Assembly: GCA_040756415.1 (NCBI GenBank)
Contig: JBFLYZ010000008.1
Span: forward strand, 13,793-77,792
DNA length: 64,000 bases
Origin: Bacteroidota bacterium
GTDB lineage: Bacteria > Bacteroidota > Bacteroidia > JADZBD01
Direction: 5' to 3'
In this document: positions 1 to 64,000 of the stretch, one piece after another
Numbering within the stretch: the first letter of the stretch is position 1
Layout of the letters: each line of letters opens with the position of its first letter
The notes under the pieces: generated by a model
Database searches by the model: none
Seen by the model: only the letters and a program-made list of their open reading frames with translations
Told to the model about the DNA's origin: nothing
Made by a program: the position numbers and the translations under genes

Positions 1-699
1 TACGGGTGAGCACCATTTAAATATACCGGTAACGGGATCGATAGAAACCCCGCTGGGGATAAAATAGAACGGCACATTATTACCTCCCGCGCCCAGGCAG
101 GCGCTCAGGCTGAACGAAAGGCTGTCACCGTCAGGATCATAGGGCGCGGCATCGTGATAAAAGCATTGCCCGAAGCAGGCCTCATCGATGGGAGGGTTAT
201 TGAGCTGAACCGAGCTGTTGGGTGGGTTTATGAAAGGATTGATGTTCAGCCAGGCTTCCAGGCGAAAGGCAGCGGTGCCCGAGTTGGGGATGTTGACTAT
301 CCCCGCGTTACGGGCGTAGCTTTCCATATAAACCAGGTAATTGCTGGGCGCATTATAGGTGTGCTCCGTGTAATAAATGTTCTTCTTGATACAGGCTGCC
401 ACCATTTCGCCCATTCGCTGCGGAGCAATGCAGTCATCGTTCGGCCCGGGCAAAGGGCCGTTGATCCGGGGCGCCATGGCTGAACTGGCAGGGCCGTCAC
501 CGAAGAACAGCTCCTGTTCGCAATCATCGGTATTCGTGCTGCAAGTATTGGTATATATAATTATGTAAAAGCCGTACTTATACTGGCCGGGCCCGGGGGA
601 GCCCAGGTAAACATAGGTGATCTCTCCCGCCCTGAAGTGGGACGCAAGAGACGGTACAGCGACCGCGAAAAGAAAAATAATTGCGATCAGTTTTTTCAC
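1..699 (-). CDS. Secreted protein, N-terminal part of a large T9SS / gliding-associated family protein. It is partial: the GTG start is at 699 and the gene runs off the window start.
   Basis: Reverse translation from 699 gives VKKLIAIIFLFAVAVPSLASHFRAGEITYVYLGSPGPGQYKYGFYIIIYTNTC.... The signal peptide plus a H-x-x-GEITY motif is typical of Bacteroidota T9SS type-B / CHU_C-type large surface proteins. The ORF is open to the window edge. The + strand ORF 154..483 overlaps it and is rejected. Confidence 0.5.
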   Translation of the reverse strand, partial: MKKLIAIIFLFAVAVPSLASHFRAGEITYVYLGSPGPGQYKYGFYIIIYTNTCSTNTDDCEQELFFGDGPASSAMAPRINGPLPGPNDDCIAPQRMGEMVAACIKKNIYYTEHTYNAPSNYLVYMESYARNAGIVNIPNSGTAAFRLEAWLNINPFINPPNSSVQLNNPPIDEACFGQCFYHDAAPYDPDGDSLSFSLSACLGAGGNNVPFYFIPSGVSIDPVTGIFKWCSPV

Positions 700-859
700 G
701 CGGGGGTAAAATCGATATGTAAATGTACTCGAATACCTAAAAATAAACAAACACCGGCTTTGACCGCGGCAAACGCAAAAGGTTGCATTTTATTGCCGCT
801 CCCCTCGCTTTCTGGGGCCTATACCCACGGGAACGTCAGCGGATAATGACTATCTTTGT

Positions 860-1936
860 ATGATGAGCGTGAAACAGGATATCCGCAAGCTTTCATTGGA
901 GGAGCTGAAGGCCTTTTTCCTCGAAAAAGGGGAAAAGGCCTTTCGGGCCGCGCAGGTGTACGAATGGCTGTGGAAGCGGTCCGCGCGTTCATTCGATGCG
1001 ATGACCAACCTGAGCAAAGATACCCGCGCCCTGCTCGACTCCTGTTTTGTGATCAACGCCATAGGCATAGACAGCTTTCAGAAGAGCAATGACCGCACCA
1101 TCAAATACGCCTTCCGGCTCTATGACGGCAACATCGTGGAAGGCGTGCTCATTCCCACGGAAACGCGGATGACGGCCTGCGTCAGCTCGCAGGTGGGTTG
1201 CTCGCTCACCTGTAAGTTCTGCGCTACGGGCAGGCTGGAGCGCCTACGCAACCTGGATGCGGCCGAGATATATGATCAGGTAGCGATCATACGCGAAGAG
1301 GCGGTAAAGCAGTACGGCATTCCCCTGACCAACATCGTGTACATGGGAATGGGCGAGCCCCTGCTGAACTATAAGGACACGCTCCACTCCATCGAAATGA
1401 TCACCTCTCCCGCGGGGTTGGGCATGTCGCCCCAGCGTATCACCGTTTCCACTGCGGGTATAGCCAAAATGATACGCAGGCTGGGCGATGACGGGGTGAA
1501 GTTCAGCCTGGCCCTCTCGCTGCACGCGGCCAACGATGAGAAACGCAGCCGCATCATGCCCATCAACGAGCAAAACTCGCTCGATGCCCTGGCCGATGCC
1601 CTGAACTACTTCACGGAGAAGACCGGTGAGCGGGTAACCTTCGAGTATATTATTTTCAAAGACTTCAACGATACCGAGGATGACGCGCGTGAACTGGCTG
1701 CGTACTGCAGGCGGGTGAAGGCCAAAGTGAACATCATTGAATACAATCCCATTGAAGGCGGGGAGTTCAGGCAAACGCTGCCCGAGCGGCTGAGGCGCTT
1801 CGTTGATCACCTGGAAAGGAACCGCATTATCGTGAACGTGCGCAGAAGCCGGGGCAAGGATATTGACGCGGCCTGCGGGCAGCTCGCCAACCGTAATAAG
1901 TCGGGATTAGGTAAACGCAAACTGAAAGCTGCGTGA
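860..1936 (+). CDS. rlmN: 23S rRNA (adenine2503-C2)-methyltransferase, radical SAM (RlmN)
   Basis: 358 aa. Radical-SAM CxxxCxxC motif (CSLTCKFCATG). N-terminal MSVKQDIRKLSLEELKAFF and C-terminal CGQL are typical of RlmN. Its stop overlaps the next gene's start. Confidence 0.9.
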   Translation: MMSVKQDIRKLSLEELKAFFLEKGEKAFRAAQVYEWLWKRSARSFDAMTNLSKDTRALLDSCFVINAIGIDSFQKSNDRTIKYAFRLYDGNIVEGVLIPTETRMTACVSSQVGCSLTCKFCATGRLERLRNLDAAEIYDQVAIIREEAVKQYGIPLTNIVYMGMGEPLLNYKDTLHSIEMITSPAGLGMSPQRITVSTAGIAKMIRRLGDDGVKFSLALSLHAANDEKRSRIMPINEQNSLDALADALNYFTEKTGERVTFEYIIFKDFNDTEDDARELAAYCRRVKAKVNIIEYNPIEGGEFRQTLPERLRRFVDHLERNRIIVNVRRSRGKDIDAACGQLANRNKSGLGKRKLKAA

Positions 1937-2907
1937 GCAGGATAGACGAGATAAAAGCCCCGATAGCCGCTGAAATGGATGAGTTCGAGGTCCGTTTCAG
2001 GCAAAGCATGAAGAGCGATGTGCCCCTGCTCGATAAGATCACACACTACATCATCAAGCGAAAGGGTAAGCAGATACGCCCCATGTTCGTTTTCCTTTCC
2101 GCCAAATTGTGCGGTGGCGTTTCTGATTCGGCCTATCATGCGGCCTCGCTGATCGAGCTGCTGCATACCGCCACGCTCGTGCATGACGATGTGGTGGACG
2201 ACAGCAACGAGCGCAGGGGGTTCTTTTCCGTGAACGCCTTATGGAAGAATAAGATCGCGGTGCTGGTGGGTGATTACCTCCTTTCGCGCGGGCTGCTGCT
2301 GGCGGTAGATAATAAGGAGCACCGCCTGCTGGGCATCGTTTCGAACGCGGTGCGCGAGATGAGCGAGGGCGAGCTGCTGCAGATCGAGAAGGCCCGCAGG
2401 CTGGACATAGAAGAGAAAGTATATTTCGATATCATCCGTCAAAAGACAGCGGTGCTCATCGCTTCGTGCTGCGCCTGCGGTGCGGTAGCGGCCAGCGCTG
2501 ACGATGCCACGGTGCAGAAGATGCGCCTGTTCGGTGAGTACGTAGGCATAGCTTTCCAGATCAAAGACGACCTGTTCGATTACGGCAATGCCGAGGAGAT
2601 CGGGAAGCCCACCGGCATCGATATCAAGGAAAAGAAAATGACCCTGCCGCTCATTTATGCCCTGGCAAAATCAGGCTGGCCGGAAAAAAGAAAGATCATC
2701 AATATCATCAAGAACCATAACGATGATCCTGAAATGGTGAGGCAGGTGGTGGAGTATGTCCTGGGTAGCGGGGGCATTCAGTATGCCCAGGAGAAAATGG
2801 AAGATTATAAAGCCCGTTCGCTACAGCTCCTGTCTGAATTCGAGAACAACCCGGCCCGCGATTCGCTGGAGCAACTGGTCAGGTATACCACAGAAAGAAA
2901 GAACTGA
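1933..2907 (+). CDS. ispB: Polyprenyl diphosphate synthase (IspB/octaprenyl-diphosphate synthase-like)
   Basis: 324 aa. Two DDxxD motifs (LVHDDVVDD and IKDDLFDY). Typical trans-isoprenyl diphosphate synthase length. Overlaps rlmN at a TGA/ATG junction. Confidence 0.85.
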   Translation: MSRIDEIKAPIAAEMDEFEVRFRQSMKSDVPLLDKITHYIIKRKGKQIRPMFVFLSAKLCGGVSDSAYHAASLIELLHTATLVHDDVVDDSNERRGFFSVNALWKNKIAVLVGDYLLSRGLLLAVDNKEHRLLGIVSNAVREMSEGELLQIEKARRLDIEEKVYFDIIRQKTAVLIASCCACGAVAASADDATVQKMRLFGEYVGIAFQIKDDLFDYGNAEEIGKPTGIDIKEKKMTLPLIYALAKSGWPEKRKIINIIKNHNDDPEMVRQVVEYVLGSGGIQYAQEKMEDYKARSLQLLSEFENNPARDSLEQLVRYTTERKN

Positions 2908-3773
2908 TGCGCTTGCTCGCCTGCATACTCCTCGGACTCCTTGCGGTTCCTGCTGGTGCGCAGTGGCAGAAATTCTATTACGAGCACGGCATCATCAAAA
3001 GCGAGGGCATGTTCGTGAACGGGATCATGCATGGCGAGTGGACCTTTTACCGCGAAAACGCCCGGGTGCGCAGCCACGGATATTACAAGAATGGCGTGGC
3101 CGACAGCTTCTGGATATTCTACGATGAGAACGAGTGCCTGACCAAGGCCGGCTATTTCAAAGGAGGGAAGTTCGAGGGGCTGTGGACCTTTTACAGCCAG
3201 GAGGGCAAGGTGCGGGCTACCGGATATTATGCCAGGGGTATGCTGAACGGGCTGTGGACGGAATATTACCCCGATGGACAGAAAAAGTACGAAGGCTATT
3301 TCGTAAACGAGACCAAGCAGGGCAAGTTCGTGCATTGGCATTACGAGGGGTATAAAGTGGCCGAAGAGGAATATAAGGATGGCGTGCTGCACGGAAAACA
3401 CACCGAGTATTACAAAAACGGCATTGTGAAAAGCGAGATGCACTACAAAATGGGCAAGCTGCACGGTGCCTGGATGCTCTGGTACGAGGATGGCAAGCTT
3501 CGCACGCAGGGTACGATGAAGAATAACATGAAGGAAGGCGAATGGAAGTTCTGGGGAGATAACGGCAAGCTGCTGGTGAAAGGAAATTACCGGCATAACC
3601 AGTATAACGGGAAATGGACGGAGTATGACGGCAAGGGCCAGAAAGTAAGCGAGGGAAAATTCTACGAGAACAAGAAAAAAGGCAAATGGATCTATTATAA
3701 TGAGTACGGGCTGATCTATAAAGTGGAGATCTTCAGGAACGGTAAAGCAATCAAAGAAATAAACTATGGCTAG
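2907..3773 (+). CDS. MORN-repeat (YwqK-family) protein with signal peptide
   Basis: Signal peptide MRLLACILLGLLAVPAGAQ. About 10 tandem copies of G-x-W-x-x-Y-Y-x-N-G-x-x-K-x-E-G-x-Y MORN-variant repeats. Confidence 0.7.
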   Translation: MRLLACILLGLLAVPAGAQWQKFYYEHGIIKSEGMFVNGIMHGEWTFYRENARVRSHGYYKNGVADSFWIFYDENECLTKAGYFKGGKFEGLWTFYSQEGKVRATGYYARGMLNGLWTEYYPDGQKKYEGYFVNETKQGKFVHWHYEGYKVAEEEYKDGVLHGKHTEYYKNGIVKSEMHYKMGKLHGAWMLWYEDGKLRTQGTMKNNMKEGEWKFWGDNGKLLVKGNYRHNQYNGKWTEYDGKGQKVSEGKFYENKKKGKWIYYNEYGLIYKVEIFRNGKAIKEINYG

Positions 3774-4212
3774 GAACATCTTAAACATGATCATTGTCGG
3801 GTGCACGCTCGCTTTATTCTCCTGTTCCTCGGAGAACACGGGCCGCGGGGATGCCGGCAGGAGCGGAACCGGTGGGGACGAAGCGGAGGACCTGGTGCTG
3901 GCTGTTGCACCGGATACATCCGTTATCAGGAACAACGGAGAATACGAAGAGTTCTATCCCAATGGCATACGCAAGACCAAGGGGTTTTACCTCAATGGCA
4001 AGCGGAACGGGCAATGGTTCTTCTGGTACGAGAACGGCAAAATGTGGAGCGTGGGCTTTTATAAGGATGGCGTGCGTGACGGACGTACCTCGGTCTATTA
4101 TGAGAACGGCCAGTTGCGTTACGATGGCCAGTATAAGGACGGCAAGCGTTCGGGCAAATGGAAGTTCTATGATGAGGCCGGTAAGCTGCTGAAAGAGGAG
4201 CAGTTCGACTGA
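3766..4212 (+). CDS. MORN-repeat (YwqK-family) lipoprotein
   Basis: Lipobox LALFSC. The same repeat as the upstream gene (EEFYPNGIRKTKGFYLNGKRNGQWFFWYENGK...). Overlaps the upstream gene by 8 nt. Confidence 0.65.
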   Translation: MARNILNMIIVGCTLALFSCSSENTGRGDAGRSGTGGDEAEDLVLAVAPDTSVIRNNGEYEEFYPNGIRKTKGFYLNGKRNGQWFFWYENGKMWSVGFYKDGVRDGRTSVYYENGQLRYDGQYKDGKRSGKWKFYDEAGKLLKEEQFD

Positions 4213-4323
4213 CGCGTGCCCGGGCTCAAATCCTTAACATGTTTTTGTTGAAAAGATCATCTCCCGCGGCTGGTGGCTGAACCGGTCTATCGCCTATATT
4301 TGTTTCAGTCTATTTTACCAGTT

Positions 4324-4593
4324 ATGAGCCAAGCTACCAACCACTATTTACGCCAGGCCGGGATCGATACGGGAGGAGTAAGCATCAACGACCTGCGCGA
4401 AAGGGAATTCAACGGCAAAAGCCTTTCGGAACAGGAGAAAACAGCCCTGGCTAACTTTGACAGGTTCCGTATTGCCGAGCTGAACAAGCAGCCTGACGAT
4501 CTTTCTTTTCATAGGCGTTACCGCGAGCTGCAGGTTATGGCCAACCTGGGCAATTACGAGGAATTTCTCAAAGAAAAGTATAACACGATCTGA
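4324..4593 (+). CDS. Hypothetical small protein
   Basis: ORF 4273..4593. Start taken at the internal MSQATNHY (4324), which sits after a TAnnTTT-like box. No recognisable motif. Confidence 0.35.
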   Translation: MSQATNHYLRQAGIDTGGVSINDLREREFNGKSLSEQEKTALANFDRFRIAELNKQPDDLSFHRRYRELQVMANLGNYEEFLKEKYNTI

Positions 4594-4617
4594 GCGCGCA
4601 TAACCTGTGCCCGTAAA

Positions 4618-4652
4618 GCCAACCCCGTCAACCCAGGCGGGGCTTTTTATTT
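4618..4652 (+). terminator. Putative intrinsic terminator
   Basis: Short GC stem (ccccg...cgggg) followed by cttttta ttt. Confidence 0.45.
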
Positions 4653-4766
4653 GTACCAATGCAGGAGTCTGCTAACCAGGCTTTTAGCATTCCTGGTACG
4701 GATCAAGTCATCCCAGCCATTCGCTTAAGAAGCCAAAAAAGCCTAACTTTAAACACTATCTTTCCT

Positions 4767-7487
4767 ATGGAAAAGCAATCTTACCTGGGCAATGGGGAAA
4801 TATCGGCCATTGAGCACCTTTATGAACAGTATTTAAAGGACGAGCATGCTGTTGAAAGCGACTGGCGTAAGTTCTTCGAGGGCTTTGAGTTCGCCCGCAA
4901 GCATTACGAAGAGGCGGTAGCTACAGGCCTGCCCGACCATGTAAGAAAGGAATTCGCGGTTATCAACCTGATCAACCTGTACCGTTCCACCGGTCACCTG
5001 TTCACGCGCACCAACCCGGTCAGGGAAAGAAGAAAGTACAAGCCCACGCTGGATGAGATCGAGCTGATCGGTCTTTCACAGGCCGACATGGATACCGTTT
5101 TTCATGCCGGATCGGAGATCGGTCTGGGTGACGCCACCCTGCGCGATATCATCGCTTTTCTGAAGCAGACCTATTGTAACAGCATAGGTGCCGAGTTCAT
5201 GTATATCCGCAACCAGAAGATCAAGAACTGGCTCAAGGAGAAGCTGGAGCGCGGCCGCAATACGCCCCGCTATACGCCTGAGGAGAAAAAGCGCCTGCTC
5301 AATAAGCTGACCAAAGCGGTGGTGTTCGAGAGCTTTTTGCAGACCAAGTTCCCCGGGGAGAAGCGCTTCTCGCTCGAAGGGGCCGAGGCGCTTGTGCCCG
5401 CCCTGGATATGGTGATAGAGAAGGGCGCATCGCTGGGAATAGAGGAGTTCGTGATGGGTATGGCGCACAGGGGCCGGCTCAACGTGCTGGCCAATATCAT
5501 GGGCAAGACCTATGAAGATATTTTCTCCGAGTTTGAAGGAAAGGAATTCGAGGAATCGCTCTTCGATGGAGATGTGAAATACCACCAGGGCTATTCGGCC
5601 AATATCGTTACCAGCGAGGGCCGCAAGGTGCACCTGAGCCTTACGCCCAACCCCTCGCATCTCGAAACGGTCGATGGTATCGCGGAAGGGATATCGAGGG
5701 CGAAGATCGATCGTACGCACAAGGGAGACCTCGGTAAATTATGCCCCATTCTCATTCATGGCGATGCGGCCGTTGCAGCGCAGGGTATCGTTTATGAGGT
5801 AATACAGATGTCGAACCTGGACGCCTACCGTACCGGGGGCACCATACACCTGGTCATCAATAACCAGGTGGGGTTCACGACCAATTACCTCGATGCGCGC
5901 TCTTCCACCTATTGCACAGATATCGCCAAAGTGATCCTCTCGCCCGTGTTTCACGTGAATGGCGATGATATCGAGGCGGTGGTGCATACCGTGCAACTGG
6001 CCATGGAATTCAGGCAGACCTTCCAGCGCGATGTCTTCATCGATATCCTCTGCTATCGTAAATACGGGCACAACGAAGGCGATGAGCCCCGTTTCACGCA
6101 GCCCCTGCTGTACAAGGCCATTGCATCGCATCCCAACCCGAGGCAGATCTATATCGAAAAGCTCGAGAAAGAGAATATCATCACCGGTGAGGATGCCCGG
6201 CAGATCGAGAAAGAGTTCCGCGATACCCTGAACGAACGGCTGAACGAGGCCAAGCAGATCCGCAAGACCAGGGTCACCTCCTTTCTGGAAGGATCCTGGA
6301 AGGGATTGCGCCTTGCCCGCGAGGAGGATTTTGAGGCGTCTCCCGATACTTCGGTCGACAAAAAGACCCTCTTATCCATAGGCCGGAAAATTACCGAAGT
6401 GCCGAAGGACAAAAAGTTCTTCAACAAAATGGAAAAGTTGTTCAATGACCGCAGGGCCATGCTCGAAGGCGAAGGCCGCCTGGATTGGGCTATGGCCGAG
6501 CTGCTGGCCTATGGCACTTTGCTGCAGGAAGGGCACCCGGTGCGCTTCAGCGGCCAGGACGTGGAGCGCGGCACTTTTTCGCACCGCCACGCGGTCATTA
6601 AGCTGGAGGACAGCGAAGAGGAATATATACCCCTGGCGCAACTGGAGCAGGGCGATGCCCGGTTCATGATCTATAACTCGCATTTGTCAGAATACGGTGT
6701 GCTCGCCTTCGAATACGGATATGCCATGGCCTCTCCCCAGTCGCTGGTGATCTGGGAGGCGCAGTTCGGAGACTTTGGCAACTGCGCCCAGGTGGTGATC
6801 GACCAGTATATCAGCGCGGCTGAGGACAAATGGAGGCGTATGAACGGCATCTGTCTTTTTCTGCCGCACGGATACGAAGGCCAGGGCGCTGAACATTCCA
6901 GCGGACGCATGGAGCGTTTCCTCACCTTATGCGCGGAGAACAATATGTATGTGATCAATGCCACCACACCGGCCAATTTTTTTCACGCTATACGCAGGCA
7001 GTTGAAGGTGCCGTTCAGGAAACCCCTGATCGCGTTCACGCCCAAGAGCCTGCTCCGGCACCCGCAATGCGTTTCGCGATGGGATGAGTTCGCAGCGGGA
7101 GGCTTCAGCGAGGTATACGATGATCTGTCCGCTGACCCGTCCAGGGTGAGCCGCCTGGTGTTCTGCAACGGCAAGATCTATTATGAGCTGATGGCTAAAA
7201 AGCAGGAATTAAAGAACGGATCGGTGGCCATTGTAAGGATAGAGCAGTTGTACCCCTTTCCGGCAAAGAAGATAAAAGCCATACTGGCCCGGTACAGGAA
7301 GGCAAAAGAATACCTCTGGGTGCAGGAAGAGCCCGAGAACATGGGCGCCTGGAGCTACCTGCTGCGCACCTTCCGCGATGTGCCCTTGCGCTGCATAGCG
7401 CGCCCCGAAAGCGCCAGCCCGGCCACCGGCTCGAAGAAGCAGAGCGAGAAGCAGCAAAAGGAGATCGTGGATAAAACATTTTCATAA
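4767..7487 (+). CDS. sucA: 2-oxoglutarate dehydrogenase E1 component
   Basis: ORF 4659..7487. The likely start is [23 protein letters not shown] at 4767, preceded by a TAnnTTT box. About 900 aa TPP-dependent E1 (…[14 protein letters not shown]…, …[18 protein letters not shown]…). The E2 gene follows directly. Confidence 0.9.
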
Positions 7488-7498
7488 AAATACCGCCC

Positions 7499-8719
7499 AT
7501 GGCACTGATCGAGATAAAAGTTCCCAGCCCGGGAGAATCCATTACCGAGGTTACCATATCGCGCTGGCTGAAGCAGGATGGCGATTACGTGGAAAAGGAC
7601 GAGGAGATCGCGGAGATCGACTCGGACAAAGCCACCCTGACCATTTCCGCTGAGGCTTCGGGTGCGCTGAAGATACACGCCAGGGAAGGCGAAGTGGTAA
7701 AGGTGGGCAGTGTTGCCTGCAGTATTGACACGGCTGTAAAGGGAGAGAAAAAAGCGGGGCCCGAGAAGAAGGCGGAGCCCAGGGCCCAGAAGAAAGAAGA
7801 GGTGAAGGCGGAGGTGAAGACGGCCCCTGCCGAAAGCGTTCATGCTACTCCGCTGGCCAAAAAGATCATGGAGGAAAATAAGATCGCGCAGAAGATCAAC
7901 GGAACCGGTGAAGGCGGCAAGATCACCAAATCGGACGTGCTGAAGGCGATGAGCAAAGGTTTTGGTGGCGAGAAAGGCTTCGGAGGAACGCGCGATACCG
8001 AGCGGCAGAAAATGTCGGCCCTGCGCAAAAAGCTTTCACAAAGGCTGGTGGCGGTAAAGAACCAAACGGCCATGCTGACGACCTTTAACGAGATCGACAT
8101 GAGCCGCATCTATGAGCTGCGCGCCAGGTATAACCCGGTGATGGAAAAGAAGTTCGGCACCAAGCTGGGCTTTATGAGCTTTTTCACCAAGGCGGTGTGC
8201 GAGGCGCTCCAGCTTTTTCCCGCTGTCAATGCCATGATTGACGGGGAAGAGGTCGTGTATCACAGGTATTGCGATATAGGGATTGCCGTAAGCGCGCCCA
8301 AGGGCCTGGTGGTGCCCGTGGTGCGTAACGCGGAGACGCTGGGATTGGCGGAGATCGAGATGCGGATAAAAGAGCTGGCGGTGAAGGCGCGTGAGAATAA
8401 GATCACGCTCGAGGACATGGAGGGCGGCACCTTTACGATCACGAACGGTGGTGTTTTCGGGTCGATGATGTCCACGCCCATCATCAACCCGCCTCAAAGC
8501 GCCATACTGGGCATGCATAACGTGATCGAGCGCCCGGTTGCGCATAACGGGCAGGTGCTTATCCGGCCTATGATGTATGTGGCGCTTTCGTACGATCACC
8601 GCATCATCGATGGCCGCGAGTCGGTGGGCTTTTTGGTCAAGGTTAAAGAGATGTGCGAGCAGCCGGAAAAAATGCTTTTTGGCGGGAAAGATCCCCAGGA
8701 AGTGCTGCTGGGATTATAA
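7499..8719 (+). CDS. sucB: Dihydrolipoyllysine-residue succinyltransferase (E2 of the 2-oxoglutarate dehydrogenase complex)
   Basis: N-terminal lipoyl domain ([11 protein letters not shown]). Ala/Pro/Lys-rich linker. C-terminal catalytic motif DHRIIDGRE. Confidence 0.9.
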
Positions 8720-9826
8720 ATGGGAAATACGCTTCACATACTTCCGCTTCAGAGCTGGCTTCCGCACGGCCGTCCGCTCATTATCAGCGGCCCCTGCGGT
8801 GCCGAAAGCGAACGGCAGGTAATGGAAACGGCCGAAGGTATCGCACGGTCGGGGCGGGTAACGGTATTCCGTTCGGGCATCTGGAAACCGCGGACGCGTC
8901 CCAACTCCTTCGAGGGTGTTGGTGAAAAAGGCCTGGCCTGGCTGCAGCGGGTCAAAAAGGAATTCGGGCTGCTGACCACGGTGGAGGTAGCCAATGCCGA
9001 GCATGTTGAGCTGGCTCTCCGCTATGGCATAGATATACTTTGGATAGGCGCGCGCACCACGGTCAACCCCTTCTCCGTGCAGGAGATCGCAGACGCGCTG
9101 AAAGGGCGGGATGTGCCTGTTATGGTGAAGAACCCTCTCCATCCTGACCTGCAGTTGTGGCTGGGCGCGCTGGAGCGTATCCATCATGCCGGCATCAGGC
9201 GGCTTATTGCCGTTCACCGCGGATTCTACTCTCCCTCGTCAGCTCAATACCGCAATGCCCCGCTATGGGAAATACCCATCGAGCTGAAGACCCTTCAGCC
9301 GGAGCTGCCCCTGGTTTGCGATCCCAGCCATATCTGCGGCCGTACCGACCTGCTTCAGCAGGTGGCTCAGAAAGCGCTCGACCTGAACATGGATGGGCTG
9401 ATGATAGAATCGCATATTCACCCCGGGCAGGCGCTGAGCGATGCGCGGCAGCAGGTCACACCGGTGCAGTTGACCGAACTGCTCGGAAAGCTGATCGTGC
9501 GTGAGGCGAGCTCCGATGATGTCGCTTTCGCCAACCAGCTCCAGCTTTTACGTGGCATGATCGATGGCATTGATGAAGACCTGCTGAACATTCTGCAAAA
9601 GCGCATGGAAGTGATCGAAAAGATAGGGGAGTACAAGCGCGACAACCACGTGACGATCTTCCAGCTCGAACGCTGGCAGGAGATCCTGCGCACGCGCACG
9701 GCCTCGGGACTGCTGAAAGGCATGAGCAGCGATTTCATTGAGAAGATATGCGTGCTGCTGCACAAGGAATCGATCAGGAGGCAAACCGAGGTGATGAATA
9801 CGGCCACCGAGAAGAAAAAGCCTTAG
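8720..9826 (+). CDS. Bifunctional 3-deoxy-7-phosphoheptulonate (DAHP) synthase / chorismate mutase
   Basis: N-terminal KDO8P/DAHP-synthase-like TIM barrel (LIISGPCGAESERQ, …DPSHICGR…). C-terminal AroQ-type chorismate mutase segment (LLRGMIDGIDEDLLNILQKRMEVIEKIGEYKRD). Its start is directly adjacent to the sucB stop (TAAATG). Confidence 0.85.
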   Translation: MGNTLHILPLQSWLPHGRPLIISGPCGAESERQVMETAEGIARSGRVTVFRSGIWKPRTRPNSFEGVGEKGLAWLQRVKKEFGLLTTVEVANAEHVELALRYGIDILWIGARTTVNPFSVQEIADALKGRDVPVMVKNPLHPDLQLWLGALERIHHAGIRRLIAVHRGFYSPSSAQYRNAPLWEIPIELKTLQPELPLVCDPSHICGRTDLLQQVAQKALDLNMDGLMIESHIHPGQALSDARQQVTPVQLTELLGKLIVREASSDDVAFANQLQLLRGMIDGIDEDLLNILQKRMEVIEKIGEYKRDNHVTIFQLERWQEILRTRTASGLLKGMSSDFIEKICVLLHKESIRRQTEVMNTATEKKKP

Positions 9827-11916
9827 CCGGCCTTCATGATCCGCCTGGTGATCACAGTGCCGCCCGAGGTGATCTTCAGCAGGTACATGCCTTCGGGCAG
9901 CGCATAGCCGTCCAGATCAACCCCAATAACCTGCTCCCCCGCGCCATACGCTTTTGCCGGGACCATCGCTACCAGTTCACCGAGGGCGTTCAGGACCTCT
10001 ATCCTGATCTCCGCTCCGCGGTCAAGGAAGAGCTCAATGATAATCGAAGAGCCGAACGGATTGGGGTAAACACTGACCTGGTTGGCTGCAACGGGCCCTG
10101 ATTCGGGCATGCCGATACTGTAGCAGTTGCCCGGTATGTTCGCGTCCAGCCAGTTCCAGCGGCTGGTGATCCATTGCTTCAGGTTGTTGATTTCGCCCTG
10201 GTAGGTGGCCGGAGTGGCCGGATTCGGCCATACGTAAGTGCCCAGTATGGGCCATTGAACGAAGTTGCGCTGCTGGCCCTCGCCCAGGTACGCGGCCATC
10301 GAGTCGATATAGCCGTGCAGCGCAGAAATGCTCAGCATATTCGTCTTGAAGTACTCCCACTGGCAACGCAGCTTATTGGTAAAATTGCTATCCTGGAGCA
10401 GGCGGTCCCACCAGAAGGGCACCTGCCAGTTATCGCCCGGGCATACCGCTCCAAAATCATAAGCCCATCCGCTGGGGTTGCTTCCACCGCAATAATTGGC
10501 GTTATACCAGGCAATATCGTAATCCCATACGGGGCCGATCTTCAGCTTGCCACCGCTGCTGGCCTTGTTCTTATGCAGGTAAGTGCTGATGCGGTAGCCG
10601 TCCACGTTTTTGGAAAGCTCGTTGACCAGGAAATAATCGATGAAGGAGTAGGTACTGATGTATTTGCGGTATCCTGTGGCGGTGTCGGTAAAATTAGGGC
10701 CGGCCAGCACGTCTTCAAAACTGTCTACATAGGCCTGGATGTAATTCTTCTGCTGGGCGGTGATGAGCAGGTCGCTGGGGTAATCGTATAAGAAATCGAT
10801 GGAAGCGCTGGTGTTATAAGGCGGTGGGTAAGGCGAGCTCCAGTACCCGTTGCCGTTGCCGGTGAACTTGTCGATCTTGATGATATACCCACCGGTGAGC
10901 GAATCGCCCGCGTTATCGTTTGTGTCGAGCCGCGATATATTCACCCGGTTGTTATCGCGCTTGATCTTTTCCATAAGAATATAAACGCCCTTATACTGCC
11001 CGTTGATCACCAGCTCCACATGCTGCGTGCGCGCTGCATAATGGTTCATGTTGTTCGAGATCCAGTATGAAAGCGTATTGCGCAACAGGGTCTTATCGGT
11101 ATAGTTGGCGTTCAGTATCCAGTCGTGCTCCCTGGGCATGCCCAGCAGGGAAGAGTCGATCTGCATGCCGGTACTGTCAACGGTTTCGAAACCGTAGGAT
11201 TTTTTCGGGAACATCTGCGAGCTGCTGCCGCGTATCTCGATGGCTATCTTGCCGTTGTAATGATTGAAAGGGTCGCTCACGTAATTGCGCACATTGGGGC
11301 CGTTGTAGATGATGCCCATGTCGCATACGATCTTCGGCTCATCGGGTATGGCCTGGCTGTTGGTATTGATGACCACGATAGGCAGGTTGGACGAGGTGAA
11401 GAGCAGAAGGGGCACCGCGGGATTGTTCCCGAACGTAATGTTCCAGTTGATCAGGTTGCCCTGGTCAGCGAAAGGGTACGTGTCCAGGATGTGCAGCCTC
11501 CAGGTTCCGTTGCCGTTCTGGCCGTTATTGATCAGCCCGATATCGCCCATGGGCTTGAACGTACCGGTGAAGGGAGGGCTGCCCGATGTGATGGATGAAG
11601 TGGCGTTGTTCCTGAAGCAGGTGTTGGTGAAGTCGTCTCCTCCGCCACCCGCGGCTGATACGAGCAGGATCTCGGTGCCGTCAGGCGCAACAAGGGAAAT
11701 ATCCAGGTCCGAGTCCCAGGTATGCGTGGCGTTGATGCAGACCGATTCCAGCCCGAAATTGGCGGTGTCCAAGGGCGAGGTAAGGCCCGATACGTTGATG
11801 TTGAAATAAACATCGTTTCCGTCATCCGGGATGCTGCCGCCCGTACCGCTGAAGGTTTGCGTGAAGCAGGCAGGGCTCATGAGCAGCAGGCCGGTAAAAG
11901 CAGTGAAGAATCTCAT
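9823..11916 (-). CDS. CotH kinase-family protein with N-terminal proprotein-convertase P-like domain and T9SS C-terminal sorting domain
   Basis: 697 aa. Signal peptide. P-domain-like region (DLDISLVAPDGTEILLVS…GTWRLHILD). CotH-like core (HYAARTQHVELVINGQYKGVYILMEKIKRD…). C-terminal T9SS CTD (VSVYPNPFGSSIIIELF…GMYLLKITSGG). Confidence 0.8.
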   Translation of the reverse strand: MRFFTAFTGLLLMSPACFTQTFSGTGGSIPDDGNDVYFNINVSGLTSPLDTANFGLESVCINATHTWDSDLDISLVAPDGTEILLVSAAGGGGDDFTNTCFRNNATSSITSGSPPFTGTFKPMGDIGLINNGQNGNGTWRLHILDTYPFADQGNLINWNITFGNNPAVPLLLFTSSNLPIVVINTNSQAIPDEPKIVCDMGIIYNGPNVRNYVSDPFNHYNGKIAIEIRGSSSQMFPKKSYGFETVDSTGMQIDSSLLGMPREHDWILNANYTDKTLLRNTLSYWISNNMNHYAARTQHVELVINGQYKGVYILMEKIKRDNNRVNISRLDTNDNAGDSLTGGYIIKIDKFTGNGNGYWSSPYPPPYNTSASIDFLYDYPSDLLITAQQKNYIQAYVDSFEDVLAGPNFTDTATGYRKYISTYSFIDYFLVNELSKNVDGYRISTYLHKNKASSGGKLKIGPVWDYDIAWYNANYCGGSNPSGWAYDFGAVCPGDNWQVPFWWDRLLQDSNFTNKLRCQWEYFKTNMLSISALHGYIDSMAAYLGEGQQRNFVQWPILGTYVWPNPATPATYQGEINNLKQWITSRWNWLDANIPGNCYSIGMPESGPVAANQVSVYPNPFGSSIIIELFLDRGAEIRIEVLNALGELVAMVPAKAYGAGEQVIGVDLDGYALPEGMYLLKITSGGTVITRRIMKAG

Positions 11917-11971
11917 TGGGGTGGTATTGCCTGAGTAAAATTACTAAATACTTAACAGGAAACCGCGAAAT

Positions 11972-12004
11972 AAAAAAGCTCCTGTGAAACAGGAGCTTTT
12001 TTAA
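11972..12004 (-). terminator. Intrinsic terminator (bidirectional hairpin)
   Basis: aaaaaAGCTCCTGtgaaaCAGGAGCTttttt: a perfect 8-bp stem flanked by A/T runs, between the stop of the T9SS cargo gene and the cotH start. Confidence 0.8.
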
Positions 12005-12017
12005 AAATGATCGCAGA

Positions 12018-12962
12018 TCAATGCCCGACCGTAAATGTTCCTCCGGCCAGCACCTGCCCGTTCTTATCGGTAACAGAGTAAAAATAATTCCCCAGCTTGA
12101 AAGAAGAAACAGGGATAAGCGCCTTTTTATCGTTCATGGGATAAACGCCTGCGGTGCGGCCGATACCGTCATAAATGATCACGCGGGCAGCATTCTCTGT
12201 TTCGGCTGTTATGCTTATGCTCTCCAAGGCGGGGTTCGGAAATGCGCTGACCAGCGTTTGTATGCCGCTCGCATCCTGGATGCCGGTCCAGCCGGTAAGC
12301 GCCACCTGGTCGGCCCACAGCGTGCTGCCGGGCTGGGGGGCATACAGGCTGCTCGAAGAGAAGGAAAGATGCATGCTGTCGGGGAACATGTTCATGAACG
12401 CGGGGTAATAGAAAATAGGCACCCCGAAGTTTTGATACGAAGTGGAAGCCGGAATAGGTATAGCCATATCACCGATGATATCGCGGGACGAGCCGTTCCA
12501 CCTGGTCAGTTCGATGTAGCACCATGCGGTATCTACTCCCGAAGGCGTATACTTTGCCGCAAAGCTGATATTGGATGGGCGGCCGGTAAAAGGTATCCGG
12601 TCCTTAAGCGAAATGCTGGGCGTGGTGACGATCGATCCCTGGAAAGCGAAACCCAGCGTATTAGGGATAGAGCTGGTATCCGGGTTATAGGCCAGGGTTA
12701 CCGTAACGAGCCGCAGCGAATAAGTGCCTGCATAGTTATCAGGTGTAGGGGCCTTGAAGGCCGAAGTGGGGTTCGGGTTGGGGTTCGGAAAGGTAAGTAC
12801 TGGCGAGGCGAAGGTGTTTGCCGTGATCCAGGTGGTGGGTTCTTCGGGCTGCTGCAGGGTAGGGTTTACGGCCCAGGTTTCAAATCCCGCGTTGGTCTGC
12901 GCGGCAGCAGGAGCTGCCCATGTGCCTGCGATCAATAGTACGCCAAGTAGATTCTTTTTCAT
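12018..12962 (-). CDS. Hypothetical secreted protein with T9SS C-terminal sorting domain
   Basis: ORF 12018..13031. Start taken at MKKNLLGVLLIAGTWAAPAAAQ (signal peptide). C-terminal …SAFPNPALESISITAETENAARVIIYDGIGR…FYSVTDKNGQ is typical of a T9SS CTD. Confidence 0.7.
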   Translation of the reverse strand: MKKNLLGVLLIAGTWAAPAAAQTNAGFETWAVNPTLQQPEEPTTWITANTFASPVLTFPNPNPNPTSAFKAPTPDNYAGTYSLRLVTVTLAYNPDTSSIPNTLGFAFQGSIVTTPSISLKDRIPFTGRPSNISFAAKYTPSGVDTAWCYIELTRWNGSSRDIIGDMAIPIPASTSYQNFGVPIFYYPAFMNMFPDSMHLSFSSSSLYAPQPGSTLWADQVALTGWTGIQDASGIQTLVSAFPNPALESISITAETENAARVIIYDGIGRTAGVYPMNDKKALIPVSSFKLGNYFYSVTDKNGQVLAGGTFTVGH

Positions 12963-13054
12963 AAATATCAGGGTTTGGTTTAAGCTTGGTTTAACACAGT
13001 CAAAATTGCTATAAATCTCGCAACCGGCCAAATTTAATTTGAAGGATTCTTACG

Positions 13055-13094
13055 CGCACAAAATGAAGAACGCCCTTCCGGGGGAAGGGCGTTC
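13055..13094 (-). terminator. Intrinsic terminator
   Basis: GAACGCCCTTCC-ggg-GGAAGGGCGTTC hairpin, followed on the minus strand by TTCATTTTGTG. Confidence 0.7.
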
Positions 13095-13113
13095 TCAATG
13101 TAAAATGAATAGC

Positions 13114-14166
13114 TTAGTGCGCCACGCTGAACCTGCCCATGCCAAGGAAAGCACCGCTGGCAGCGCTCACGCGGAAGAAATAGATCCCTGCCGACAGCGT
13201 GGAAACATCGGCAGAAAGCAGGTCGCCAGTTACGCTGAGTGCAGCCACCACCTGGCCGGCAGCGTCAAGTATCTCCACTTTTTCGGCCTCCACTTTCGAG
13301 AGGTCGAAACGCACCTGGCCGCTGGCCGGGTTGGGAAACACAATGATGTTGTTGTAAACAGCCGGCTCGGAATAACCCCCCGGTGCAGGCGTGGCCTGCA
13401 GCCAGTTTACACCGTCAATGGTTCCGTCCAGGGCGCTGTCCATTTCAACAAGCGGAAAGCCTACCCCGTCAGCCCACCAGGCGAAATGATAGTTCGTGTC
13501 GGCATTTGCCTGCAGCATCTGCCATCCCGGAGGGAAGATGGCGTGCGCCCAGATGGTGTCGTATGTTCTCCGGTAATCTTTCTGGCGCAGGGACGGGAAC
13601 ATGCCCAGGGGAGTGGTAACATTGCCCCAGCCGTCTACCATGCAGGTTTTAATGGTCGTGCTCTTGATGCGGATGGAGTCGGCTCCCGGTATCTGGGTAA
13701 AGGGCATGGTGATGGTCACCACTGACGTGTTGTTGTACGTTGTATTGTAGGTGCTCGGGAACGCGATCATCTGGTCATCGGGATTAAACTCCGCGGCCAT
13801 TGGTCCCAGGCCGAAATCACCGTACTGACCCATGGCAAACAGGCCGTTGCTTTGATTGTTCAGGTAAGCGTAGGCGTTCTGCGATCCGAATTGAACGGCC
13901 AGGTTAGCCCCGGGGAAGGACGATCCGTATGGGGTCCAGTTCGGATTGGTGAAGAGCAGCGTGTCGACCACGTGTTGCTGCATAGCGGCCAGGTTCCAGC
14001 TTACATTGGCTCCAGAAGGGCCCGGGCCCACGGTAGGATTGGTGTCAGCGGCCTGCCTGATCACGGTATTCACTCCGGCAACATCCCACTGGTCGACCGT
14101 GATCTGGGCGAAGGAGGAGGCTCCGGCAAAAAGCATTGCGCTTAAAGTCAGTAAATGTTTTTTCAT
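13114..14166 (-). CDS. Hypothetical secreted protein with T9SS C-terminal sorting domain
   Basis: Signal peptide MKKHLLTLSAMLFAGASSFAQ. C-terminal …IIVFPNPASGQVRFDLS…AGIYFFRV… T9SS CTD. Confidence 0.7.
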   Translation of the reverse strand: MKKHLLTLSAMLFAGASSFAQITVDQWDVAGVNTVIRQAADTNPTVGPGPSGANVSWNLAAMQQHVVDTLLFTNPNWTPYGSSFPGANLAVQFGSQNAYAYLNNQSNGLFAMGQYGDFGLGPMAAEFNPDDQMIAFPSTYNTTYNNTSVVTITMPFTQIPGADSIRIKSTTIKTCMVDGWGNVTTPLGMFPSLRQKDYRRTYDTIWAHAIFPPGWQMLQANADTNYHFAWWADGVGFPLVEMDSALDGTIDGVNWLQATPAPGGYSEPAVYNNIIVFPNPASGQVRFDLSKVEAEKVEILDAAGQVVAALSVTGDLLSADVSTLSAGIYFFRVSAASGAFLGMGRFSVAH

Positions 14167-14225
14167 GAAGTGTAGTTTTGGTTTTTAGGGATGGCAAAGG
14201 TAGGAAATATTCGTTTCACGGCCAA

Positions 14226-16073
14226 TTACACGAAGGCCTGCATATCGTACAGTTTCCTGTAGGTGCCGTTGGCTGCAAGCAGGTTCGCGTGGGTACCCCG
14301 CTCAATGATCTCGCCCCGCTGCATGACGATGATCTCATCGGCATGCTGGATGGTGGACAGGCGGTGGGCGATAACGACCGATGTGCGGTTCTTCATCAGC
14401 TTGTTCAGCGCGTCCTGTACCAGGCGCTCGGATTCCGTATCGAGGGCCGAGGTGGCCTCGTCAAGTATGAGTATGGGAGGGTTCTTGAGCACAGCCCGTG
14501 CGATGCTGATGCGCTGCCGCTGCCCGCCCGACATCTTGCTGCCGCGGTCGCCTATATTGGTCTGGTAGCCCTGCGGCATCTGTGAAATGAACTCGTGGGC
14601 ATTAGCCACTTTGGCGGCCGCGATCACGTCAGCCTCCTTCACCCCGCTCATGCCGAAGGCGATGTTGTTGAAAACGGTATCGTTGAAGAGTATGGATTCC
14701 TGGGTAACGATGCCCATCAGGCAACGGAGCTGGTGAAGGGAAACCTCGCGGATGTTGGTCCCATCGATCAGCACCTCGCCTGCCGTGGGGTCGTAAAAGC
14801 GCGGCAGCATATCGGCCAGGGTGGTCTTGCCCGACCCCGACTGGCCGACCAGCGCGATGGTCTTCCCTTTCTCGATGCGCAGGTTGATATGCTTCAGCAC
14901 ATGACCCGCGTCACCCCGGTTATAGGCAAAAGCAACGTTACGGTATTCGATGGCCCGGTCGAAGGAAGCGATGATCTTCGGGTGCTCAGGATCGCGGATA
15001 GATTCTTCCGCCTCCGTGATCTTGCGTATGCGCTCGAGCGAGGCATCGCCCTTTTGCACGTTGAAATAGGCCGTGGTGATGGCCTTGGCAGGAGGGATGA
15101 GCTGTGAGAAGATGGCGATGTAGGTGAGGAATACCGATGCCGAAAGCGCGCTGTCGTGGTTCAGCACCAGCACTCCCCCGAAGTAGGTGATCACGGCCAG
15201 TATGGCTACACCGATGAACTCGCTCAGCGGGGAGGAGAGGTCGCCCAGCCGGTAGGTCCGTATCATGTATGAAGTGTACTCATCATTGGTCTGCCTGAAT
15301 TTGCCGCCAATGTTCTTTTCCGCGTTAAATCCTTTGATGATCTTCAGGCCCGACAGCATTTCCTCCATCTGCGAAAGCAGGGCGCCCATCAGCGTTTTCT
15401 CCCTGAGCGTGGTCTTGCGCAGGGTTTTCCCAAGGCGCGCGATCAGGAGACCGGCCACGGGAAGCAGGATAAAGATAAAAAGCGTGAGCTGCGGGCTCAG
15501 CCAGGTCAGAAAACACAGGAATACCAGGATGTTCAGCGGGTCGCGGAAGATCATTTCGAGCGATTGCATGGTGCTCCATTCCACCTCCTTCACATCGCTG
15601 GTCATGCGGGCCATGATATCGCCTTTGCGCTCATCCGAATAATAGGATAGGGGCAGTACCAGGGCCTTACCGAAGAGCCGGTTGCGCAGGTCGCGCGCCA
15701 CCCCGTTGCGCACGGGCGCTATAAAGTACATGGCCATGTAGCGGGTCAGGTTCTTCATGAAGACCATCACCACCATGAACACGCAGATGAACACCAGCAC
15801 GCGTATCTTGCCTCCTTCCATGATCTCGCGGCTGAGGTGATAGTTCAGCATGTTCATCAGCGATTCCTGCGACAGGCCGGGGGCCGGCTCTCCCTGCGCG
15901 AGTATGTTGCGGTAGAATTCGTCCGTTTGCCTGAACAGCAGCTCCAGCAGGGGTATGAGCATGACAAGCGAGAAAAGGGAAAAGAGTACGGTGAGGAAAT
16001 TGAAGAAGATGTTCAGGGCCGCGTAACGCCAGTAGCCTTTGATGAATTTCAGTACCCCGAAGAGTTTTCTCAT
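14226..16073 (-). CDS. ABC transporter ATP-binding/permease protein (MsbA-like exporter)
   Basis: ORF 14226..16190. Start taken at the internal MRKLFGVLKF (16073), directly after a TATCTTTG box. Six TM helices, then Walker A (GQSGSGKTT), ABC signature (LSGGQRQR) and Walker B (ILILDEATSALD). Confidence 0.9.
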   Translation of the reverse strand: MRKLFGVLKFIKGYWRYAALNIFFNFLTVLFSLFSLVMLIPLLELLFRQTDEFYRNILAQGEPAPGLSQESLMNMLNYHLSREIMEGGKIRVLVFICVFMVVMVFMKNLTRYMAMYFIAPVRNGVARDLRNRLFGKALVLPLSYYSDERKGDIMARMTSDVKEVEWSTMQSLEMIFRDPLNILVFLCFLTWLSPQLTLFIFILLPVAGLLIARLGKTLRKTTLREKTLMGALLSQMEEMLSGLKIIKGFNAEKNIGGKFRQTNDEYTSYMIRTYRLGDLSSPLSEFIGVAILAVITYFGGVLVLNHDSALSASVFLTYIAIFSQLIPPAKAITTAYFNVQKGDASLERIRKITEAEESIRDPEHPKIIASFDRAIEYRNVAFAYNRGDAGHVLKHINLRIEKGKTIALVGQSGSGKTTLADMLPRFYDPTAGEVLIDGTNIREVSLHQLRCLMGIVTQESILFNDTVFNNIAFGMSGVKEADVIAAAKVANAHEFISQMPQGYQTNIGDRGSKMSGGQRQRISIARAVLKNPPILILDEATSALDTESERLVQDALNKLMKNRTSVVIAHRLSTIQHADEIIVMQRGEIIERGTHANLLAANGTYRKLYDMQAFV

Positions 16074-16078
16074 GAAAG

Positions 16079-16108
16079 ACAAAGATAGGAATAGTATGTA
16101 GTCGTGGT
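16079..16108 (-). promoter_or_regulatory. Promoter region with TATCTTTG -7 box and an upstream ATAGTATGTAGTCGTGG element
   Basis: The minus-strand reading is CCACGACTACATACTATTCCTATCTTTGTCTTTC-ATG. A near-identical element lies upstream of the lipoprotein gene at 23769..23800. Confidence 0.5.
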
Positions 16109-16258
16109 TTGCAACCGGTAGTAAACGTATTCCCGCGAACTTTATTTCGGTCGTACCGATTCCGGCTACAAACTGCATGCTCCCCGCCACCTACTTCTAA
16201 CTAATTTTTACCTTTGCCGCCCCAACGTGCCATAAGCGGCACGGCAGGGGAGCATACC

Positions 16259-16597
16259 ATGGAAAGCACCCGCCAGCAGAAAGTAGCCCGCCTCCTTCAG
16301 AAGGAGCTGGCCGATATTTTCCAGAAGCGGAACCATGAGCTGGGCGCGGGAGCCCTGATCACCGTTACCGTGGTGCGCGTGAGCCCCGATCTGTCCTTCG
16401 CCAGGGTTTACCTGAGCATTTTTCCCGTTCATCATAAAGAGGTGTTCCTCCAGCGGATCAGGGATCGGGTAAAAGAGATACGGAGAGACCTCGGGCTTAA
16501 GGTCAGGAACCAATTGCGCATCGTTCCCGAGCTGGCCTTTTACATTGACGATTCGCTGGATTATGCCGATAAGATCGATAAACTGCTGAAGAAATAA
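16259..16597 (+). CDS. rbfA: Ribosome-binding factor A
   Basis: ORF 16214..16597. Start taken at MESTRQQKVARLLQKELADIF. About 113 aa with the typical RbfA N-terminus. Confidence 0.85.
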   Translation: MESTRQQKVARLLQKELADIFQKRNHELGAGALITVTVVRVSPDLSFARVYLSIFPVHHKEVFLQRIRDRVKEIRRDLGLKVRNQLRIVPELAFYIDDSLDYADKIDKLLKK

Positions 16598-16600
16598 GCC

Positions 16601-17410
16601 ATGCATTACGACCCGATCAAACGTTCGCTGGGCAATGTATTCAACCGCTCGCCCTGGCTGCGCAAGCTGTTCTACGGCCTTCTCGACCTGCTGCTGCTGC
16701 GCGCCTGGCATGTGCACCGGGAGCTGAGGCAATGGGCCAAGGGCGCAAAGCGTGAAGTGAACATTTTTGATGCGGGTGCCGGTTTCGGACAGTATTCCTA
16801 CTGGCTCTCCAGGTTCAGTCCGGGATGGAAGATACTGGCCGTGGATGTAAAGGAAGAACAGGTGGAGGATTGCAATAAGTTCTTCAGGCAGATCGGGAAG
16901 GGAGAGCAGGTCAGGTTCGAAGTGGCCGACCTGACCAGGTACGTTAAAACGGAAACGTTCGATCTGGCGCTTTCGGTGGACGTGATGGAGCATATCCTGG
17001 AGGACGTGCAGGTCTTCAGGAACATACATGCTTCGCTCAGGCCGGGCGGCATGCTGCTCATCTCCACGCCATCCGACCAGGGAGGCAGCGATGTGCACGG
17101 GGATGAGGACAGCTCGTTCATTGAAGAGCACGTGCGTGACGGTTATAACATCAGCGAGATTCAGGAAAAGCTGCGCTCGGCAGGCTTTTCGAGGACCGAG
17201 GCGCGCTACTCCTATGGCGCACCCGGTAAAATAGCCTGGCGCCTGTCCATGAAATATCCCATCCTTATGCTGGGGGCATCGAAACTTTTTTTCATCATTC
17301 TGCCTTTTTACTATCTCGTTACGTACCCTTTCGCGTTTATCCTGAATTACCTAGATACCTATTCAACGCATAAGACCGGTACCGGCCTGATCGTTAAAGC
17401 CTGGAAATGA
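16601..17410 (+). CDS. Class I SAM-dependent methyltransferase with C-terminal hydrophobic tail
   Basis: Motif I (VNIFDAGAGFGQYS). VDVMEHI post-I region. C-terminal TM-like segment. Confidence 0.75.
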   Translation: MHYDPIKRSLGNVFNRSPWLRKLFYGLLDLLLLRAWHVHRELRQWAKGAKREVNIFDAGAGFGQYSYWLSRFSPGWKILAVDVKEEQVEDCNKFFRQIGKGEQVRFEVADLTRYVKTETFDLALSVDVMEHILEDVQVFRNIHASLRPGGMLLISTPSDQGGSDVHGDEDSSFIEEHVRDGYNISEIQEKLRSAGFSRTEARYSYGAPGKIAWRLSMKYPILMLGASKLFFIILPFYYLVTYPFAFILNYLDTYSTHKTGTGLIVKAWK

Positions 17411-17412
17411 AA

Positions 17413-18009
17413 TTAAGTTCTCGCAAATTCAATCAGCGGTTTTAATTCTCCGTTATCGGCTTGCCTGACTGCTTTCAGGTACTTATCCCGCGCCTCGCCT
17501 TTTTTATTGATACTTGTTCCGCCCCAGGAAAAAACCTGCTTTCCGAAAATATGGTTGATAATGACGTCACCCATCAGGCGTGAGTGACGTCCATTACCGT
17601 TTGAAAAGCAATGAATACTTACTATTTGGTGCTTATACCTGATCGCAAGTTCTTCTTCAGGATAAGTCCTCTTTTCGAACCAATAAGCGGCATCGCCATT
17701 TAGTTGTTTCAAGGATGTGCCGATTTTATGCCAATCGCAACCGAGGTTTTTGTTCGAGCGCCTGAACTGCCCTGCCCATTTCCAAACATCGCCAAACATT
17801 TTCCGGTGAAGCCCGCAAACGAACTCCTCCGTAAATATTTTTTCCGGCTTGAATCTTTTCGCTATGGTCCATTCAATCGCCTTTTCGATGTTCTGCTGCT
17901 CAAACTCATCCAGCTCGCCACGAGTGGTGATCGTTTTAATCAGCAACCCTTCTTTTTCCTCCTCGTCAAGCGGAGTTTGCCCCGGTAAATATTCGAGTTC
18001 TAATCCCAT
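17413..18009 (-). CDS. Mobile mystery protein B (Fic/Doc family)
   Basis: The Fic motif HCFSNGNGRHSRL is present, matching HxFx(D/E)GNGRxxR. About 198 aa. Overlaps the upstream HTH gene by 10 nt. Noticeably lower GC than the flanking genes. Confidence 0.85.
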   Translation of the reverse strand: MGLELEYLPGQTPLDEEEKEGLLIKTITTRGELDEFEQQNIEKAIEWTIAKRFKPEKIFTEEFVCGLHRKMFGDVWKWAGQFRRSNKNLGCDWHKIGTSLKQLNGDAAYWFEKRTYPEEELAIRYKHQIVSIHCFSNGNGRHSRLMGDVIINHIFGKQVFSWGGTSINKKGEARDKYLKAVRQADNGELKPLIEFART

Positions 18010-18464
18010 AAATACTTGGGCATTTTATTTTTTATTTCCTCCGCTTTGCTCTTGATGGCTTTATCAATACGCTCCTGAGAATTTTCCTGGTCTTCCAGCT
18101 TCATTGTGTTGGAAGTGCGCAATACAATCTCACGAGCTTTTTCGTTAGCCCTTTTCTCAATCATACTCTCAATACTTTCGCCTTTCGGAACGAATCCGTA
18201 AACGAGTTTCAGGTCGAATGCCTTTGCAACCTCCCGTAAGGTTTTGATTGTGATGGAACCATTCGCTTCCCTTTTTTCAAGCTCATCAACGCTTTGGGCC
18301 GACATTTTTAATCGGGCAGCTAACTGCCGGAGCGACATTTTAAGAGCGGTGCGAATAGCATACACCCATCCCCTCTGCGGAGGAGAAACGTTTTCAACCG
18401 ATTTAAACAGGAAGAGTTTTTTATCTACCTGCTCGATAAGGAGTCTTTGTTTTTGTAAGTTCAT
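18000..18464 (-). CDS. Mobile mystery protein A (HTH-XRE DNA-binding protein)
   Basis: 154 aa. HTH segment (LKMSLRQLAARLKMSAQSVDELEKREANGSITIKTLREVAKAF). This is the classic partner of the Fic-family mystery protein B. Confidence 0.8.
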   Translation of the reverse strand: MNLQKQRLLIEQVDKKLFLFKSVENVSPPQRGWVYAIRTALKMSLRQLAARLKMSAQSVDELEKREANGSITIKTLREVAKAFDLKLVYGFVPKGESIESMIEKRANEKAREIVLRTSNTMKLEDQENSQERIDKAIKSKAEEIKNKMPKYLWD

Positions 18465-18626
18465 CAGGTTATAGCCTTAAAATTACAATACAAATTTAAG
18501 GTTATTACCTGATATAATAAAATTAATTTTCAGGTTATATCCTGAAAACTATATACAAGTTTTCAGGTAAAGCCTTGAAAAAAGTCAAAAATGGCAATAA
18601 TACCCTGAAAATACGAGGTTTATACG
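18465..18626 (-). promoter_or_regulatory. AT-rich promoter/operator region with 3-4 copies of an 18-20-nt palindromic repeat, upstream of the HTH/Fic operon
   Basis: CAGGTTATAGCCTTAAAA (18465), TTCAGGTTATATCCTGAAAA (18529, a perfect TTCAGG-N6-CCTGAA palindrome), TTCAGGTAAAGCCTTGAAAA (18562), and the partial CCCTGAAAATACGAGGTTTATACG (18603). There is also AGGTtattACCT at 18499. Confidence 0.6.
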
Positions 18627-18684
18627 TAGCTTAACCTTCGCGAATTCGTTATTCGTATATTCGTACAAATTCGCATTTCGCAGC

Positions 18685-19896
18685 TTGAATTTAGCAGCCT
18701 TCATAGCCAGGCGTTACCTCGTTTCGAAGAAATCGTACAACGCCATCAATATCATTTCCATTATTTCGGTAGTGGGGATTGCCGTGGGTACCATGGCGCT
18801 GGTGATCGTGCTCTCCGCGCTGAACGGAATTACCGGGCTGGTGTTTTCGCTGTATAACGTTTTCGATCCGGATGTGAAAATCCTTCCGAAAGAAGGAAAA
18901 GTAGTGGCGGTGAGCGGGCAGATGATCTCCGCGCTGGAGGGATATAACTATTCTTTCGTGATGGAGGAGAAGGCCCTGCTGCGGCATGGCGATAAACAGA
19001 CCATTGCCACGATCAAAGGGGTGGATGAGAACTTTGTGAAGCTGGCGCGCTTCGATACGGTGGTCTATCCCGGCAGTTTCAGGCTGGAGTCCGACAGCGT
19101 GACCTATTCCGTGCTGGGCTGCGGCATAGCCGATAAGCTGGGCATTTATGTTGGCGAAGGCGGGAGCTTCAGCATGCCCCTGCAGATCTATTTTCCGAAA
19201 AAGGAAAATACCGCTGTGCTGAACCCGGAAGACGCTTTCAGCACGGGTATTGTCTACCCTTCCGGAACCTTCTCCCTCAATGACGATTTTGATTTTACCT
19301 ATGTGTTGCTGCCCCTCGATTATGTGAGGGAGCTCCTGCAGGCAGGCGAAAAGGAGGTGAGTGCGGTGGAGATCACGGCTCCGGCCGGGAAAACGCCCGA
19401 TGAGCTGGCTGAGGACCTGAAGCAAAAACTGGGCGATGGCTTTAAGGTGAAAACCCGCTACGAACTGAACGAAGTGTTGTTCCGCACCATGAAGTCAGAA
19501 AAGTGGTGGACCTTCCTGATCCTTGCCTTTATCCTGGTCATCGGCACCTTCAACGTGATCGGCTCGCTCACCATGCTGATCATTGAGAAGAAAAAGGATA
19601 TTGGCATTCTCAGCACCATGGGGGCAGACGAAAGCCTTATCCGGAAGATATTTATGACCGAGGGTTTTTACATCACGCTCATCGGTGCGGTGGCCGGGCT
19701 GGCCCTGGGCCTGCTGATCTGTTTCTTGCAGATACGCTTCAAGCTGGTTCCGTTCAACGAGGGATTTGTGATCGATGCCTATCCCATTACCATTATACCC
19801 ATGGATATCCTGTACATTTTCCTTACTGTAATGGCCATCGGATTTTTCGCCTCCTGGTACCCTGTGCGGCTCTTTACCCGCAGGTATTTCGGCTGA
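18685..19896 (+). CDS. Lipoprotein-releasing system permease (LolC/LolE, FtsX family)
   Basis: 403 aa. N-terminal TM, a large periplasmic domain, then three C-terminal TM helices of the FtsX type (…GILSTMGADESLIRKIFMTEG…). Confidence 0.85.
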   Translation: MNLAAFIARRYLVSKKSYNAINIISIISVVGIAVGTMALVIVLSALNGITGLVFSLYNVFDPDVKILPKEGKVVAVSGQMISALEGYNYSFVMEEKALLRHGDKQTIATIKGVDENFVKLARFDTVVYPGSFRLESDSVTYSVLGCGIADKLGIYVGEGGSFSMPLQIYFPKKENTAVLNPEDAFSTGIVYPSGTFSLNDDFDFTYVLLPLDYVRELLQAGEKEVSAVEITAPAGKTPDELAEDLKQKLGDGFKVKTRYELNEVLFRTMKSEKWWTFLILAFILVIGTFNVIGSLTMLIIEKKKDIGILSTMGADESLIRKIFMTEGFYITLIGAVAGLALGLLICFLQIRFKLVPFNEGFVIDAYPITIIPMDILYIFLTVMAIGFFASWYPVRLFTRRYFG

Positions 19897-19938
19897 AACT
19901 GATATAATTCAGCCCGCATTGTAATTATAAAAGTAATT

Positions 19939-21603
19939 TTGCCCCCTATGTTCGTTCCTAAGCTCTTTGTTACGCTCAGGGGTTACGGTAAGGAGCAGTT
20001 TTACAGGGACCTGATCGCGGGTATCGTTGTAGGAATTGTGGCTCTTCCCCTTTGCATCGCTTTTGCCATCGCATCGGGGGTGTCGCCAGAAAGAGGCCTG
20101 ATCACCGGTATCATCGGGGGTTTTATCATTTCCTTCCTGGGAGGGAGCAGAGTGCAGATCGGTGGCCCTACCGGTGCTTTTATCGTCATTATTTACGGCA
20201 TAGTTCAGGAGTACGGAATAGACGGGCTGATCTACGCCACATTTATGGCCGGTATCCTGCTGCTGATCATGGGCTTTGCACGCATGGGCTCCGTGATCAA
20301 GTTCATTCCCCATCCGCTGATCGTGGGATTTACCAGCGGCATAGCGCTGATCATTTTTTCTTCGCAGGTCAAGGATTTTTTCGGTTTGCAGATGGGTACG
20401 GTACCTGCCGATTTCCTGCAGAAGTGGGGCGCGTACCTTGCCCATTTTTCTTCGGTCAATAAATGGGCGGTGCTGATCGCGGCCGGAACCGTGCTGGTTT
20501 CCGTGCTGTTCTCCAGGATAACAAAAAAGATCCCCGGCTCGCTGGTCGCTATTCTGCTGTCGTCCCTTGCCGTGCACTATTTCCAGATCAACGTGGATAC
20601 CATCGGTTCGCGGTTCGGTGAGATACCATCGCAGTTTCCCGCCCCGCGATTCCCCGAGTTCAATTTTTCCACTATACAGGAGCTCATATCGCCCGCTTTT
20701 GCCATTGCCTTATTGGGAGGCATTGAGTCTTTGCTTTCAGCGGTAGTGGCTGATGGCATGATAGGCGGTAACCACAAATCCAATATGGAGCTGGTGGCGC
20801 AGGGTGCCGCCAATATTTTTTCTGCCCTTTTCGGAGGCATACCGGCTACCGGTGCGCTGGCCCGTACGGCAACAAACGTAAAGAGCGGTGGAAGAACGCC
20901 TGTAGCCGGCATGATACACGCTGCCATATTGTTGCTTATTATGCTGTTCGTGGGAAGCTGGGCGAAACTCATCCCGCTTAGCTGCCTGGCAGGCATCCTT
21001 GTGGTGGTAGCGTATAACATGAGCGAATGGCGATCTTTTATCGCGGTCAGCCGTACATCCAAAAGCGATGCCGCGGTATTGCTGGCCACCTTTTTACTTA
21101 CGCTGTTTGCCGATCTTACCGTAGCCATCGAGATCGGAATGGTGCTGGCCGCTTTCCTGTTTATGCGCAGAATGACCCAGATCAGCAAGGTGGATCTGGT
21201 GACGCGGGAGATCAATGAGGCGGATGATGAAAAGGCCATCAGCCGTTACAAAGTGCCGGAAGGGGTGGAGGTGTTCGAAGTGACCGGCCCCATGTTTTTC
21301 GGTGCGGCCTACAAGTTCAAGGAAGCGCTTAAGCTGCTGCGCAGGCCCCCCCTTGTCCTTATTATACGTATGCGCTCTGTGCCCCTGGTCGATGAGACCG
21401 GATTGCATACGCTGGAAGAGGTGTTCAGGCAGGCAAAGGCCCAGGGCACCCGCCTGGTCCTTTCCGGTGTTCAGGGTGATATCCTTCAGCAGCTATCCCG
21501 TTCCGAACTGTATGCCCTGGTCGGAGCCGAGAACATCTGCCCCGATATAGATGCAGCCCTGGAAAGGGCCCGCCAGGCAATGAATAGCAGCGGGGGGCCT
21601 TAA
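19939..21603 (+). CDS. SulP-family inorganic anion (sulfate) permease with C-terminal STAS domain
   Basis: 554 aa. About 11 TM helices. SulP signature region (…GIIGGFIISFLGGSRVQIGGPTGAF…). C-terminal STAS (…VFEVTGPMFFGAAYKFKEAL…). Confidence 0.9.
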   Translation: MPPMFVPKLFVTLRGYGKEQFYRDLIAGIVVGIVALPLCIAFAIASGVSPERGLITGIIGGFIISFLGGSRVQIGGPTGAFIVIIYGIVQEYGIDGLIYATFMAGILLLIMGFARMGSVIKFIPHPLIVGFTSGIALIIFSSQVKDFFGLQMGTVPADFLQKWGAYLAHFSSVNKWAVLIAAGTVLVSVLFSRITKKIPGSLVAILLSSLAVHYFQINVDTIGSRFGEIPSQFPAPRFPEFNFSTIQELISPAFAIALLGGIESLLSAVVADGMIGGNHKSNMELVAQGAANIFSALFGGIPATGALARTATNVKSGGRTPVAGMIHAAILLLIMLFVGSWAKLIPLSCLAGILVVVAYNMSEWRSFIAVSRTSKSDAAVLLATFLLTLFADLTVAIEIGMVLAAFLFMRRMTQISKVDLVTREINEADDEKAISRYKVPEGVEVFEVTGPMFFGAAYKFKEALKLLRRPPLVLIIRMRSVPLVDETGLHTLEEVFRQAKAQGTRLVLSGVQGDILQQLSRSELYALVGAENICPDIDAALERARQAMNSSGGP

Positions 21604-21668
21604 AATGCGATTTTGCGTCTACAGCGTTTCACTTTTTTTGACTTAAGTTTGCACCGTGTGTGATAAGT

Positions 21669-21715
21669 GCCCCGGCCGGCTAAGCATAGGATAGTTTGCC
21701 GGGGCTATTTTTTGC
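21669..21715 (+). terminator. Intrinsic terminator after the SulP gene
   Basis: GCCCCGGC…GCCGGGGC stem followed by TATTTTTT. Confidence 0.7.
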
Positions 21716-21834
21716 CCTCTTCCTGAAAAAATATAATTCTTCTTCCGCGGGCTTTACCGATTCTTTGTCAGCGTCTGCCGAATTTTCCTGGGTTTTTCTG
21801 CTTTTAGGCCTACATTAATTGCGCACTGAGCACA

Positions 21835-22221
21835 ATGGAGCCGCCTGTAAATACAGCGCTGTACGAAACAGCTTTATCAGTTTGTTGGTTCGACCGTGAC
21901 GGCATACTCTGCTGCCTGCCGAAGGGTGTGGCGCTGGACCGCGACACGGTAAAAGGATCGCAGCAAACGCTGCTAGAACTGATCAACGACCGCAAAGTAT
22001 GCGTACTGATGGATGTTACCCATGCCTGGCCCCTGGATGTGCAGCAGCAGGGATATGTTATTCCGGGAATGAGCGCGTATAAGGCCCTGGCCCTGGTCTC
22101 CGGCTCCCCACTGGGAAGAAAGGCCATCGACCGGTTCATCCGGTCGAATGATCAGGGCAGCCCGGTCAAAATGTTCCCGAGCGAGAAAGAGGCCCGGCAG
22201 TGGCTTAAGCAGTATTTATAG
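21835..22221 (+). CDS. Hypothetical small cytoplasmic protein (possible STAS/SpoIIAA-like fold)
   Basis: 128 aa, no signal peptide, mixed alpha/beta composition. The STAS-like assignment is a guess from its size and its position after a STAS-containing transporter. Confidence 0.4.
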   Translation: MEPPVNTALYETALSVCWFDRDGILCCLPKGVALDRDTVKGSQQTLLELINDRKVCVLMDVTHAWPLDVQQQGYVIPGMSAYKALALVSGSPLGRKAIDRFIRSNDQGSPVKMFPSEKEARQWLKQYL

Positions 22222-22235
22222 GCTGATAAAAACAA

Positions 22236-22268
22236 AAACGGGACCCCACGGGGTCCCGTTTTTTTGTT
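22236..22268. terminator. Strong bidirectional intrinsic terminator
   Basis: aaaaaCGGGACCCCacgGGGGTCCCGttttttt, between two convergent genes. Confidence 0.9.
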
Positions 22269-22279
22269 CAGGAATTTTT

Positions 22280-22720
22280 TTATTTATCCGGTTTGAAACC
22301 TATCATCACGCTCACGCATCCGCTGGGTACGATCTGGTTATCCGCATCGGTCTTGGGCACTTCCACCTCAATGGTGATCTGCTGCGTGGTCTCTGCTTTA
22401 AAGTCCCAGATATTGGTATCGTCATGCGCCTTGCTGTCGAAGAGCAGGTTGCCGCTGGCATCCTTCAGCCTGAAGCTTACGGTGCCCAGCACCGGCTGAG
22501 AGCATACCAGCACGCGGTAGGTTTGCCCGCTGTAAAAAGTAAGGTTCATTTCCGCCTTATCGCCCGCAAGGAGGGCGGCCGTATTGCTAGTGCCGTTGCT
22601 TACAAAAGGCGTAAGCATGGGAAGACAGGTCTTTTTTACAAAACCTTTGCATTGCGCATATACCGATAAAGGGATATTCACTATGCCTGCAAGCATGAGA
22701 ACAATGATCAGCTTTTTCAT
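22280..22720 (-). CDS. Hypothetical secreted protein (146 aa, 4 Cys)
   Basis: Signal peptide MKKLIIVLMLAGIVNIPLSVYAQ. No recognisable motif. Confidence 0.55.
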   Translation of the reverse strand: MKKLIIVLMLAGIVNIPLSVYAQCKGFVKKTCLPMLTPFVSNGTSNTAALLAGDKAEMNLTFYSGQTYRVLVCSQPVLGTVSFRLKDASGNLLFDSKAHDDTNIWDFKAETTQQITIEVEVPKTDADNQIVPSGCVSVMIGFKPDK

Positions 22721-22843
22721 GATGGGGTGGTTATTGGACCTGTTTTTACGTTTTCTCGCAGCAAAAGTTGCGTTTTCAACAACTTTTAAACAAAGCCTGT
22801 GCCATACTTGGCCTGTGTGGAAGACCTACTAATACGCTAACAA

Positions 22844-23743
22844 TCAGGGTTTTATTATTCTATTGCGCAGGCTTGCCGCTTTATCCGTGATCTGGGCCAA
22901 CTGCTCGGGCGTCAGGGTCATCTGGTTGCCTCCGCCAAGGGTGGTGATCTTGTTCTTTTCGTCCGTGCTCTTTACCTCTGCCGTTTTATTATCGCCCACG
23001 CCATCGTAAACCGCCTTTATGCCTTTCAGGTCCTCGATGAGCTGAGGCACGCCTTCTGTATCTTTGTTCTCTTCCAGCAGGGCGATCAGGTTTTCAAGCG
23101 AGCCTTTGAGCTCGGCTATGCGTTTCACGATCTCCGCGTTGTTCTTGGAGGTCTGGCAAAGCTGCGTACCTATATATAAGGCTTCGATCCAGCCACCGGC
23201 CACCACCAGGGCCGAAACACCGCTTCTTCCGCCTTCGCTCAGCAGGTCATCCGTATTATTATAGGTATCTGTTACGATGTTGAGCATGGAATCGCTGTTG
23301 CCCTTATTGTCGTTCATCCGGTTGATGGTCTGGTCATCAAAGGCGCTGCCGGCACCAATGCCGCCCGCAAGGGCCTGGGCGCACTGTATGTACAACATGC
23401 TTTCCTGGGTCTGGTCGAAAATGCTGGCATAGCTCAGGTCGGCACCGTAAACACCCAGGTTGAGGGCCTTGGCGGTGGTGCTTACATACTTGGATTTATT
23501 GTTCACGTCATTCAGCAGTTTGAAATCATAGCTGGCTCCGGCCTGCTTGATGAGCGAGGTGAGCTCGGCAGGCGAAGGGATAGACTTAAACACCAGCGAG
23601 GCGTTCTTCCTGCTGTTATCCTGGCTGACGGTGGCGGTATCGTCACCGCTGCCGTCATTGTTTTCGGTACCCGAGCCGCATGAGGTGAGGACGGTGGCGC
23701 TTACGGCAAGCCCGAGGAGAAGGATAAAGGATCTTTTATTCAT
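22844..23743 (-). CDS. Hypothetical lipoprotein
   Basis: Lipobox VLTSCGS. Asn/Asp/Gly-rich mature region. It is preceded by a TATCTTTG box and a tandem TAGTNNG element. Confidence 0.6.
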   Translation of the reverse strand: MNKRSFILLLGLAVSATVLTSCGSGTENNDGSGDDTATVSQDNSRKNASLVFKSIPSPAELTSLIKQAGASYDFKLLNDVNNKSKYVSTTAKALNLGVYGADLSYASIFDQTQESMLYIQCAQALAGGIGAGSAFDDQTINRMNDNKGNSDSMLNIVTDTYNNTDDLLSEGGRSGVSALVVAGGWIEALYIGTQLCQTSKNNAEIVKRIAELKGSLENLIALLEENKDTEGVPQLIEDLKGIKAVYDGVGDNKTAEVKSTDEKNKITTLGGGNQMTLTPEQLAQITDKAASLRNRIIKP

Positions 23744-23768
23744 GTGTGAACGGTTTGTTTAGATGCAG

Positions 23769-23818
23769 CCAAAGATAGAAAAATAGTTTGTAGTCTGTAG
23801 TGGGTAGTGTGTAGTGCA
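23769..23818 (-). promoter_or_regulatory. Promoter with TATCTTTG box plus five tandem TAGTNNG heptads
   Basis: On the + strand: CAAAGATAGAAAAATAG TTTGTAG TCTGTAG TGGGTAG TGTGTAG TGCA. It shares about 26 nt of near-identity with the element at 16079..16108. Confidence 0.5.
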
Positions 23819-23837
23819 GCACCTGCTACCTACCCGT

Positions 23838-26660
23838 TCAGTGCGCCTCCAGCCAGTTTCTGCCGGTTCCTATTCCCACCTCCATGGGCACGCTCATGGG
23901 AATAGCGTGCTTCATGCGTTCTTCGATGATGGGTTTTACCGCATCGATCTCGTCTGTATGCACATCAAAAACCAGTTCGTCATGCACCTGCAGCAGCATC
24001 CTCGATCTCATTTTCTTTGCGGCCAGGTCCCTGTGGATATGGATCATGGCCACCTTGATCATATCGGCCGCGCTGCCCTGAATGGGCGCGTTGATGGCGT
24101 TGCGCTCGGCAAAGCTGCGAACGGTGTGGTTGGCCGAATTGATGTCGCGCAGGTTCCTTCTTCTTCCCAATATGGTTTCCACATAGCCCCTTTTCCTGGC
24201 CTTTTCAATGCTTTCGTCCATATAATCCTTAATGCGCGAGTATTTCTGAAAATAGTTCTCGATGATGGAGGCGGCCTCTTTGCGCGGTATGTTCAGGCGC
24301 TCGGCCAGGCCGAATGCGGAAATGCCGTAGATGATGCCGAAGTTGACCATTTTGGCGTTTCGCCTCATGTCGCTGGTCACCTGGTCGAGGGCAACGCCAT
24401 ACACCTTGGCGGCCGTGGCGGCATGGATGTCCTGCCCGCTCTGAAAGGCTTCGATCATAGCGGGGTCCTTGCTCAGCTCGGCCATGATACGCAGCTCGAT
24501 CTGCGAATAGTCGGCCGAGAGCAGCACGAAATTCTCATCGCGCGGAATGAAAGCTTTGCGGATCTCCCTTCCTTTATCGGTACGTATGGGAATGTTCTGC
24601 AGGTTGGGATTATCGGAGCTCAGCCTTCCGGTAACGGCCACCACCTGGTTATAGGTGGTATGTATGCGGCCCGTTTTGGGATTCACCAGCTCGGGCAGCG
24701 TATCCACATAGGTGTTCTTGAGCTTGACCAGCTCGCGGTAATCGAGTATCTTCGGAACAATGGGATGCTTGTTCACCAGTTTGGCCAGTATATCTTCGCT
24801 GGTGGCGTACTGCCCGGTCTTGGTCTTCTTCACGTTGTCAGATATTTTCAGCACTTCGAACAGGATGACGCCTACCTGCCTGGGGGAAGAGGTGTTGAAG
24901 GGCGTACCGGCCAGCTCCTGTATCTCTTTTTCCGTTTTAACGATCTCTTTCTCCAGCCCGGCCGAATAATCTTTCAGCGCGGCAATGTCGAGCCGTATGC
25001 CCTCCATTTCCATAGCGGCCAGCACGGGTACCAGCGGCACCTCCACTTCCTCAAACAGTTTCTTCATGCTGTCTTTGAGCATGGGCGCGAACTTATCCTT
25101 CAACTGCCAGGTCACGTCAGCGTCCTCGGCCGCGTACTCCTTGATCTGCTCCACAGGCACATCACGCATGCTGAGCTGGTTCTTGCCTTTCTTACCGATC
25201 AGCGTTTCGATCGATACGGGGGAGTAGCCCAGGTAGGTTTCGGAAAGCACGTCCATATTGTGGCGCATCTCGGGCTGGATGAGAAAATGCGCGATCATGG
25301 TATCGAACAGGGTGCCTTTCAGCTCCACTCCGTAGGCCTTCAGCACGCTCAGGTCGTACTTGATGTTTTGCCCGGTTTTGGAGATATGCTCGTTTTCAAA
25401 AAAAGGCCTGAACTCGTCCACGATCTGCTGCGCATCCCCGCGATGGGCGGGCACGGGCACATAATACCCCTCATGCGCTTTCCAGGAGAACGACATGCCC
25501 ACCAGCTCTGCATTGTGCGCGTCAAGCCCCGTGGTCTCCGTGTCGAAGGCTACCGCTTTCTGCTTCTGCAGCTCGATCATCAGGTTGGCGCGCTTATCGG
25601 CCGTATCCACCAGCTCGTAGTTATGCGCCACATCGGAGATGGTCTTATAGGTGGTGGTCACCTCTATCTTTTCCTCCACCACCAGGTCGGATGCATGCCC
25701 GAACATGTCCATCTGGCCTTCTACGGTTTTTTCCACCACCACGCTGGGCTGCGCGGCCCCCTGTGCAGCGGTTACGGCCGCCTCTCCCAGTATCTGCTCG
25801 GCAAGCCTGCGGAACTCCAGCTCAGCGAACAGCTCGCGGAGGGCTTCCCGGTTAGGCTCCTCCATTGCCAGCTTATCCTCTTCAAATTCCACCGGCACAT
25901 CGGTCATGATGGTGGCCAGCTTCTTCGACTGGAAGGCGATCTCCCGGTTGTTCTCTACTTTTTCCTTCAGCTTGCCCTTCAGCTTATCGGTATTGGCATA
26001 CAGGTTTTCCATAGACCCGAAGTCCTTCACCAGTTGCATGGCCGTTTTTTCGCCCACGCCCGGTATGCCGGGTATATTATCCACGCTGTCGCCCATCATG
26101 CCCAGTATGTCGATCACCTGGCTCACATTTTTGATCTGCCATTTTTCGCACACCTCCTTTACGCCCAGTATCTCGGCCCCTCCGCCCGCGCGGGCCGGCT
26201 TGTAAATGAAAATGTTTTCTGACACCAGTTGACCGTAATCCTTGTCAGGCGTCATCATGTAGGTAATATAGCCTTTCTCCTCCGCTTTTTTCGCCAGCGT
26301 GCCGATAATGTCGTCAGCCTCATAGCCGTCCGATTCGATGACCGGTATGTTCAGCGCTTCGATCAGGCGCTTGATATACGGAATGGATTTGGCCAGGTCT
26401 TCGGGCATTTCCTCGCGGTGGGCCTTGTAATCCGCAAAATCGGTATGGCGCTGGGTAGGCGCTGCCGTGTCGAACACCACCGCGATGTGGGAGGGTTTTT
26501 CTTTTTTCAGCACCTCCAGCAGCGTATTGGTAAAGCCGAACACGGCCGAGGTGTTCAGCCCCTTGGAATTAACGCGGTGGTTGTTGCTGAAAGCGAAATA
26601 GGCGCGGTAGATAAGCGCGAAGGCGTCCAGTAAGAATAGTTTTTTGCGGTTCTCCGACAT
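23838..26660 (-). CDS. polA: DNA polymerase I
   Basis: 940 aa. N-terminal 5'-3' exonuclease, a 3'-5' exonuclease-like domain, and the polymerase motifs (…DYSQIELRIMAELS…, …RRNAKMVNFGIIYG…, …QVHDELVFD…). Confidence 0.95.
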   Translation of the reverse strand: MSENRKKLFLLDAFALIYRAYFAFSNNHRVNSKGLNTSAVFGFTNTLLEVLKKEKPSHIAVVFDTAAPTQRHTDFADYKAHREEMPEDLAKSIPYIKRLIEALNIPVIESDGYEADDIIGTLAKKAEEKGYITYMMTPDKDYGQLVSENIFIYKPARAGGGAEILGVKEVCEKWQIKNVSQVIDILGMMGDSVDNIPGIPGVGEKTAMQLVKDFGSMENLYANTDKLKGKLKEKVENNREIAFQSKKLATIMTDVPVEFEEDKLAMEEPNREALRELFAELEFRRLAEQILGEAAVTAAQGAAQPSVVVEKTVEGQMDMFGHASDLVVEEKIEVTTTYKTISDVAHNYELVDTADKRANLMIELQKQKAVAFDTETTGLDAHNAELVGMSFSWKAHEGYYVPVPAHRGDAQQIVDEFRPFFENEHISKTGQNIKYDLSVLKAYGVELKGTLFDTMIAHFLIQPEMRHNMDVLSETYLGYSPVSIETLIGKKGKNQLSMRDVPVEQIKEYAAEDADVTWQLKDKFAPMLKDSMKKLFEEVEVPLVPVLAAMEMEGIRLDIAALKDYSAGLEKEIVKTEKEIQELAGTPFNTSSPRQVGVILFEVLKISDNVKKTKTGQYATSEDILAKLVNKHPIVPKILDYRELVKLKNTYVDTLPELVNPKTGRIHTTYNQVVAVTGRLSSDNPNLQNIPIRTDKGREIRKAFIPRDENFVLLSADYSQIELRIMAELSKDPAMIEAFQSGQDIHAATAAKVYGVALDQVTSDMRRNAKMVNFGIIYGISAFGLAERLNIPRKEAASIIENYFQKYSRIKDYMDESIEKARKRGYVETILGRRRNLRDINSANHTVRSFAERNAINAPIQGSAADMIKVAMIHIHRDLAAKKMRSRMLLQVHDELVFDVHTDEIDAVKPIIEERMKHAIPMSVPMEVGIGTGRNWLEAH

Positions 26661-26790
26661 TTTCCCTGAAAAATTTGAACCTTAAAAATACGCATTTTTC
26701 GCCTTGGTTTCGTGTTTTTGGCGCCCGTAAAAAGATTTTTGTAAGAGACAGGTTCAATTTTGTACTTTCGTTGAAACGCTGAATAGCCCT

Positions 26791-29124
26791 ATGCGTACGA
26801 CCCTTATATTCCTTTTTTTTGCCTTTGCCTGCACCGCATTTTCACAGAACACCGTGGTGATCGGACGCGTTACCGATGCTCAGGGCGAAGGGATATCCGG
26901 AGCGCTGGTGAAGCCGGACAGCGGGCAGGCCGCGATCACTGACCTCCAGGGCGGATATGAGCTGAAGCTCTGGCCGGGGAAATACATCGTTACCATTTCT
27001 TCGCTGGGGTATAAGCCCGCGAGCTTTCCTCTTACGGTGGGGGATTCAACACCTGTCCTTATGAAGGTGATACGCCTTGAAGAAGAGGTGACCGAGATCG
27101 GCACCGTAGTGGTCACGGCCGGCAAGTTCGAGCAGAAGATAGAGGAGGTGACCATCAGCATGGAAGTGATCAAGCCCAGGCTGGTGGAGAGCAAGAACAC
27201 GATGAACATGGAGCACCTGGTCGACCAGGTGCCCGGTGTAAGCATGATGGACGGGCAGATCAACATACGCTGCGGCAGCGGGTTCAGCTATGGCGCTGGC
27301 AGCCGGGTGCTTTTGCTGGTTGACGATCTGCCCATGCTCAGCGCTGACGCGGGCGATGTAAAATGGAATTTCATCGCCATCGAGAACATCGAGCAGATCG
27401 AAGTGATCAAGGGGGCCTCTTCCGCGCTCTTCGGATCGTCCGCGCTGAATGGGGTAGTGAACGTGCGCACGGCTTACCCGCGCGATGAGCCCCAGACCAC
27501 TATCAATATCTCATCGGGCATGTACGGCAAGCCCGGGAGAAAAGATCTGGCCTGGTGGGACAAGCGCAATCCCGTTTTCACCAATGCCAGCCTGCTGCAT
27601 TCACGCAAGATCGGCAACCTCGACCTGGTGGTAGGCGGTAACGTGTTCTCGGATGAAGGGTACCGTTTTTTGGAAAAAGAGCAGCGCTACCGATTCAACT
27701 ACAACCTGCGCTACCGCTCCAGGAAGATCGAAGGGCTTTCTTTCGGGGTGAACGGTAATTACATGAAGGTGGAGGGCGGCCTGTTCATCCTCTGGCATAA
27801 TGCGGATTCGGCATATTACCCGCAGGGGCTCACGATTCAGAACTACAGCAACAGCCGTGTGACCATCGATCCCTTCGTGACGTATTTTGACGGCAAAGGC
27901 AACCGCCATTCGCTTCGTACGCGTTATTACCAGACCAGGAACACGAACGATACCCAGCAGGAATCCACGGCCGACCTTTATTACGGGGAGTACCAGTATC
28001 AAAAACGATTTGAAAAGGAGCTTACGCTTACCTCGGGGCTGGCCTTCACGTATTCGGAAGTGAGCAGCGATTCGCTTTATGGCGATCATTTCAGTTCCAA
28101 CCTGGGTATTTTCGTGCAGGCGGATAAGAAGTGGAAAAAGTTCACTTTTTCTTTTGGCGGCCGCGCGGAGTACTTCAAGGTGGATACAGCGGAAACGCGG
28201 TTCAATATACCGCTGGGGAAGGATACATTGCAGTCGCCACTCTACCCGGTCTTCCGCACAGGGGTGAACTACCAGTTGCTGAAATACACCTTCCTTCGGG
28301 CCTCTTTCGGGCAGGGCTACCGTTTTCCGGCCATTGCGGAGAAGTACATTAAAACGAAAGTAAGCGGCCTCACCATCCTTCCCAACCCATCCGTACAGCC
28401 GGAGACCGGATGGAGCACGGAGCTGGGCCTCAAGCAGGCCGTTAAAATAAAAGAATGGAAGGGCTACATCGATGTGTCGGCCTTCTGGATGGAGTACCGC
28501 AACATGATCGAGTTCAACTTCGATTATTATTTTCCTGAGTGGCTCACCAATCCCACCTTTGTGGATTACCTGGTCTATTTCGGGGCCAAGTCCATCAACC
28601 TGGGCCGCACGCGTATCACCGGGGCCGAGCTTACCGTAGCCGGATCGGGAAAGATAGGGCCGGTGGAGATGAACATACTGGCCGGCTATACTTACACCAA
28701 GCCCATTAACCTGAACCGCGACAGCGCTTATGTGGAAACCGGCACAGACGATTCGACCGGCATATTGAAATACCGCTACCGGCACAATACCAAGTTCGAT
28801 GTGGAGTTCGGGTATAAAAAGGTGTCGCTGGGCTTCAGCCTTCGCTATAACAGCTTTATGGAGAACATCGACAAGCGTTTCGTGGAAACGCTCATGTACG
28901 ACCAGAACACTTATCCTTTATATATACTGCCCGGCCTGAAGGACTACCGCAGGGAGCATAATAAGGGCGACCTGGTCATGGACGGGCGTATGGCCGTGCA
29001 GGTGAGCAAGGAGGCCAGGCTCTCGCTGATCTGCAACAATCTGCTCAATGCCGAATATTCCAGCCGCCCGGGCGATGTGCAGCCCCCGCGTAATTTCTCC
29101 TTACAGGTGCTGGTGAAGTTCTAG
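26791..29124 (+). CDS. TonB-dependent outer-membrane receptor with N-terminal carboxypeptidase-regulatory-like domain
   Basis: Signal peptide. CarbopepD-reg-like beta-sandwich. Plug (…VVVTAGKFEQKIEEVTISMEVI…). C-terminal beta-barrel ending in an aromatic residue (…LQVLVKF). Confidence 0.85.
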   Translation: MRTTLIFLFFAFACTAFSQNTVVIGRVTDAQGEGISGALVKPDSGQAAITDLQGGYELKLWPGKYIVTISSLGYKPASFPLTVGDSTPVLMKVIRLEEEVTEIGTVVVTAGKFEQKIEEVTISMEVIKPRLVESKNTMNMEHLVDQVPGVSMMDGQINIRCGSGFSYGAGSRVLLLVDDLPMLSADAGDVKWNFIAIENIEQIEVIKGASSALFGSSALNGVVNVRTAYPRDEPQTTINISSGMYGKPGRKDLAWWDKRNPVFTNASLLHSRKIGNLDLVVGGNVFSDEGYRFLEKEQRYRFNYNLRYRSRKIEGLSFGVNGNYMKVEGGLFILWHNADSAYYPQGLTIQNYSNSRVTIDPFVTYFDGKGNRHSLRTRYYQTRNTNDTQQESTADLYYGEYQYQKRFEKELTLTSGLAFTYSEVSSDSLYGDHFSSNLGIFVQADKKWKKFTFSFGGRAEYFKVDTAETRFNIPLGKDTLQSPLYPVFRTGVNYQLLKYTFLRASFGQGYRFPAIAEKYIKTKVSGLTILPNPSVQPETGWSTELGLKQAVKIKEWKGYIDVSAFWMEYRNMIEFNFDYYFPEWLTNPTFVDYLVYFGAKSINLGRTRITGAELTVAGSGKIGPVEMNILAGYTYTKPINLNRDSAYVETGTDDSTGILKYRYRHNTKFDVEFGYKKVSLGFSLRYNSFMENIDKRFVETLMYDQNTYPLYILPGLKDYRREHNKGDLVMDGRMAVQVSKEARLSLICNNLLNAEYSSRPGDVQPPRNFSLQVLVKF

Positions 29125-29147
29125 CTTCTCTGTAAGGGAAATGCTTT

Positions 29148-30152
29148 CTAATTCGTTTCAACTGCTGAATAAAATTCCACGATCTCCTCAAAGGTCTGCA
29201 GGATCTCTTCTTTGGAATCGCTCAGCACGAGCCTGCTCCTGAAATTTCTGAAATCAGGCAGCCCCCGGAAATAGTTGGCATAATGCGTGCGCGTTTCGAT
29301 GATGCCCAGGCGCTCGCCCTTCCATTCCATAGCCTTTTGCAGGTGGGTGCGGCAGGTGTTTACGCGGTCTTCAACGCTGGGCTGGGGCAGGTGAGCGCCA
29401 TGCTGCATGAAGTGTTTGATCTGTTCGAATATCCAGGGGTTGCCGATGGATGCGCGGCCTATCATCACCCCATCCACGCCATAGCGGGCCTTCATCTCTA
29501 AAGCCTTTTCAGGCGTGTTCACGTCACCGTTGCCGAAAACGGGGATCTTCATGCGCGGGTTGTTCTTAATTTCACCGATCAGCGTCCAGTCGGCCGGGCC
29601 TTTGTACATCTGCGAACGGGTGCGGCCGTGCACGGAGATGGCCTGTATGCCTATATCCTGCAGCCGTTCCGCCACCTCCACCACATTCTTCGTTTTATCG
29701 TCCCATCCCAGGCGGGTCTTCACCGTAACCGGCAGCTTCACCGCGTTCACCACTTCTTTGGTCATAGCCACCATCTTGGGGATGTCCTGAAGCAGGGCCG
29801 CCCCCGCTCCTCTGCAGGCTACGGCTTTCACCGGGCAGCCGTAATTAATGTCGATCAGGTCGGGTCCGGCCTTTTCGGAAATGAGGGCCGCCTCGCGCAT
29901 GCTGTCCACATTGCCGCCAAACAGTTGAATGCCGATGGGCCGCTCGTAGTCGAACACATCCAGCTTCTTCATGCTCTTGGCCGCATCGCGGATAAGCCCT
30001 TCGGAAGAAATGAACTCGGTATACATCAGGTCGGCTCCCTTCTGCTTGCACACAAAACGGAAGGGCGGATCGCTCACGTCCTCCATGGGAGCGAGTAATA
30101 AAGGGAATTCTCCCAATTCTATTTTTCCTATTCTGACCATTCCTCCGTGCAC
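29148..30152 (-). CDS. dusB: tRNA-dihydrouridine synthase
   Basis: Dus-family TIM barrel (…LLAPMEDVSDPPFR…, …DINYGCPV…, …VSVHGRTR…). Confidence 0.85.
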   Translation of the reverse strand: MHGGMVRIGKIELGEFPLLLAPMEDVSDPPFRFVCKQKGADLMYTEFISSEGLIRDAAKSMKKLDVFDYERPIGIQLFGGNVDSMREAALISEKAGPDLIDINYGCPVKAVACRGAGAALLQDIPKMVAMTKEVVNAVKLPVTVKTRLGWDDKTKNVVEVAERLQDIGIQAISVHGRTRSQMYKGPADWTLIGEIKNNPRMKIPVFGNGDVNTPEKALEMKARYGVDGVMIGRASIGNPWIFEQIKHFMQHGAHLPQPSVEDRVNTCRTHLQKAMEWKGERLGIIETRTHYANYFRGLPDFRNFRSRLVLSDSKEEILQTFEEIVEFYSAVETN

Positions 30153-30187
30153 CCTCCGTGTTCTCTATGCCCTCCGCGGTAAATTTT

Positions 30188-30267
30188 TTACTACAGACTA
30201 CACACCCGCCTGCCGTCAGGCGGGGAGGTACATAGAGAAGTTCTTTTTTATCTTTACAAAGATAATC
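30188..30267. promoter_or_regulatory. Divergent promoter region for dusB and the CPBP gene: CTACAGACTACACAC element, perfect 8-bp inverted repeat, and palindromic -7 box
   Basis: CTACAGACTACACAC at 30191-30205. Hairpin CCCGCCTG-ccgt-CAGGCGGG at 30205-30224. TATCTTT-AC-AAAGATA at 30247-30262, which reads as a TATCTTTG/TATCTTTA box on both strands. Confidence 0.5.
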
Positions 30268-30279
30268 AATCAGCTCCGA

Positions 30280-31167
30280 ATGGTCCGCGACCTCCACCCC
30301 TGGCTTAAAGTGATCATATTGGTCGGCTACCTGGCCGGGCTGGGCCTGCTTACCATCATGGGCTCGGATGCGGAGCTGAACATGGCCTTCACGCCCGGCT
30401 ACATTCTTGTGCTCAAGATATTGCAGGTGATTGGCGTGGTTCTTCTCTTCATTATGCCTTCCCTGCTTTTTTCTTACCTGTTCACCGCGCATAAGCTGAA
30501 ATACCCGCAGTTTCATGTGCCGCCCCGGCTCAGCCAGTTCATACTGGGCGCCATCGCTTTTCTGGCCGCATTGCCTTTCATTGCCTGGATGGATGAGCTG
30601 AACAAGAGCATGACGCTGCCCGAAGCGTTGGCAGGCGTAGAAGGCTGGATGCGCAAAAGCGAGGAATCGCTCAAGCAGGTAACCGAAGCCTTCCTGGCCG
30701 ACACATCGGCAGGCGGCATGATACTTAACCTCTTCGTGATCGCTTTTATGGCTGCCGTCAGCGAGGAGCTCTTTTTCCGGGGCGTATTGCAGAAGGCTTT
30801 TACGGAAGCCACCCGCAACATTCATATAGCCGTATGGGTCTCGGCCATACTTTTCAGCGCCTTTCACATGCAGTTCTTCGGTTTCTTCCCCCGCATGATC
30901 ATGGGTGTGGCCCTGGGCTATCTCTTCGCCTGGAGCGGCTCGCTCTGGGTGCCTGTATTCGCGCACTTCGTGAATAATGGCACTGCCGTGGTCTTATCCT
31001 GGATGGTGAACAATAAGATGATAGCCGAGGACCCCTCCGTGCTGGCCGATGGGGAGAGCGGGTTTTTGCCGGGGATGGCCAGCCTGGCGGTAACGATAGC
31101 ATTGATGTTGCTGGTCTACAAGCTTCGCCCCCAACCAGCCGATATTGACGTTGGGACTAAGTTGTAA
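30280..31167 (+). CDS. CPBP-family intramembrane metalloprotease (CAAX protease-like)
   Basis: ORF 29971..31167. Start taken at MVRDLHPWLK (30280), after a TATCTTTA box. Motifs EELFFRG, FSAFHMQF and AHFVNN are present, corresponding to CPBP motifs 1-3. Confidence 0.8.
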   Translation: MVRDLHPWLKVIILVGYLAGLGLLTIMGSDAELNMAFTPGYILVLKILQVIGVVLLFIMPSLLFSYLFTAHKLKYPQFHVPPRLSQFILGAIAFLAALPFIAWMDELNKSMTLPEALAGVEGWMRKSEESLKQVTEAFLADTSAGGMILNLFVIAFMAAVSEELFFRGVLQKAFTEATRNIHIAVWVSAILFSAFHMQFFGFFPRMIMGVALGYLFAWSGSLWVPVFAHFVNNGTAVVLSWMVNNKMIAEDPSVLADGESGFLPGMASLAVTIALMLLVYKLRPQPADIDVGTKL

Positions 31168-31281
31168 TGGCATGGGCTTACCTGCCTGCTCACAGCCAAA
31201 TTCGTTTTGGCTTCCCAAGAACCTCCAATTTTGACTTGGCGGCCAGGTCTTTTTTTCCGAGGATAGTTAAGATGAGGCGAT

Positions 31282-32601
31282 TCAGCGTTTCGTTAGCCTG
31301 TCGAGGCTGCGCTGTATGTATTTCTCCGTGGGCAGCAGGGATTGCTGTATCCGCCTGGCGTAATGTATGCTGTCGGTAATGGCCTCGTTCTTGGCCTCTA
31401 TGATCTGCTTTTGCAGGAGGATCTCCGCATTGGCCCTCTTCTTCTGCTGTAATCCGCGGTAAATGAAAAAGGCCAGCGCCAGCATGGATAAGGCTACAAA
31501 ACTGACGGAGTAGATGACCGCTTGCTGGCGCCTGCCGCTCAGCTCCTCGATTTCCAGGTTCTTTTTCAGCAGCTCGTTCTCCTTATCCTTCTTTTCCGTG
31601 TCGAAGCGGGTCTGCATCATGGCAATGTTCTCGTTGGCGTGCAGATCGTACAGGGTGTCTTTCAGGTCGAGGGCCAGTTTGCCATACCTGCTCGCCTTTT
31701 CGTAGTCCTTAAGTCCGCGGTAACCGTTGAACAGGTAGCTGTAGCACGACAGTATCTGATCCTTATCGCCAATGTTTTGAGCGATCTCCAGCGAGCGAAG
31801 GGCGTTCTTTACCGTTTCATGGTAATTGCCCAGGATATCAAATGTGTTGGCGATATTACCCAAACACAGGGCCATGCCGGAGCTGTCAGCAAGCTCTACA
31901 GCCACCGCCAGCGCTTCCCGGTAATGGGCCAGGGCCTTGTCAAACTGCTTCAGCTCAAAATAAGCGCTGCCTACATTATTGATCATATTCACCAGGTGCG
32001 GTTTCTCTCCCGTTTGCCGGTACAGCGCAAGGGCCGACTGGTAATGTTCCAGCGCTTTCTCATAATCGCCTTCACCGTAATACACTCCCGCCAGGTTGTT
32101 CAGGTCTGCCGAGAGCATGTGCTGGCTGCCCAGCTTCTCCGACATGGCCATGGATTGCAGGTAGTACTTTTTAGCCAGGGGATAATTTCTCAGCTCCCTG
32201 TAAATCATGCCAAGACGGGCGCAAACCGAGCTGATGCGTTTAGGATCGCCCACCTTTTCATGAAAGGAGTAGGATTTCAGGTAATTCTCAAGCGCCATAT
32301 CCTTCTGGAACCTTTCCTCGTAATACTTTCCCAGGTGATAATAGGTCCTTCCGGAAAGCAGATCATCAGGTGACTTATCCAGCACCGCCAGGGCTTCCTG
32401 CAAATATTCCAGAAGGGAATCCGGGATCATACCTGTTTTGTCGATCTCCGCGGCCAGGTCGTTCAGGGTTTTGATCCTGTCTTTGCCATTTGCCTGGCTC
32501 AAGGCAGCCGAAAGGGAATCGATGCGGGGGCTGTTTTGGGCAAAGCAGGTCAGGGAGAATGCCGAGAAGGCGAGAATAAGCAGGTGTGTGAAGGGCTTCA
32601 T
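31282..32601 (-). CDS. TPR-repeat protein with signal peptide, single TM helix and short tail. This is a truncated paralog of the TPR/SpoIIE phosphatase at 47698..49851 and lacks the PP2C domain.
   Basis: Signal peptide and about 8 TPR repeats. TM AVIYSVSFVALSMLALAFFIY. The tail …ITDSIHYARRIQQSLLP… aligns with …ITDSIRYAKRIQDAILP… of the full-length paralog, but the ORF stops 20 aa later, 115 nt before the neighbouring gene. Confidence 0.7.
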   Translation of the reverse strand: MKPFTHLLILAFSAFSLTCFAQNSPRIDSLSAALSQANGKDRIKTLNDLAAEIDKTGMIPDSLLEYLQEALAVLDKSPDDLLSGRTYYHLGKYYEERFQKDMALENYLKSYSFHEKVGDPKRISSVCARLGMIYRELRNYPLAKKYYLQSMAMSEKLGSQHMLSADLNNLAGVYYGEGDYEKALEHYQSALALYRQTGEKPHLVNMINNVGSAYFELKQFDKALAHYREALAVAVELADSSGMALCLGNIANTFDILGNYHETVKNALRSLEIAQNIGDKDQILSCYSYLFNGYRGLKDYEKASRYGKLALDLKDTLYDLHANENIAMMQTRFDTEKKDKENELLKKNLEIEELSGRRQQAVIYSVSFVALSMLALAFFIYRGLQQKKRANAEILLQKQIIEAKNEAITDSIHYARRIQQSLLPTEKYIQRSLDRLTKR

Positions 32602-32709
32602 ACGCGTGACAATAACCGCAAATTAAACAATATATCCTGTAGATGCTGGCGAAATTGACCGGAAGTTTTGTTGTGGTAGCGGTAACAAAAAAGATCGTGA
32701 AGCAGCAGG

Positions 32710-33822
32710 CTATTGCTGCAGCAGATCCATCCCGCAAACCTTGCATTTGCCCGGGCCATCGCTGCCTCCCCCGGGGCATTTCATGGGGCATTGCCAGGCT
32801 TCTCCCGGTACCGGATCGCAATCCGGGTTCTTTTTGCTGAAGAAGCGGTAGGAAAGACCAAAAACGTATTGAGTCCTGGTGGCTATCTGCGCGCCATTTA
32901 CATATTCATAGACGGGGACCTCGGTCAGCGCGAAAATGGTCAATGCGTTACGGCTGAAGCTGAGCTGGGGCGAAAAGCTGATCCTCTTGCTGCCGGTGGA
33001 GGCGGTATCCACATTATAAAAGGCCTGAAGGTCCATGTTCTCGGCCGCCTTCATCTTGCCCGTTTGCTCGGCCCTGAGCTGCAGGGTGAGCCCTAAGCTG
33101 CCAAAGCTCCTGCTGCCGAACAGGCTGAGCGCGCCATAGTCGCCAAATTTCTCCCCTAAAGGATTCCATCCCTTTCGTATGTACATCAGGCTGCTGAACA
33201 GCTTCAGCTTGTGCTTGGGGAAACCCCTCAGAAAGAAAGCGTAGGCGATCAGGTCCTGCGAGCCCGTGGTGGGCTGCACGATGGGCGGAGAAATGGTGTA
33301 GTACTGCTGCCCGCTGTTGGGATCAGTATAGACCAGGGTGGAGTCCTTGTATTTTCCCAGCGGGATCTTGTATCCCAGGCCCAGCGTCAGCTCCACCTGC
33401 CGGGATGAATCGCTGCGGGTAAAGACGTTATAACGCGGGAAAATAATAAGGTCTGCGATACCGGAAGATTCGATCACATCCGAGCGGAGCAACACCGAAT
33501 CGTACAGGCCTACCTGTGTTTTGTTCAGGTAGTAGCCCATCTCGACCGATAAGGTAAAATTCTTCGTAATGCCGTATCCCAGCCTGGAGTAAATATAATT
33601 GCTCTTGAAATGATCGAAGAGCTGCGCGGTATCGCGATCCTGTACCTTAAAACGGTCGCTGCGCAGGTATTGAAGGCTGGAGGCCAGCTCCATCTGCCCG
33701 GCCGGCAGAACGCCTTGCGAAGCCCCTCCGGTGATCGGGCTTCCGCTGCCGCCCGAGCAGCAGCCTTGCCCGCGGACCTGGGCGGCCGCTATCAGCGCAA
33801 GCAGGAAAAAGAAGGCGCGCAT
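32710..33822 (-). CDS. Outer-membrane beta-barrel protein with C-terminal heavy-metal-binding domain
   Basis: Signal peptide MRAFFFLLALIAAAQVRGQ. CC motif near the mature N-terminus. Alternating hydrophobic beta-strands. C-terminal CPMKCPGGGSDGPGKCKVCGMDL resembles the HMBD/YHYH-type motif found at the N-termini of CusB/CzcB proteins. Confidence 0.65.
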   Translation of the reverse strand: MRAFFFLLALIAAAQVRGQGCCSGGSGSPITGGASQGVLPAGQMELASSLQYLRSDRFKVQDRDTAQLFDHFKSNYIYSRLGYGITKNFTLSVEMGYYLNKTQVGLYDSVLLRSDVIESSGIADLIIFPRYNVFTRSDSSRQVELTLGLGYKIPLGKYKDSTLVYTDPNSGQQYYTISPPIVQPTTGSQDLIAYAFFLRGFPKHKLKLFSSLMYIRKGWNPLGEKFGDYGALSLFGSRSFGSLGLTLQLRAEQTGKMKAAENMDLQAFYNVDTASTGSKRISFSPQLSFSRNALTIFALTEVPVYEYVNGAQIATRTQYVFGLSYRFFSKKNPDCDPVPGEAWQCPMKCPGGGSDGPGKCKVCGMDLLQQ

Positions 33823-33829
33823 GATGCGA

Positions 33830-34600
33830 TCAGCGCGATACGGTGAGCTTAACGGTTTCCACCGCTTCGCCTGCGCGCAGCTTTATAAAATAGACACCGG
33901 GGCTGAGCGATGAAAGGTCGAGCGTATGCTCGTACTTGCCGGGCGCCTGCTCACCGATGATGGTATGGCTCACCTTTTCGCCCAGGATATTGATCAGCTC
34001 GAAGCTTACTTCAGACTGCCGGGTTAAGGTATAGCTAAGCGCGGCCACAGCGGCAGTGGCGGGATTCGGAAAAATGCCGGCTCCGGTTACGATCGCATTC
34101 GTTTCGGGGACACCCGTACAAGGGGTCAGGGCATTGTTGATGGCGGTTTGCAAAGCGTTTTGGGTAATGCTGCCGTTCACATTGAAGAATACGGTGTGGC
34201 AGGTTCCCCCTCCCAGCACTACGGTCTTGGGCATGCCGGCCGTTCCATAGTCGGTCATGTCGATGGCCGTGCTGGTGAACTTGGCCGTAGCGTTGATGCC
34301 GTTGGTGCTGGCCCAGCTGTTCAGCGAGGCGCAATTCGTATTACCGTAATCATCCACCAGGTAGAACACCACGTTGGGATTACCCATGCCGTTGACGGTG
34401 TTAGCGGCAGTTAGGGAGGGCGCAATGCAGGCCCCGCAGGGCATGACCCAGGTAATGACCACCACCTTGCCGGCATCCAGCTCGCTGAAGAGGGTATGCG
34501 GGTTGCCCGTACAGTCGTTCACGGTCCAGTTCGTTGCGGTTTGGGCGCTGAAATGGCCCGCAGCGGCAACAGTACACAAAAGGAGCAATATCTTTTTCAT
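33830..34600 (-). CDS. T9SS-secreted thioredoxin-fold (TlpA-like) protein
   Basis: Signal peptide. GKVVVITWVMPCGACI resembles a CxxC thioredoxin active site. C-terminal T9SS CTD (…GIFPNPATAAV…GVYFIKLRAGE…). Confidence 0.6.
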   Translation of the reverse strand: MKKILLLLCTVAAAGHFSAQTATNWTVNDCTGNPHTLFSELDAGKVVVITWVMPCGACIAPSLTAANTVNGMGNPNVVFYLVDDYGNTNCASLNSWASTNGINATAKFTSTAIDMTDYGTAGMPKTVVLGGGTCHTVFFNVNGSITQNALQTAINNALTPCTGVPETNAIVTGAGIFPNPATAAVAALSYTLTRQSEVSFELINILGEKVSHTIIGEQAPGKYEHTLDLSSLSPGVYFIKLRAGEAVETVKLTVSR

Positions 34601-34729
34601 AGTATTAAAGTGCTTGTAACAAAGTTAATTCAAAAAAGTCAAACCCAAATATGATTTTTCTCATATTGCCGGGCTTAAACGGGTCTTGCTCTTCGGCTTC
34701 ATTCTCACTCTGCCTTCGGTCGGTTCGGA

Positions 34730-34758
34730 GCTAAAAATCCCCCGCCCGCGGGCGGAGG
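34730..34758 (-). terminator. Terminator after tRNA-Ser
   Basis: CCGCCCGCGGGCGG palindrome, followed on the minus strand by GGGATTTTTAG. Confidence 0.6.
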
Positions 34759-34766
34759 ATCTGTTG

Positions 34767-34854
34767 CGGAGACTGAGAGATTCGAACTCTCGATACCCTT
34801 TTGGGGTATACACACTTTCCAGGCGTGCTCCTTAAACCACTCGGACAAGTCTCC
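34767..34854 (-). tRNA. tRNA-Ser (anticodon GGA)
   Basis: GGAGACTTGTCCGAGTGGTTTAAGGAGCACGCCTGGAAAGTGTGTATACCCCAAAAGGGTATCGAGAGTTCGAATCTCTCAGTCTCCG. 7-bp acceptor stem, long variable arm, GTTCGAATC T-loop, and CT-GGA-AA anticodon loop. Confidence 0.85.
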
Positions 34855-34964
34855 GGAAAAGGATTGCAAATTTAAAATTTTTTGGCGGGTAATTACAGAA
34901 AGAAATAGGTTCTTGACCGTATGGTTTTAATTCGGTAGATTCGCTTGATCCAAAAACCCTCGTC

Positions 34965-35357
34965 ATGCGTATCTTCAATATCGTTTTCGCATTGCTGTTT
35001 GTCATTTTCGCGGCCCTTCAGTACAACGATCCCGATCCCTGGCTGTGGATGCCCGTCTACCTGTATGGCGCCCTGCTCTGCTGGCTGGGTTTTAAAGGAA
35101 AATACTATCCGTTTCTGCTCTGGCCGGGACTGGGCGTATACACCGTTTATGCCGTTTACCTCTTCCTGGGCCGGGATGGTGTATGGGCCTGGCTCACCGA
35201 GCACCAGGCGGAGGATATTGCCGCCACCATGCAGGCCGACAAGCCCTGGATCGAGGCCAGCCGCGAGTTTCTCGGGCTGATGATACTGGACATCGCGCTG
35301 CTCGCCAATGTGGCCTGGTTCGCCAGGATGAATCGGGTGCTCACAACGGAAAAGTGA
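34965..35357 (+). CDS. Small integral membrane protein (4 TM)
   Basis: 130 aa, hydrophobic, Trp-rich (…PDPWLWMPVYLYGALLCWLGF…). Its stop overlaps the next start by 1 nt (TGATG). Confidence 0.5.
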   Translation: MRIFNIVFALLFVIFAALQYNDPDPWLWMPVYLYGALLCWLGFKGKYYPFLLWPGLGVYTVYAVYLFLGRDGVWAWLTEHQAEDIAATMQADKPWIEASREFLGLMILDIALLANVAWFARMNRVLTTEK

Positions 35358-37687
35358 TGCCGGTACGCTTAACAGTCTGTTTTCTTTTCTGCCTGCATCA
35401 CATTGGCCTGGCCCAGGATGTCTACCAGGACGTAAGGGGCGTAGTGCGCGACAAGGCCGGCCTGGCGCTGACGGGCGCGCATGTTTATTTGTCGGATACC
35501 TCGGTAAGTGAAGTTGTCACGGATGAAAAAGGCGGGTTCAGGTTAGCCAACATCAGCCCGGGCTGGTATGTGCTTAATGTGAAGCACGGGGGATATGAGC
35601 CGGTGGCCATTCCCATTGTAGTGGAAGCGGGAAAGGAGCTGGTAATGGAGATCGGTCTCAGCGAAAGCCCTTTCGAGCTGCAGGAGATACAGGTAAGCGG
35701 CCAAAGCCTGCCGCAGATCGGGGCTCACCGTTTTACCGTTGAGGAAACAGAACGTTATGCGGCTACTTTTTATGATCCGGCCAGGTTAGTAAGTTCCCTC
35801 CCGGGCGTCATTGGCGATAACGACCAGGCGAACAATATCGTAATACGCGGTAATTCGCCTAACGGCCTGCTCTGGAGGCTGGAAGGCGCGGATATACTTA
35901 ATCCCAACCACCTGGAGAACGCGGGCACTTTCAGCGACCGCGCCACGCAGAACGGGGGCGGGGTGAACATACTCAGCGCGCAACTGCTCGGCAATTCAGC
36001 CTTCATTAAGGGAGGATACGGTGCCGGATACGGCAACCTGGTCTCAGGGGTCTTTGATATGAAACTGAGAAAAGGGAATAACGAGCGCTTTGAGCTCACC
36101 GGCCAGCTCAGCCTGCTGGGCACAGAGCTCGCCTCAGAGGGCCCGCTCGGTAAAAAGGGCTCTTCCTACCTGGTCAACTACCGTTATTCCACGATCGGCC
36201 TGCTTTCGCTCATGGGCGTGGATTTCGGAAATGAAAAGACCAGCTTCCAGGATGTTTCCTTCCATCTTTCTTTTCCCGGCCGGAGGGGAGAGCTCAGCGT
36301 ATTCGGTTTTGCGGGGCTGAGCGATACCCGCCTCGAGCCGCAGCGCGATCCGGCTTTGTGGGAGCTGGGCCGTGATAAGTATGAAACGGATTTCAGCTCG
36401 GCCACCTCGGTAATGGGACTGCGCTCGCATCTTACCGTCAGCAACCGAATGCTGCTCAAATCCTCGGCCGCTTTCTCATACAAGGAAACCGGCCGCAGGG
36501 CATTTTTCCTGGATACCGCTTTGGTGAGCCGCCTGATGCAGGAAGACGCCAGCCGGCTGCAGAAATTGGCCGTACATAACAGCCTCTCCTTTTTTATCAA
36601 TGCCCGGCATACCCTTACCGCAGGCCACCACTCGGCCCTGCTGTTCTTCGATGTGTATTTTGCTGATGGCGCGGAAAAGAGGCCCCTGCAGGTGGTGGTG
36701 AACGCTGCGGGCGATCAACTGCTGGTGCAACCGTACGTGGAATGGAAGATGGCCCTGGGCCGCAGGATAACATGGGTTGCCGGGCTGCACGGTATGCTGA
36801 CAGAAAATGAGAATAGATGGGAACCCCGCCTGGCGGCTGCTTTAGATCTTGGCCGGCAGCACAGGCTTTCGCTGGCCTTTGACCAGACCAGTCAGGTTCA
36901 GCCACTGCACATCAGCTATGTTACGGTGCCAGGGGCTGATGGAACCGGGACCTACCCGAACCGATCGTTGGGCTTAAGCAAATACACGCACTATTCAGCA
37001 GCCTTCAGCGGTATGCTTTCCCAATACGGCTACCGGATCGAGGCGTATTACCAGCAATTGCGGGGCATACCGGTTTCAACGAATGCCGGCACCACTTTTT
37101 CCGCTCTCAATTCGCTCGAACAGATCATTCATGATTCACTGGTGAACGGGGGCAGTGGCAGAAACTACGGGGTGGAGCTGAGCCTGGAGAAGCCCCTGCC
37201 GGGCGAATATTATTTTCTGTTCAGCAGCGCGCTTTACCGCTCGCTGTACACGGCCGCTGACGGGCTGGAGCGCAGTTCGCGCTATGACGGTAAATACGCG
37301 CTCAGCCTCACCTGCGGCAGAGAGGCCGTTCGCAGCGGAAACCGTTCGTTCGGCATTCACGCCAGGATATTGTATCGCGGAGGATACCTCGAAACACCGA
37401 TCGATGAGGCTTTGTCGGCCCGGAACGGAGAAACGGTATATATGGACGAATGGCCCTTTACCCGGAAACTGGATGATTATTTCAGGGTGGACCTGCGCAT
37501 AAGCAGCAAAAAAGAAAAGCCCTCCTATACCCGTATCGTGGCCATAGATATCCAGAACCTGACGAACAGGAAGAATATTGCGTATCGCTATTACGATACG
37601 GTGACCGGCCGTATAGAAACAAAGTATCAGCTAGGATTGATACCCGTGCTAAGCCTGCGAATCGAATTTTCCGCAGCAAAAAAATGA
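35357..37687 (+). CDS. TonB-dependent receptor-like outer-membrane protein with carboxypeptidase-regulatory-like N-domain
   Basis: ORF 35183..37687. Start taken at MPVRLTVCFLFCLHHIGLAQ (35357). CarbopepD-reg-like domain (VRGVVRDKAGLALTGAHVYL…GGFRL). Plug-like segment. Beta-barrel ending …LRIEFSAAKK. Confidence 0.7.
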   Translation: MPVRLTVCFLFCLHHIGLAQDVYQDVRGVVRDKAGLALTGAHVYLSDTSVSEVVTDEKGGFRLANISPGWYVLNVKHGGYEPVAIPIVVEAGKELVMEIGLSESPFELQEIQVSGQSLPQIGAHRFTVEETERYAATFYDPARLVSSLPGVIGDNDQANNIVIRGNSPNGLLWRLEGADILNPNHLENAGTFSDRATQNGGGVNILSAQLLGNSAFIKGGYGAGYGNLVSGVFDMKLRKGNNERFELTGQLSLLGTELASEGPLGKKGSSYLVNYRYSTIGLLSLMGVDFGNEKTSFQDVSFHLSFPGRRGELSVFGFAGLSDTRLEPQRDPALWELGRDKYETDFSSATSVMGLRSHLTVSNRMLLKSSAAFSYKETGRRAFFLDTALVSRLMQEDASRLQKLAVHNSLSFFINARHTLTAGHHSALLFFDVYFADGAEKRPLQVVVNAAGDQLLVQPYVEWKMALGRRITWVAGLHGMLTENENRWEPRLAAALDLGRQHRLSLAFDQTSQVQPLHISYVTVPGADGTGTYPNRSLGLSKYTHYSAAFSGMLSQYGYRIEAYYQQLRGIPVSTNAGTTFSALNSLEQIIHDSLVNGGSGRNYGVELSLEKPLPGEYYFLFSSALYRSLYTAADGLERSSRYDGKYALSLTCGREAVRSGNRSFGIHARILYRGGYLETPIDEALSARNGETVYMDEWPFTRKLDDYFRVDLRISSKKEKPSYTRIVAIDIQNLTNRKNIAYRYYDTVTGRIETKYQLGLIPVLSLRIEFSAAKK

Positions 37688-38332
37688 TCAGACGATGGCG
37701 CCCCTGTAGGTGAGAGCCGGGTAGGGACAGCGTGCCAGGGCGCTGGCGGCTGCCGTTTCTTTTTTCATGAACCACACCTTCAGGTTGTGTTCGCTGTTCT
37801 CGGCATAATCATATACCTCGAAGCCCAAGCGTTCAAAGAGCAGTTTGTTCCGCTCGATGGTGGTCTCTGCATAAACCGGCAGGTGTTCCGCTCGGGCCAG
37901 GTCGAAAATGTGATCGCGTATCTCCCGGGCAGCCGTTCGGGCGCGCCCAGCGGTCTTTACCCCAAGAAACCAGAAGTACAGGTATTCGCCTTCGGCCGGC
38001 CGTTTAGATTTGAGCAGGCCTTCGTGGCGGATGATATCCGGCAGCCGCGACAGCTCGAACGAGGACAGGGCCAGGCGAAGGCTGTTCAGGTGATCGGTGA
38101 ATGATTCGGGCACCTGGTTGTATTTGTAAACGATGGCCGCCCCAGTGTTATCCGAGCTGATAAAAACCCCATTACGCCTCAATCCGTAATCAAAAGCGTA
38201 GGCGGCCAGCTTACGGATGTGCTTTTCGCGGTTGCTCTTCCTGAGCAGAAAATCGAAATGCGGGTTTTCCTGAAATGCTTCACTGATTATGTCGATCACG
38301 AGCTGCTTGTCGTGCGGGGCGGCTTTGCGCAT
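37688..38332 (-). CDS. Putative GNAT-family N-acetyltransferase
   Basis: ORF 37688..38419. Start taken at the internal MRKAAPHD. The GNAT assignment is weak and rests only on size and a motif-A-like …FLGVKTAGRARTAAREI…. Confidence 0.45.
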   Translation of the reverse strand: MRKAAPHDKQLVIDIISEAFQENPHFDFLLRKSNREKHIRKLAAYAFDYGLRRNGVFISSDNTGAAIVYKYNQVPESFTDHLNSLRLALSSFELSRLPDIIRHEGLLKSKRPAEGEYLYFWFLGVKTAGRARTAAREIRDHIFDLARAEHLPVYAETTIERNKLLFERLGFEVYDYAENSEHNLKVWFMKKETAAASALARCPYPALTYRGAIV

Positions 38333-38458
38333 ACCGGGCAAAATGCAAAAAGCATTCCCCTCTGCTTTCAGCAGGCGCACCGGGAAACCGTTTAACAAAA
38401 CTGTTGAATCTCCTCGCACGACTGAGGAATTAATTACCCAGGCAGAGATCTCTCCCTC

Positions 38459-40393
38459 TTACTTCCCACCGCCCAGTTGGCGGGCCCGGGCGAAGTATTC
38501 TTTTGCCTTCAGCGAATCGCCCATATTGCCGTACAGGCTGCCCAGGTTCGACCAGGTTTGCGGGTTGTCGGGTTTGATGCGAAGCACTTTTTCCATCGTG
38601 GCAACAGCCTCGGGGTAATTCTTGTTCATGGCATAGGCAATGCCCAGGTTCTCGAGCGCGCCCAGGTCGTTGGGATTATACTGAACGGCTTTCTGCAGGT
38701 GAAAAATGGCTTTAGGCAGGTCATTCTTGAGCTTGCCGTATACCGAACCCAGCAGTCCCTGTGTATTGATGTGCTGCGGCTGCAGCTCGAGCACTTTGTT
38801 CAGTACGTAGATGGCTGAATCGGCCTGGCCGAATTCGTTATAGATCAATCCCAGGTTATACCAGCTCCAGTGGAATTGGGGATAGATGGCGATGGCCTTC
38901 CGGAACTCTGTTTTGGCATCGAGCAGGAATTTGTTCCGTTCGGGTTTCGTTTTATCGTTCAGCACCGAGGTCAGCATCGTATTGCCGTAGTAGTAATGGA
39001 TCTTGGCGCTGTTCGGAACGGTCTGCACATCCTTCGCAAACAAGGTCAGGTTATCTTTCCAGTCGCGGTTGCGGGTAATGGTCTTGTAAGCTGAAAGCAA
39101 CACGATCAGCCCGAGCAGCAGGGCGAAGCTACCCTGCAGCTTGACTTCGCTGTGCAGCCGGGTCCTGAAGCCAAGGAAGAACAAGGCGGTGAGGGCGATG
39201 CAGAAGCCCAGGGAGGGAAGAAACAGGAAACGCTCGCCCATGGGCGCGCCTATATTGAAAAATATATTCGTGACGATGGATAATGTGGCCAGGTAGAAGA
39301 GGGTGCCGAAGGCGATCAGTTGCATGAGACCGGTCTGCTCTGCTTTTCGCGCCCGCGCGAGCCTAAACACGGAAAAAACGCCCAGGCCGGCATAGACCAG
39401 CAGGGGCACCAGGGCGTGCGGGTCTCCCGGGTTCACGATGGGGATCTGGTTATAGGAATAATCGCATGAAAGGGGATGGGGAAAGATCAGCAGCAGCAGG
39501 TAGAGCCCCATGATGCGGAAGGCGGTGGCCAGCTTTTCAGGAAAGGAAATGCCGAAGAAGGGGTTTTCCATCAGGTCGGTGCTTTCCTTTATCCGGGAGG
39601 TGTCGAGCAGGCCGGCACGTATGGCCAGGTACAGCACCGCGATACCCGCGTAGGGAGCAGTAAGCAGGAATACACGCCTGATCTCAATGCGCGTGAAGAT
39701 GAACAGGGCCGCGGGGATCACCGCCAGAAAGGTAATCCCGTTCTCCTTCGAGAAAAGGGAAAGAAAGTAGAAAACGCAACTGAGCGTAAAATGCTTTTTG
39801 CTGGCCGAGCCGATATAGGAAAAGAGGTAGTAGAGCGAAAGCATCAGGAAGAGAAAGCACAGTATCTCGTCCCGGCTCTTGATGTTGGCCACCACCTCGG
39901 TATGAATGGGATGGACCGTGAAAACAAGCGATACGATGAAGGCGAAGAGCGGCCATTCGGGAAAGATCTTACGCAGGGTCATGAACAGTACCACTGCGCA
40001 GAGCGCGTACAGCAGCACATTGATGAAATGGCTCACGCCCGGGTTCTCACCGAACAACTGGTACTCGATCGCATGCGTAACAAGCGTGAGCGGGCGGTAA
40101 CGGCCGCCCGTCAGCTCGAGCGATTGCCCGTAAATACCCGCAAACAGGTCCTTGCTCACCAGGTCGGGTATGCCGGCAAAGCCTTTCTTGGTGAACTGGT
40201 TCTCGGTGATGACCACCGAATCGTCAAACGCATATTCATTGGTCAGCGTATTCCCGTATAACAGGAAAGCGAGGAGGGCCAAAGCGATGGAATAATTCCT
40301 GTAGCTCTTTTTAATTCCTTTGGCAGCGGGCGCGCGCTTCTCCGTTGTGCCGGCCGCTGCCTGTTCCGCTTTCTTTTTTTTCTTTTTACTCAT
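38459..40393 (-). CDS. Multi-pass membrane protein with C-terminal TPR repeats (TMTC/PMT-like, possible GT-C glycosyltransferase)
   Basis: Lys-rich N-terminus. About 10-11 TM helices. C-terminal TPR block (…AIAIYPQFHWSWYNLGLIY…KAVQYNPNDLGALENLGIAY…RIKPDNPQTWSNLGSLY…). Its start overlaps the ansA stop. Confidence 0.65.
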   Translation of the reverse strand: MSKKKKKKAEQAAAGTTEKRAPAAKGIKKSYRNYSIALALLAFLLYGNTLTNEYAFDDSVVITENQFTKKGFAGIPDLVSKDLFAGIYGQSLELTGGRYRPLTLVTHAIEYQLFGENPGVSHFINVLLYALCAVVLFMTLRKIFPEWPLFAFIVSLVFTVHPIHTEVVANIKSRDEILCFLFLMLSLYYLFSYIGSASKKHFTLSCVFYFLSLFSKENGITFLAVIPAALFIFTRIEIRRVFLLTAPYAGIAVLYLAIRAGLLDTSRIKESTDLMENPFFGISFPEKLATAFRIMGLYLLLLIFPHPLSCDYSYNQIPIVNPGDPHALVPLLVYAGLGVFSVFRLARARKAEQTGLMQLIAFGTLFYLATLSIVTNIFFNIGAPMGERFLFLPSLGFCIALTALFFLGFRTRLHSEVKLQGSFALLLGLIVLLSAYKTITRNRDWKDNLTLFAKDVQTVPNSAKIHYYYGNTMLTSVLNDKTKPERNKFLLDAKTEFRKAIAIYPQFHWSWYNLGLIYNEFGQADSAIYVLNKVLELQPQHINTQGLLGSVYGKLKNDLPKAIFHLQKAVQYNPNDLGALENLGIAYAMNKNYPEAVATMEKVLRIKPDNPQTWSNLGSLYGNMGDSLKAKEYFARARQLGGGK

Positions 40394-41427
40394 GCTTTTT
40401 CGCTCAGCTCACCGCGCAGGGAGCGCTGCAGTTGTTTTTCGATCGCCTTGCGCGAAAGTTTTTGGCCCAGCAGGAACATGAGCTTGGTTACGGCCGCCTC
40501 GGTAGTGATGTCGGTACCGCTGATCACGCCTATCCTGGCCAGCCCCGCGCTGGTCTCGTATTTGCCCTGTTCCACAGCGCCCGCGTTGCATTGGGTCACA
40601 TTATAGATGATAATGCCTTTCCGTATCGCCTGCCTGAGCTCGGTAATGAACCAATCCTGCGTGGTGGCATTGCCCGCCCCGAAGCTTTCGAGAACCACGG
40701 CTTTCAGATTTTTCGCGTTCAGCACCGCGCGCACCACGTTGCGGTTGATGCCCGGAAATATTTTCAGGATGGCAATATCCGTGTTCAGTTGGGTGTGCAC
40801 GCGAAGCATCCGGCCCGAAGGTTTAAGTATGGAGCGCTGGTCGAACCTCAGATGCACTCCTGCCTCGGCCAGCTCGGGGAAGTTGGCCGACTGGAACGCG
40901 TTGAACTGCTCGGCATTGTATTTATGCGTGCGGTTGCCACGGTACAGTTTGTACTCGAAATAGACGCATACTTCCGGCACTACGGGCCGGCCGTTCTTTT
41001 TCGCGGCCGCTATCTCGATGGCCGTGACCAGGTTCTCTTTACCATCCGTGCGAATGATCCCGATAGGCAGTTGGGAGCCGGTAAGAATAACGGGCCTGGA
41101 CAGGTTCTCCAGCATAAAACTCAGCGCGGAAGCGGTAAAGGACATGGTATCGCTGCCATGCAGGATCACGAAGCCGTCATACTTTTTATAATTATCGCGG
41201 ATGATCTCCGCCATCGCTACCCACTTGTCGGGCTGCATATCGGACGAATCGATGGGCTTATCGAAAGAGATGGTCGCGATGCTGATGTCGAACTTCCTGA
41301 GCTCGGGAACATGATCGTACAAATGGTTAAAGTCGAAAGGGCGCAGCCGTTTCGTTTTGGGGTCCTGCACCATGCCAATGGTTCCGCCAGTATAAATGAG
41401 TAAAACAGCCGTTCTTTTCCTGTTCAT
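40390..41427 (-). CDS. ansA: L-asparaginase, type I
   Basis: N-terminal LLIYTGGTIGM (the TGGTI active-site motif). 345 aa. Confidence 0.9.
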   Translation of the reverse strand: MNRKRTAVLLIYTGGTIGMVQDPKTKRLRPFDFNHLYDHVPELRKFDISIATISFDKPIDSSDMQPDKWVAMAEIIRDNYKKYDGFVILHGSDTMSFTASALSFMLENLSRPVILTGSQLPIGIIRTDGKENLVTAIEIAAAKKNGRPVVPEVCVYFEYKLYRGNRTHKYNAEQFNAFQSANFPELAEAGVHLRFDQRSILKPSGRMLRVHTQLNTDIAILKIFPGINRNVVRAVLNAKNLKAVVLESFGAGNATTQDWFITELRQAIRKGIIIYNVTQCNAGAVEQGKYETSAGLARIGVISGTDITTEAAVTKLMFLLGQKLSRKAIEKQLQRSLRGELSEKA

Positions 41428-41428
41428 G

Positions 41429-42193
41429 TTATCCGAATATTTCCAGTGCGTTGCGGGTCGTGATCTCGGCCACCTCCTCCACAGGCAGTTGCTTTACCTG
41501 GGCCAGCTTTTCGGCCACCAGCCTGATATACGCGCTTTGGTTGCGTTTGCCCCGGTGCGGTACGGGCGCCAGGTAAGGCGAGTCGGTTTCCAGCACCAGG
41601 TGCCGCATATCGATCTGCTGAACGGTCTTGTCCAGCCCCGAATTCTTAAAAGTAATCACACCGCCTATCCCCATTTTAAATCCTCCCAGCAGGATGACCC
41701 GGGCCGCATCTTCAGGGGTGCCCGTGAAGCAGTGGAAGATGCCGCGAAGGCTGCTGTCGTTTAACTCCTGCACGATCTCATAAGCTTCGTTGAACGAGTT
41801 TCGGGTATGGATCACGATGGGAAGATCGTATTTTTTTGCCAGCAGCACCTGCTGCCTGAATGCATCTTTCTGCTGGTTGAGGTACGTAAGGTCCCAGTAC
41901 AGGTCTATGCCGATCTCGCCTACGGCATGAAACTTCATTTTGCCGAGCCAGTGCTCCACGATGCGCAGCTCGTCCCCGTACCGCGAATTGACCGAGCAGG
42001 GATGAAGCCCCATCATGGGAAAACAGTGGGCCGGATGCTCATTGCACAGGCTGAACAGCGAGGCGACCGAGCTGCTGTCGATATTGGGTATGTACATACG
42101 GCCTACCCCCTGCCTGACCGCTTCCTCTATAACCTGCCTGCGGTCGCTGTCAAATTCCGATGCGTACAAATGGGTATGGGTGTCGACCAGCAT
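41429..42193 (-). CDS. tatD: TatD-family metal-dependent hydrolase/DNase
   Basis: MLVDTHTHLY…, …IGEIGIDLYWD…, …LVLETDSPYL. Confidence 0.9.
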   Translation of the reverse strand: MLVDTHTHLYASEFDSDRRQVIEEAVRQGVGRMYIPNIDSSSVASLFSLCNEHPAHCFPMMGLHPCSVNSRYGDELRIVEHWLGKMKFHAVGEIGIDLYWDLTYLNQQKDAFRQQVLLAKKYDLPIVIHTRNSFNEAYEIVQELNDSSLRGIFHCFTGTPEDAARVILLGGFKMGIGGVITFKNSGLDKTVQQIDMRHLVLETDSPYLAPVPHRGKRNQSAYIRLVAEKLAQVKQLPVEEVAEITTRNALEIFG

Positions 42194-42372
42194 ACCGCAA
42201 AAATATATAAATTGATGAATTACAAGTAATTATGAGCCTGTGATCCGGATCAAATCCGGTAAGCCAAAAAAAACGTATTTACTTATTGTCATGCACCTGA
42301 TTTTTATACCTTTGCCTGCCAATTTGAACATGGCTTGAGAAACCGAAATTAAAAACCAAAACCCAAACAAAA

Positions 42373-42975
42373 ATGAAGAATTCAGTTAAATTAGCAGCAT
42401 TAGCTTTAGTTATTGCCGCAACTTCTTTTTCAGGTTGTAAGAAGGGTGAGAACGACCCCTTTGTTTCACTGAAATCGCGCAAGTCGAGAGTTGCGGGCTC
42501 ATGGAAGATCACCAAAGGCGAAGGTAAGGACGTTAACGGCAGCACCACCACTACCTGGACCTATGACGGAACCACCTGGACCCAAACCACCGGATCTACC
42601 ACTACCACGCTGACCGTTGAGCAGACCTATACTTTCGAGAAAGACGGAACCTGGAAGGGTCACTACATGGAAAGCACCACCGGCTATTCCAACACCGTTG
42701 ACCAGACCGGAACCTGGAACTTTACAAGCGGAGTAGGTGAAATGAAGAACAAGTCGCAGATCGTTCTGATGGTACTGACCGATAACAGCACTACCGTCAT
42801 CGGCACCAGCACGTCTACTTCCAGCACTACCTATACCGGATCTAACGCTCCCACCATGATCTATGACATCGATCAACTGAAGAGCAAGGAAATGGTATGG
42901 AAGTGGAAAGGCTCTACCGCCAGCGGAAGCGCTACTTCTTCTGACGAAGGCATGATGACTGCTACTGCGCAGTAA
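42373..42975 (+). CDS. Hypothetical lipoprotein (Thr/Ser-rich), paralog of the next gene
   Basis: Lipobox SFSGC. N-terminal motif DPFVSLKSRKSRVAGSWKI. Confidence 0.6.
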   Translation: MKNSVKLAALALVIAATSFSGCKKGENDPFVSLKSRKSRVAGSWKITKGEGKDVNGSTTTTWTYDGTTWTQTTGSTTTTLTVEQTYTFEKDGTWKGHYMESTTGYSNTVDQTGTWNFTSGVGEMKNKSQIVLMVLTDNSTTVIGTSTSTSSTTYTGSNAPTMIYDIDQLKSKEMVWKWKGSTASGSATSSDEGMMTATAQ

Positions 42976-42996
42976 TATCGCAAAATTGATGATCGC

Positions 42997-43031
42997 AAAA
43001 CCCGGGCTTCATGCCCGGGTTTTGTATTTTT
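42997..43031 (+). terminator. Intrinsic terminator
   Basis: AAAACCCGGGCttcatGCCCGGGTTTTgtatttttg. Confidence 0.8.
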
Positions 43032-43037
43032 GTACGT

Positions 43038-43469
43038 ATGAAAAAGAGCTTTCCCTTTATCCTGCCTGCGTTGTTCCTCCTGTTTCTGCCTTCCTGTAAA
43101 AAGTATGAGGATGGCCCCTTGTTCAGTCTGCGGAGCAAAAAGGCCCGCGTGTCTAATGTCTGGAAAGTGGATTACTATTCGGAGAACGATGTGGATAAAA
43201 CGCAGCAGTACAACAACCTCTATCAGCAAAACCAGTTGGTGATAGAGAAGAGCGGGGCCTACCTGATCCATTACCTGTACCAGGGTAACCTGGATTATAC
43301 CGAATCGGGAAACTGGAAGTTCAACGATAACAAGACCGCTATTATTTTTTACAGGACCACTCCCGGTACCGATACGAGCGATCTGCGCATCCTGCGCCTG
43401 AAGGAGAATGAGCTGTGGCTGCTGGACGGGGATAGTGTCCGTAAGGAATACCGCCTGGTGCCTTTTTAA
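43038..43469 (+). CDS. Hypothetical lipoprotein, paralog of 42373..42975
   Basis: ORF 43011..43469. Start taken at MKKSFPF. Lipobox LPSC. N-terminal GPLFSLRSKKARVSNVWKV closely matches the upstream gene. Confidence 0.6.
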   Translation: MKKSFPFILPALFLLFLPSCKKYEDGPLFSLRSKKARVSNVWKVDYYSENDVDKTQQYNNLYQQNQLVIEKSGAYLIHYLYQGNLDYTESGNWKFNDNKTAIIFYRTTPGTDTSDLRILRLKENELWLLDGDSVRKEYRLVPF

Positions 43470-43523
43470 TTTTACCATAGCCCCGATTTATTTAAATTTG
43501 ATTTCGCAAGCAGGGGAGACCAT

Positions 43524-44498
43524 TTGAAAAAGATCCTGATCATACGTTTTAGCTCTATCGGGGATATTGTGCTGACCACACCGGTCATCCGTGCCATCAG
43601 GAAACAACTGGATGCCGAAGTGCACTTTCTTACCAAGGAGGCTTTTGCCCCGGTACTTTCCGCCAACCCCTATATTCACCGCCTTCACCTGATCAAAAAG
43701 GATGTAGGAGAGGTCAGCGCGCGGCTCAGGCGTGAACGGTTCGATTTTATTGTTGACCTTCATCACAACCTGCGTTCAGCGCAGGTCAAGGCGGCAGTCA
43801 GGCGGCCATCGGCATCGTTCCGCAAGCTGAACATCGAAAAGTGGATGCTGGTCAATATGGGCATCAACCGACTGCCCGATGTGCATATTGTTGACCGCTA
43901 TTTCGACACGGTCAGCGCGCTGGGCGTAAAGAACGACCTGCAGGGGCTTGATTATTTTATTCCCGCATCTGACGAGGTGGCCCTTTCCTCCCTGCCGCAG
44001 GGTTTTGCCGAAGGCTATACCGGGTTCGTGATAGGGGCTAAGTTCATGACCAAGCAGCTTCCGGCTGAAAAGATCGCCTCCGTCATCGGCAGGCTGGAGG
44101 GGCCGGTGATAATGCTGGGCGGGTCCGAAGACAAGGCCAAGGGAGAAACGGTAACAGCGCTTCTTAGGCCTGGACAGGCGCAGCGGGTATATAATGCCTG
44201 CGGAAAGTATAACCTCAACCAATCCGCCTCGCTGGTCAGGCAGGCGCAGCGCATCATTACGCACGATACCGGGCTGATGCATATCGCGGCCGCCTTCAAA
44301 AAGGACATTACTTCGGTGTGGGGAAATACGGTTCCGGCCTTTGGCATGTATCCCTACCTTCCGGGCAGGGGCTCGAAGATCATCGAGGTAAAAGGGCTTT
44401 CATGCAGGCCCTGTTCCAAACTGGGCCACGCCCAATGCCCTAAAGGGCATTTCCGGTGTATGATGGAGATCAACGAGGCTGAGATAGCCCGCAGTTAA
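43524..44498 (+). CDS. Glycosyltransferase family 9 (LPS heptosyltransferase-like)
   Basis: MKKILIIRFSSIGDIVLTTPVIRAIR…, …LGGSEDK…, …HDTGLMHIAAA…. Confidence 0.8.
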   Translation: MKKILIIRFSSIGDIVLTTPVIRAIRKQLDAEVHFLTKEAFAPVLSANPYIHRLHLIKKDVGEVSARLRRERFDFIVDLHHNLRSAQVKAAVRRPSASFRKLNIEKWMLVNMGINRLPDVHIVDRYFDTVSALGVKNDLQGLDYFIPASDEVALSSLPQGFAEGYTGFVIGAKFMTKQLPAEKIASVIGRLEGPVIMLGGSEDKAKGETVTALLRPGQAQRVYNACGKYNLNQSASLVRQAQRIITHDTGLMHIAAAFKKDITSVWGNTVPAFGMYPYLPGRGSKIIEVKGLSCRPCSKLGHAQCPKGHFRCMMEINEAEIARS

Positions 44499-44504
44499 GA
44501 AGAT

Positions 44505-45017
44505 CTATTTAACGAACAAGGCCTTCAGCTCGGTAGCGTCTTCGGGTTTCATTTTGCCCGCCAGTATCAGGCTGAGCTGTCTTCTGCGCAGGGCGCTGTC
44601 GTAGCGTTTTTTTTCTTCTTCGGTCTCGGGGATCACCTGAGGAACAGGCAGCGGGGCCCCGTTCTGATCTACCGCTACGAAAGTATAGATGGCCTCATTA
44701 TGCTTTTTCTTTTCACCCGTCACCCGGTCTTCCACCCACACATCGATGAAGACCTCCATCGATGAATTGAAGGCGCGCGATACCTTGGCTTCAAGCGTAA
44801 CAATGCTTCCCAGCTTGATCGGGTCCTGGAAAGAAACATTGTTTACCGCAGCGGTCACCACCACGCGTTTGCAGAGCCGGTGTGCCGAGATCGCGGATAC
44901 GATATCCATCCAGTGCAATAGGCGCCCTCCCGCAAGGTTGCCCAGCGCATTGGTATCGTTGGGCAGCACGAAGTTCGAAGTGATGGCATAGGTCTCGCTG
45001 GCGATTTTGGATTTCAT
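44505..45017 (-). CDS. Acyl-CoA thioesterase (hotdog fold)
   Basis: 170 aa. …VLPNDTNALGNLAGGRLLHWMD… core region. Confidence 0.8.
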   Translation of the reverse strand: MKSKIASETYAITSNFVLPNDTNALGNLAGGRLLHWMDIVSAISAHRLCKRVVVTAAVNNVSFQDPIKLGSIVTLEAKVSRAFNSSMEVFIDVWVEDRVTGEKKKHNEAIYTFVAVDQNGAPLPVPQVIPETEEEKKRYDSALRRRQLSLILAGKMKPEDATELKALFVK

Positions 45018-45169
45018 AGGAATGGATTTTGGGGCAAAGATATACTTAATCGGCCAGAGGCCCGGGGAGCCGGCCGCATGCGTCTTTTCTGTCAGAAGAA
45101 TTTATCCCTGAAGGCTGCCGCAGGATTGCTTAATTGCGGCCAAGAATTAACTTTACCTAAAATTCGGGA

Positions 45170-45730
45170 ATGACCTACTATTACATCCTTGCGCTGCACA
45201 TCATTTTCATCGTTACCTGGTTTGCGGGCCTGTTCTACATCGTCAGGCTGTTCGTCTACCATACGGAGGCCAACAGCCTGAAAGAGCCTGACCGGGGCAT
45301 CCTGCAGAACCAGTACCGGATCATGATGCGCAGGCTATGGTACGGCATCACCTGGCCCAGCATGATAGCCACCCTGGTGTTCGGCCCCTGGCTGGTGGTG
45401 CTGAACCCTGCTTTGTTGTCGCAGGCCTATTTTATAGTAAAGCTTTGTTTCGTTGGCGGGCTGGTACTCTATCACGTGCAGTGCCACGCTATTTACCTCG
45501 AGCTCCGGAAGAACATCTTCCGCAGATCTTCGTTCGCGCTGCGACTGTGGAACGAAGTGGCGACCGTCTTCCTGGTGGCTATCGTTTTCATCATCGTGCT
45601 GAAGAACAATGAAGGGTTTATCTGGGGATTGCTGGGCCTGATCATTTTTTCGGCTGCCCTATTCGGGGCGGCATACCTGTACAGGCGCTCGCGCGAGAAC
45701 GGGAGAAAGAACAAGGACGGGGATCAGTAG
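45170..45730 (+). CDS. hemJ: Protoporphyrinogen IX oxidase HemJ (CopD/UPF0093 family)
   Basis: N-terminus …ILALHIIFIVTWFAGLFYIVRLFVYH… matches the conserved HemJ opening. 4-5 TM helices. Confidence 0.75.
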   Translation: MTYYYILALHIIFIVTWFAGLFYIVRLFVYHTEANSLKEPDRGILQNQYRIMMRRLWYGITWPSMIATLVFGPWLVVLNPALLSQAYFIVKLCFVGGLVLYHVQCHAIYLELRKNIFRRSSFALRLWNEVATVFLVAIVFIIVLKNNEGFIWGLLGLIIFSAALFGAAYLYRRSRENGRKNKDGDQ

Positions 45731-46764
45731 GCCAGCAGCCAGGCATTGGGGTCGGTACCGGCCTGTATCTTTTCCAGCTCCTTCAGCGCTTCTTCCCTGC
45801 TGTTAAAGGAAGAGTAACAGACGGGCGATAACCTTCCCAGGCCTTTTTCCAGGATGATGCCGGAGTATCCTTTCTGCTTCATGCTGCTGGCAAAACGCAG
45901 CGCGTTGTCGAATACTTCAAAACATCCGCCCACGATGTAAAAAGTGCCTTTGCTCAGCGATTGTACCTGGGATTGAACCGTACTGTTCTTCACCTCCGTG
46001 GCGTCAGGCCGGGCGGTGCTTTCACGAACAACGATAATGCGATCAGGGCTGAGCTGCAGAATGCCCGCCTTTTTTGCAAAGGCCTCAGCAGTGAGCAGCG
46101 GAAGCGTTTCGGCCGCTGGCTTATAAAGAGGGGTCTCTTTGCCGGCAAAAGGGTTGAGCGCGCTGAAATTCACGTTCTTCAGCAGGTCGGTCTTCAGAGG
46201 TATCCAGATGGATACGAAGATCAGCGGTACGAGCACTGCGGCAGCAACGATCCTGCGCACCCGTACACGGCCCGGTACAGGATCCTTCACCGGCCTGATA
46301 ACGCGGTCTTTGAACTCTTTTTCTATGCGTTGGCTTACCCCTTCGCGCTGTATGGCCTGCGAGCGGAAGCTTCCCAGCCCGAACGAATCGGTCAGGTAGT
46401 TCACCGAACTGTCGGGCTCGAACTGTATGTTGCGCTCCACGTCCAGGAACAAGGTGCCTACTTCTTCGATCACGACCTTGCGGCCTTTGTTGAGCTCGCT
46501 GTCGGTGTTGCGAACGAACTGTTTGATATACAGGCTTGCTTCTGCAAAAGTACGCTTCTCGGTCCGGGCAATGTGATTGGCCAGCAGGCCATCGTTGTTC
46601 TTCAGGTTGCCGTTAAAGGTAACCTGCTTAGAGGGTGGCGAAAAAGTGTGCTGCACCGGGTGAACCTTGGCCGGAGAATAATTACATACAAAACCGCCCA
46701 GTTCGGGTACGATCACGCAGTCGTAATCATAGAGCAGGGCGCTGATATGCTTGTCCATTTTCAC
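45724..46764 (-). CDS. HU-like / SPOR-domain protein (peptidoglycan-binding)
   Basis: N-terminal HU-CCDC81-like region. Central TM. C-terminal SPOR-like domain (…GTFYIVGGCFEVFDNALRFASSMKQKGYSGIIL…). Confidence 0.65.
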   Translation of the reverse strand: MKMDKHISALLYDYDCVIVPELGGFVCNYSPAKVHPVQHTFSPPSKQVTFNGNLKNNDGLLANHIARTEKRTFAEASLYIKQFVRNTDSELNKGRKVVIEEVGTLFLDVERNIQFEPDSSVNYLTDSFGLGSFRSQAIQREGVSQRIEKEFKDRVIRPVKDPVPGRVRVRRIVAAAVLVPLIFVSIWIPLKTDLLKNVNFSALNPFAGKETPLYKPAAETLPLLTAEAFAKKAGILQLSPDRIIVVRESTARPDATEVKNSTVQSQVQSLSKGTFYIVGGCFEVFDNALRFASSMKQKGYSGIILEKGLGRLSPVCYSSFNSREEALKELEKIQAGTDPNAWLLAY

Positions 46765-46838
46765 CGGAATAAAATTAGCATTATTTCATTTCAGGCCGGC
46801 AGGATTTTTTGCACAAGCCTGTTCCGGAAAGACAAAAG

Positions 46839-47552
46839 CTATTTTACTTTTTTGAGGTCCTCGGGGCTGTCGATGGAAAAGGTTTCCAGGCTGGTGAGGT
46901 TAATACGGATGGAATACCCGTTCTCCAGCCAGCGCAACTGCTCGAGCGATTCGGCCAGCTCGAGCGGGGTGGGTTTGAGGCGGGTAAGGCGCTGCAGCAC
47001 GTCTGCGCGGTAGGCGTAAATGCCGATATGCTTGTGATAGGTAACGCGCGATGCGGTGCGGTTGAAAGGGATGGGCAAACGGCTGAAATAGATGGCTTTC
47101 CTGTTCTTATCAAAGATCACTTTGATGGTATTGGGGCTGTGCAGCTCCTGCACATCGTCCAGCTTTTTTGCCAAGGTAGCGATCTGCACCTTTTTATCGC
47201 TGAAGCATTCTGCCACCTTGTCGATCTGCCGGGGGTCAATGAAAGGCTCATCGCCTTGTATATTGATGACCACGGCCGGCTTAATTGTTTTGATCTTCCT
47301 GGCCGCCTCGGCACAGCGATCGGTGCCGCAGGGATGCCGGGAGGAGGTCATCATCACTGTTCCGCCAAACGAACGCACGTGGTCGTAAATACGCTGATCG
47401 TCCGTGGCCACGGTTACTTCGTCAAGGCTTTTTGCTTTCATGGCCTGCTCATATACGCGCTGTATCATGGTCTTGCCTTTGATCAGGACGAGCGGCTTAC
47501 CCGGGAAGCGGGTAGAAGCGTAGCGGGCGGGGATGACTCCCAGAATTTTCAT
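46839..47552 (-). CDS. kdsB: 3-deoxy-manno-octulosonate cytidylyltransferase
   Basis: MKILGVIPARYASTRFPGKPL…, …NIQGDEPF…. Confidence 0.9.
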   Translation of the reverse strand: MKILGVIPARYASTRFPGKPLVLIKGKTMIQRVYEQAMKAKSLDEVTVATDDQRIYDHVRSFGGTVMMTSSRHPCGTDRCAEAARKIKTIKPAVVINIQGDEPFIDPRQIDKVAECFSDKKVQIATLAKKLDDVQELHSPNTIKVIFDKNRKAIYFSRLPIPFNRTASRVTYHKHIGIYAYRADVLQRLTRLKPTPLELAESLEQLRWLENGYSIRINLTSLETFSIDSPEDLKKVK

Positions 47553-47585
47553 GAGGCCAAAATTACATTAATCTTCCATAGCCCT

Positions 47586-47625
47586 GCCTGTTCGCGAACA
47601 GGCAGGGCGGGGGCTTTTATCCGCC
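47586..47625 (-). terminator. Stem-loop between kdsB and the phosphatase gene (possible terminator)
   Basis: Perfect CCCTGCCTGTTCG/CGAACAGGCAGGG hairpin. The flanking T-run is weak. Confidence 0.45.
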
Positions 47626-47697
47626 CGAAAGATCATAAAACCGCTGGGCATAGGGATGGCCGAATTAGACTTGAAGAATGCATATCATAGCGAATGT

Positions 47698-49851
47698 TCA
47701 GAATCGCGCCCCCATCACGCATACGTCATCGATCTGTTCCAGCCTGCCTTTCCAGCTTTCGAATGTTGCTTCCAGGCTCTGCTTTTGCTCGCGAAGCGGC
47801 AGAGCGGCAATGGAAGCCAGGCTTTCGCGGAGCCGCCTGCTCTTGAACTTTTTACCGTCCTCTCCACCGAATTGATCGGCATAACCGTCAGAAAAGACAT
47901 ATACGCAATCGCCAGGCTTGAGCTGCACCTCGCGGTGCGAGAAGAGCTTCAGCTCTCCTTCCGTGAAATGGCCAACAGGCTGCTTATCGCCTTGTATTTC
48001 CAGCACTTCCCTGCTTTCTTTCCCAACGATCCAGACGGGATTATAAGCTCCGGCAAACTCCAGCAGCAGGGTTTTCCTGTCAATAGCGCACAGGGCGATG
48101 TCCATGCCGTCACGAACTTTCGCGTCAGGGCGCTGTTTCAGTATACGGGAGAGTTTCTTGTTCATGGCATTCAGGATCAGTGCGGGCCGGTCTATGCCCT
48201 GCTCCAGAAGGGCTTCGTTCAGCAGGTTATGGGCCACTATGCTCATGAATGCGCCCGGCACCCCGTGGCCGGTACAATCTACAGCAGCGAAAAAAACCTT
48301 ATTGCCCCATTGCTCCACCCAATACAGGTCACCGCTTACAATGTCTTTTGGCTTATACAACACAAAACAATCGGGCAGCAGGGCGCGTATGCTCTCTTCC
48401 GAAGGCAGGATGGCGTCCTGGATTCGTTTGGCGTAGCGAATGCTGTCAGTGATATCCTTGTTCTTTTCATCTACGATCAGTTTTTGTTTTTCAATGATGG
48501 CCTTCTGGCGTTGCGTAATGCGGAATCGCTTGAAAAGCAGAAAAGAGAAGCCCGACAGCAGGCATAATCCCCCAATGACCGAATAGATGACCAGTTTTTG
48601 TTTTTCTGATTCGGCCCGATGGGCCAGGTCTTTTTTTTCCTGCGCAGCTCTTGCCTCGGCCTCTTTCATTTCGTATTCATGCCTGATCTGCTGCCTGATT
48701 GCCGATTTGCGGCTCTGTTCATTGCTCATGCTGTCGCGCATCAGTATATACAGATCGTACATTTCTAGGGCCTGTTTGTGTTTTCCCCATCCAGTATAGA
48801 TGTTCTTAAGCGTTTCGGCCGCATTCCGTATCCACTCGGGGTTCTTCACCTCGCGCGCCACCTTCAGGCCTTTCAGGCTGTAGCTTTCGCCAAGTGCATA
48901 ACGGCCCAATTTCCCGTAACAACTGCCGATGTTGTTCAGCATAATGGCGATAAAGCTCTTTTCCCTGACCGCCTCGGCCAGCTCATACGCTTTCCTGTAA
49001 TATTCGAGCGCCTTCTCCACCGAATCCTGGAGGCTATACACATTACCCATGTTGTTCCATACCTGCGCGATGCCCCGCTTGTTGCCCGTTTCCTCGTGCA
49101 GCTTCATGCATTGGGTGTAAAGATCGAGCGCATCACTGTATTTTTTTTGCTTTTTATAAATAGTCGCAATGTTGTTCAGCGCGGTAGCCATGTTTCTTTT
49201 GTTCTTCTGTCGTGCGCTGATCTCCAGGTGCTGGCGATAATTCATGAGGGCCTGGTCCAGTTCGCCATTGTTTTCGAGGATGATACCGATGTTGTTGAGC
49301 GTATTGGCGATGCCGGCCGAGTCGTTCAACTGACGCTTTATCTCCAGGCTCTTTTCGTAATGGTTCAGCGCCTCGGTCACGTTTCCCAGCAGCTTATAGG
49401 CGTATCCCATATTGTTAAAGGTGCGGGCCACCTGCTTCAGGTCATTTATGGCCATGCTCAGTTCGAGGCTTTGTTTGTACAAAGGGATGCTGTTCTTGCT
49501 GTCGCCTTTATAGTCAAGCATGGCACCCAGGTTGTTGAGCGCCTGCGCTCTTTCGCGGAAGCAGAATGTTTTCAGCGCGCCTGTAGCCCCGGCAAGGTAC
49601 TTATCCGTGAGCTGCACCACCAGCGAACACAACTGTAATGCGCTGTCGACCTCAGAACTGTAAATTTCCTCGCACAGGTCGTTGTAGGCTTTGATCAGCA
49701 CGGTATCGTGTCCTGCGTCAGCAATGACCCCGGCCAGCGAATCGGCCTTTGTCCCGGCCCATAACCACCAGGAAGAGCAGAGCAGAAGAATCGGGATGAG
49801 TGCAATGGGCCTGTTCACGGCCCAAATATAGTCAGGCCGGCAAATAAACAA
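47698..49851 (-). CDS. TPR-repeat / SpoIIE (PP2C-family) serine phosphatase, RsbU-like architecture
   Basis: N-terminal signal/TM. About 9 TPR repeats. TM. Coiled coil. PP2C/SpoIIE domain (…VSGDLYWVEQ…FFAAVDCTGHGVPGAFMS…). Confidence 0.8.
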   Translation of the reverse strand: MFICRPDYIWAVNRPIALIPILLLCSSWWLWAGTKADSLAGVIADAGHDTVLIKAYNDLCEEIYSSEVDSALQLCSLVVQLTDKYLAGATGALKTFCFRERAQALNNLGAMLDYKGDSKNSIPLYKQSLELSMAINDLKQVARTFNNMGYAYKLLGNVTEALNHYEKSLEIKRQLNDSAGIANTLNNIGIILENNGELDQALMNYRQHLEISARQKNKRNMATALNNIATIYKKQKKYSDALDLYTQCMKLHEETGNKRGIAQVWNNMGNVYSLQDSVEKALEYYRKAYELAEAVREKSFIAIMLNNIGSCYGKLGRYALGESYSLKGLKVAREVKNPEWIRNAAETLKNIYTGWGKHKQALEMYDLYILMRDSMSNEQSRKSAIRQQIRHEYEMKEAEARAAQEKKDLAHRAESEKQKLVIYSVIGGLCLLSGFSFLLFKRFRITQRQKAIIEKQKLIVDEKNKDITDSIRYAKRIQDAILPSEESIRALLPDCFVLYKPKDIVSGDLYWVEQWGNKVFFAAVDCTGHGVPGAFMSIVAHNLLNEALLEQGIDRPALILNAMNKKLSRILKQRPDAKVRDGMDIALCAIDRKTLLLEFAGAYNPVWIVGKESREVLEIQGDKQPVGHFTEGELKLFSHREVQLKPGDCVYVFSDGYADQFGGEDGKKFKSRRLRESLASIAALPLREQKQSLEATFESWKGRLEQIDDVCVMGARF

Positions 49852-49866
49852 GAAGGTCAGTGGTTT

Positions 49867-51192
49867 TTAGTCGAGCTTAAGAAACCGTGCCGGGACGCAC
49901 TTGCCCTCTGCATCGTAAACGCGCAGAAGGTAATACCCTTCAGCCAGCGGGCCGATATCGGCTTGCGTGTCTGGAGTACGGAGCAGTATCTTGCCGGTGA
50001 GGTCGGCAATCTCGATGCGGGCAATGCCGAAATCTGCCCTTACGGTCAGTTGATCGCTGGCCGGCACCGGATATATGCTGATCGTTCCGGGCGCACCGTA
50101 CAGCTCATTCGTGCCGGCCATGCTTGTAAATCCATAAAAGGTCTTCATGTACGAGTTCGAAAAATTATTCTGGTTCCTGAAGCCTACCACGGCATTGGCG
50201 TTATTGGGCACGGTATCGGTATAGAAATAAAAGTGAAAGACCTGCGTATCCAATGGCGCTATGGCGATAGTCACCGTATCGGTAGAGGTGCTGTAGCATA
50301 CGCTGGCGCACATGGAGCTGGCCCATCCGGGCGCCATGTTGTTCTGCAGGCGGCCCAGCTTAACGAGCACCGTGCCGGTAGCGCTGGTGTTGATGAGCTC
50401 CGCATCCACGGCAAGGGTGGCCCCGGGCTGACCGAACGCGGTATCCGAGGAGGTCATATTCAGGATGAACGAGCCATTGTAGTTGGGCGGATTGCAGTTG
50501 CCCGGAAGGCCGAGCAGCGAATCGATATCGCAGATGATGTTATCGGGGTAGCTGTCGTACCATCCGTGCTTGGAGAAGACGATGCCGCTGGTGTCGATCA
50601 GGTAGGCGTTGTTGGGCGCTGGCCCGTAATACAGCCACCAGTTGTTGCAGGGGCCATCTATGTAAACCGGGGCCTGCAGCGCGGTGTTGTTTTGCAGGTC
50701 GTTCACCACCTGCTTGCGCTGGCCGTAGGTGGCGGGCTGCTGGTACAGGATGCCGGCCGATTGGTTCGCTGACGTAATATTTACATAACCGAAATAGGGG
50801 CTGGTGTCGGTAGGGTGCGCTTCAACACAATAGATCACGGCTACCGTTACCTGCGATCCGTACGTATTAATCACATTATTGATCGAGCTGATCTTATTGC
50901 GGAACACGGGGCAGGTATAGCTTCCAGATACAAGCAATACCGGCTTGCCCTGCGACAGGGCATTGCCCAGGTTGAAGGCGTTCCCGCTATAGTCGTAGAG
51001 CGTAAAATCGGCAGCGGTATCGCCCGGCTGCAACCCGCTGCTGTAAAAGCTGCCCAGGTACCATGGAATGGGGCAGATGGAGGTGGAGTCGGCCGGCAGG
51101 CTGCCTATGCCTATGCTGGGCAGGAGGACCTGCGCGGTAAGGGGGAAAGGGGCGGTAGCCAGAAAAAAAAGCGGCAGTAGAATCCTGTTCAT
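49867..51192 (-). CDS. T9SS-secreted protein with putative thioredoxin-like N-domain
   Basis: Signal peptide. GKPVLLVSGSYTCPVF… resembles a thioredoxin-fold beta-strand plus Cys. C-terminal T9SS CTD (…ISIYPVPASDQLTVR…GYYLLRVYDAEGK…). Confidence 0.65.
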   Translation of the reverse strand: MNRILLPLFFLATAPFPLTAQVLLPSIGIGSLPADSTSICPIPWYLGSFYSSGLQPGDTAADFTLYDYSGNAFNLGNALSQGKPVLLVSGSYTCPVFRNKISSINNVINTYGSQVTVAVIYCVEAHPTDTSPYFGYVNITSANQSAGILYQQPATYGQRKQVVNDLQNNTALQAPVYIDGPCNNWWLYYGPAPNNAYLIDTSGIVFSKHGWYDSYPDNIICDIDSLLGLPGNCNPPNYNGSFILNMTSSDTAFGQPGATLAVDAELINTSATGTVLVKLGRLQNNMAPGWASSMCASVCYSTSTDTVTIAIAPLDTQVFHFYFYTDTVPNNANAVVGFRNQNNFSNSYMKTFYGFTSMAGTNELYGAPGTISIYPVPASDQLTVRADFGIARIEIADLTGKILLRTPDTQADIGPLAEGYYLLRVYDAEGKCVPARFLKLD

Positions 51193-51255
51193 GGTTGTGC
51201 GATATGGTGTTTGACCGAATAAAAGCCTCAGCGTTTAACGAAGTTACGAAATTGA

Positions 51256-52704
51256 TCACGATCCGGCAGCAGAAGCCTTGAGCTCAGCGATCTTCTCCTG
51301 CAGCCATTCCTTATGAATGGCGGTGGATGGGGCAAGGCTTTCTTCCAGCTTTCGCAGCTCAATGACATCGGGCCTGATGCGTATCGCGAGCAGTTTCTTT
51401 ACGCCATTCAGGAATGCCTTTTGGGCCCGCCTGGCCTCGGCCGAAACGGTATCGGTGTTCTTCAGCGCACGGCCGTAGGCATCCATCAGGTGATAGATGG
51501 CCTCATCCTCACCGGTTTCGTAAAACACCTTCAGCGTCCAGGCCTTGATATTCAGCTCCCTGGTCTGCGAGCCGTTGTGCGACTTGCTGAGATGGCGCAG
51601 CGCATCGCGGTAGTTCTTTTGCTCAAAGCAGAGCTGGGCGGTGCAGTAGCTTAACGTGCTTTCCCTCAGGTGAGGCTGAAGGTAGACCTGGTACCTGCTC
51701 ATGAAGCCGTCTATCCAATGGGTCTGCCCGCAAAGGATGCTGTGCACGACAACGTTGGTAAAGAAAATATGGGATATCACACCGTTCTGAAGGTAAATAT
51801 CGCGATGGAGCAGGGTGCGGTAAATATCGAGCGCATGAGCGGCAAAGGAGCGGTCACCGCTCGAGATCCGGTCCGAGCAATAATTGCTCATCACGATCAG
51901 GAACCCTTTCTGCTCCTCGGGGGCAATGCCGCTGAAGTTCTTATCGCAGAGGATGGTCTTAAGCCGGAAAAAGTACTCTTTTCCTTTTGTCATCATCATC
52001 TTGAGCGAAAGAAAATAAAGGTCGATGGGGATTGCCGGCCCGAGCAGTTTTTCCTTGAGGGCAACCAGGGTGGATTCGGCCTTCTCAAAATCGGTACGCT
52101 GGTTGAACTTCTGGGCCGTGTTCTCCCAGGATGCGTAGGCCGCCAGTACCTCGTACAGGTAAAAAGCGGTGAGAGACCGGATGATGTCCGAGCTGCGGTA
52201 ATGCCGTATCAACTGCTTGTCGTCACCAAAGTATTTATGGGTCAGGAAGCTGATCTCGCTCCGGTCCTGTACGAACTTTTCGTAGTGATAATTATCGCTG
52301 AAGGAGGTTGCTTCCAGGAGCCGCTTAGCCTCTTTCAGGCGCATGCTGTAAAGGCGGTGAAGCCCCCTTTTGTCCAGCTCGTCCAGCAGCCTGTTCTTTT
52401 TGAAAAGCTCTTTAGGTTCCAGCGAGGCCATCACCAGGTATTCCTCGGCCAGCGAAAGGGTCATGGAGGTAAGATCGCGTATGCGCTGTCCGTTGTAGGA
52501 TCGGCCCGGGAACAGGGCCGCAAATACTTTTTGCGGCTCCAGGCCGGCATGTTGGTATTTGGGATGGTACTTTTTCAGGTAAGCGGCAAATCTGCGCACG
52601 TTCAGGTTCTTGTTAAAGTAGGGCGAGTTCACCAGCTCGCAGAACCTGCGTATATCCCTGGCGGAAAAGGTCTTCAGGACCTGTACGAGCTTAGAAGATT
52701 GCAT
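51256..52704 (-). CDS. Hypothetical cytoplasmic alpha-helical protein (482 aa)
   Basis: No signal peptide, no recognisable catalytic motif, helical composition. Divergently oriented from the giant adhesin gene. Confidence 0.5.
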   Translation of the reverse strand: MQSSKLVQVLKTFSARDIRRFCELVNSPYFNKNLNVRRFAAYLKKYHPKYQHAGLEPQKVFAALFPGRSYNGQRIRDLTSMTLSLAEEYLVMASLEPKELFKKNRLLDELDKRGLHRLYSMRLKEAKRLLEATSFSDNYHYEKFVQDRSEISFLTHKYFGDDKQLIRHYRSSDIIRSLTAFYLYEVLAAYASWENTAQKFNQRTDFEKAESTLVALKEKLLGPAIPIDLYFLSLKMMMTKGKEYFFRLKTILCDKNFSGIAPEEQKGFLIVMSNYCSDRISSGDRSFAAHALDIYRTLLHRDIYLQNGVISHIFFTNVVVHSILCGQTHWIDGFMSRYQVYLQPHLRESTLSYCTAQLCFEQKNYRDALRHLSKSHNGSQTRELNIKAWTLKVFYETGEDEAIYHLMDAYGRALKNTDTVSAEARRAQKAFLNGVKKLLAIRIRPDVIELRKLEESLAPSTAIHKEWLQEKIAELKASAAGS

Positions 52705-52953
52705 TTAAAAAATATCCACAAATAATATTGCTATTGAAAAATATCTGTAAATGTAACTTATACAGTATCGGATTGAAAAGACTTAAAAATCATCCACAAA
52801 TGTAACTTTTTTTCTTTGCCTTTCTGTTGCCTTATACCTTCCTTTACCTGGCTGCCCGGCCGTGCTGAAAAAGTTGATAAAAGCCGGTGCCGCCCTGGTG
52901 ATCTTCACTGTAATTTTTTATAATATTGCGTTTCGTTAATAACCCCCTGTATC
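52705..52953. promoter_or_regulatory. AT-rich divergent intergenic region with direct repeats
   Basis: AAAAAT(C)ATCCACAAAT occurs twice (52707, 52785). AAATGTAACTT occurs twice (52749, 52798). Confidence 0.45.
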
Positions 52954-55900
52954 ATGAACAAACACATTCTCTTTTTTGCCGGCCTGCTTGGTCTTCTTTT
53001 CAGCGTGAACATGAAGGCGCAGACGCCCACCATCGGGGCATCCAATATCCAGTTCACTTCCATCGGCACCACTTCGCTGGGACTTACCTGGACAAGAGGC
53101 AATGGCCAGTATTGCCTGGTCGTGTGCCGGCCCAGTACCAGCGGGGCCGCCCTGCCGTCCAACGGCTCCAACTACGCGGCCAGCTCCACCTTCGGCTCGG
53201 GCAGCAACCTGGGTTCCAGCAATTACGTGGTGTATGAGGGAACAGGGGCCTCCATGACCATTTTCGGGCTGACCTCGTATGTTCAGTATACGGTAACGAT
53301 CTTCGAATTCAATATCGATGGCTTCGGCTTCGAATGGTATAAGACCAATGTCTATCCCTCGGCCAGCCATTATACCCTTGCGGCTTCGCCTACTACGGCC
53401 CCTTCGGGTCTTACGGCATACAGCTTCGGTTCCAACTACGCTTATTTTTCCTGGACACCGGGCAACGGCACCTATTCCATCCTTGGAATGCGCCAATCCA
53501 CCGCCCTGTCAGGTTCGCCCGCTGACGGTACGGATTACGCCTATTCCGGCTGCCACGGTTCCGGGGGATCCTGGGGCACCGCCTCACCGTATACCTACGA
53601 TGTTTATGACGGCACCGGCTCGACCGGCATCTATACCTACTGCCTGAGCCCGCAAACCAACTACGCTGTTTCAGTTTATACCTTCAACGGGCTTTATGGC
53701 GGAAATAATTATTATTCCATTCCGGCCTCGGAGTATTTCACTACGCTCTCCACCGAACCCACTTCTGCCTGCAATTGGCTTTATATTACGGATATTACGG
53801 ATAACGCGTTTACCATCAACTGGATGAAACCATCCGGGTCGGGCTCCAACTCGCTGGTAACCGTAAAGGCCGGCAGCACCAATACCAACCTGCCAAGCGA
53901 CATGAGCGTGTATACCGCCAACAGCGTCTTCGGAAGCGGTTCGCAGATCGGTTCCGGTGCCTATGTGGTCTACAATTCGAGCGGGAACTCAGTGCGTGTA
54001 ACAGGTCTTACCACCGGAACGGTGTATACTGTTGCCGTGTTCGAATGGAACGGCATTGTAGGCACTTTCAACAATACGCATAATTACCTGACCTCTTCTT
54101 ACCAGACCCAAACCACGCAGACCAACGATCCCGAGCCGACCACCATACCTTCAGGTCTTACGCTCACACCTTCGTCCACCTCCGTTACGGCCACCTGGAC
54201 CAACGGCAACGGCAACAAGCGTATTGCGCTGGTCAAGCCCACCCGTGTCAGGACCGCCATGGCATTCGATGGCACGAACGATTATGTTTCGGTTCCGTAC
54301 AATTCCCTTCTGCAACCCCCGAGCTATGTGACGGTAGAGGCTTGGGCCTATAAGAGCAACTGGGCTTCCTCGGTAGGCTGGCAAACCATTGCAGGCAACC
54401 AGGAGGGCACTGGCGGGTATCAGCTTTTCCTCTTTAATAACTATGCTTACGGGTACGCTTATCGCAACGGCTCTTCGGGCGCGGTGTACAACGATATTTC
54501 CTACCTGACCCCCGGCTGGCATCATTTTGCCCTGGTGTTCGATGGCCGGTATACCTACCTGTATGTGGACGGGGCGCGTAAGGATGAATACGATTCGGGA
54601 GCCAACTACTCCATGCAATACGCCTATGCCAACAGTTTCATCATTGGCGCTGATGCGGGTACAGGCACAACGCCTACCGGCAATTATTTCAATGGTTATC
54701 TCGATGAGGTACGCGTGTGGAACACGGCCAGGACCTATTCGGAGATCCGGAGCAATATGTATACCTCCCTTTATGGAAATGAAACGGGCCTGATCGCTGA
54801 ATGGAAAATGGATGAGGGCTATGCAAGCACTTCCACGGTGGCAAACAATTCGATCAATTATACCCTGCTGAACGGCACCATGAACAATATGACGACCACG
54901 GCCGCCAGTTCGTTTACCGGAACGAGCGGGTGGATCCTTTCGGGCTCGGGTGTGAACGAACCGGTGGATTTTACGATGTATGGCGCCAATTCGGTATTCA
55001 TGAACGGGGCGCAAGTGGGCAACCAGTATTATGCCGTTTACAACAGCACGGGCACCTCGGTGACCGTTACCGGCCTGACCCCAGGCACTTATTACAATTT
55101 CGCGCTCTTTGAGTTCAACTCTACGCTGTACAATAATTTCAAGACAGACGATTACCTCACCCAGGATTTCCAGACCATAGCAGCTCCCATACCTACCATT
55201 ACCTCGTTCTCGCCACTCAATGGCGGGCTGGGTACGGTGGTAACCATAACCGGTACCAACTTTGACGGGACCACACCATCCAATAATATTGTTTATTTCG
55301 GCACCGAGCGGGCCACGGTAGTGGCTTCTACGGCTACAACGGTAACGGCTATTGTACCTTATTGTACGAACAATCCACCTATTTCGGTTACGGTGAATTC
55401 CCTCACTGCTTACAGCAACAAGCCCTTTGTTGTCACCTCATCATGCAACTCGGCTATTTCAACAGGCTCGTTCACTGCGGGAACCACTACTGGCGGCAGT
55501 TCGCGGCAGGGAACCGCATCGGCCGATATGGACCTTGACGGCAAGGCCGACCTGCTGTTCACCGACCCCGGTTTCGGAGCGTTCTACATTACCAAGAATA
55601 CGAGCACCAACGGTACGCTCACCTGGGGCACCACCTCCGGGTGGGCGGTCAGCAACCCGTGCGAGATCGAAGTGGCCGACCTGGACGGGGACAACAAGCT
55701 GGACCCAATTATCGTTTCATCGCTCAACGACCGTATAACAACCTACCGCAACATCAGCACCAGCTCGTTCAACATGTCGGGCAAGCTGGATTTCGCCACC
55801 CTTGCAGGCCCCAGTGATATTTCGGTGGCCGATATAGATAAGGACGGCAAGCCGGATATTCTGGTGTCCTATTCATCGGGCACCAGCTTCACGGTATTCC

Positions 55901-58900
55901 GCAATACCAGCTCTATCGGCTATATCAGTTTCGCCCGGGTGGATATTTCGGGCGTGAACAGCCCCCGCTCGGTCAGGGCGGCCGATATTGACGGTGACGG
56001 TAAGGCCGATGTTATAGTGGGTAACGGAGGAGCCAGCAATTTTACCGCTTTCCGTAACCTGAGCACGCCTGGCAATATCTCGTTCGCGGCAGGGGTGAAC
56101 GTGACCACTTCCGCGAGCGTCAATGACATATCGCTTGCCGATATGGATAACGATGGCAAGGTGGATGTGATCGCAGGCCTTACCACTACCACCATCAGCG
56201 TGATACGTAACAACAACGTATCGGGCAATATCAGCTCCGGCCTGTTCACTACTTCGGCCAATGTGACCGCGCTTTACAGCTCGCCCTATACCGAAGTATA
56301 TGACCTGGATGGAGATACCCGCCACGATATTGTAGCGGGCTATATGGCCTATCCGACCATTTCGGTGTTCGAACACACCTCTAATTTTGTTTTTGCCGCG
56401 CGCGTTGACCTTACCGGCAGCAGCTCCGGATCGGCCTGGCTGAGCATCAATGACTTCAGCCTTGACGGCAAATCCGATATCGTAGCGGCTACAGGCGGCA
56501 CCACCATCAGCACGCTTAATAACGTGATGACCCCGCTCGACCTGGAGCCGACCACGCAGGCCAGCAACATTACTTTTTCAGCCATTACCCAAACCTCCAT
56601 GACGGTTAACTTTACCGCGGGCAGCGGTTCCGACCGGATCGTGATCGCGCGGCAGGGCTCACCGGTCACCTTTGTTCCTTTTGACGGGGTGAACTATGTG
56701 CCTAACTCCTCGTTCGGCTCGGGAGCCGACCTGGGTGGCGGACAATACGTAGTGTTCAACTCCAACACTTCTTCAGCCCCCGTAACCAACCTGTTATCCA
56801 ACACACAGTATTATTTCGCTATTTATGAGTATAACGGCAGTAGTTGCGATTACAATTACCTGACCACCACGGTGGCCTCCAATAGCGCCACTACGCTCAA
56901 CACCCCGCCTACGCTGGCCGCCATCAGCAATCCCGCGGCCATTTGCCAGAACGCAGGACAGCAGACCGTTAACCTGACCGGCATAGGCAGCGGGGCTGTT
57001 AACGAAGTGCAAACGCTGAGCGTAACGGCCACTTCCAACAACCAGACACTTATCCCGAACGGCAACATCTCGGTGACCTACACCAGCCCCAGCACCACGG
57101 GCAGCGTTTCGTATACTCCTGCCAACGGGCAGTCGGGTACTGCTATCATTACCGTGACCGTAAACGATAACGCATCAAACAATAACACCAGCCAGCAAAC
57201 CTTTACGGTGACGGTGAATGCTCCGCCTACAACCGCAGCGGCCGGGCCTAACCAGAACATCTGCCTTTCATCCACCGCACTGGCTGCCAACACCCCAGCG
57301 GTAGGAACAGGCACATGGTCCTTTATTTATACTTCGAACGGTGCCATCACCATCGCCAATGTGAATTCTCCTACCTCAGCCATCAGCAACTTCAACGTGG
57401 GCGATTCGGTACGGCTGCAATGGACCATCAGCAACGCGCCCTGCGCCAGTTCCACTTCGCAGGTGAGCATCAAACGAGGCAACTGCCCGCTCGATGCCAA
57501 CTTCTCGGCTAACCAGACCAGCTTCTGCGGCACTTCGGCCAATGTTACATTTACCGATGCCTCCACCGCCCAGTCGACCACCATTACACAGTGGTCGTGG
57601 TCCTTCCCGGGCGGAACACCGGCAACGGTGGTAAATGCCACCAACGCCCCAGTGAATGTAAGCTATACCGCCCCCGGGTCGTATCATGCGTACCTTACCA
57701 TTACGGATAACACGGCTTCTACCAACACTGAAACGCGGCTTAATTACATCAACATCACGGCCCTGCCATCCAATCCCGGCAATAATATCAGCGGCAGCGC
57801 CAGCGTTTGCCAGGGCCAGACCAGCGTGAACTATTCGGTGACCGCCATCACTGGTGCCACCAGCTATTCGTGGGCTGTGCCTTCGGGAGCAACGATCACT
57901 TCCGGGCAGGGCACCCAGAATATCGTAGTGGATTATGGACCTACGGCCACTACCGGCAACGTAACCGTAGTGGGTGTGAACAGTTGCGGAAACAGCCTAA
58001 ACACCAGCTTCTTTATCGTAACGGTGAACCCGCTGCCCGGAAGCACCCCAGTCATCACCGGCCCGTCAAGCGTTTGCCAGGGGCAGAACAACGTGAGCTT
58101 CTCGGTAGCTTCCATCAGCAACGCCACGGGATACAGTTGGGTGGTGCCGCCTGGCGCAACCATCATCAGCGGCAACAATACCAACTCCATTACGGTGAAC
58201 TTCTCCGGCTCAGCCGTGAGCGGAACGGTGAATGTGTTCGGCACCAACAGTTGCGGAACAGGAAGCTCGGCTAACGGGTATACGCTTACGGTCAACCCCC
58301 TGCCGGATGCGGCAGGAGCAATTACCGGAAGCGTTGCGGTTTGCCAGGGCGATACGGTGGTGTACAGCATCACGCAATTGGGCAATACCAGTTCTTATAA
58401 CTGGAGCGTTCCTACCGGAGCCACCATCATATCGGGTAATAATACCAATAGCGTTACCGTTTCCTTCGGTCTCAGTGCCGTATCCGGTACTATCAGCGTG
58501 AATGGCGTGAATGCCTGCGGTAACGGAGCTTCTTCATCTGTATCGGTAACTGTAAATCCGCTTCCCGGCAATGCCACCAGCATAGTAGGCTCAACTACCG
58601 TTTGCGCGGGCGATAACAGCGAGATCTACTTTGTTTCGGCCATTACGAACGCGGTTAACTACAGTTGGACCCTGCCCCCGGGCTTCAGCATTGTGACCGG
58701 TAATAACACGAATGCCGTACAGATCAGCATCTCGCCCGTTGCCCAGTCAGGTACGATCAGCGTTTACGGCTCCAACTCCTGCGGTGACGGGGCTTCGTCC
58801 AGCATAAGCGTTACGGTCAACCCGCTGCCCGATTCGGCAGGCGTGATCACCGGTGCCGACACGGTGTGCCAGGGCCAGACGGGAGTTATCTATACCGTTC

Positions 58901-60246
58901 CCGTAATTGCCAATGCCACGGGTTACAACTGGAACCTGCCTCCGGGTGCGAGCATCGTAGCAGGCAGCAATACCAACAGCATTACGGTCGATTACTCTAT
59001 CACCGCCCAGTCGGGCTATGTTACGGTTACGGGCACCAACACTTGCGGTGACGGATTGACCACCGACAGCCTGGCCATACTGGTCAATCCGCTGCCCGGG
59101 GCCGCGGGCGTGATCGTGGGCGACAGCTCCATACAGATCTGCCCGATGCAGACCGGGGTGATCTACACTATTCCCGCTGTGGCTAACGCCACATCCTATA
59201 GCTGGACCCTGCCCAGTGGTGCCAGCATCGTAAGCGGCAACAATACGAATACGATCACCGTGGATTACCAGACCGGTGCGCAATCGGGCCCCATTACCGT
59301 TACACCCGTGAACGGCTGCGGAACAGGCGCTACCTCCACTTCTTTTATCAGCGTGGATTCGGTACAGGGCGTAAGCGTGTGCATGGTTACGGTGGATTCG
59401 GCTTCGGCCTATAACCGCGTGGTGTGGGATAAGCCGGTGACCACGCAGATCGATTCATTCCGCATTTACCGCGAAATATCCAGCAACTTTGTGCAGATCG
59501 ATGCGGTGCCTTACAGCGCCTACAGCGTTTATGTAGATTCCGTCTATACGCCACTGGCCAATCCCAACAATACGAACTACCGGTACAAGATATCGGCTGT
59601 CGATGCCTGCGGCAACGAAAGCGTGCTGAGCGAATACCACCGCACCATCTTCCTGCAGGCCAACCAGGGAGTTGGAAACGTGGTCAACCTGAGCTGGATC
59701 ACCTACGAGGGTAATACCGTTAACCAGTATTACATTTACCGCGATACCACCGGCACCGGCAACCTCGACCTGATCGATTCCGTTCCGGGAAGCAATACGG
59801 TGTTCACCGACAACAATCCTTCGCAGAACATGACCACGCTGCGTTATGTGCTGGGTGTCGACTGGACCGTGAACTGCAATCCTACGCTGAAAGTGATAGA
59901 GGACAATAATATCCTGGCCGCGATCAACACCTCGCATTCCAATATCAAGAACCTGGTCTACGTGCCCAGCGGGGTAGGCGATGCCGGGGCGGCTTACGGC
60001 CTGAGCATTTACCCGAACCCGAACAGCGGCTTGTTTACTATTACACTCAAAGACCTGAACGTGACCGGTTGCGCGGTGACTGTTTACGATGAGCTGGGCC
60101 AGTTGGTATACGCAGAGAACCTTTCTGACGGGCAGAACGGCTGGATCAGCTCTACGCTTGACCTTACGCGTCTGGCCAAAGGAGTTTACAGCGTGCGCGT
60201 GGAGATCGATGGCAGGCAGGCGGTAAGAAAGCTGGTCATACAGTAG
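52954..60246 (+). CDS. Giant T9SS-secreted multi-domain adhesin-like protein (FN3-like, LamG, IPT/TIG, FG-GAP, PKD and PKD-like repeats, T9SS CTD)
   Basis: 2430 aa. Signal peptide. FN3-like modules. LamG/ConA-like (…FDGTNDYVSVPYNSL…FDGRYTYLYVDGARKDEY…). IPT (…PTITSFSPLNGGLGTVVTITGTNF…). About 7 FG-GAP repeats (DLDGKADLLF, DIDGDGKADVIVG, DMDNDGKVDVIAG). PKD. At least 6 repeats of about 85 aa (…VCQGQ…YSW…P.GA.I.SGNNTN.ITV…CG.G). C-terminal T9SS CTD (…LSIYPNPNSGLFTITL…GVYSVRVEIDGRQ…). Confidence 0.85.
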   Translation: MNKHILFFAGLLGLLFSVNMKAQTPTIGASNIQFTSIGTTSLGLTWTRGNGQYCLVVCRPSTSGAALPSNGSNYAASSTFGSGSNLGSSNYVVYEGTGASMTIFGLTSYVQYTVTIFEFNIDGFGFEWYKTNVYPSASHYTLAASPTTAPSGLTAYSFGSNYAYFSWTPGNGTYSILGMRQSTALSGSPADGTDYAYSGCHGSGGSWGTASPYTYDVYDGTGSTGIYTYCLSPQTNYAVSVYTFNGLYGGNNYYSIPASEYFTTLSTEPTSACNWLYITDITDNAFTINWMKPSGSGSNSLVTVKAGSTNTNLPSDMSVYTANSVFGSGSQIGSGAYVVYNSSGNSVRVTGLTTGTVYTVAVFEWNGIVGTFNNTHNYLTSSYQTQTTQTNDPEPTTIPSGLTLTPSSTSVTATWTNGNGNKRIALVKPTRVRTAMAFDGTNDYVSVPYNSLLQPPSYVTVEAWAYKSNWASSVGWQTIAGNQEGTGGYQLFLFNNYAYGYAYRNGSSGAVYNDISYLTPGWHHFALVFDGRYTYLYVDGARKDEYDSGANYSMQYAYANSFIIGADAGTGTTPTGNYFNGYLDEVRVWNTARTYSEIRSNMYTSLYGNETGLIAEWKMDEGYASTSTVANNSINYTLLNGTMNNMTTTAASSFTGTSGWILSGSGVNEPVDFTMYGANSVFMNGAQVGNQYYAVYNSTGTSVTVTGLTPGTYYNFALFEFNSTLYNNFKTDDYLTQDFQTIAAPIPTITSFSPLNGGLGTVVTITGTNFDGTTPSNNIVYFGTERATVVASTATTVTAIVPYCTNNPPISVTVNSLTAYSNKPFVVTSSCNSAISTGSFTAGTTTGGSSRQGTASADMDLDGKADLLFTDPGFGAFYITKNTSTNGTLTWGTTSGWAVSNPCEIEVADLDGDNKLDPIIVSSLNDRITTYRNISTSSFNMSGKLDFATLAGPSDISVADIDKDGKPDILVSYSSGTSFTVFRNTSSIGYISFARVDISGVNSPRSVRAADIDGDGKADVIVGNGGASNFTAFRNLSTPGNISFAAGVNVTTSASVNDISLADMDNDGKVDVIAGLTTTTISVIRNNNVSGNISSGLFTTSANVTALYSSPYTEVYDLDGDTRHDIVAGYMAYPTISVFEHTSNFVFAARVDLTGSSSGSAWLSINDFSLDGKSDIVAATGGTTISTLNNVMTPLDLEPTTQASNITFSAITQTSMTVNFTAGSGSDRIVIARQGSPVTFVPFDGVNYVPNSSFGSGADLGGGQYVVFNSNTSSAPVTNLLSNTQYYFAIYEYNGSSCDYNYLTTTVASNSATTLNTPPTLAAISNPAAICQNAGQQTVNLTGIGSGAVNEVQTLSVTATSNNQTLIPNGNISVTYTSPSTTGSVSYTPANGQSGTAIITVTVNDNASNNNTSQQTFTVTVNAPPTTAAAGPNQNICLSSTALAANTPAVGTGTWSFIYTSNGAITIANVNSPTSAISNFNVGDSVRLQWTISNAPCASSTSQVSIKRGNCPLDANFSANQTSFCGTSANVTFTDASTAQSTTITQWSWSFPGGTPATVVNATNAPVNVSYTAPGSYHAYLTITDNTASTNTETRLNYINITALPSNPGNNISGSASVCQGQTSVNYSVTAITGATSYSWAVPSGATITSGQGTQNIVVDYGPTATTGNVTVVGVNSCGNSLNTSFFIVTVNPLPGSTPVITGPSSVCQGQNNVSFSVASISNATGYSWVVPPGATIISGNNTNSITVNFSGSAVSGTVNVFGTNSCGTGSSANGYTLTVNPLPDAAGAITGSVAVCQGDTVVYSITQLGNTSSYNWSVPTGATIISGNNTNSVTVSFGLSAVSGTISVNGVNACGNGASSSVSVTVNPLPGNATSIVGSTTVCAGDNSEIYFVSAITNAVNYSWTLPPGFSIVTGNNTNAVQISISPVAQSGTISVYGSNSCGDGASSSISVTVNPLPDSAGVITGADTVCQGQTGVIYTVPVIANATGYNWNLPPGASIVAGSNTNSITVDYSITAQSGYVTVTGTNTCGDGLTTDSLAILVNPLPGAAGVIVGDSSIQICPMQTGVIYTIPAVANATSYSWTLPSGASIVSGNNTNTITVDYQTGAQSGPITVTPVNGCGTGATSTSFISVDSVQGVSVCMVTVDSASAYNRVVWDKPVTTQIDSFRIYREISSNFVQIDAVPYSAYSVYVDSVYTPLANPNNTNYRYKISAVDACGNESVLSEYHRTIFLQANQGVGNVVNLSWITYEGNTVNQYYIYRDTTGTGNLDLIDSVPGSNTVFTDNNPSQNMTTLRYVLGVDWTVNCNPTLKVIEDNNILAAINTSHSNIKNLVYVPSGVGDAGAAYGLSIYPNPNSGLFTITLKDLNVTGCAVTVYDELGQLVYAENLSDGQNGWISSTLDLTRLAKGVYSVRVEIDGRQAVRKLVIQ
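57750..59350 (+). repeat. Tandem ~255-270-nt coding repeats (PKD-like 85-aa modules) inside the giant gene
   Basis: Units begin near 57751, 58027, 58283, 58543, 58816 and 59082, each with AACCCGCTGCCCGG-like starts. Confidence 0.7.
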
Positions 60247-60268
60247 AATATCCGCATTGGTGTTACAA

Positions 60269-60300
60269 GGAAGCCCCGGTACGGGGCTTCTTTTTTTTCT
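60269..60300 (+). terminator. Intrinsic terminator after the giant gene
   Basis: GAAGCCCCGgtacGGGGCTTCttttttttt. Confidence 0.85.
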
Positions 60301-60342
60301 AGAATTATATCCCTACTTTTGGTATCACTTTAAAACACCCCT

Positions 60343-63300
60343 ATGAAACATCTCTACTCCCTTGCGGCCATTGGATTGTTCGCCTGCAACACTTTGCTTT
60401 TCGGACAGGTCAGCGTCAGCCCCCAAAACTCTTCCGGCTGCGCACCGCATATGGTTAACTTCTTATGCACGGCACCCGGGGCCACCTATTACATCTGGTA
60501 TTTTGATGATGGCCCTCAAACCGGGTTCACCACCAATAACGTGATGCCCCATACGTTTGGCCCGCGCATGGTGCCCTATAACGGATGGGTATCAGCTTAC
60601 GATGCTTCCTACATGTTCCTGGGACAGGCTGCTTTTTTTATTAATGTGAACGGTGCGGAGGATTCGCTGACCACCACTAACTACAATCCCTGCCCTGGCG
60701 ATATGGTGGTTTTTGATATTGGCGGAACAACCAATCCATCGAATATCGACTGGGATTTCGGGGACGGATCGCAGCTTAACAATGTTCCTTATTATGGCGT
60801 ACAGCACATTTATACATCACCGGGCACCTATTATCCCCGTGCCGTGGTGACAACCGGCTGCGGAACCGATACGCTGTGGCAGGTGGTTAACGTAAGCACT
60901 TCAGGGGTATTCCCCCCCTTTGTAAACACCTATATTCCTGTAGACAGCCTTTGCCCTGGCGACCCATTTACCGTCTATCCCCATTATATGTATCCCAATT
61001 ATGTGATCGATTGGGGGGATGGTAATTTTTCCACAGCACAAAACGCCCATGTGTACAATGCCCCGGGCAGTTACCTGGTCAAGGTAACTTACATCAACGG
61101 CTGCGGAAATACGCTTACGCAATCGGGAATAGCCACGGTGGCCAACAACCTGCCCATCAGCACTGTCCCCTTCATCGATATCTATCCCGATTCGGCCTGC
61201 ATCAATAGCAACGTGACCTTTTATCCGTACCCCGAGGCCTACGCCAGCTTCTCGTGGAATTTCGGGCCCAATGATAATGCGCTTACCAAAGTGGCCATTC
61301 GGCAGTTCACCAGTACAGGCGATAAGCCGGTAACGCTAACCGTCACCAATGGATGCGGCTATTCGGCAACAGCATATGATACGGTACGTATCGTGAGCAA
61401 TATTCCCATACCTCCCGGAGGACTGAACGTGTTCCCGCCTACTATTTGCCCGGGCGGTGCGGTGATGACCGAAGGCAATGTAAGCATGGGTGATGACAGG
61501 GACTACCTGTTTAGCTGGGATTACGGTGACGGCAATACCGGCACCGGCCGGCAGACCACGCACAGCTACGCTTCCGCGGGGTCATATACGATCACGCTCA
61601 CCATATCCAATGCCTGCGGCAACGCCCAAACGTATACAGCCCCCGTTACCGTGGCCACTAACGTTCAGCCCGATTCTGCGCAGTTCCTGTTCGGGCCCGT
61701 GCCATTCCAGCAGGCTTCTGTGCCGGGTTGTATTGGCGACAGCATGGTGTTCATCTTTGCTCCCGTCAGCTCTGCGGATTCCGTCATCTGGGATTTCGGT
61801 GATATGAGCAGCGGCATTGCAACGCAGGAGATCACCGTGGAAGGCGGCACCTACCGCATCATCAAGCATATGTATACCTCCAATGGAACGTTCTATCCGC
61901 GGGTTACATATAAGAATACCTGCGGCAATTCGTTCACAGCCTATCCGCCCAACTCGGTCACCATAGGCAGCAATTATTCTATCGAAGAGACCAACATATT
62001 CTTTGATGAGGCTGCCTACCATTGCCAGGGCAAAGATGTGACCTTTTATTCCTACGGAGGCAGCTATTACATCTGGAACTTCGGTGACGGAACGGGCGAT
62101 TTCATCAGCTATAATACGCTCGTGCCCATGAACCATGCCTTTCAGAACGCAGGGCAGTATACGGTCACCTGCAGGGTAACCAACGGGTGCGGCTATTCGG
62201 TTACCGACAGCGTGATGATCACCATTCCGGTCTCTGAGATCAACATCAATACCAACACGGTAAGCGCTTCCTGTGGCGTGAACAACGGCACGGCCATCGC
62301 GATCGGTAACGGGGGAGCGACCCCTTATACCTATCAATGGTCGAACGGTAACAGTACGTTCATGGCCGATAGCCTGGCATCGGGTATTTATGTGGTTACC
62401 ATCACCGATGTGCATGGCTGCTCGAACTTTGCCATCGCTACGGTAAGCGACCAGCAGGCCCCGGCCATCGCGGTAAGTACCGTGATCGATGTATCGTGTT
62501 ATGGAGGTAACAACGGAGCCATTGATATTAATCCCATAGGCAGCAGCGCTCCCTATACTTACCTCTGGTCGAACGGGGCCACCACGCAGGATATCAACCA
62601 ACTGGTAGCCGGCCCTTACGAGGTAGAGGTGACTGATGCCAACGGTTGCAAGTCCACGAAAAGCGTTATGGTGGGCCAGCCGCCCGAAGTGGTGCTGTCT
62701 ACCCTGAGCGGACTGGCCACCTGCGGAAACAGCGATGGCAGCGCTGGTGTTGCTGTTGGCGGTACCACGGGCCCGTATAATTATATCTGGTCGAATGGCG
62801 CAACTACACAAACCATTTATGGCCTGCAGGCGGGCATCTATACCGTAACCGTGGTCGATAACAACGGATGCATCTATTCGCAGAATGTGGCGGTCAATAA
62901 CCAGAATGCGCCCATTATCGTTGTCGACTCCATTACCGGAACGGGCTGCTCCAACAGCCTGGCAAGTGTGTATGTGCGTACGATCAACGGCGCCAACCCG
63001 CTTTCTTATTCCTGGTCGAATGGGGCAACCACCCAGGACCTGCTGAACGTGCCTGTAGGCATGTATACGCTTAAGGTGACCGATGCCAACGGCTGCAAAT
63101 CGTTCAGGCAGGTCACCATCGCCAAGGATGAGCCGGCCGGCACTGCCCTTTGTATAGTTACCGTGGATACGGTGACCGGGTTCAATAAAGTAGTGTGGAA
63201 CGAGGATACAAGCGCTACCGATATTGCCGGGTTCAACATTTACAAGGAAAGCACGCTCAGCGGCTTGTATTACCAGGTGGGATATGTGGATTTCGACAGC

Positions 63301-64000
63301 GCCAGCATATGGGTCGACAGCCTTTCTGATTCGCGTGTGCGTTCGTGGAGGTATAAAGTGGCCGTAGTGGACAATTGCGGCAACGAGTCGGCATGGAGCG
63401 GTGAGCACAAGACCATACACCTGAACGTGAACGTAGGGATCAACAACTCGTACAACCTGATCTGGGACCATTACGAAGGGTTCAGCTTCAGCACCTATGA
63501 GATCTATCGTTACTCCCAGGCCAACGGCTGGCAGTACCTAGGCAACGTTCCCAGCAATATTATGTCGTATACGGACCTCAATCCGCCCGTGAACACCATT
63601 GCCTACATGGTTGACGCGGTGCCTTCGTTCACCTGTAATGATAATGCCCGCTATGCAAGCGGAGCTGGAGTGCTGGCTGCAATCAACACCTCGCATTCCA
63701 ATATCAAGAACCTGGTAGCTACGGGACCTGGCGGGGAGGAAGAAAGCATCGTGGCCACAGATTTCAACCTGTATCCCAATCCTTCTTCCGGCAGTGTCGG
63801 TCTGTCTTATCCCTCAAGCGATGACGGGTATACGATCACGGTCTATAACGCCATAGGCGAGATCATATTCAGCTCGGTGATCGCTCCGGGCGATGCGCGC
63901 ATGGCGATCAACCAGAAGACCATCGACCTGAAGGGCCTGGCCAAAGGCATCTATACCATAGGCATTTCCAATAAGAACGGCAGCGTGTACAAAAAGCTCG
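60343..64000 (+). CDS. Second giant T9SS-secreted protein (PKD domains x~7, SprB repeats x~5, FN3-like, C-terminal module). It is partial and continues beyond the window.
   Basis: Signal peptide MKHLYSLAAIGLFA. Repeated …WDFGDG… PKD motifs. SprB-type repeats (…GIYVVTITDVHGC…, …GPYEVEVTDANGCKS…, …GIYTVTVVDNNGC…, …GMYTLKVTDANGCKS…). C-terminal …AINTSHSNIKNLV…LYPNPSSG… matches the preceding gene. The ORF is open at 64000. Confidence 0.8.
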   Translation, partial: MKHLYSLAAIGLFACNTLLFGQVSVSPQNSSGCAPHMVNFLCTAPGATYYIWYFDDGPQTGFTTNNVMPHTFGPRMVPYNGWVSAYDASYMFLGQAAFFINVNGAEDSLTTTNYNPCPGDMVVFDIGGTTNPSNIDWDFGDGSQLNNVPYYGVQHIYTSPGTYYPRAVVTTGCGTDTLWQVVNVSTSGVFPPFVNTYIPVDSLCPGDPFTVYPHYMYPNYVIDWGDGNFSTAQNAHVYNAPGSYLVKVTYINGCGNTLTQSGIATVANNLPISTVPFIDIYPDSACINSNVTFYPYPEAYASFSWNFGPNDNALTKVAIRQFTSTGDKPVTLTVTNGCGYSATAYDTVRIVSNIPIPPGGLNVFPPTICPGGAVMTEGNVSMGDDRDYLFSWDYGDGNTGTGRQTTHSYASAGSYTITLTISNACGNAQTYTAPVTVATNVQPDSAQFLFGPVPFQQASVPGCIGDSMVFIFAPVSSADSVIWDFGDMSSGIATQEITVEGGTYRIIKHMYTSNGTFYPRVTYKNTCGNSFTAYPPNSVTIGSNYSIEETNIFFDEAAYHCQGKDVTFYSYGGSYYIWNFGDGTGDFISYNTLVPMNHAFQNAGQYTVTCRVTNGCGYSVTDSVMITIPVSEININTNTVSASCGVNNGTAIAIGNGGATPYTYQWSNGNSTFMADSLASGIYVVTITDVHGCSNFAIATVSDQQAPAIAVSTVIDVSCYGGNNGAIDINPIGSSAPYTYLWSNGATTQDINQLVAGPYEVEVTDANGCKSTKSVMVGQPPEVVLSTLSGLATCGNSDGSAGVAVGGTTGPYNYIWSNGATTQTIYGLQAGIYTVTVVDNNGCIYSQNVAVNNQNAPIIVVDSITGTGCSNSLASVYVRTINGANPLSYSWSNGATTQDLLNVPVGMYTLKVTDANGCKSFRQVTIAKDEPAGTALCIVTVDTVTGFNKVVWNEDTSATDIAGFNIYKESTLSGLYYQVGYVDFDSASIWVDSLSDSRVRSWRYKVAVVDNCGNESAWSGEHKTIHLNVNVGINNSYNLIWDHYEGFSFSTYEIYRYSQANGWQYLGNVPSNIMSYTDLNPPVNTIAYMVDAVPSFTCNDNARYASGAGVLAAINTSHSNIKNLVATGPGGEEESIVATDFNLYPNPSSGSVGLSYPSSDDGYTITVYNAIGEIIFSSVIAPGDARMAINQKTIDLKGLAKGIYTIGISNKNGSVYKKL
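62230..63130 (+). repeat. Tandem SprB-type coding repeats (~258 nt each)
   Basis: Repeated Y(T/N)Y.WSNG.(T/S)TQ…Y.V.V.D.NGC protein modules. Confidence 0.65.

What the first reader, a model, noticed from the sequence alone, without database searches (positions are those of the whole stretch)
17413..18690. Low-GC Fic/HTH 'mobile mystery protein A/B' cassette inserted between housekeeping genes
A two-gene overlapping operon (HTH-XRE protein plus Fic-family protein carrying the HCFSNGNGRHSRL motif) sits between a methyltransferase and the LolC/E permease. It reads visibly more AT-rich than both flanks, and it is preceded by a 220-bp AT-rich leader full of operator-like repeats. This pairing is the TIGRFAM 'mobile mystery protein A/B' type of toxin-antitoxin-like module, usually carried on mobile DNA. 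Here it looks like a solitary, horizontally acquired island with no integrase or flanking direct repeats visible.
Basis: partly seen in the sequence, partly recalled or inferred. Interest (0 to 1): 0.55.

Follow-up and report, generated by a model that had tools for sequence, protein, structure and literature searches.

The report
Acquired Fic toxin–antitoxin-type gene pair
A small, self-regulating two-gene module (a DNA-binding protein plus a Fic-type enzyme, the database family called "mobile mystery protein A/B") has been inserted between two housekeeping genes of a Bacteroidota genome; the family is already named and widespread, so the find is ordinary, though nobody has yet tested what the family does.

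Summary
On the minus strand lie gene A (18000-18464, 154 aa, HTH) and gene B (17413-18009, 198 aa, Fic), overlapping by 10 nt. They score above the curated cut-offs of TIGR02612 and TIGR02613. The same proteins are already in NCBI as "mobile mystery protein A/B" from a Bacteroidota MAG.

The pair is foreign here. It is the lowest-GC stretch of the 64-kb window (41.7% against 53.7%; GC3 about 0.49 against 0.65-0.77). It is absent from all 80 related rbfA-methyltransferase-lolE loci. About 100 other cassette copies sit in unrelated contexts.

The leader holds three good copies of a 16-bp palindrome (TCAGGTTATAACCTGA) at 33-bp spacing, plus two degenerate ones. They bracket a Bacteroidetes-type promoter, and the last one overlaps the ATG. 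This layout recurs across the family.

Best reading: an autoregulated type II toxin-antitoxin-like module of the class I Fic kind. A represses its own promoter. Its conserved C-terminal (S/T)MxLExQ segment probably blocks B's active site.

Two family-wide peculiarities were seen. Asn replaces the Asp/Glu of the Fic motif, and the unit carries no mobility gene or terminal repeats. Toxicity, target and chemistry are untested. Interest is low to moderate.

The parts
17413..18009 (-). Gene B: Fic-fold protein, 198 aa ('mobile mystery protein B'). Active-site loop is H133-C-F-S-N137-G-N-G-R141-H-S-R144.
   Evidence: TIGR02613 scores 232.7 bits against a cut-off of 124.4. Pfam Fic, E = 1.7e-10. The AF2 model has pLDDT 84; its best PDB folds are VbhT, EcFicT and Fic-1. 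It is 100% identical to an NCBI MAG protein of that name.
18000..18464 (-). Gene A: 154-aa protein ('mobile mystery protein A'). It has an N-terminal helix, an XRE-type HTH (about residues 33-88), and a C-terminal helical hairpin with an invariant R116-x-S-x-(T/S)120-M-x-L-E124-x-Q126-x-N128.
   Evidence: TIGR02612 scores 145.4 bits against a cut-off of 122.6. Pfam HTH_3. Conservation comes from 120 homologues and from 9 members of different phyla. The AF2 secondary structure is low confidence.
18000..18009 (-). 10-nt overlap of the A stop and the B start (ATGGGATTAG). This suggests translational coupling.
   Evidence: Read directly from the sequence. The same -10 overlap occurs in 88 of 96 cassettes analysed.
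18464..18479 (.). Operator box 1 (TCAGGTTATAGCCTTA on the + strand). It overlaps the A of the ATG of gene A and would lie in the short 5' UTR.
   Evidence: 2 mismatches to the palindrome. A box sits at the same position, -15..0, in independent cassettes.
18497..18512 (.). Operator box 2 (TAAGGTTATTACCTGA). It fills the spacer between the putative -33 and -7 promoter elements.
   Evidence: position -48..-33 is conserved.
18530..18545 (.). Operator box 3 (TCAGGTTATATCCTGA), the best palindrome. It lies just upstream of the -33 element.
   Evidence: inverted repeats I2, I3; position -81..-66.
18563..18578 (.). Degenerate box 4 (TCAGGTAAAGCCTTGA), 33 nt from box 3.
   Evidence: I3. A counterpart is seen in the closest cassette, L094.
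18600..18611 (.). Half-site 5 (ATACCCTGAAAA).
   Evidence: D12, I9. It is conserved in L094.
18491..18498 (-). Putative Bacteroidetes -7 promoter element TAAATTTG (TAnnTTTG). A -33-like TTTA lies at 18518-21, 19 nt upstream. The predicted transcript start is near 18485.
   Evidence: Sequence. TAnnTTTG clusters at fixed distances from the ATG in 77 unique family leaders. The promoter consensus is from established knowledge. The sigma-70 scan found nothing.
17410..18624 (-). Extent of the acquired unit as defined by nucleotide homology to cassettes in other genomes.
   Evidence: blastn: L094 matches 18624-17825 at 84% identity. More than 30 other cassettes match from about 18545 to 17410-17418. 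None shares flanking DNA with the window.
16601..17410 (+). Native flank: intact SAM methyltransferase. Its stop codon is 2 nt from the stop codon of B, and the two genes converge.
   Evidence: Full-length alignment (residues 1-269) to orthologues.
18685..19896 (+). Native flank: LolC/E-type permease. In relatives it follows the methyltransferase directly.

Best explanation
This is a horizontally acquired, self-contained two-gene module of the TIGR02612/TIGR02613 ('mobile mystery protein A/B') family. It most likely works as an autoregulated type II toxin-antitoxin-like system of the class I Fic kind.

Shown:
- The unit (operator/promoter region, gene A and gene B, about 1.2 kb) is foreign to this genome. 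It sits exactly in the short spacer that separates the methyltransferase and lolE genes in relatives.
- A is always encoded immediately upstream of B, usually with a 10-nt overlap.
- The leader carries phased palindromes, and their layout is conserved across the family.

Inferred:
(i) A, presumably as a dimer, binds the 16-bp palindromes. These lie on one face of the DNA, every 33 bp. They cover the -33/-7 spacer, the region upstream of it, and the first 20 nt or so of the transcript including the start codon. A therefore represses its own operon.
(ii) B is a nucleotidyl-transferase of the FicT/VbhT type. It has no inhibitory helix of its own.
(iii) The conserved C-terminal hairpin of A places the invariant Glu124 of its (S/T)MxLExQ segment against Arg144 of the Fic loop. 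This would block productive nucleotide binding, as VbhA, EcFicA and AntF do.
(iv) When A is lost or degraded, free B modifies an essential target. By analogy this would be GyrB or ParE, but it is unknown. The result is growth arrest, which would stabilise plasmids and islands or abort phage infection.

The family-wide Asn at the metal-binding Asp/Glu position means the exact chemistry may differ from canonical AMPylation.
For: Family and fold.

Foreign origin: GC and codon usage. The cassette is absent from 80 of 80 related loci with conserved ABC-rbfA-MT-lolE synteny. The same cassette, at 66-84% nucleotide identity, lies in about 100 unrelated contexts, with homology ending at the B stop codon and in the leader.

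Obligate pairing: A lies upstream of B in 102 of 102 loci where the sequence is present. The -10 overlap occurs in 88 of 96.

Operators:
- Three matches in the window against 0.18 expected.
- The three-box layout sits at -15, -48 and -81 in independent cassettes.
- Box sequences change between cassettes but stay alike within each cassette.
- A 32/33-nt self-similarity peak appears in 77 unique leaders.
- TAnnTTTG lies at fixed positions.

Inhibitory segment: L-E-x-Q is invariant, and S/T sits at -4 in 7 of 9 members from four bacterial phyla and one viral contig. T/S120 and E124 are present in 120 of 120 close homologues. B has no conserved (S/T)xxxE(G/N) of its own, and its R144 is invariant. 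The definition of the motif and the role of the Glu come from PMC3667792 and PMC13327609.

Plasmid association: 263 plasmid records, including pTiC58 and pQpH1. An Xre-Fic/Doc pairing was already listed among predicted toxin-antitoxin pairs in PMC2701414.
Against: - No member of this family has been tested. Toxicity, neutralisation and DNA binding are all inferred.
- A profile of A shows no detectable similarity to VbhA (hhalign probability 0.2). A profile search of the PDB finds only HTH proteins.
- The residue after the Glu is mostly Asp, Ala or Ser, not the Gly or Asn of the published motif.
- The A model is poor (pLDDT 61).
- Asn137 replaces the Asp/Glu that binds Mg2+. In Fic-1 the E139A change abolishes AMPylation and toxicity, so B might not be a canonical AMPylase or a toxin.
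- Dyad symmetry at the fixed box positions, averaged over the family, was not above AT-rich controls.
Confidence: 0.72

Rival explanations
1. The module is primarily an anti-phage (abortive-infection) defence system, not a plasmid or island addiction module. Infection would release B from A, and B would then shut down the cell or the phage. This shares the molecular mechanism of the best explanation and differs only in the biological role.
For: - B hits PADLOC's defence-candidate family PDC-S04 (E = 3.7e-22) and, weakly, SoFic.
- A hits HTH_VI and CapH-type defence regulators weakly.
- Some copies lie next to BrxA or ORF6N, or on integrative elements.
- TIGR02613 was counted among the defence cargo of Tn7-like transposons (PMC8649781).
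Against: - PDC-S04 is an untested candidate. The one native-host test I found saw no defence (bioRxiv 10.1101/2024.12.20.629700).
- The window copy is solitary, between housekeeping genes, with no defence genes nearby.
- The TIGR02613 score far exceeds the PDC-S04 score, so membership of PDC-S04 proper is uncertain.
Confidence: 0.3
2. B is not a toxin. It is a regulatory or reversible modifier (for example a de-AMPylase, or an enzyme using another donor or metal), and A is just its transcriptional regulator.
For: - Asn replaces the Mg2+-binding Asp/Glu in every member examined.
- Fic proteins that deviate from HxFx(D/E)GNGRxxR are considered to have other activities (PMC3667792).
- Fic-antitoxin complexes can act as de-AMPylases (PMC13327609).
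Against: - The strict two-gene coupling with overlap, the autoregulatory operator array, plasmid enrichment and patchy horizontal distribution are the hallmarks of toxin-antitoxin modules.
- His133, Asn139, Arg141 and Arg144 of the catalytic loop are conserved.
Confidence: 0.12
3. The pair is native and vertically inherited, or it is an assembly or binning artefact of the MAG. On this reading its low GC reflects AT-rich regulatory DNA and small genes only.
For: - In some other genomes the cassette's GC equals that of its flanks (L081, L095, L101).
- The source is a metagenome-assembled genome, and reads were not available to me.
Against: - 0 of 80 related loci carry it.
- GC3 of both coding regions, not only the leader, is about 0.2 below the neighbours.
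- Both junctions lie inside one contig, between syntenic genes that are intact to their last and first codons.
Confidence: 0.04

Closest known systems
TIGR02612 / TIGR02613 'mobile mystery protein A / B' (NCBIfam hypothetical equivalogs)
   Same: - Both proteins score above the curated cut-offs over the full length of the profiles.
- The gene order, sizes (154 and 198 aa) and overlap are the same as in about 100 other cassettes.
- The very sequences are deposited under these names.
   Different: Nothing differs in kind. This copy is solitary, in a chromosome, between housekeeping genes. Many named members lie on plasmids or next to recombinases.
Class I Fic toxin-antitoxin modules: VbhT/VbhA, EcFicT/EcFicA (YhfG), Fic-1/AntF
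   Same: - They are the nearest solved folds (TM 0.53-0.65) and the nearest PDB sequences.
- The toxin is short (about 200 aa) and has no inhibitory helix of its own.
- The partner is encoded just upstream.
- The partner carries a conserved (S/T)xxxE with an invariant Glu.
- The WAGxxR and GNGRxxR elements are conserved.
   Different: - The partner is 154 aa with an XRE HTH domain, not a 50-60-aa peptide.
- No detectable sequence similarity to VbhA.
- The residue after the Glu is not Gly or Asn.
- The Fic motif has Asn instead of Asp/Glu.
- The target is unknown; GyrB/ParE is only an analogy.
Xre-Fic/Doc predicted type II TA pairs (Makarova, Wolf & Koonin 2009, PMC2701414)
   Same: An HTH (Xre) gene adjacent to a Fic/Doc gene, listed with 22 occurrences among candidate toxin-antitoxin pairs.
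   Different: That listing is by superfamily only. It does not distinguish this family or describe its operators or motif variants.
PADLOC PDC-S04 and SoFic (Fic-domain defence candidates or systems)
   Same: B matches PDC-S04 profiles (E = 3.7e-22 and 2e-16) and, weakly, SoFic.
   Different: PDC-S04 is defined as a single-gene candidate. SoFic is a 361-position profile for a class II Fic protein with its own inhibitory helix. Here a separate HTH partner is obligatory.
Doc/Phd (phage P1)
   Same: A Fic-fold toxin with an upstream antitoxin that is also the operon's repressor.
   Different: From the same recall, Doc carries a Lys in place of the second Gly of the loop (…NKR) and acts as a kinase. 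B keeps the canonical GNGR. NCBIfam and Pfam place B with Fic proper.

Membership tests
TIGR02613 mobile mystery protein B | Full-length HMM match above the curated cut-off | tested here: met
   232.7 bits against 124.4. Residues 12-197 match profile positions 2-186 of 186.
TIGR02613 mobile mystery protein B | Encoded immediately downstream of a TIGR02612 partner | tested here: met
   A ends at 18000 and B starts at 18009, a 10-nt overlap. The same holds in 102 of 102 loci where the upstream DNA is present.
TIGR02612 mobile mystery protein A | Full-length HMM match above the curated cut-off, with an HTH domain | tested here: met
   145.4 bits against 122.6. Pfam HTH_3 at residues 35-88.
Fic/Fido fold | Helical Fic core with the catalytic loop between helices alpha4 and alpha5 | tested here: met
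   Pfam PF02661, E = 1.7e-10. AF2 pLDDT 84. Foldseek to 3shg, 3zcb, 5jfz and 8wt0 gives probability 1.00 and TM 0.53-0.65.
Canonical AMPylating Fic enzymes | Signature HxFx(D/E)GNGRxxR | tested here: not met
   The loop is H-C-F-S-N-G-N-G-R-H-S-R. Asn is at the D/E position in 120 of 120 close homologues and in all 9 members from different phyla. All other signature residues are present.
Class I Fic toxin-antitoxin (FicTA / VbhTA) | The Fic protein lacks its own (S/T)xxxE(G/N) inhibitory helix | tested here: met
   No conserved match in B. The candidate stretches T12..E16 and T29..E32 are out of register or not conserved across phyla.
Class I Fic toxin-antitoxin (FicTA / VbhTA) | The upstream partner carries the (S/T)xxxE(G/N) inhibitory motif | tested here: inconclusive
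   T120-M-K-L-E124-D. S/T and E are conserved (E invariant), but the last position is D, A, S, N or M, rarely G or N. There is no profile similarity to VbhA. The A model is too poor to judge.
Class I Fic toxin-antitoxin (FicTA / VbhTA) | The toxin arrests growth by AMPylating GyrB or ParE, and the partner neutralises it | not testable with these tools
   This needs expression and biochemical assays. I found no experimental paper on this family.
Type II toxin-antitoxin module (general) | Small bicistronic operon, with a DNA-binding antitoxin first and operators in its own promoter | tested here: met
   Overlapping genes. A phased palindrome array brackets a TAnnTTTG promoter, and the layout is conserved across the family. 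Binding itself is inferred.
Genomic island / integrative element | Integrase or transposase, a tRNA or att site, flanking direct repeats | tested here: not met
   - No such gene lies within several kb.
- The only tRNA is at 34766.
- Only short repeats at chance level were found.
- No neighbour family recurs among 360 flanking ORFs of about 100 cassettes.
Integron gene cassette | An attC recombination site downstream of the ORF | tested here: not met
   The B stop codon is 2 nt from the stop codon of the convergent methyltransferase, so there is no room for an attC. Homology between cassettes ends at the stop codon.
PADLOC PDC-S04 defence candidate | Profile match; anti-phage activity | tested here: inconclusive
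   Profile match at E = 3.7e-22. Activity is not testable here, and the one published native-host test was negative.

The most novel reading that the evidence does not exclude
The 'mobile mystery' A/B family could be a distinct, still uncharacterised branch of Fic biology.
- Trans-inhibition of the class I type would be delivered by the operon's own HTH repressor, so one protein couples DNA binding and active-site obstruction.
- The active site has fixed Asn in place of the metal-binding Asp/Glu across four bacterial phyla. This implies a different metal dependence, nucleotide donor, reaction (for example constitutive de-modification) or target from the known FicT toxins.
- The unit spreads as a minimal promoter-to-stop-codon segment, without any recombinase or terminal repeats.
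Probability: 0.25. Interest if true: 0.55.

Novelty: already known. Interest (0 to 1): 0.28.

Why it matters
For this genome it matters little. It is one more small acquired toxin-antitoxin-type module, and the public record already names it correctly.

It does mark the methyltransferase-lolE junction as a site that tolerates insertions. The cassette also splits what is a tight rbfA-methyltransferase-lolE gene string in relatives, and it points a promoter against the methyltransferase with no terminator in between.

At the family level the value is as a clean, compact test case. The family has thousands of members, including copies on the Agrobacterium Ti plasmid and Coxiella QpH1, but no tested function. 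This analysis yields concrete predictions that can be checked:
- the operator sequence and layout;
- Glu124 of A as the inhibitory residue;
- His133, Asn137 and Arg144 of B as the catalytic set.

Tried and rejected
- Looked up the contig of the exact protein: not on record in that index.
- Profile of A against the PDB: only generic HTH hits, no antitoxin.
- hhalign of the A profile against VbhA (sequence verified): no similarity, probability 0.2. Homology of the C-terminal segment to known Fic antitoxins is therefore not shown.
- AF2 of A: pLDDT 61, too poor for a fold search.
- Cultured phage genomes: no match. IMG/VR: a single contig out of 2.9 million. A phage origin is rejected.
- Flanking direct or inverted repeats as insertion scars: only 10-14-nt imperfect pairs typical of chance.
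- A recurrent mobility gene next to the cassette: clustering of 360 flanking ORFs found none. Only 4 loci have primase-like integrative-element genes, one plasmid has a tyrosine recombinase directly after B, and one has a recombinase-family gene upstream.
- Family-averaged dyad symmetry at fixed box positions: not above AT-rich controls. The family-wide claim therefore rests on the 32/33-nt periodicity and on inspection, not on this measure.
- Sigma-70 promoter scan: none found. This is expected for Bacteroidota.
- Shared neighbourhood with other cassettes: polA and dus homologues lie near the cassettes of L095 and L101 and within 12 kb here. I judged this a coincidence; roughly 0.7 such matches are expected by chance.
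- Literature searches for the family names, Xre-Fic, QpH1 Fic and PDC-S04: no functional study found. Engel et al. 2012 is not held.
Full report
**1. What is in the sequence**

The region holds two minus-strand ORFs. Gene A is 18000-18464 (154 aa). Gene B is 17413-18009 (198 aa, with the loop HCFSNGNGRHSRL). They overlap by 10 nt, ATGGGATTAG.

Upstream of A lies a 220-bp stretch of 30.5% GC, 18465-18684. Beyond it, a LolC/E-type permease gene starts on the plus strand at 18685. On the other side, a SAM-methyltransferase gene (16601-17410, +) converges on B. Their stop codons are 2 nt apart, and rbfA precedes the methyltransferase. No terminator-like site separates the methyltransferase and B.

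**2. Composition**

The stretch 17413-18690 has 41.7% GC. The window as a whole has 53.7%. Among all 1278-bp windows the sd is 2.5 points, and only 0.08% are as low, all of them overlapping this spot.

This is not just the AT-rich leader. GC3 is 0.50 for B and 0.48 for A, against 0.65-0.77 for the six neighbouring genes. In synonymous codon choice, A and B rank 2nd and 4th most atypical of 39 ORFs.

**3. Identity**

- B matches TIGR02613 ('mobile mystery protein B') at 232.7 bits; the curated cut-off is 124.4.
- A matches TIGR02612 ('mobile mystery protein A') at 145.4 bits; the cut-off is 122.6. Both matches are full length.
- Pfam gives Fic for B and HTH_3 for A.
- Proteins 100% identical to both are in NCBI under exactly these names, from a Bacteroidota MAG contig of 83 kb.
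- The AF2 model of B is good (pLDDT 84, pTM 0.82).
- Its nearest solved folds are the class I Fic toxins VbhT, EcFicT and Fic-1, all crystallised with small antitoxins (TM 0.53-0.65). Fic-1 (8wt0) is also the best sequence hit in the PDB.

**4. Foreign origin and insertion site**

I fetched 80 loci from other Bacteroidota that encode the orthologous methyltransferase (67-80% identity).

- The ABC-rbfA-methyltransferase-lolE order is widely kept.
- 59 loci have lolE directly downstream. The median spacer is 85 bp, and 46 loci have 200 bp or less.
- None of the 80 has a homologue of A or B.
- In the window, the methyltransferase and LolE are intact to their last and first residues.
- Thirteen relatives carry other, unrelated inserts at the same junction, so the site tolerates insertions.

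Conversely, about 100 other copies of the cassette were recovered, from contig look-ups and a metagenome scan. They lie in unrelated contexts, and none is near rbfA, methyltransferase or lolE homologues.

Nucleotide homology between the window and these copies runs from the B stop codon (17410-17418) to about 18545. For the closest copy (L094, 84% identity) it runs to 18624. Nothing beyond that is shared. The acquired unit is therefore about 17410-18624. The 60 bp or so before lolE are probably native.

**5. No mobility apparatus**

- The only tRNA is 16 kb away.
- No integrase or transposase gene is nearby.
- Repeats spanning the cassette are short and imperfect.
- There is no room for an attC site.
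- Clustering of 360 ORFs flanking about 100 cassettes found no recurrent neighbour.

Some copies are clearly on mobile DNA:
- 263 plasmid records, including Agrobacterium pTiC58, Coxiella pQpH1, and Rickettsia, Vibrio and rhizobial plasmids;
- a Thiothrix plasmid where a tyrosine recombinase follows B directly;
- four metagenome loci with BT4734-like/DUF3987 primase-like, HTH_17 and DUF6617 genes, with BrxA or ORF6N on the other side.

Cultured phages have none. IMG/VR has one contig.

**6. The leader is an operator array around a promoter**

Three 16-mers match the perfect palindrome TCAGGTTATAACCTGA with 2, 2 and 1 mismatches. They start at 18464, 18497 and 18530. These are the only matches in 64 kb, where 0.18 are expected, and no shuffle reached 3. 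A degenerate copy follows at 18563 and a half-site at about 18600. The spacing is 33 bp, close to three helical turns.

Read in the direction of the genes:
- The proximal box ends on the A of the ATG.
- The middle box fills the 19-nt spacer between TTTA (18518-21) and TAAATTTG (18491-98). These fit the Bacteroidetes -33 TTTG / -7 TAnnTTTG promoter consensus, which I take from established knowledge.
- The third box lies just upstream.

The same layout, with boxes at -15, -48 and -81 from the ATG, appears in independent cassettes. Where the box sequence differs between cassettes (for example TATAGnTATAnCTATA in L149, or TTAATACTATAG in L126 and L182), all boxes of that cassette differ together. 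That is what repressor-operator co-evolution predicts.

Over 77 unique leaders, self-similarity peaks sharply at shifts of 32-33 nt: 0.46 and 0.44, against about 0.33 background. TAnnTTTG occurs at a few fixed distances from the ATG.

A family-averaged dyad-symmetry score at fixed positions was not above controls. I therefore claim palindromy only where it is directly visible.

**7. Features of the proteins**

*B.* Among 120 close homologues the loop reads H(117)-C-F-x-N-G-N-G-R-H-S-R, with Asn137 in 120 of 120. The Asn is also present in members from Alpha-, Gamma- and Epsilonproteobacteria and in the viral contig.

The canonical adenylylation signature is HxFx(D/E)GNGRxxR. Its D/E holds the Mg2+, and deviating motifs are taken to indicate other activities (PMC3667792). 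In Fic-1, E139A abolishes AMPylation and toxicity (PMC13327609). The one-residue deviation is therefore a family hallmark with possible consequences for function.

B has no conserved inhibitory (S/T)xxxE(G/N) motif of its own.

*A.* Its best-conserved stretch outside the HTH is R116-x-S118-x-(T/S)120-M-x-L-E124-x-Q126-x-N128. T/S120 and E124 are present in 120 of 120. L-E-x-Q is invariant in all nine cross-phylum members, and S/T sits at -4 in seven of them.

This reproduces the first five positions of the inhibitory-helix signature of VbhA (S20-Q-R-L-E24-G; sequence verified). In the low-confidence model it sits at the turn of a C-terminal two-helix hairpin. AntF is described in the same way.

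The position after the Glu is usually Asp, Ala or Ser. Profile comparison with VbhA finds nothing, and neither does a PDB profile search. The inhibitory role of Glu124 is therefore a motif-level inference, not established homology.

**8. Mechanism proposed**

Shown:
- the cassette is acquired;
- it is a strictly coupled A-B operon (102 of 102 loci; a 10-nt overlap in 88 of 96);
- it carries a conserved phased repeat array around its promoter.

Inferred:
- Dimers of A bind the boxes and repress the operon.
- The C-terminal hairpin of A docks on B and places Glu124 against Arg144, preventing productive nucleotide binding.
- Loss of A frees B, which modifies an essential protein and stops growth.

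The target is unknown. GyrB or ParE is only the analogy with FicT toxins. Whether the biological role is replicon addiction or abortive defence cannot be decided. B does hit the PADLOC candidate family PDC-S04, but that candidate is unverified and gave no defence in one native-host test.

**9. Comparison with what is known, and verdict**

The Xre-Fic/Doc pairing was listed among predicted toxin-antitoxin systems in 2009 (PMC2701414). TIGR02613 has been counted as Fic/Doc cargo of Tn7-like transposons.

I found no experimental work on the family.

The item is an already named and already annotated module, and its presence here is an ordinary horizontal acquisition.

What remains of interest is at the family level: the HTH-linked putative inhibitory segment, the fixed Asn in the catalytic loop, and spread without recognisable mobility functions.

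Noticed in passing
window 61582-63471 (-): A 629-aa ORF with GC3 of 0.47. Its codon usage is the most atypical of 39 ORFs in the window, and it has no Pfam match. It is possibly another acquired gene.
   Followed up: partly
L007, L014, L020, L024, L038, L057, L071, L078, L080, L074, L037 (gap between the methyltransferase and lolE): In 13 of 59 related genomes the same methyltransferase-lolE junction holds other, unrelated inserts of 0.2-3.9 kb. These include lipoprotein-like ORFs, a GNAT-like 157-aa ORF and a 646-aa membrane protein. The junction seems to tolerate insertions.
   Followed up: partly
L086, L087, L088 (downstream of B, about 6600-9200 in L086): Contigs encoding the identical B protein differ in what lies between B and a conserved TPR gene. 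One has nothing there, one has an acetyltransferase plus a 504-aa ORF, and one has an ABC-ATPase plus peptidase M1 plus methyltransferase. This is a strain-variable spot next to the cassette.
   Followed up: no
L118, L142, L150, L164; L102 4607-5587; L188 1-536: A minority of cassettes do sit beside mobility or defence genes. Four metagenome loci have BT4734-like_N/DUF3987 primase-like, HTH_17 and DUF6617 genes, with BrxA or ORF6N nearby. A Thiothrix plasmid has a tyrosine recombinase 7 nt after B. A Vibrio plasmid has a recombinase-family gene upstream.
   Followed up: partly
window 17408-17415: The stop codons of the convergent methyltransferase and B are 2 nt apart, with no terminator. Transcripts of each gene should run antisense into the other. 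lolE, which follows the methyltransferase within tens of bp in relatives, is now cut off from it by 1.27 kb.
   Followed up: no
window 18631-18684: Short ATTCG-type repeats (GAATTCGT, TATTCGTA twice, AAATTCGC) lie directly upstream of the TTG start of lolE and outside the region homologous to other cassettes. They may be native lolE control DNA. Unexplained.
   Followed up: no
B residues 1-13 (window 17971-18009, -): The N-terminus of B is conserved (Y7, then G10-Q-T-P13). Fic-1 of Pseudomonas needs auto-AMPylation of an N-terminal Tyr5 for activity (PMC13327609). Tyr7 might play that part, but it is not conserved in the proteobacterial members.
   Followed up: no
L104 (IMG/VR UViG_3300023444_000236): This is the only viral-collection contig with the cassette. 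It also carries an 1158-aa ORF with repeated SAP-like segments and a D12-class adenine methyltransferase. Whether it is truly viral is unclear.
   Followed up: partly

What the first reader, a model, noticed from the sequence alone, without database searches (positions are those of the whole stretch)
31168..32601. Truncated paralog of the TPR/SpoIIE phosphatase: sensor half retained, PP2C half missing
The protein at 31282..32601 has the same signal peptide, TPR block, TM and coiled-coil architecture as the full-length TPR/SpoIIE phosphatase at 47698..49851. It even has the same juxtamembrane motif (ITDSIHYARRIQQSLLP versus ITDSIRYAKRIQDAILP). It terminates exactly where the PP2C domain should begin, and only 115 nt separate it from the convergent CPBP gene. 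A T7 homopolymer (31243-31249) lies just past the stop. It is either a 3'-deleted pseudogene remnant or a naturally 'headless' decoy or sensor paralog that could compete for the same signal or partner.
Basis: partly seen in the sequence, partly recalled or inferred. Interest (0 to 1): 0.5.

Follow-up and report, generated by a model that had tools for sequence, protein, structure and literature searches.

The report
Conserved phosphatase-less TPR membrane receptor
The "truncated" gene is not a broken copy of the TPR/PP2C sensor phosphatase. It is an intact member of a large, unnamed Bacteroidota family that naturally ends just before the phosphatase domain and keeps the phosphatase's regulatory linker helix as its most conserved part.

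Summary
ORF 31282-32601(-) encodes 439 aa with signal peptide, TPR solenoid, stalk helix, one TM and a 58-aa cytoplasmic tail. It aligns with the 717-aa TPR/SpoIIE paralog (47698-49851) at 27% identity (E 1e-40) and stops where PP2C strand beta1 would begin.

The pseudogene reading is refuted.
- About 150 homologs in Bacteroidota end 26-36 aa (mode 30; window 30) after the motif DSIxYAxRIQ, with the tail LLPxEKYIxKxLxRLxK*.
- Long forms carry 240-294 aa there.
- The only invariant residues apart from D315 lie in this tail.
- Short genes form same-strand, stop/start-abutting arrays of 2-5, and sometimes fuse into double-module proteins.
- No PP2C remnant lies downstream.
- A second assembly (98.6% identical) has the same TGA stop and 7 synonymous versus 2 non-synonymous differences.
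- NCBI annotates the gene as intact (MEW6467980.1).
- The T7 run is at 31250-31256, not 31243-31249, and is the tail of a terminator-like hairpin for the CPBP gene.

The function is inferred, not shown. I read it as a non-catalytic receptor subunit or pseudo-receptor whose conserved PPM-type linker dimerises or docks a partner. No conserved neighbouring gene exists, and no short/long co-evolution signal was found. The lead is moderately interesting: a new variant of a known kind.

The parts
31282..32601 (-). Short-form TPR receptor gene (439 aa plus TGA). It equals NCBI MEW6467980.1, 'tetratricopeptide repeat protein', from a Bacteroidota MAG.
   Evidence: GC3 0.70, like neighbouring genes
32539..32601 (-). 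Signal peptide, residues 1-21 (MKPFTHLLILAFSAFSLTCFA). It is followed by the family's DSL motif.
   Evidence: sequence
31714..32529 (-). Periplasmic TPR solenoid, residues 25-296 (TPR_12/TPR_1 type, LGN/KLC-like).
   Evidence: Pfam; AF2 pLDDT above 90; PDB profile hits are generic TPR only; partial match to the FimS sensor part, NF053520
31522..31704 (-). Periplasmic stalk helix, residues 300-360 (coiled-coil-like, ...MQTRFDTEKKDKENELLKK...). It is continuous with the TM helix.
   Evidence: AF2 single helix 300-422
31459..31521 (-). Transmembrane helix, residues 361-381 (AVIYSVSFVALSMLALAFFIY). Basic residues follow it (RGLQQKKR), so the C-terminus is cytoplasmic.
   Evidence: hydropathy maximum
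31330..31374 (-). PPM-type linker motif DSIHYARRIQQSLLP, residues 410-424. It holds six of the seven invariant residues of the family (S411 I412 Y414 A415 I418 Q419).
31285..31329 (-). Short-form-specific C-terminal tail TEKYIQRSLDRLTKR, residues 425-439. It forms a basic amphipathic helix after an LPT kink. Family consensus: P.EKYI.K.L.RL.K.
31282..31284 (-). TGA stop codon, identical in an independent related assembly (L082). The next in-frame stop is 4 codons later.
31168..31281 (.). 114-nt convergent intergenic spacer. No PP2C-like coding remnant in any frame.
   Evidence: tblastn with 7 PP2C domains gave noise only
31233..31256 (+). Hairpin GACTTGGCGGCCAGGTC plus T7 run (31250-31256). It is an intrinsic-terminator-like site for the + strand CPBP gene.
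30280..31167 (+). Convergent CPBP/Rce1-like intramembrane protease gene (295 aa, MEW6467979.1). It is not a conserved neighbour of the family.
32619..32626 (-). TTAATTTG, one mismatch from the Bacteroidota -7 promoter element TAnnTTTG (consensus from my own knowledge). It ends 17 nt upstream of the ATG, in the 108-nt spacer after the HMBD gene. Promoter-like only.
   Evidence: sequence; the sigma-70 scan found none
47698..49851 (-). Long-form relative in the same window: TPR-TM-linker-PP2C (SpoIIE) phosphatase, 717 aa. Motif at 48418-48447, PP2C at 47704-48303. It is the only other family member in the 64 kb.

Best explanation
The gene is an intact, selected member of a large Bacteroidota family of single-pass membrane proteins. 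These descend from TPR-TM-PP2C sensor phosphatases but naturally lack the catalytic domain.

Shown:
- The architecture is signal peptide, periplasmic TPR solenoid, a long stalk helix that continues through one TM, and a 58-aa cytoplasmic tail.
- The tail is the PPM-type linker (DSIxYAxRIQxxLLP) followed by a family-specific basic amphipathic helix (EKYIxKxLxRLxK) and a stop.
- This tail is the best-conserved part of the family.
- Short forms multiply as already short genes in co-oriented, stop/start-abutting arrays.
- Short forms sometimes fuse into two-module proteins.

Inferred mechanism:
- The TPR domain binds a periplasmic peptide or protein ligand, as proposed for the homologous FimS sensor.
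- In long forms the linker helices cross to dimerise and switch on the PP2C domains (Bradshaw model for RsbU-type PPMs).
- The short form keeps exactly this dimerising or docking element without a catalytic domain.
- It therefore most likely acts as a non-catalytic receptor subunit. It would pair through TM and linker with other short forms and/or with long-form phosphatases, or bind the same cytoplasmic partner, and so tune PP2C signalling rather than catalyse anything.

Confidence is about 0.9 that it is an intact member of a natural short family, and about 0.3 for the pseudo-receptor mechanism. The figure given blends the two.
For: Two discrete classes exist. Short forms have 26-36 aa after the motif start (mode 30; window 30). 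Long forms have 240-294 aa.

Counts:
- 100 short and 36 long genes in 80 GTDB loci across Flavobacteriales, Sphingobacteriaceae, Chitinophaga, Vicingus and Microscillaceae.
- 6,329 50%-identity cluster representatives match the C-terminal 112 aa at E<=1e-3.
- Of the 140 newly returned hits among the 150 listed, 88 are full short forms, 17 short fragments, 7 double short modules and 24 long forms.

Invariant columns of the short-family alignment: S411 I412 Y414 A415 I418 Q419, plus D315. EKYI is more conserved in short forms than the matching stretch in long forms.

Genomic arrangement:
- 29 of 42 adjacent short-short pairs are spaced -16 to +11 nt on one strand.
- 27 of 64 loci with a short form have at least two.
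- Short neighbours are 62% identical in TM plus linker, against 39% for unlinked short pairs.

Local evidence:
- No PP2C remnant.
- Same stop in the related assembly L082, with 7 synonymous and 2 non-synonymous differences.
- Annotated intact by NCBI.
- AF2 pLDDT 90.9, helix 300-422 plus helix 426-438.

Literature: crossing linker helices N-terminal to PPM domains control dimerisation and activity, and E. coli RssB is a PPM-derived non-phosphatase adaptor (PMC12143880). The FimS periplasmic TPR sensor is described in PMC11053733, and the window protein matches the FimS sensor part of NF053520.
Against: - No experiment or expression data exist for any member.
- No conserved non-family neighbour gene was found. 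The best cluster occurs in 8 of 80 loci.
- Short-long pairs in one locus are no more alike in TM plus linker than unlinked pairs (0.30 vs 0.32, p=0.9). There is therefore no co-evolution signal for heterodimers.
- Some MAGs hold at least 10 short forms while few or no long forms appeared in the sampled loci. This fits a 1:1 decoy poorly.
- The NJ tree does not make short forms monophyletic: 25 state changes versus about 65 for shuffled labels. Repeated loss, or exchange of sensor modules, cannot be excluded.
- The related assembly L082 carries a 1-nt frameshifting insertion inside the gene. If real, the gene is dispensable in that strain.
Confidence: 0.7

Rival explanations
1. It is a stand-alone periplasmic TPR scaffold or receptor whose function lies entirely outside the cytoplasm. 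The TM and tail only anchor, orient and dimerise it, with no connection to PP2C signalling.
For: No conserved cytoplasmic partner gene lies nearby. There is no short/long co-variation. Short forms outnumber long forms and form their own arrays and fusions. Recurrent neighbours in about 10% of loci are envelope proteins: T9SS CHU_C cargo and a PD40 protein. The terminal helix is basic and amphipathic, compatible with lying on the inner leaflet.
Against: A mere anchor or zipper would not keep S-I-x-Y-A-x-x-I-Q invariant across proteins that are otherwise about 30% identical. It would also not keep the very motif that is invariant in the PP2C-bearing forms. Relatives with HK, cyclase or AraC outputs lack this motif.
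Confidence: 0.25
2. It is a 3'-deleted pseudogene remnant of a full-length TPR/PP2C phosphatase.
For: Its best HMMER hits include long forms. It has the long-form-like 'KN..IT' signature before the motif. The related contig L082 has a frameshift.
Against: The end point and tail sequence are those of about 150 independent short homologs. The nearest long form is only 37% identical. No PP2C remnant exists. GC3 is normal. Differences from the sister strain are 7 synonymous and 2 non-synonymous. NCBI annotates it as intact.
Confidence: 0.03
3. A sequencing or assembly error, or recoding (frameshift at the homopolymer, TGA read-through), hides a longer ORF.
For: A T7/A7 run lies nearby, and its length differs between the two assemblies.
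Against: The run lies 26 nt after the stop codon. All three frames downstream hit stops quickly and then run antisense into the CPBP gene. Only 114 nt are available for a PP2C domain of about 230 aa. The stop is identical in an independent assembly.
Confidence: 0.01
4. It is one half of a split system. The short form is the sensor half, and a separately encoded soluble PP2C domain docks on the conserved linker in trans.
For: The linker is conserved as strongly as in fused forms. [quoted passage not shown]
Against: No stand-alone PP2C gene is a conserved neighbour. The window holds none apart from the long form. The short-form tail replaces strand beta1 with a different, conserved helix rather than ending at a clean domain boundary.
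Confidence: 0.06

Closest known systems
Bacteroidota TPR-TM-PP2C sensor phosphatases (SpoIIE/RsbU/SiaA-type PPM, PF07228), e.g. window 47698-49851
   Same: Signal peptide, DSL motif, TPR_12 solenoid, stalk helix, single TM and the linker motif DSIxYAxRIQxxLP.
   Different: The short form has no PP2C domain. It stops at the position of strand beta1 and carries a family-specific tail, EKYIxKxLxRLxK. Its residue preferences also differ: L rather than T before the motif, and S-L-L-P rather than A-I-L-P after it.
Porphyromonas gingivalis FimS sensor histidine kinase (NCBIfam NF053520)
   Same: A periplasmic multi-TPR sensor domain followed by a TM helix. The profile aligns to residues 7-388 (E 2e-25). 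The ligand is unknown and proposed to be a peptide (PMC11053733).
   Different: FimS has HisKA/HATPase output, while the window protein has none. The score of 89 bits is far below the 600-bit cutoff, and the linker motif is of the PPM type, not the HK type.
RsbU-type PPM linker and E. coli RssB (PMC12143880)
   Same: An alpha-helical linker N-terminal to the PPM domain that crosses in the dimer and controls activity. RssB shows that a PPM-derived protein without phosphatase activity can survive as an adaptor.
   Different: RssB keeps most of the PPM fold, and RsbU is soluble. The short form keeps only the linker and is membrane-anchored with an extracytoplasmic sensor.
Kinase-less pseudoreceptors of eukaryotes, e.g. 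BAMBI or truncated TrkB.T1 (analogy from my own knowledge, not tested)
   Same: A receptor ectodomain plus TM is retained and the catalytic intracellular domain is missing. They act by pairing with full-length receptors.
   Different: They are unrelated in sequence and kingdom. Pairing has not been shown for the bacterial family.

Membership tests
Short-form TPR-TM-linker family (unnamed; annotated 'tetratricopeptide repeat protein') | Ends 26-36 aa after the D of DSIxYAxRIQ | tested here: met
   Window: 30 aa. Family mode: 30.
Short-form TPR-TM-linker family (unnamed; annotated 'tetratricopeptide repeat protein') | Tail consensus SLLP.EKYI.K.L.RL.K | tested here: met
   Window: SLLPTEKYIQRSLDRLTKR.
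Short-form TPR-TM-linker family (unnamed; annotated 'tetratricopeptide repeat protein') | Signal peptide, TPR solenoid, stalk helix and a single TM before the motif | tested here: met
Short-form TPR-TM-linker family (unnamed; annotated 'tetratricopeptide repeat protein') | Pre-motif signature EEKQKEIL (L at position -1) | tested here: not met
   The window has EAKNEAIT, the long-form-like variant. T at -1 occurs in 12 of 158 short forms. This is a minority state, not an exclusion.
PPM/PP2C SpoIIE-type phosphatase (PF07228) | PP2C catalytic fold with metal-binding Asp (xSGDFYW and later motifs) | tested here: not met
   No Pfam hit. The protein ends before beta1. No remnant lies downstream.
PPM/PP2C SpoIIE-type phosphatase (PF07228) | Alpha-helical linker with A..IQ..LLP N-terminal to the domain | tested here: met
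FimS-type sensor histidine kinase (NF053520) | HisKA plus HATPase_c output and full-length score of at least 600 bits | tested here: not met
   89 bits, with only profile positions 7-383 of 618 matched.
3'-truncated pseudogene | Remnant of the lost domain or a disrupted frame downstream | tested here: not met
3'-truncated pseudogene | Close full-length ortholog elsewhere, with the end point unique to this copy | tested here: not met
   The nearest long form is 37% identical. The end point is shared by about 150 homologs. The sister assembly has the same stop. Sampling of near relatives is thin: one 1.2-kb contig.
3'-truncated pseudogene | Relaxed selection | tested here: inconclusive
   7 synonymous and 2 non-synonymous differences argue for constraint, but there are only 9 differences, and L082 has a 1-nt insertion.
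Non-catalytic receptor subunit pairing with long-form phosphatases | Physical short-long or short-short pairing through TM and linker | not testable with these tools
   Only monomer structure prediction is available.
Non-catalytic receptor subunit pairing with long-form phosphatases | Co-variation of short and long TM/linker within a genome | tested here: not met
   0.30 versus 0.32 identity, p=0.9.
Non-catalytic receptor subunit pairing with long-form phosphatases | Genome-wide co-occurrence of short with long forms | not tested
   Only loci of +/-8 kb were available. 13 of 64 short-form loci also hold a long form, and the window holds both.

The most novel reading that the evidence does not exclude
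Bacteroidota run a combinatorial receptor system. Arrays of catalytic-domain-less TPR 'pseudo-receptors' pair with each other and with TPR-PP2C phosphatases through the invariant TM-linker helix, and so gate linker-mediated PPM dimerisation. This would be a bacterial counterpart of kinase-less pseudoreceptors. It would also show that the PPM linker is an autonomous interaction module rather than a mere cis-regulatory connector.
Probability: 0.25. Interest if true: 0.65.

Novelty: new variant of a known kind. Interest (0 to 1): 0.4.

Why it matters
PP2C/SpoIIE-type phosphatases are a major but poorly understood signalling class in Bacteroidota. Recent work places their control in the helical linker before the catalytic domain.

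A family of hundreds to thousands of proteins has discarded the catalytic domain yet kept this linker as its most conserved element. That is a natural experiment: it says the linker does something on its own, such as dimerisation or partner docking.

The result also has a practical use for annotation. Such genes should not be flagged as truncated phosphatases or pseudogenes. Pfam and NCBIfam gave no family-specific match for the linker and tail, so the family could be given its own model.

Tried and rejected
- Close orthologs for a synteny test. The metagenome-contig scan gave one marginal hit. The exact protein is not in the encoding-contig index. Only the 1.2-kb contig L082 could be used.
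- No self-hit. This first suggested that the genome was absent from the collection. The real cause is that the 90% cluster is represented by a 112-aa fragment.
- Conserved-neighbour search by all-against-all BLAST of ORFs in 80 loci: nothing beyond the family itself. Pfam on the most recurrent neighbours gave T9SS cargo, PD40, ECF sigma and LuxR regulators, each in 10% of loci or fewer.
- Partner-switch genes (STAS, RsbW-like) near either window gene: none.
- NJ tree to test a single origin of short forms: it clusters them but does not make them monophyletic, and the TPR alignment is noisy.
- Short-long co-variation: negative.
- PDB profile search: generic TPR hits only, and nothing for the tail.
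- Literature searches for a description of the short family: none found.
- The T7 run as a frameshift site was rejected because it lies after the stop codon.

Full report
**1. What is in the sequence**

The ORF 31282-32601 on the minus strand encodes 439 aa.
- Pfam finds only TPR families in it.
- The ORF 47698-49851(-), 717 aa, has the same TPR families plus a SpoIIE/PP2C domain at residues 517-716.
- BLASTP between the two gives 27% identity over 402 residues (E 1e-40).
- That alignment runs from the TPR block through the TM helix into ITDSIHYARRIQQSLLPTEKYIQ / ITDSIRYAKRIQDAILPSEESIR.

Hydropathy and an AlphaFold2 model (mean pLDDT 90.9) give this layout:
- signal peptide, residues 1-21
- TPR solenoid, residues 25-296
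- one uninterrupted helix, residues 300-422, which contains the TM segment 361-381
- a kink at LPT
- a terminal helix, residues 426-438

The cytoplasmic part is therefore only 58 aa. The protein stops 30 residues after the D of the motif. In the long paralog this is the first PP2C strand (FVLYKPKDIVSGD).

The spacer to the convergent CPBP gene is 114 nt.

It is at 31250-31256, and it follows a GC-rich hairpin at 31233-31249 on the + strand. This makes it a terminator-like site for the CPBP gene. It lies after the stop codon and is irrelevant to the ORF length.

**2. No lost domain, no error**

I ran tblastn with the PP2C domains of the long paralog and six homologs. The only PP2C found in the window is at 47701-48414, and 29000-31400 gave only noise.

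All three frames after the TGA stop terminate quickly.

The protein is NCBI MEW6467980.1, annotated as an intact 'tetratricopeptide repeat protein' of a Bacteroidota MAG on an 83-kb contig.

An independent ENA assembly, L082, is 98.6% identical over 1.2 kb.
- It has the same TGA stop, the same spacer and the same convergent CPBP gene.
- The 9 coding differences are 7 synonymous and 2 non-synonymous.
- It also has a 1-nt insertion that frameshifts the gene mid-way. I cannot tell whether this is an assembly error or a real lesion in that strain.

**3. The decisive comparison**

A search of 5.8 billion proteins gave no close relative apart from a fragment. The self-hit was hidden because a 112-aa fragment represents its cluster. 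The 120 best homologs fall into two discrete classes.
- In the short class the protein ends 26-36 aa after the motif [DE]S[IL]xYAxxIQ.
- In the long class it continues for 242-280 aa into SpoIIE.

A scan of one genome per GTDB species found 506 relatives. In the 80 loci kept I counted 100 short and 36 long genes, all closed by stop codons inside the contigs. They come from Flavobacteriales, Sphingobacteriaceae, Chitinophaga, Arcticibacter, Vicingus and Microscillaceae MAGs.

Pooled, the short tails have a mode of 30 aa, which is exactly the window's value. The consensus sequences are:
- short: ...QK.LVEEKQKEILDSIHYAKRIQ.SLLP.EKYI.K.L.RL.K-stop
- long: ...EEKNK.ITDSI.YAKRIQ.AILPS...IK..LP.SFV.FKPKDIVSGD...

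In an alignment of 36 short forms that are only about 30% identical overall, the invariant columns are S411, I412, Y414, A415, I418 and Q419 of the tail, plus D315. The EKYI segment is better conserved in short forms than the equivalent segment in long forms.

An exhaustive phmmer search of 1.84 billion representatives with the last 112 aa found 6,329 proteins at E<=1e-3 and 1,082 at E<=1e-10. I classified the 140 newly returned hits among the 150 listed:
- 88 full short forms
- 17 short fragments
- 24 long forms
- 7 proteins of 918-962 aa with two complete short modules in one chain
- 4 with no motif

**4. How the family is organised**

Short genes often sit in same-strand arrays of 2-5.
- 27 of 64 loci with a short form have at least two.
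- 29 of 42 adjacent pairs are spaced -16 to +11 nt, which is operon-like with abutting stop and start.

Neighbouring short forms are 62% identical in the TM plus linker, against 39% for unlinked ones. Short-long neighbours are no more alike than unlinked short-long pairs (0.30 vs 0.32). So the family grows by duplication of genes that are already short, not by repeated local truncation of the phosphatase next door.

13 of 64 short-form loci also hold a long form within 8 kb, and four of the 15 adjacent short-long pairs in them are spaced 11-112 nt.

No other gene family is a conserved neighbour. The best cluster occurs in 8 of 80 loci. Neither window gene has STAS or RsbW-type partners nearby.

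An NJ tree of the shared region clusters the two classes, with 25 state changes against about 65 for shuffled labels. It does not make the short forms monophyletic, and the TPR alignment is noisy.

The window protein is about equally distant (33-38% identity) from its nearest long and short relatives. It has the long-form-like 'KN..IT' signature just before the motif. Its tail is nevertheless a textbook short-form tail.

**5. What it most likely does**

Shown: it is an intact, conserved, catalytic-domain-less derivative of TPR-PP2C sensor phosphatases. Its best-conserved element is the cytoplasmic linker.

From the literature:
- In RsbU-type PPM phosphatases, the helical linker N-terminal to the catalytic domain crosses with its partner in the dimer.
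- It packs on alpha-1 and controls activity through dimerisation.
- The same architecture is predicted for PPMs with other sensor domains.
- E. coli RssB is a PPM derivative that lost phosphatase activity and works as an adaptor (PMC12143880).
- The TPR-TM sensor part resembles that of P. gingivalis FimS (NF053520, 89 bits, below cutoff).
- The periplasmic TPR domain of FimS is thought to bind a peptide-like signal (PMC11053733).

Inferred: the short form senses or binds something in the periplasm. In the cytoplasm it presents only the dimerising or docking linker plus a basic amphipathic helix. I therefore favour a non-catalytic receptor subunit, or pseudo-receptor, that pairs with other short forms and/or long-form phosphatases, or titrates a linker-binding partner.

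I put this mechanism at about 0.3. The main rival, at about 0.25, is a purely periplasmic scaffold whose tail merely anchors and dimerises it. Against that rival stands the invariance of a motif shared only with PP2C-bearing relatives. Against my favoured model stand three points:
- there is no short/long co-variation;
- short forms are in excess in some MAGs;
- there is no conserved partner gene.

**6. Novelty and verdict**

Neither Pfam nor NCBIfam gave a family-specific match. Sources name these proteins only 'tetratricopeptide repeat protein'. Full-text searches found no description of them.

The window gene itself is an ordinary member of this unnamed family. The family is a new variant of a known kind: sensor PP2C phosphatases minus the phosphatase.

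The pseudogene alternative is rejected. The 'headless paralog' alternative is supported as anatomy and unproven as function.

Interest is moderate (0.4). It is a clean, testable lead for people who study PPM regulation, not a surprise in itself.

Noticed in passing
L082 position 488 (window ~31708): The related ENA assembly (98.6% identical) has a 1-nt insertion (TTAAAGG versus TTAAGG) that frameshifts the TPR gene, so the gene was called there as two overlapping ORFs. It may be an assembly error or a real inactivation in that strain.
   Followed up: partly
P0244-P0247, P0253, P0258, P0307: Proteins of 918-962 aa consist of two complete short modules. In P0244 the first tail (...EKYIMRKLEHLKK) runs directly into the next module's signal peptide. 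This implies a tail-TM-TPR-TM-tail topology.
   Followed up: partly
L016:20-6256: A 2078-aa ORF ends in the short-form tail (DSIHYAKRIQTALLPSEKYINKSLSQLNKKG). It lies upstream of three more short-form genes in the same array.
   Followed up: no
L025, L047, L016, L027, L043, L064, L070: Arrays of 3-5 co-oriented short-form genes with overlapping or abutting stop and start codons. One MAG (ES-bin-35, JACMLS01) has at least 10 short forms across five loci.
   Followed up: partly
window 31375-31392 (residues 404-409, KNEAIT): The window's short protein carries the long-form signature before the motif (T at -1: 12 of 158 short forms versus 65 of 84 long forms) but a typical short-form tail. This may be a trace of exchange between the two classes.
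   Followed up: partly
window 32710-33822 and 33830-34600 (-): The same-strand upstream genes are a 370-aa secreted protein that ends in a heavy-metal-binding domain (PF19335) and a T9SS-sorted protein. TonB-dependent receptors flank the region at 26791-29124 and 35183-37687. No link to the TPR gene was found in other genomes.
   Followed up: partly
window 49867-51192 (-): Directly upstream of the long paralog lies a T9SS-sorted protein with an iodothyronine-deiodinase-like (thioredoxin-fold) domain, PF00837.
   Followed up: no
window 29971-31167 (+): The mechanical ORF for the CPBP gene (398 aa) overlaps the DusB-like gene 29148-30152. The annotated product (MEW6467979.1) is 295 aa and starts at 30280.
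   Followed up: yes
The window protein was invisible in the homology search because a 112-aa fragment (P0242) represents its 90% cluster. A missing self-hit in that tool does not mean the genome is absent from the collection.
   Followed up: yes

What the first reader, a model, noticed from the sequence alone, without database searches (positions are those of the whole stretch)
32710..33822. Outer-membrane beta-barrel fused to a C-terminal Cys-rich heavy-metal-binding-like domain
A secreted, strand-patterned beta-barrel protein ends in CDPVPGEAWQCPMKCPGGGSDGPGKCKVCGMDLLQQ. The CPxxCP…GxCxxCGMDL spacing resembles the small metal-binding domain normally found at the N-termini of CusB/CzcB-type periplasmic adaptors and some P-type ATPases. 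It also has a Cys-Cys pair right after the signal peptide. Fusing that domain to an outer-membrane barrel is unusual and suggests a metal-gated or metal-scavenging outer-membrane channel. The adjacent gene is a T9SS-secreted thioredoxin-fold protein.
Basis: partly seen in the sequence, partly recalled or inferred. Interest (0 to 1): 0.55.

Follow-up and report, generated by a model that had tools for sequence, protein, structure and literature searches.

The report
Cys-armed outer-membrane barrel with copper-binding tail
This gene encodes an outer-membrane barrel with an invariant Cys-Cys tip at one end and a copper/silver-type metal-binding domain at the other, always paired with a secreted thioredoxin-like protein; the pair is an undescribed, widespread Bacteroidota envelope module that most likely handles copper stress.

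Summary

New here:
- The two genes form an obligate pair (about 76 of 80 genomes).
- The HMBD tail is accessory (about 1/3 of family species). Some relatives carry an unrelated HMA domain at the same position.
- 31 of 51 long loci hold heavy-metal genes (CusA/CzcA-type pumps, CusB-like adaptors, CueO-like oxidases, HMA proteins).
- A wider sister family of Q-C-C barrels also pairs with small Cys-motif lipoproteins or T9SS cargo.

Best reading: a copper-stress outer-membrane complex in which the periplasmic tail, the Cys-Cys arm and the partner's CxxC form a thiolate relay. Direction and what is passed are inferred. The family is uncharacterised and known only from uncultured Bacteroidota.

The parts
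32710..33822 (-). Whole gene: 370-aa outer-membrane barrel protein with an N-terminal Cys-Cys arm and a C-terminal HMBD
   Evidence: ORF list. An identical protein is in NCBI as 'heavy metal-binding domain-containing protein' (P0001).
33769..33822 (-). Signal peptide (aa 1-18, MRAFFFLLALIAAAQVRG). Predicted signal peptidase I cleavage before Gln19 (Bacteroidota Q-rule).
   Evidence: Sequence inspection. Q19 is invariant. Q-rule: PMC5837995. The residues before Cys do not consistently fit a lipobox (reasoning on the sequences). Cleavage site not tested.
33697..33768 (-). Mature N-terminal arm QGCCSGGSGSPITGGASQGVLPAG (aa 19-42). The Cys-Cys pair is at 33757-33762. Near-invariant, Gly/Ser-rich, precedes strand 1.
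   Evidence: Translation. Invariant Q19 G20 C21 C22 G24 P29 G32 G37 V38 L39. QxCC in 196/200 sequences. pLDDT <50 in the model, so its position is inferred from COG4313, where the N-terminal ~14 residues lie in the lumen (PMC4493636).
32839..33696 (-). 12-stranded beta-barrel domain (aa 43-328), COG4313/Phenol_MetA_deg-like
32797..32838 (-). Linker (aa 329-342, includes the variable Cys335)
   Evidence: pLDDT <50 at residues 334-337. A linker Cys is present in only 48 of 111 tail-bearing homologues.
32722..32796 (-). HMBD (aa 343-367, WQCPMKCPGGGSDGPGKCKVCGMDL). Expected to be periplasmic.
   Evidence: PF19335 34.1 bits > 23.6. Translation. Aligns to the LpCopA MBD core. M347/C363/M365 correspond to the Ag+/Cu+ ligands M44/C59/M61 (PMC11970713). 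C345, M347, C360, C363, M365 are >=90% conserved. Periplasmic location is inferred from the even strand number.
33830..34600 (-). Partner gene, 7 bp upstream: 256-aa T9SS cargo with a ResA/TlpA-like thioredoxin domain (aa ~20-160; 34121-34543)
34427..34438 (-). Partner active-site motif Cys55-Gly-Ala-Cys58
   Evidence: Translation. C55 and C58 are invariant, as are C30, H35, M53, P54, C90 and M123.
33839..34075 (-). Partner T9SS type-A C-terminal sorting domain (aa 176-254)
   Evidence: PF18962 41.9 bits; TIGR04183 42.6 bits vs cut-off 23. Translation. PDB CTD hits.
31282..32601 (-). Downstream TPR/transmembrane protein. Possible associated gene: relatives neighbour the barrel in 5 other loci.
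   Evidence: Pfam TPR hits. Homologues next to the module in L009, L029, L046, L062, L076. Any link to the module is weak.

Best explanation
The gene encodes the outer-membrane half of a two-gene envelope module of uncultured Bacteroidota that deals with thiophilic-metal stress, most likely Cu(I)/Ag(I).

The protein is a Sec-exported, 12-stranded COG4313-type barrel. After signal-peptide removal it starts with an invariant Gln-Gly-Cys-Cys tip on a 24-residue Gly/Ser-rich arm. By analogy with COG4313 channels, this arm lies in or through the barrel lumen. Behind the last strand, on the periplasmic side, sits an LpCopA-type HMBD that keeps the Met/Cys/Met Cu(I)/Ag(I) site.

The gene is co-transcribed with a T9SS-exported ResA/TlpA-like thioredoxin-fold protein carrying a CxxC motif.

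Proposed mechanism: the barrel docks its surface partner through the Cys-Cys arm. The periplasmic HMBD captures or senses Cu(I). Metal is then handed along a chain of thiolate sites (HMBD, then the Cys-Cys arm, then the partner's CxxC) towards the cell surface. There it can be sequestered or oxidised, for example by the T9SS-secreted multicopper oxidases found in the same islands.

Shown: fold, domains, residue conservation, obligate gene pairing, alternative HMA fusion, enrichment of heavy-metal genes.
Inferred: topology of the arm and tail, contact between arm and partner, identity of the metal, direction of transfer.
For: 2. HMBD above the Pfam threshold. It aligns to the LpCopA MBD core, where M44/C59/M61 bind Ag+/Cu+ by NMR (PMC11970713). 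The equivalents M347/C363/M365 are >=90% conserved.
3. The N-terminal QGCC arm is invariant.
4. The partner is a thioredoxin fold of the ResA/TlpA type with an invariant CxxC. It lies beside the barrel on the same strand in ~76/80 species genomes and.
5. Two unrelated metal-binding domains occupy the same C-terminal position: HMBD here, and HMA (PF00403, up to 41.9 bits) ending in a vicinal Cys-Cys in P0244, P0258, P0259 and P0265. The same HMA-CC domain is a separate secreted protein in 17-18 loci.
6. Neighbourhoods:
   - A metal-type gene lies within 10 kb in 42/80 loci and in 31/51 loci >=15 kb. Density is highest within 2 kb.
   - RND pumps exceed the TIGR00914 CusA/CzcA cut-off in 4/4 tested. 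Adaptors are CusB-like and oxidases CueO-like, some with T9SS tails.
   - AraC regulators with an N-terminal MCCxxC motif sit directly upstream of the pair in ~10 loci.
7. Precedents for thiolate relays and for thioredoxin-like proteins in copper defence: the MerA C-terminal vicinal Cys pair (PMC3466566) and the Scs system, including the TlpA-like ScsD (PMC10907172).
8. A hint of direct arm-partner contact. In the sister family, barrels with a single Cys (Q-C-F) have partners that lack the first Cys of the CPSC/CC doublet (n=2).
Against: - No Met, His or Cys is conserved inside the barrel, so there is no obvious metal path other than the arm.
- AF2 places the arm with pLDDT <50, so its threading is not shown.
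- The HMBD is missing from about two thirds of family species. It has been gained or lost at least 6 times on a rough tree.
- 20 of 51 long loci, and this window itself, have no metal gene nearby.
- Islands with RND pumps already have their own TolC-like duct (14 loci), so a second export route is not obviously needed.
- 24 loci have a TonB-dependent receptor and/or a small HMA protein nearby, which fits uptake as well as export.
- The sister family pairs the same kind of barrel with PKD-like lipoproteins and RCC1 cargo that have no metal signature. The generic job of the barrel may therefore be partner docking.
- A thioredoxin-like protein on the cell surface has no known source of reducing power.
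Confidence: 0.4

Rival explanations
1. Docking/tether model. The barrel does not conduct anything. Its N-terminal Cys-Cys arm reaches the surface through its own lumen and holds the adjacent secreted partner by disulfide bonds, giving a dedicated surface anchor. This would be analogous in logic to PorP/SprF proteins for type-B T9SS cargo. In this subfamily the anchored protein is a thiol-disulfide oxidoreductase used under copper stress. The periplasmic HMBD is only a copper sensor or buffer, as the LpCopA MBD is a sensor rather than a delivery site.
For: - Obligate, often overlapping gene pairing across the whole superfamily, with different partners: Trx-like T9SS cargo, RCC1 T9SS cargo, CTD-like small proteins and PKD-like lipoproteins with surface-export-like signals (45/49 loci).
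- The number of Cys in the barrel tip and in the partner loop change together in 2/2 single-Cys cases.
- The LpCopA MBD acts as a sensor (PMC11970713).
- The HMBD is dispensable in most of the family.
Against: - Type-A T9SS cargo are normally anchored or released without a dedicated barrel (established T9SS knowledge; PMC4674972).
- A mere anchor does not explain why two different metal-binding domains were recruited to the periplasmic end, nor the tight linkage to metal-efflux operons.
- The co-variation rests on n=2.
- The surface location of the lipoprotein partners is inferred only from sequence.
Confidence: 0.3
2. Uptake model. The surface thioredoxin-like protein captures or reduces extracellular copper. 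It passes Cu(I) inward via the Cys-Cys arm to the periplasmic HMBD or HMA domain, which supplies cuproenzymes.
For: - 24 loci have a TonB-dependent receptor and/or a small secreted HMA protein next to the pair, in the order TBDR-HMA-partner-barrel in several.
- Cytochrome c and multicopper oxidase genes, which are copper or redox enzymes, recur nearby.
- In this window the pair stands alone among housekeeping genes, as expected for a constitutive supply system.
Against: - In ~26 loci the pair is embedded in efflux/detoxification operons behind an AraC-type regulator with a metal-binding motif. That fits induction by excess metal.
Confidence: 0.1
3. Redox-relay model. The Cys-Cys arm carries reducing equivalents, not metal, across the outer membrane to keep the surface thioredoxin-like protein reduced. 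This would be an outer-membrane counterpart of DsbD/ScsB. It would repair copper-damaged thiols of surface proteins.
For: - The partner is a ResA/TlpA/CcmG-type reductase fold with CxxC.
- In Salmonella the copper-induced Scs system couples a membrane electron transporter (ScsB) to thioredoxin-like ScsC and TlpA-like ScsD (PMC10907172).
- The Cys-Cys arm and CxxC are the only invariant cysteines of the pair.
- The link to copper islands.
Against: - No precedent exists for electron transfer through an outer-membrane barrel.
- A single Cys pair on a flexible arm would need a periplasmic reductase, and none is conserved in the neighbourhood.
- PKD-like partners in the sister family are not oxidoreductases.
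Confidence: 0.1
4. Ordinary COG4313-type uptake channel for hydrophobic compounds, with the metal-binding tail incidental.
For: - The best structural match is the COG4313 channel Pput2725, proposed to take up hydrophobic molecules (PMC4493636).
- Weak PF13557 hits in relatives.
Against: - No aromatic or lipid catabolic genes recur nearby.
- The invariant Cys-Cys arm, obligate Cys-motif partners, HMBD/HMA fusions and metal islands are all unexplained by this model.
Confidence: 0.04

Closest known systems
COG4313 / Phenol_MetA_deg outer-membrane channels (Pput2725, PDB 4RL8; SphA, TcpY)
   Different: - Only 12% identity, and the window protein itself does not hit PF13557.
- The N-terminal segment is longer (24 residues), Gly/Ser-rich and tipped by an invariant Cys-Cys.
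- It has a C-terminal metal-binding domain and an obligate secreted partner.
- Its context is heavy-metal genes, not aromatic or lipid catabolism.
HMBD of Legionella pneumophila CopA (LpMBD core, PDB 8OVL) and of CusB-like adaptors (Pfam PF19335)
   Same: The sequence motif C-P-M-x...C-x-x-C-G-M aligns. The three sulfur ligands of the Ag+/Cu+ site are conserved. HMBD-bearing CusB-like adaptors are encoded next to the pair in other genomes.
   Different: - Here the domain is C-terminal to an outer-membrane barrel, not N-terminal to a P-type ATPase or membrane-fusion protein.
- It should be periplasmic and tethered to the outer membrane.
- His45-Pro46 of LpCopA is Lys-Cys in this clade (C-P-M-K-C in 103 of 111 tails). 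That gives a four-Cys, zinc-ribbon-like set whose metal preference is untested.
PcoB/CopB outer-membrane copper protein (PDB 7PGE)
   Different: A much weaker structural match than COG4313. There is no PF05275 hit. PcoB has no Cys-Cys arm, no HMBD and no secreted thioredoxin partner.
TlpA/ResA/CcmG and ScsD extracytoplasmic thiol-disulfide oxidoreductases; P. gingivalis HBP35 as a T9SS-exported thioredoxin-like protein
   Different: - The partner family has no sequence-level hit to any solved thioredoxin domain and no Pfam redoxin hit.
- It has two extra invariant Cys (C30, C90).
- It is exported by T9SS rather than anchored in the inner membrane.
- It is genetically locked to a barrel.
Mer thiolate relay (MerP CxxC, MerT Cys pair, MerA C-terminal vicinal Cys-Cys)
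   Same: The logic of passing a thiophilic metal between a CxxC domain and a vicinal Cys pair on a flexible terminus or in a membrane protein (plus textbook knowledge of MerT/MerP).
   Different: Mer works at the inner membrane and cytoplasm and on Hg(II). There is no homology, and no mer genes recur near this module.

Membership tests
HMBD (Pfam PF19335) | Match to the family HMM above the gathering score | tested here: met
   34.1 bits vs 23.6, residues 343-367. 74/83 homologues also match.
HMBD (Pfam PF19335) | Conserved C-x-M ... C-x-x-C-x-M ligand set (LpCopA M44, C59, M61 bind Ag+/Cu+) | tested here: met
   C345, M347, C360, C363 and M365 are present and >=90% conserved.
HMBD (Pfam PF19335) | Actual binding of Cu(I)/Ag(I) or another metal | not testable with these tools
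   Needs a peptide or protein binding assay.
COG4313 / Phenol_MetA_deg (PF13557) | 12-stranded outer-membrane beta-barrel | tested here: met
COG4313 / Phenol_MetA_deg (PF13557) | Match to the family HMM above the gathering score | tested here: not met
   No PF13557 hit for the window protein. Only 4/83 relatives hit, best 8.4e-6. The sister-family member P0309 scores 23.3 vs 22. It is a distant relative, not a member by the curated model.
COG4313 / Phenol_MetA_deg (PF13557) | N-terminal segment folded into the barrel lumen | tested here: inconclusive
   A conserved 24-residue segment exists, but the AF2 pLDDT is <50 for residues 14-34.
PcoB/CopB copper resistance protein B | Sequence membership (PF05275) and close structural match | tested here: not met
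PorP/SprF T9SS-associated outer-membrane proteins (PF11751) | Match to the family HMM; pairing with type-B CTD cargo | tested here: not met
   No PF11751 hit. The partner's CTD is type A (TIGR04183).
T9SS type-A cargo (partner gene) | C-terminal sorting domain TIGR04183/PF18962 above cut-off | tested here: met
   42.6 bits vs 23, and 41.9 bits vs 27. A beta-sandwich at residues 171-254 in the model.
TlpA/ResA/CcmG-type thiol-disulfide oxidoreductases (partner gene) | Thioredoxin fold with CxxC at the start of helix 1 and a cis-Pro loop | tested here: met
TlpA/ResA/CcmG-type thiol-disulfide oxidoreductases (partner gene) | Sequence membership (Pfam Redoxin/AhpC-TSA/Thioredoxin HMMs) | tested here: not met
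   No such hit for the window protein. One homologue carries PF00578. A profile search of PDB hits only the CTD.
TlpA/ResA/CcmG-type thiol-disulfide oxidoreductases (partner gene) | Oxidoreductase activity | not testable with these tools
   Needs an insulin-reduction or redox-potential assay.

The most novel reading that the evidence does not exclude
The Q-C-C barrels are a previously unrecognised class of Bacteroidota outer-membrane proteins. They thread their own N-terminal Cys-Cys arm through the barrel to the cell surface, where it engages the Cys motif of a dedicated, co-translated surface protein (T9SS cargo or surface lipoprotein). In the HMBD/HMA-bearing subfamily this creates a trans-outer-membrane thiolate wire. 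The wire would move Cu(I), or reducing equivalents, between a periplasmic metal-binding domain and a surface thioredoxin-like protein. That would be an outer-membrane counterpart of the MerP-MerT or DsbD/ScsB relays.
Probability: 0.25. Interest if true: 0.85.

Novelty: new variant of a known kind. Interest (0 to 1): 0.66.

Why it matters
How copper crosses or is handled at the outer membrane is poorly understood outside Proteobacteria. In Bacteroidota it is essentially uncharted. These bacteria export many proteins, including multicopper oxidases, by T9SS.

This module gives a concrete, testable candidate: a small barrel with defined cysteines and a defined partner. If the Cys-Cys arm really contacts the surface partner, it would also reveal a new way of coupling periplasm and cell surface through a 12-stranded barrel. 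It would be a new way of holding T9SS cargo or surface lipoproteins as well.

The family is abundant in freshwater, groundwater and soil metagenomes: 880 homologues and 246 species genomes. No cultured representative appeared among the best 80, and no dedicated Pfam or NCBIfam model for the barrel exists.

Tried and rejected
- **Fold search against afdb50:** the library was unavailable.
- **The search for related loci with sister-family alignments A5/A6:** Replaced by a degenerate DNA pattern scan.
- **Sigma-70 promoter/terminator scan around the pair:** counts did not differ from shuffles, and Bacteroidota promoters are not covered.
- **RND TM4 signature to tell Cu/Ag from Zn/Co/Cd pumps:** the motifs found (AIGVVVDDGIVMVEN) fit neither recalled signature cleanly. 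NCBIfam only places the pumps in the joint CusA/CzcA family. Metal identity therefore stays open, with Cu favoured by the CueO-like oxidases.
- **Does a separately encoded small HMA protein substitute for the HMBD tail?** Fisher p=0.27, no signal.
- **Do the window's own TonB-dependent-like receptor (35183-37687) and TMEM220 gene belong to the module?** They have no homologues beside the barrel in 80 loci, so this was rejected.
- **Copper genes in the window:** none found.
- **Lipoprotein reading of the Q-G-C-C site:** rejected. Residues -4 to -2 fit a lipobox inconsistently across homologues, while -3/-1 fit signal peptidase I followed by the Q-rule (sequences; PMC5837995).
- **PDB sequence search with the barrel profile:** only the HMBD part hits.
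- **Literature searches** for PF19335, HMBD plus outer membrane plus Bacteroidetes, and T9SS plus copper found no description of this module.
The position of the HMBD relative to the barrel, and lumen-facing residues, could not be measured.
Full report
**1. Observation**

It begins with a typical signal peptide, MRAFFFLLALIAAAQVRG. It ends in WQCPMKCPGGGSDGPGKCKVCGMDLLQQ.

Pfam HMBD (PF19335) matches residues 343-367 at E=2.6e-8 and 34.1 bits, against a gathering score of 23.6. An AlphaFold2 model built on 83 family members has mean pLDDT 84.6. It shows 12 long strands between residues ~43 and 328.

**2. The family and what defines it**

The protein is not a one-off. 880 homologues were found. 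The identical sequence is already in NCBI as 'MAG: heavy metal-binding domain-containing protein [Bacteroidota bacterium]'.

The most conserved part is not the tail. It is the first 20 residues of the mature protein, QGCCSGGSGSPIAGG(A)SQGVL. Within it Q19, G20, C21, C22, G24, P29, G32, G37, V38 and L39 are invariant. Q-x-C-C is present in 196 of 200 sequences. The exceptions are truncated ORF calls or an A-Q-C-C variant.

The residues before Gln19 fit signal peptidase I, and the exposed Gln fits the Bacteroidota Q-rule (PMC5837995). The mature protein therefore probably starts (pyro)Glu-Gly-Cys-Cys. This cleavage is inferred.

A scan of one genome per GTDB species found 246 genomes with a relative. 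The best 80 are all uncultured Bacteroidota MAGs. Only 27-28 of those 80 barrels carry the HMBD tail. On a rough neighbour-joining tree the tail sits in two or three clades, with at least six gains or losses. The tail is an accessory of the clade that contains the window protein.

**3. The tail**

A profile of the family hits only two PDB sequences, both through the tail. They are the NMR structure of the N-terminal metal-binding domain of Legionella CopA (8ovl) and full-length LpCopA (3rfu, residues 30-64).

The paper describing 8OVL shows that the structured core (residues 35-68) binds Ag+, and by inference Cu+, through M44, C59 and M61. C42, C56 and H45 align with the ligands of zinc-ribbon-like domains. 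The paper argues that the domain acts as a copper sensor relieving autoinhibition, rather than as a delivery site (PMC11970713).

The equivalents here are M347, C363 and M365, with C345 and C360. All are at least 90% conserved. In this clade His45-Pro46 is replaced by Lys-Cys: C-P-M-x-C occurs in 103 of 111 tails. This gives four cysteines, so Zn(II) binding cannot be excluded.

The barrel has an even number of strands. Both termini should therefore face the periplasm. This topology is inferred, not shown.

**4. An independent second fusion**

An exhaustive HMMER search used a profile of tail-less barrels. It found 579 representatives at 50% identity (53 at E<=1e-30).

Five core members of 423-455 aa carry something other than the HMBD after the last strand. 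It is an HMA domain (PF00403, up to 41.9 bits against a cut-off of 24.8) with a CxxC motif and a terminal vicinal Cys-Cys (for example ...CCKYER). The same HMA-CC domain is encoded as a separate small secreted protein near the pair in 17-18 of 80 loci.

Two unrelated metal-binding domains recruited to the same periplasmic position is the strongest single argument that this end of the barrel handles a metal.

**5. The partner and the neighbourhood**

A gene for the thioredoxin-like N-domain lies next to the barrel on the same strand in about 76 of 80 loci. It is usually 5-200 bp upstream. Two of the four exceptions have no upstream sequence. The pairing is also seen in all five contexts and in the HMA-fused member. 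The partner family has invariant C30, H35, M53-P54-C55, C58, C90 and M123.

Unbiased clustering of neighbouring ORFs over 79 loci gave the following:

| Neighbour | Loci |
|---|---|
| Partner | 75 |
| CusB-like adaptors | 18 |
| RND pumps | 17 |
| Small HMA-CC protein | 17 |
| TonB-dependent receptor family with an A-C-C-N-L motif | 16 |
| TolC-like ducts | 14 |
| Multicopper oxidases | 13 |
| AraC regulators with an N-terminal MCCxxC motif | 10 |
| CDF transporters with HMA | 4-5 |

All four RND pumps tested exceed the curated cut-off of the CusA/CzcA family (TIGR00914). The adaptors score best as CusB and the oxidase as CueO, and some oxidases have T9SS tails.

A metal-type gene lies within 10 kb in 42 of 80 loci and in 31 of 51 loci of at least 15 kb. 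Their density falls from 1.55 per 10 kb within 2 kb of the barrel to 0.62 at 8-10 kb. In about ten loci the order is adaptor-adaptor-AraC-partner-barrel on one strand.

The window itself has none of these genes. The pair sits among housekeeping genes such as polA, 2-oxoglutarate dehydrogenase and T9SS cargo. The adjacent TonB-like receptor and TMEM220 gene are not recurrent neighbours.

**6. A wider superfamily with the same logic**

The exhaustive search also revealed a sister family of 300-335 aa barrels scoring 80-125 bits. Their mature N-terminus is Q-C-C-S-[PA]-G-N-P-x-G-G. Some members reach Pfam Phenol_MetA_deg, the COG4313 model, at about its threshold.

Among 88 full-length representatives:
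- N-terminus: 66 start Q(G)CC and 16 start with a single Cys (Q-C-x).
- C-terminus: 3 have an HMBD, 6 have an HMA-CC domain and 79 have no C-terminal domain.

A degenerate DNA pattern for the sister motif retrieved 80 metagenome loci, and 60 motif ORFs were confirmed as barrel homologues. Of 49 with at least 500 bp upstream, 45 have a same-strand ORF ending within -51 to +14 bp of the barrel start.
- Most of these ORFs are 116-140-aa lipoproteins. Their lipobox Cys is followed by K-E-D-D-like residues, which resembles the Bacteroidota surface-export signal as I recall it (not tested). They give weak PKD hits and carry a conserved Cys loop, Y-W-A-C-P-S-C-x-G-x-N-T-x-x-C or G-C-C-G-G.
- A minority are T9SS cargo: RCC1 plus Por_Secre_tail, or small proteins with a C-F-A-G-C motif and CTD-like ends.

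Both single-Cys barrels whose contexts could be fetched (Q-C-F; P0320, P0355) have partners in which the first Cys of that loop is missing: S-P-P-C... and A-T-P-C.... With n=2 this is only a hint. It does point to direct contact, by disulfide or a shared metal, between the barrel's N-terminal tip and the partner's Cys loop.

Both kinds of partner are destined for the cell surface. Such contact would therefore require the arm to pass through the lumen. Twenty-four residues are long enough for that (inference).

**7. Mechanism**

*Best explanation (confidence 0.4).* The pair is an outer-membrane copper-stress complex. The periplasmic HMBD binds Cu(I)/Ag(I). The Cys-Cys arm in or through the lumen and the partner's CxxC complete a chain of thiolate sites. 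Along this chain metal is passed towards the surface for sequestration or oxidation.

The logic has precedents:
- The MerA vicinal Cys pair and the MerP/MerT relay (PMC3466566; textbook knowledge).
- The copper-induced Scs thioredoxin-like proteins, including TlpA-like ScsD (PMC10907172).
- HBP35, which shows that thioredoxin-active proteins can be T9SS cargo (PMC4674972).

*Main rival (0.3).* The barrel conducts nothing. It only tethers its partner through the arm, and the HMBD is a sensor or buffer. The sister-family data favour this as the generic role of the superfamily.

*Further rivals.*
- Inward copper supply (0.1), favoured by the TonB-receptor/HMA neighbours.
- An outer-membrane reducing-equivalent relay (0.1).
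- An ordinary hydrophobic-substrate channel (0.04).

*Evidence against the best model.*
- No Met, His or Cys is conserved inside the barrel.
- AF2 does not place the arm confidently.
- Most of the family lacks the tail.
- RND islands already have their own TolC-like ducts.

**8. Comparison with known families, and novelty**

By fold the barrel is a distant COG4313 relative, but it fails the curated Pfam model. The tail is a bona fide HMBD. The partner is a TlpA/ResA-like fold that fails all sequence models for thioredoxins. The barrel is not a PcoB/CopB or PorP/SprF member.

No dedicated Pfam or NCBIfam model exists for the barrel or for the partner's N-domain. Literature searches found no description of the pair.

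I rate it a new variant of known kinds: an outer-membrane metal-handling protein, and a COG4313-type barrel. There is a 0.25 chance that it represents something more distinct, namely a barrel that presents its own Cys-Cys arm to a surface partner to form a trans-outer-membrane thiolate relay.

**9. Verdict**

The interesting feature is less the HMBD fusion itself than three other things: the invariant Cys-Cys arm, the obligate secreted partner, and the repeated recruitment of metal-binding domains. Interest 0.66.

Noticed in passing
L093-L172 (e.g. L104:1274-1633 + barrel 1626-2585; L136:3675-4022): A sister family of 12-strand barrels has the mature N-terminus Q-C-C-S-[PA]-G-N-P. In 45/49 loci it is preceded by an abutting or overlapping small ORF. 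Most of these are 116-140-aa PKD-like lipoproteins with a surface-export-like K-E-D-D signal and a conserved 'YWACPSCxGxNTxxC' or 'GCCGG' loop. This is an undescribed two-gene unit.
   Followed up: partly
L179:2185-2499 and L180:72-464 (partners of single-Cys barrels P0320, P0355): Barrels whose tip is Q-C-F instead of Q-C-C have partners lacking the first Cys of the CPSC/CC doublet (SPPC..., ATPC...). This is possible Cys-for-Cys co-variation, with n=2 only.
   Followed up: partly
P0243, P0244, P0258, P0259, P0265; L088:6001-7368: These members of the same barrel family carry a C-terminal HMA domain ending in a vicinal Cys-Cys, in place of the HMBD.
   Followed up: yes
L074:5370-5717, L023:8575-8934 and 16 other loci: Small secreted HMA proteins (~110-120 aa) with CxxC and a C-terminal Cys-Cys (..CCKYE/CCKK..). 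They often lie directly after a TonB-dependent receptor that has a conserved 'A-C-C-N-L' motif (e.g. L023:6305-8536, L061:7899-9923). This is a recurring, uncharacterised TBDR-HMA pair.
   Followed up: partly
L004:3689-4264, L005:4531-5055, L006:4635-5204, L060:8635-9201: AraC-family (HTH_18) regulators of ~175-190 aa whose N-terminus carries an HMA-like M-C-C-x-x-C motif. They sit between CusB-like adaptor genes and the partner-barrel pair and are candidate metal-sensing regulators.
   Followed up: no
L005:1-1609 (-): A CueO-like multicopper oxidase with a T9SS sorting domain. In these Bacteroidota the copper oxidase appears to be exported to the cell surface rather than kept in the periplasm.
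   Followed up: no
L085:8873-13225 (-), L019:15267-19613 (+): ~1450-aa ORFs in which a complete CusA/CzcA-type RND pump is followed in the same frame by ~400 residues. In L085 these show a weak match to the outer-membrane factor family (TIGR01845). This is a possible pump-duct fusion or a missed stop.
   Followed up: no
window 31282-32601 (-) versus window 47698-49851 (-): The TPR/transmembrane protein just downstream of the barrel (439 aa) stops right after the 'YARRIQQSLLP' segment. It lacks the SpoIIE phosphatase domain that its 717-aa paralogue in the same window has. The space beyond it is occupied by an Rce1-like gene on the other strand. Relatives of this TPR protein neighbour the module in 5 other loci.
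   Followed up: partly
window 35183-37687 (+): This TonB-dependent-receptor-like ORF has a CarboxypepD_reg domain but only sub-threshold Plug and barrel matches. Its listed start overlaps the TMEM220-family gene (34965-35357), so the true start is probably the Met near residue 59 (MPVRLTVCF...).
   Followed up: no
window 61582-63471 (-): A 629-aa ORF with no Pfam match at E<=1e-5.
   Followed up: no
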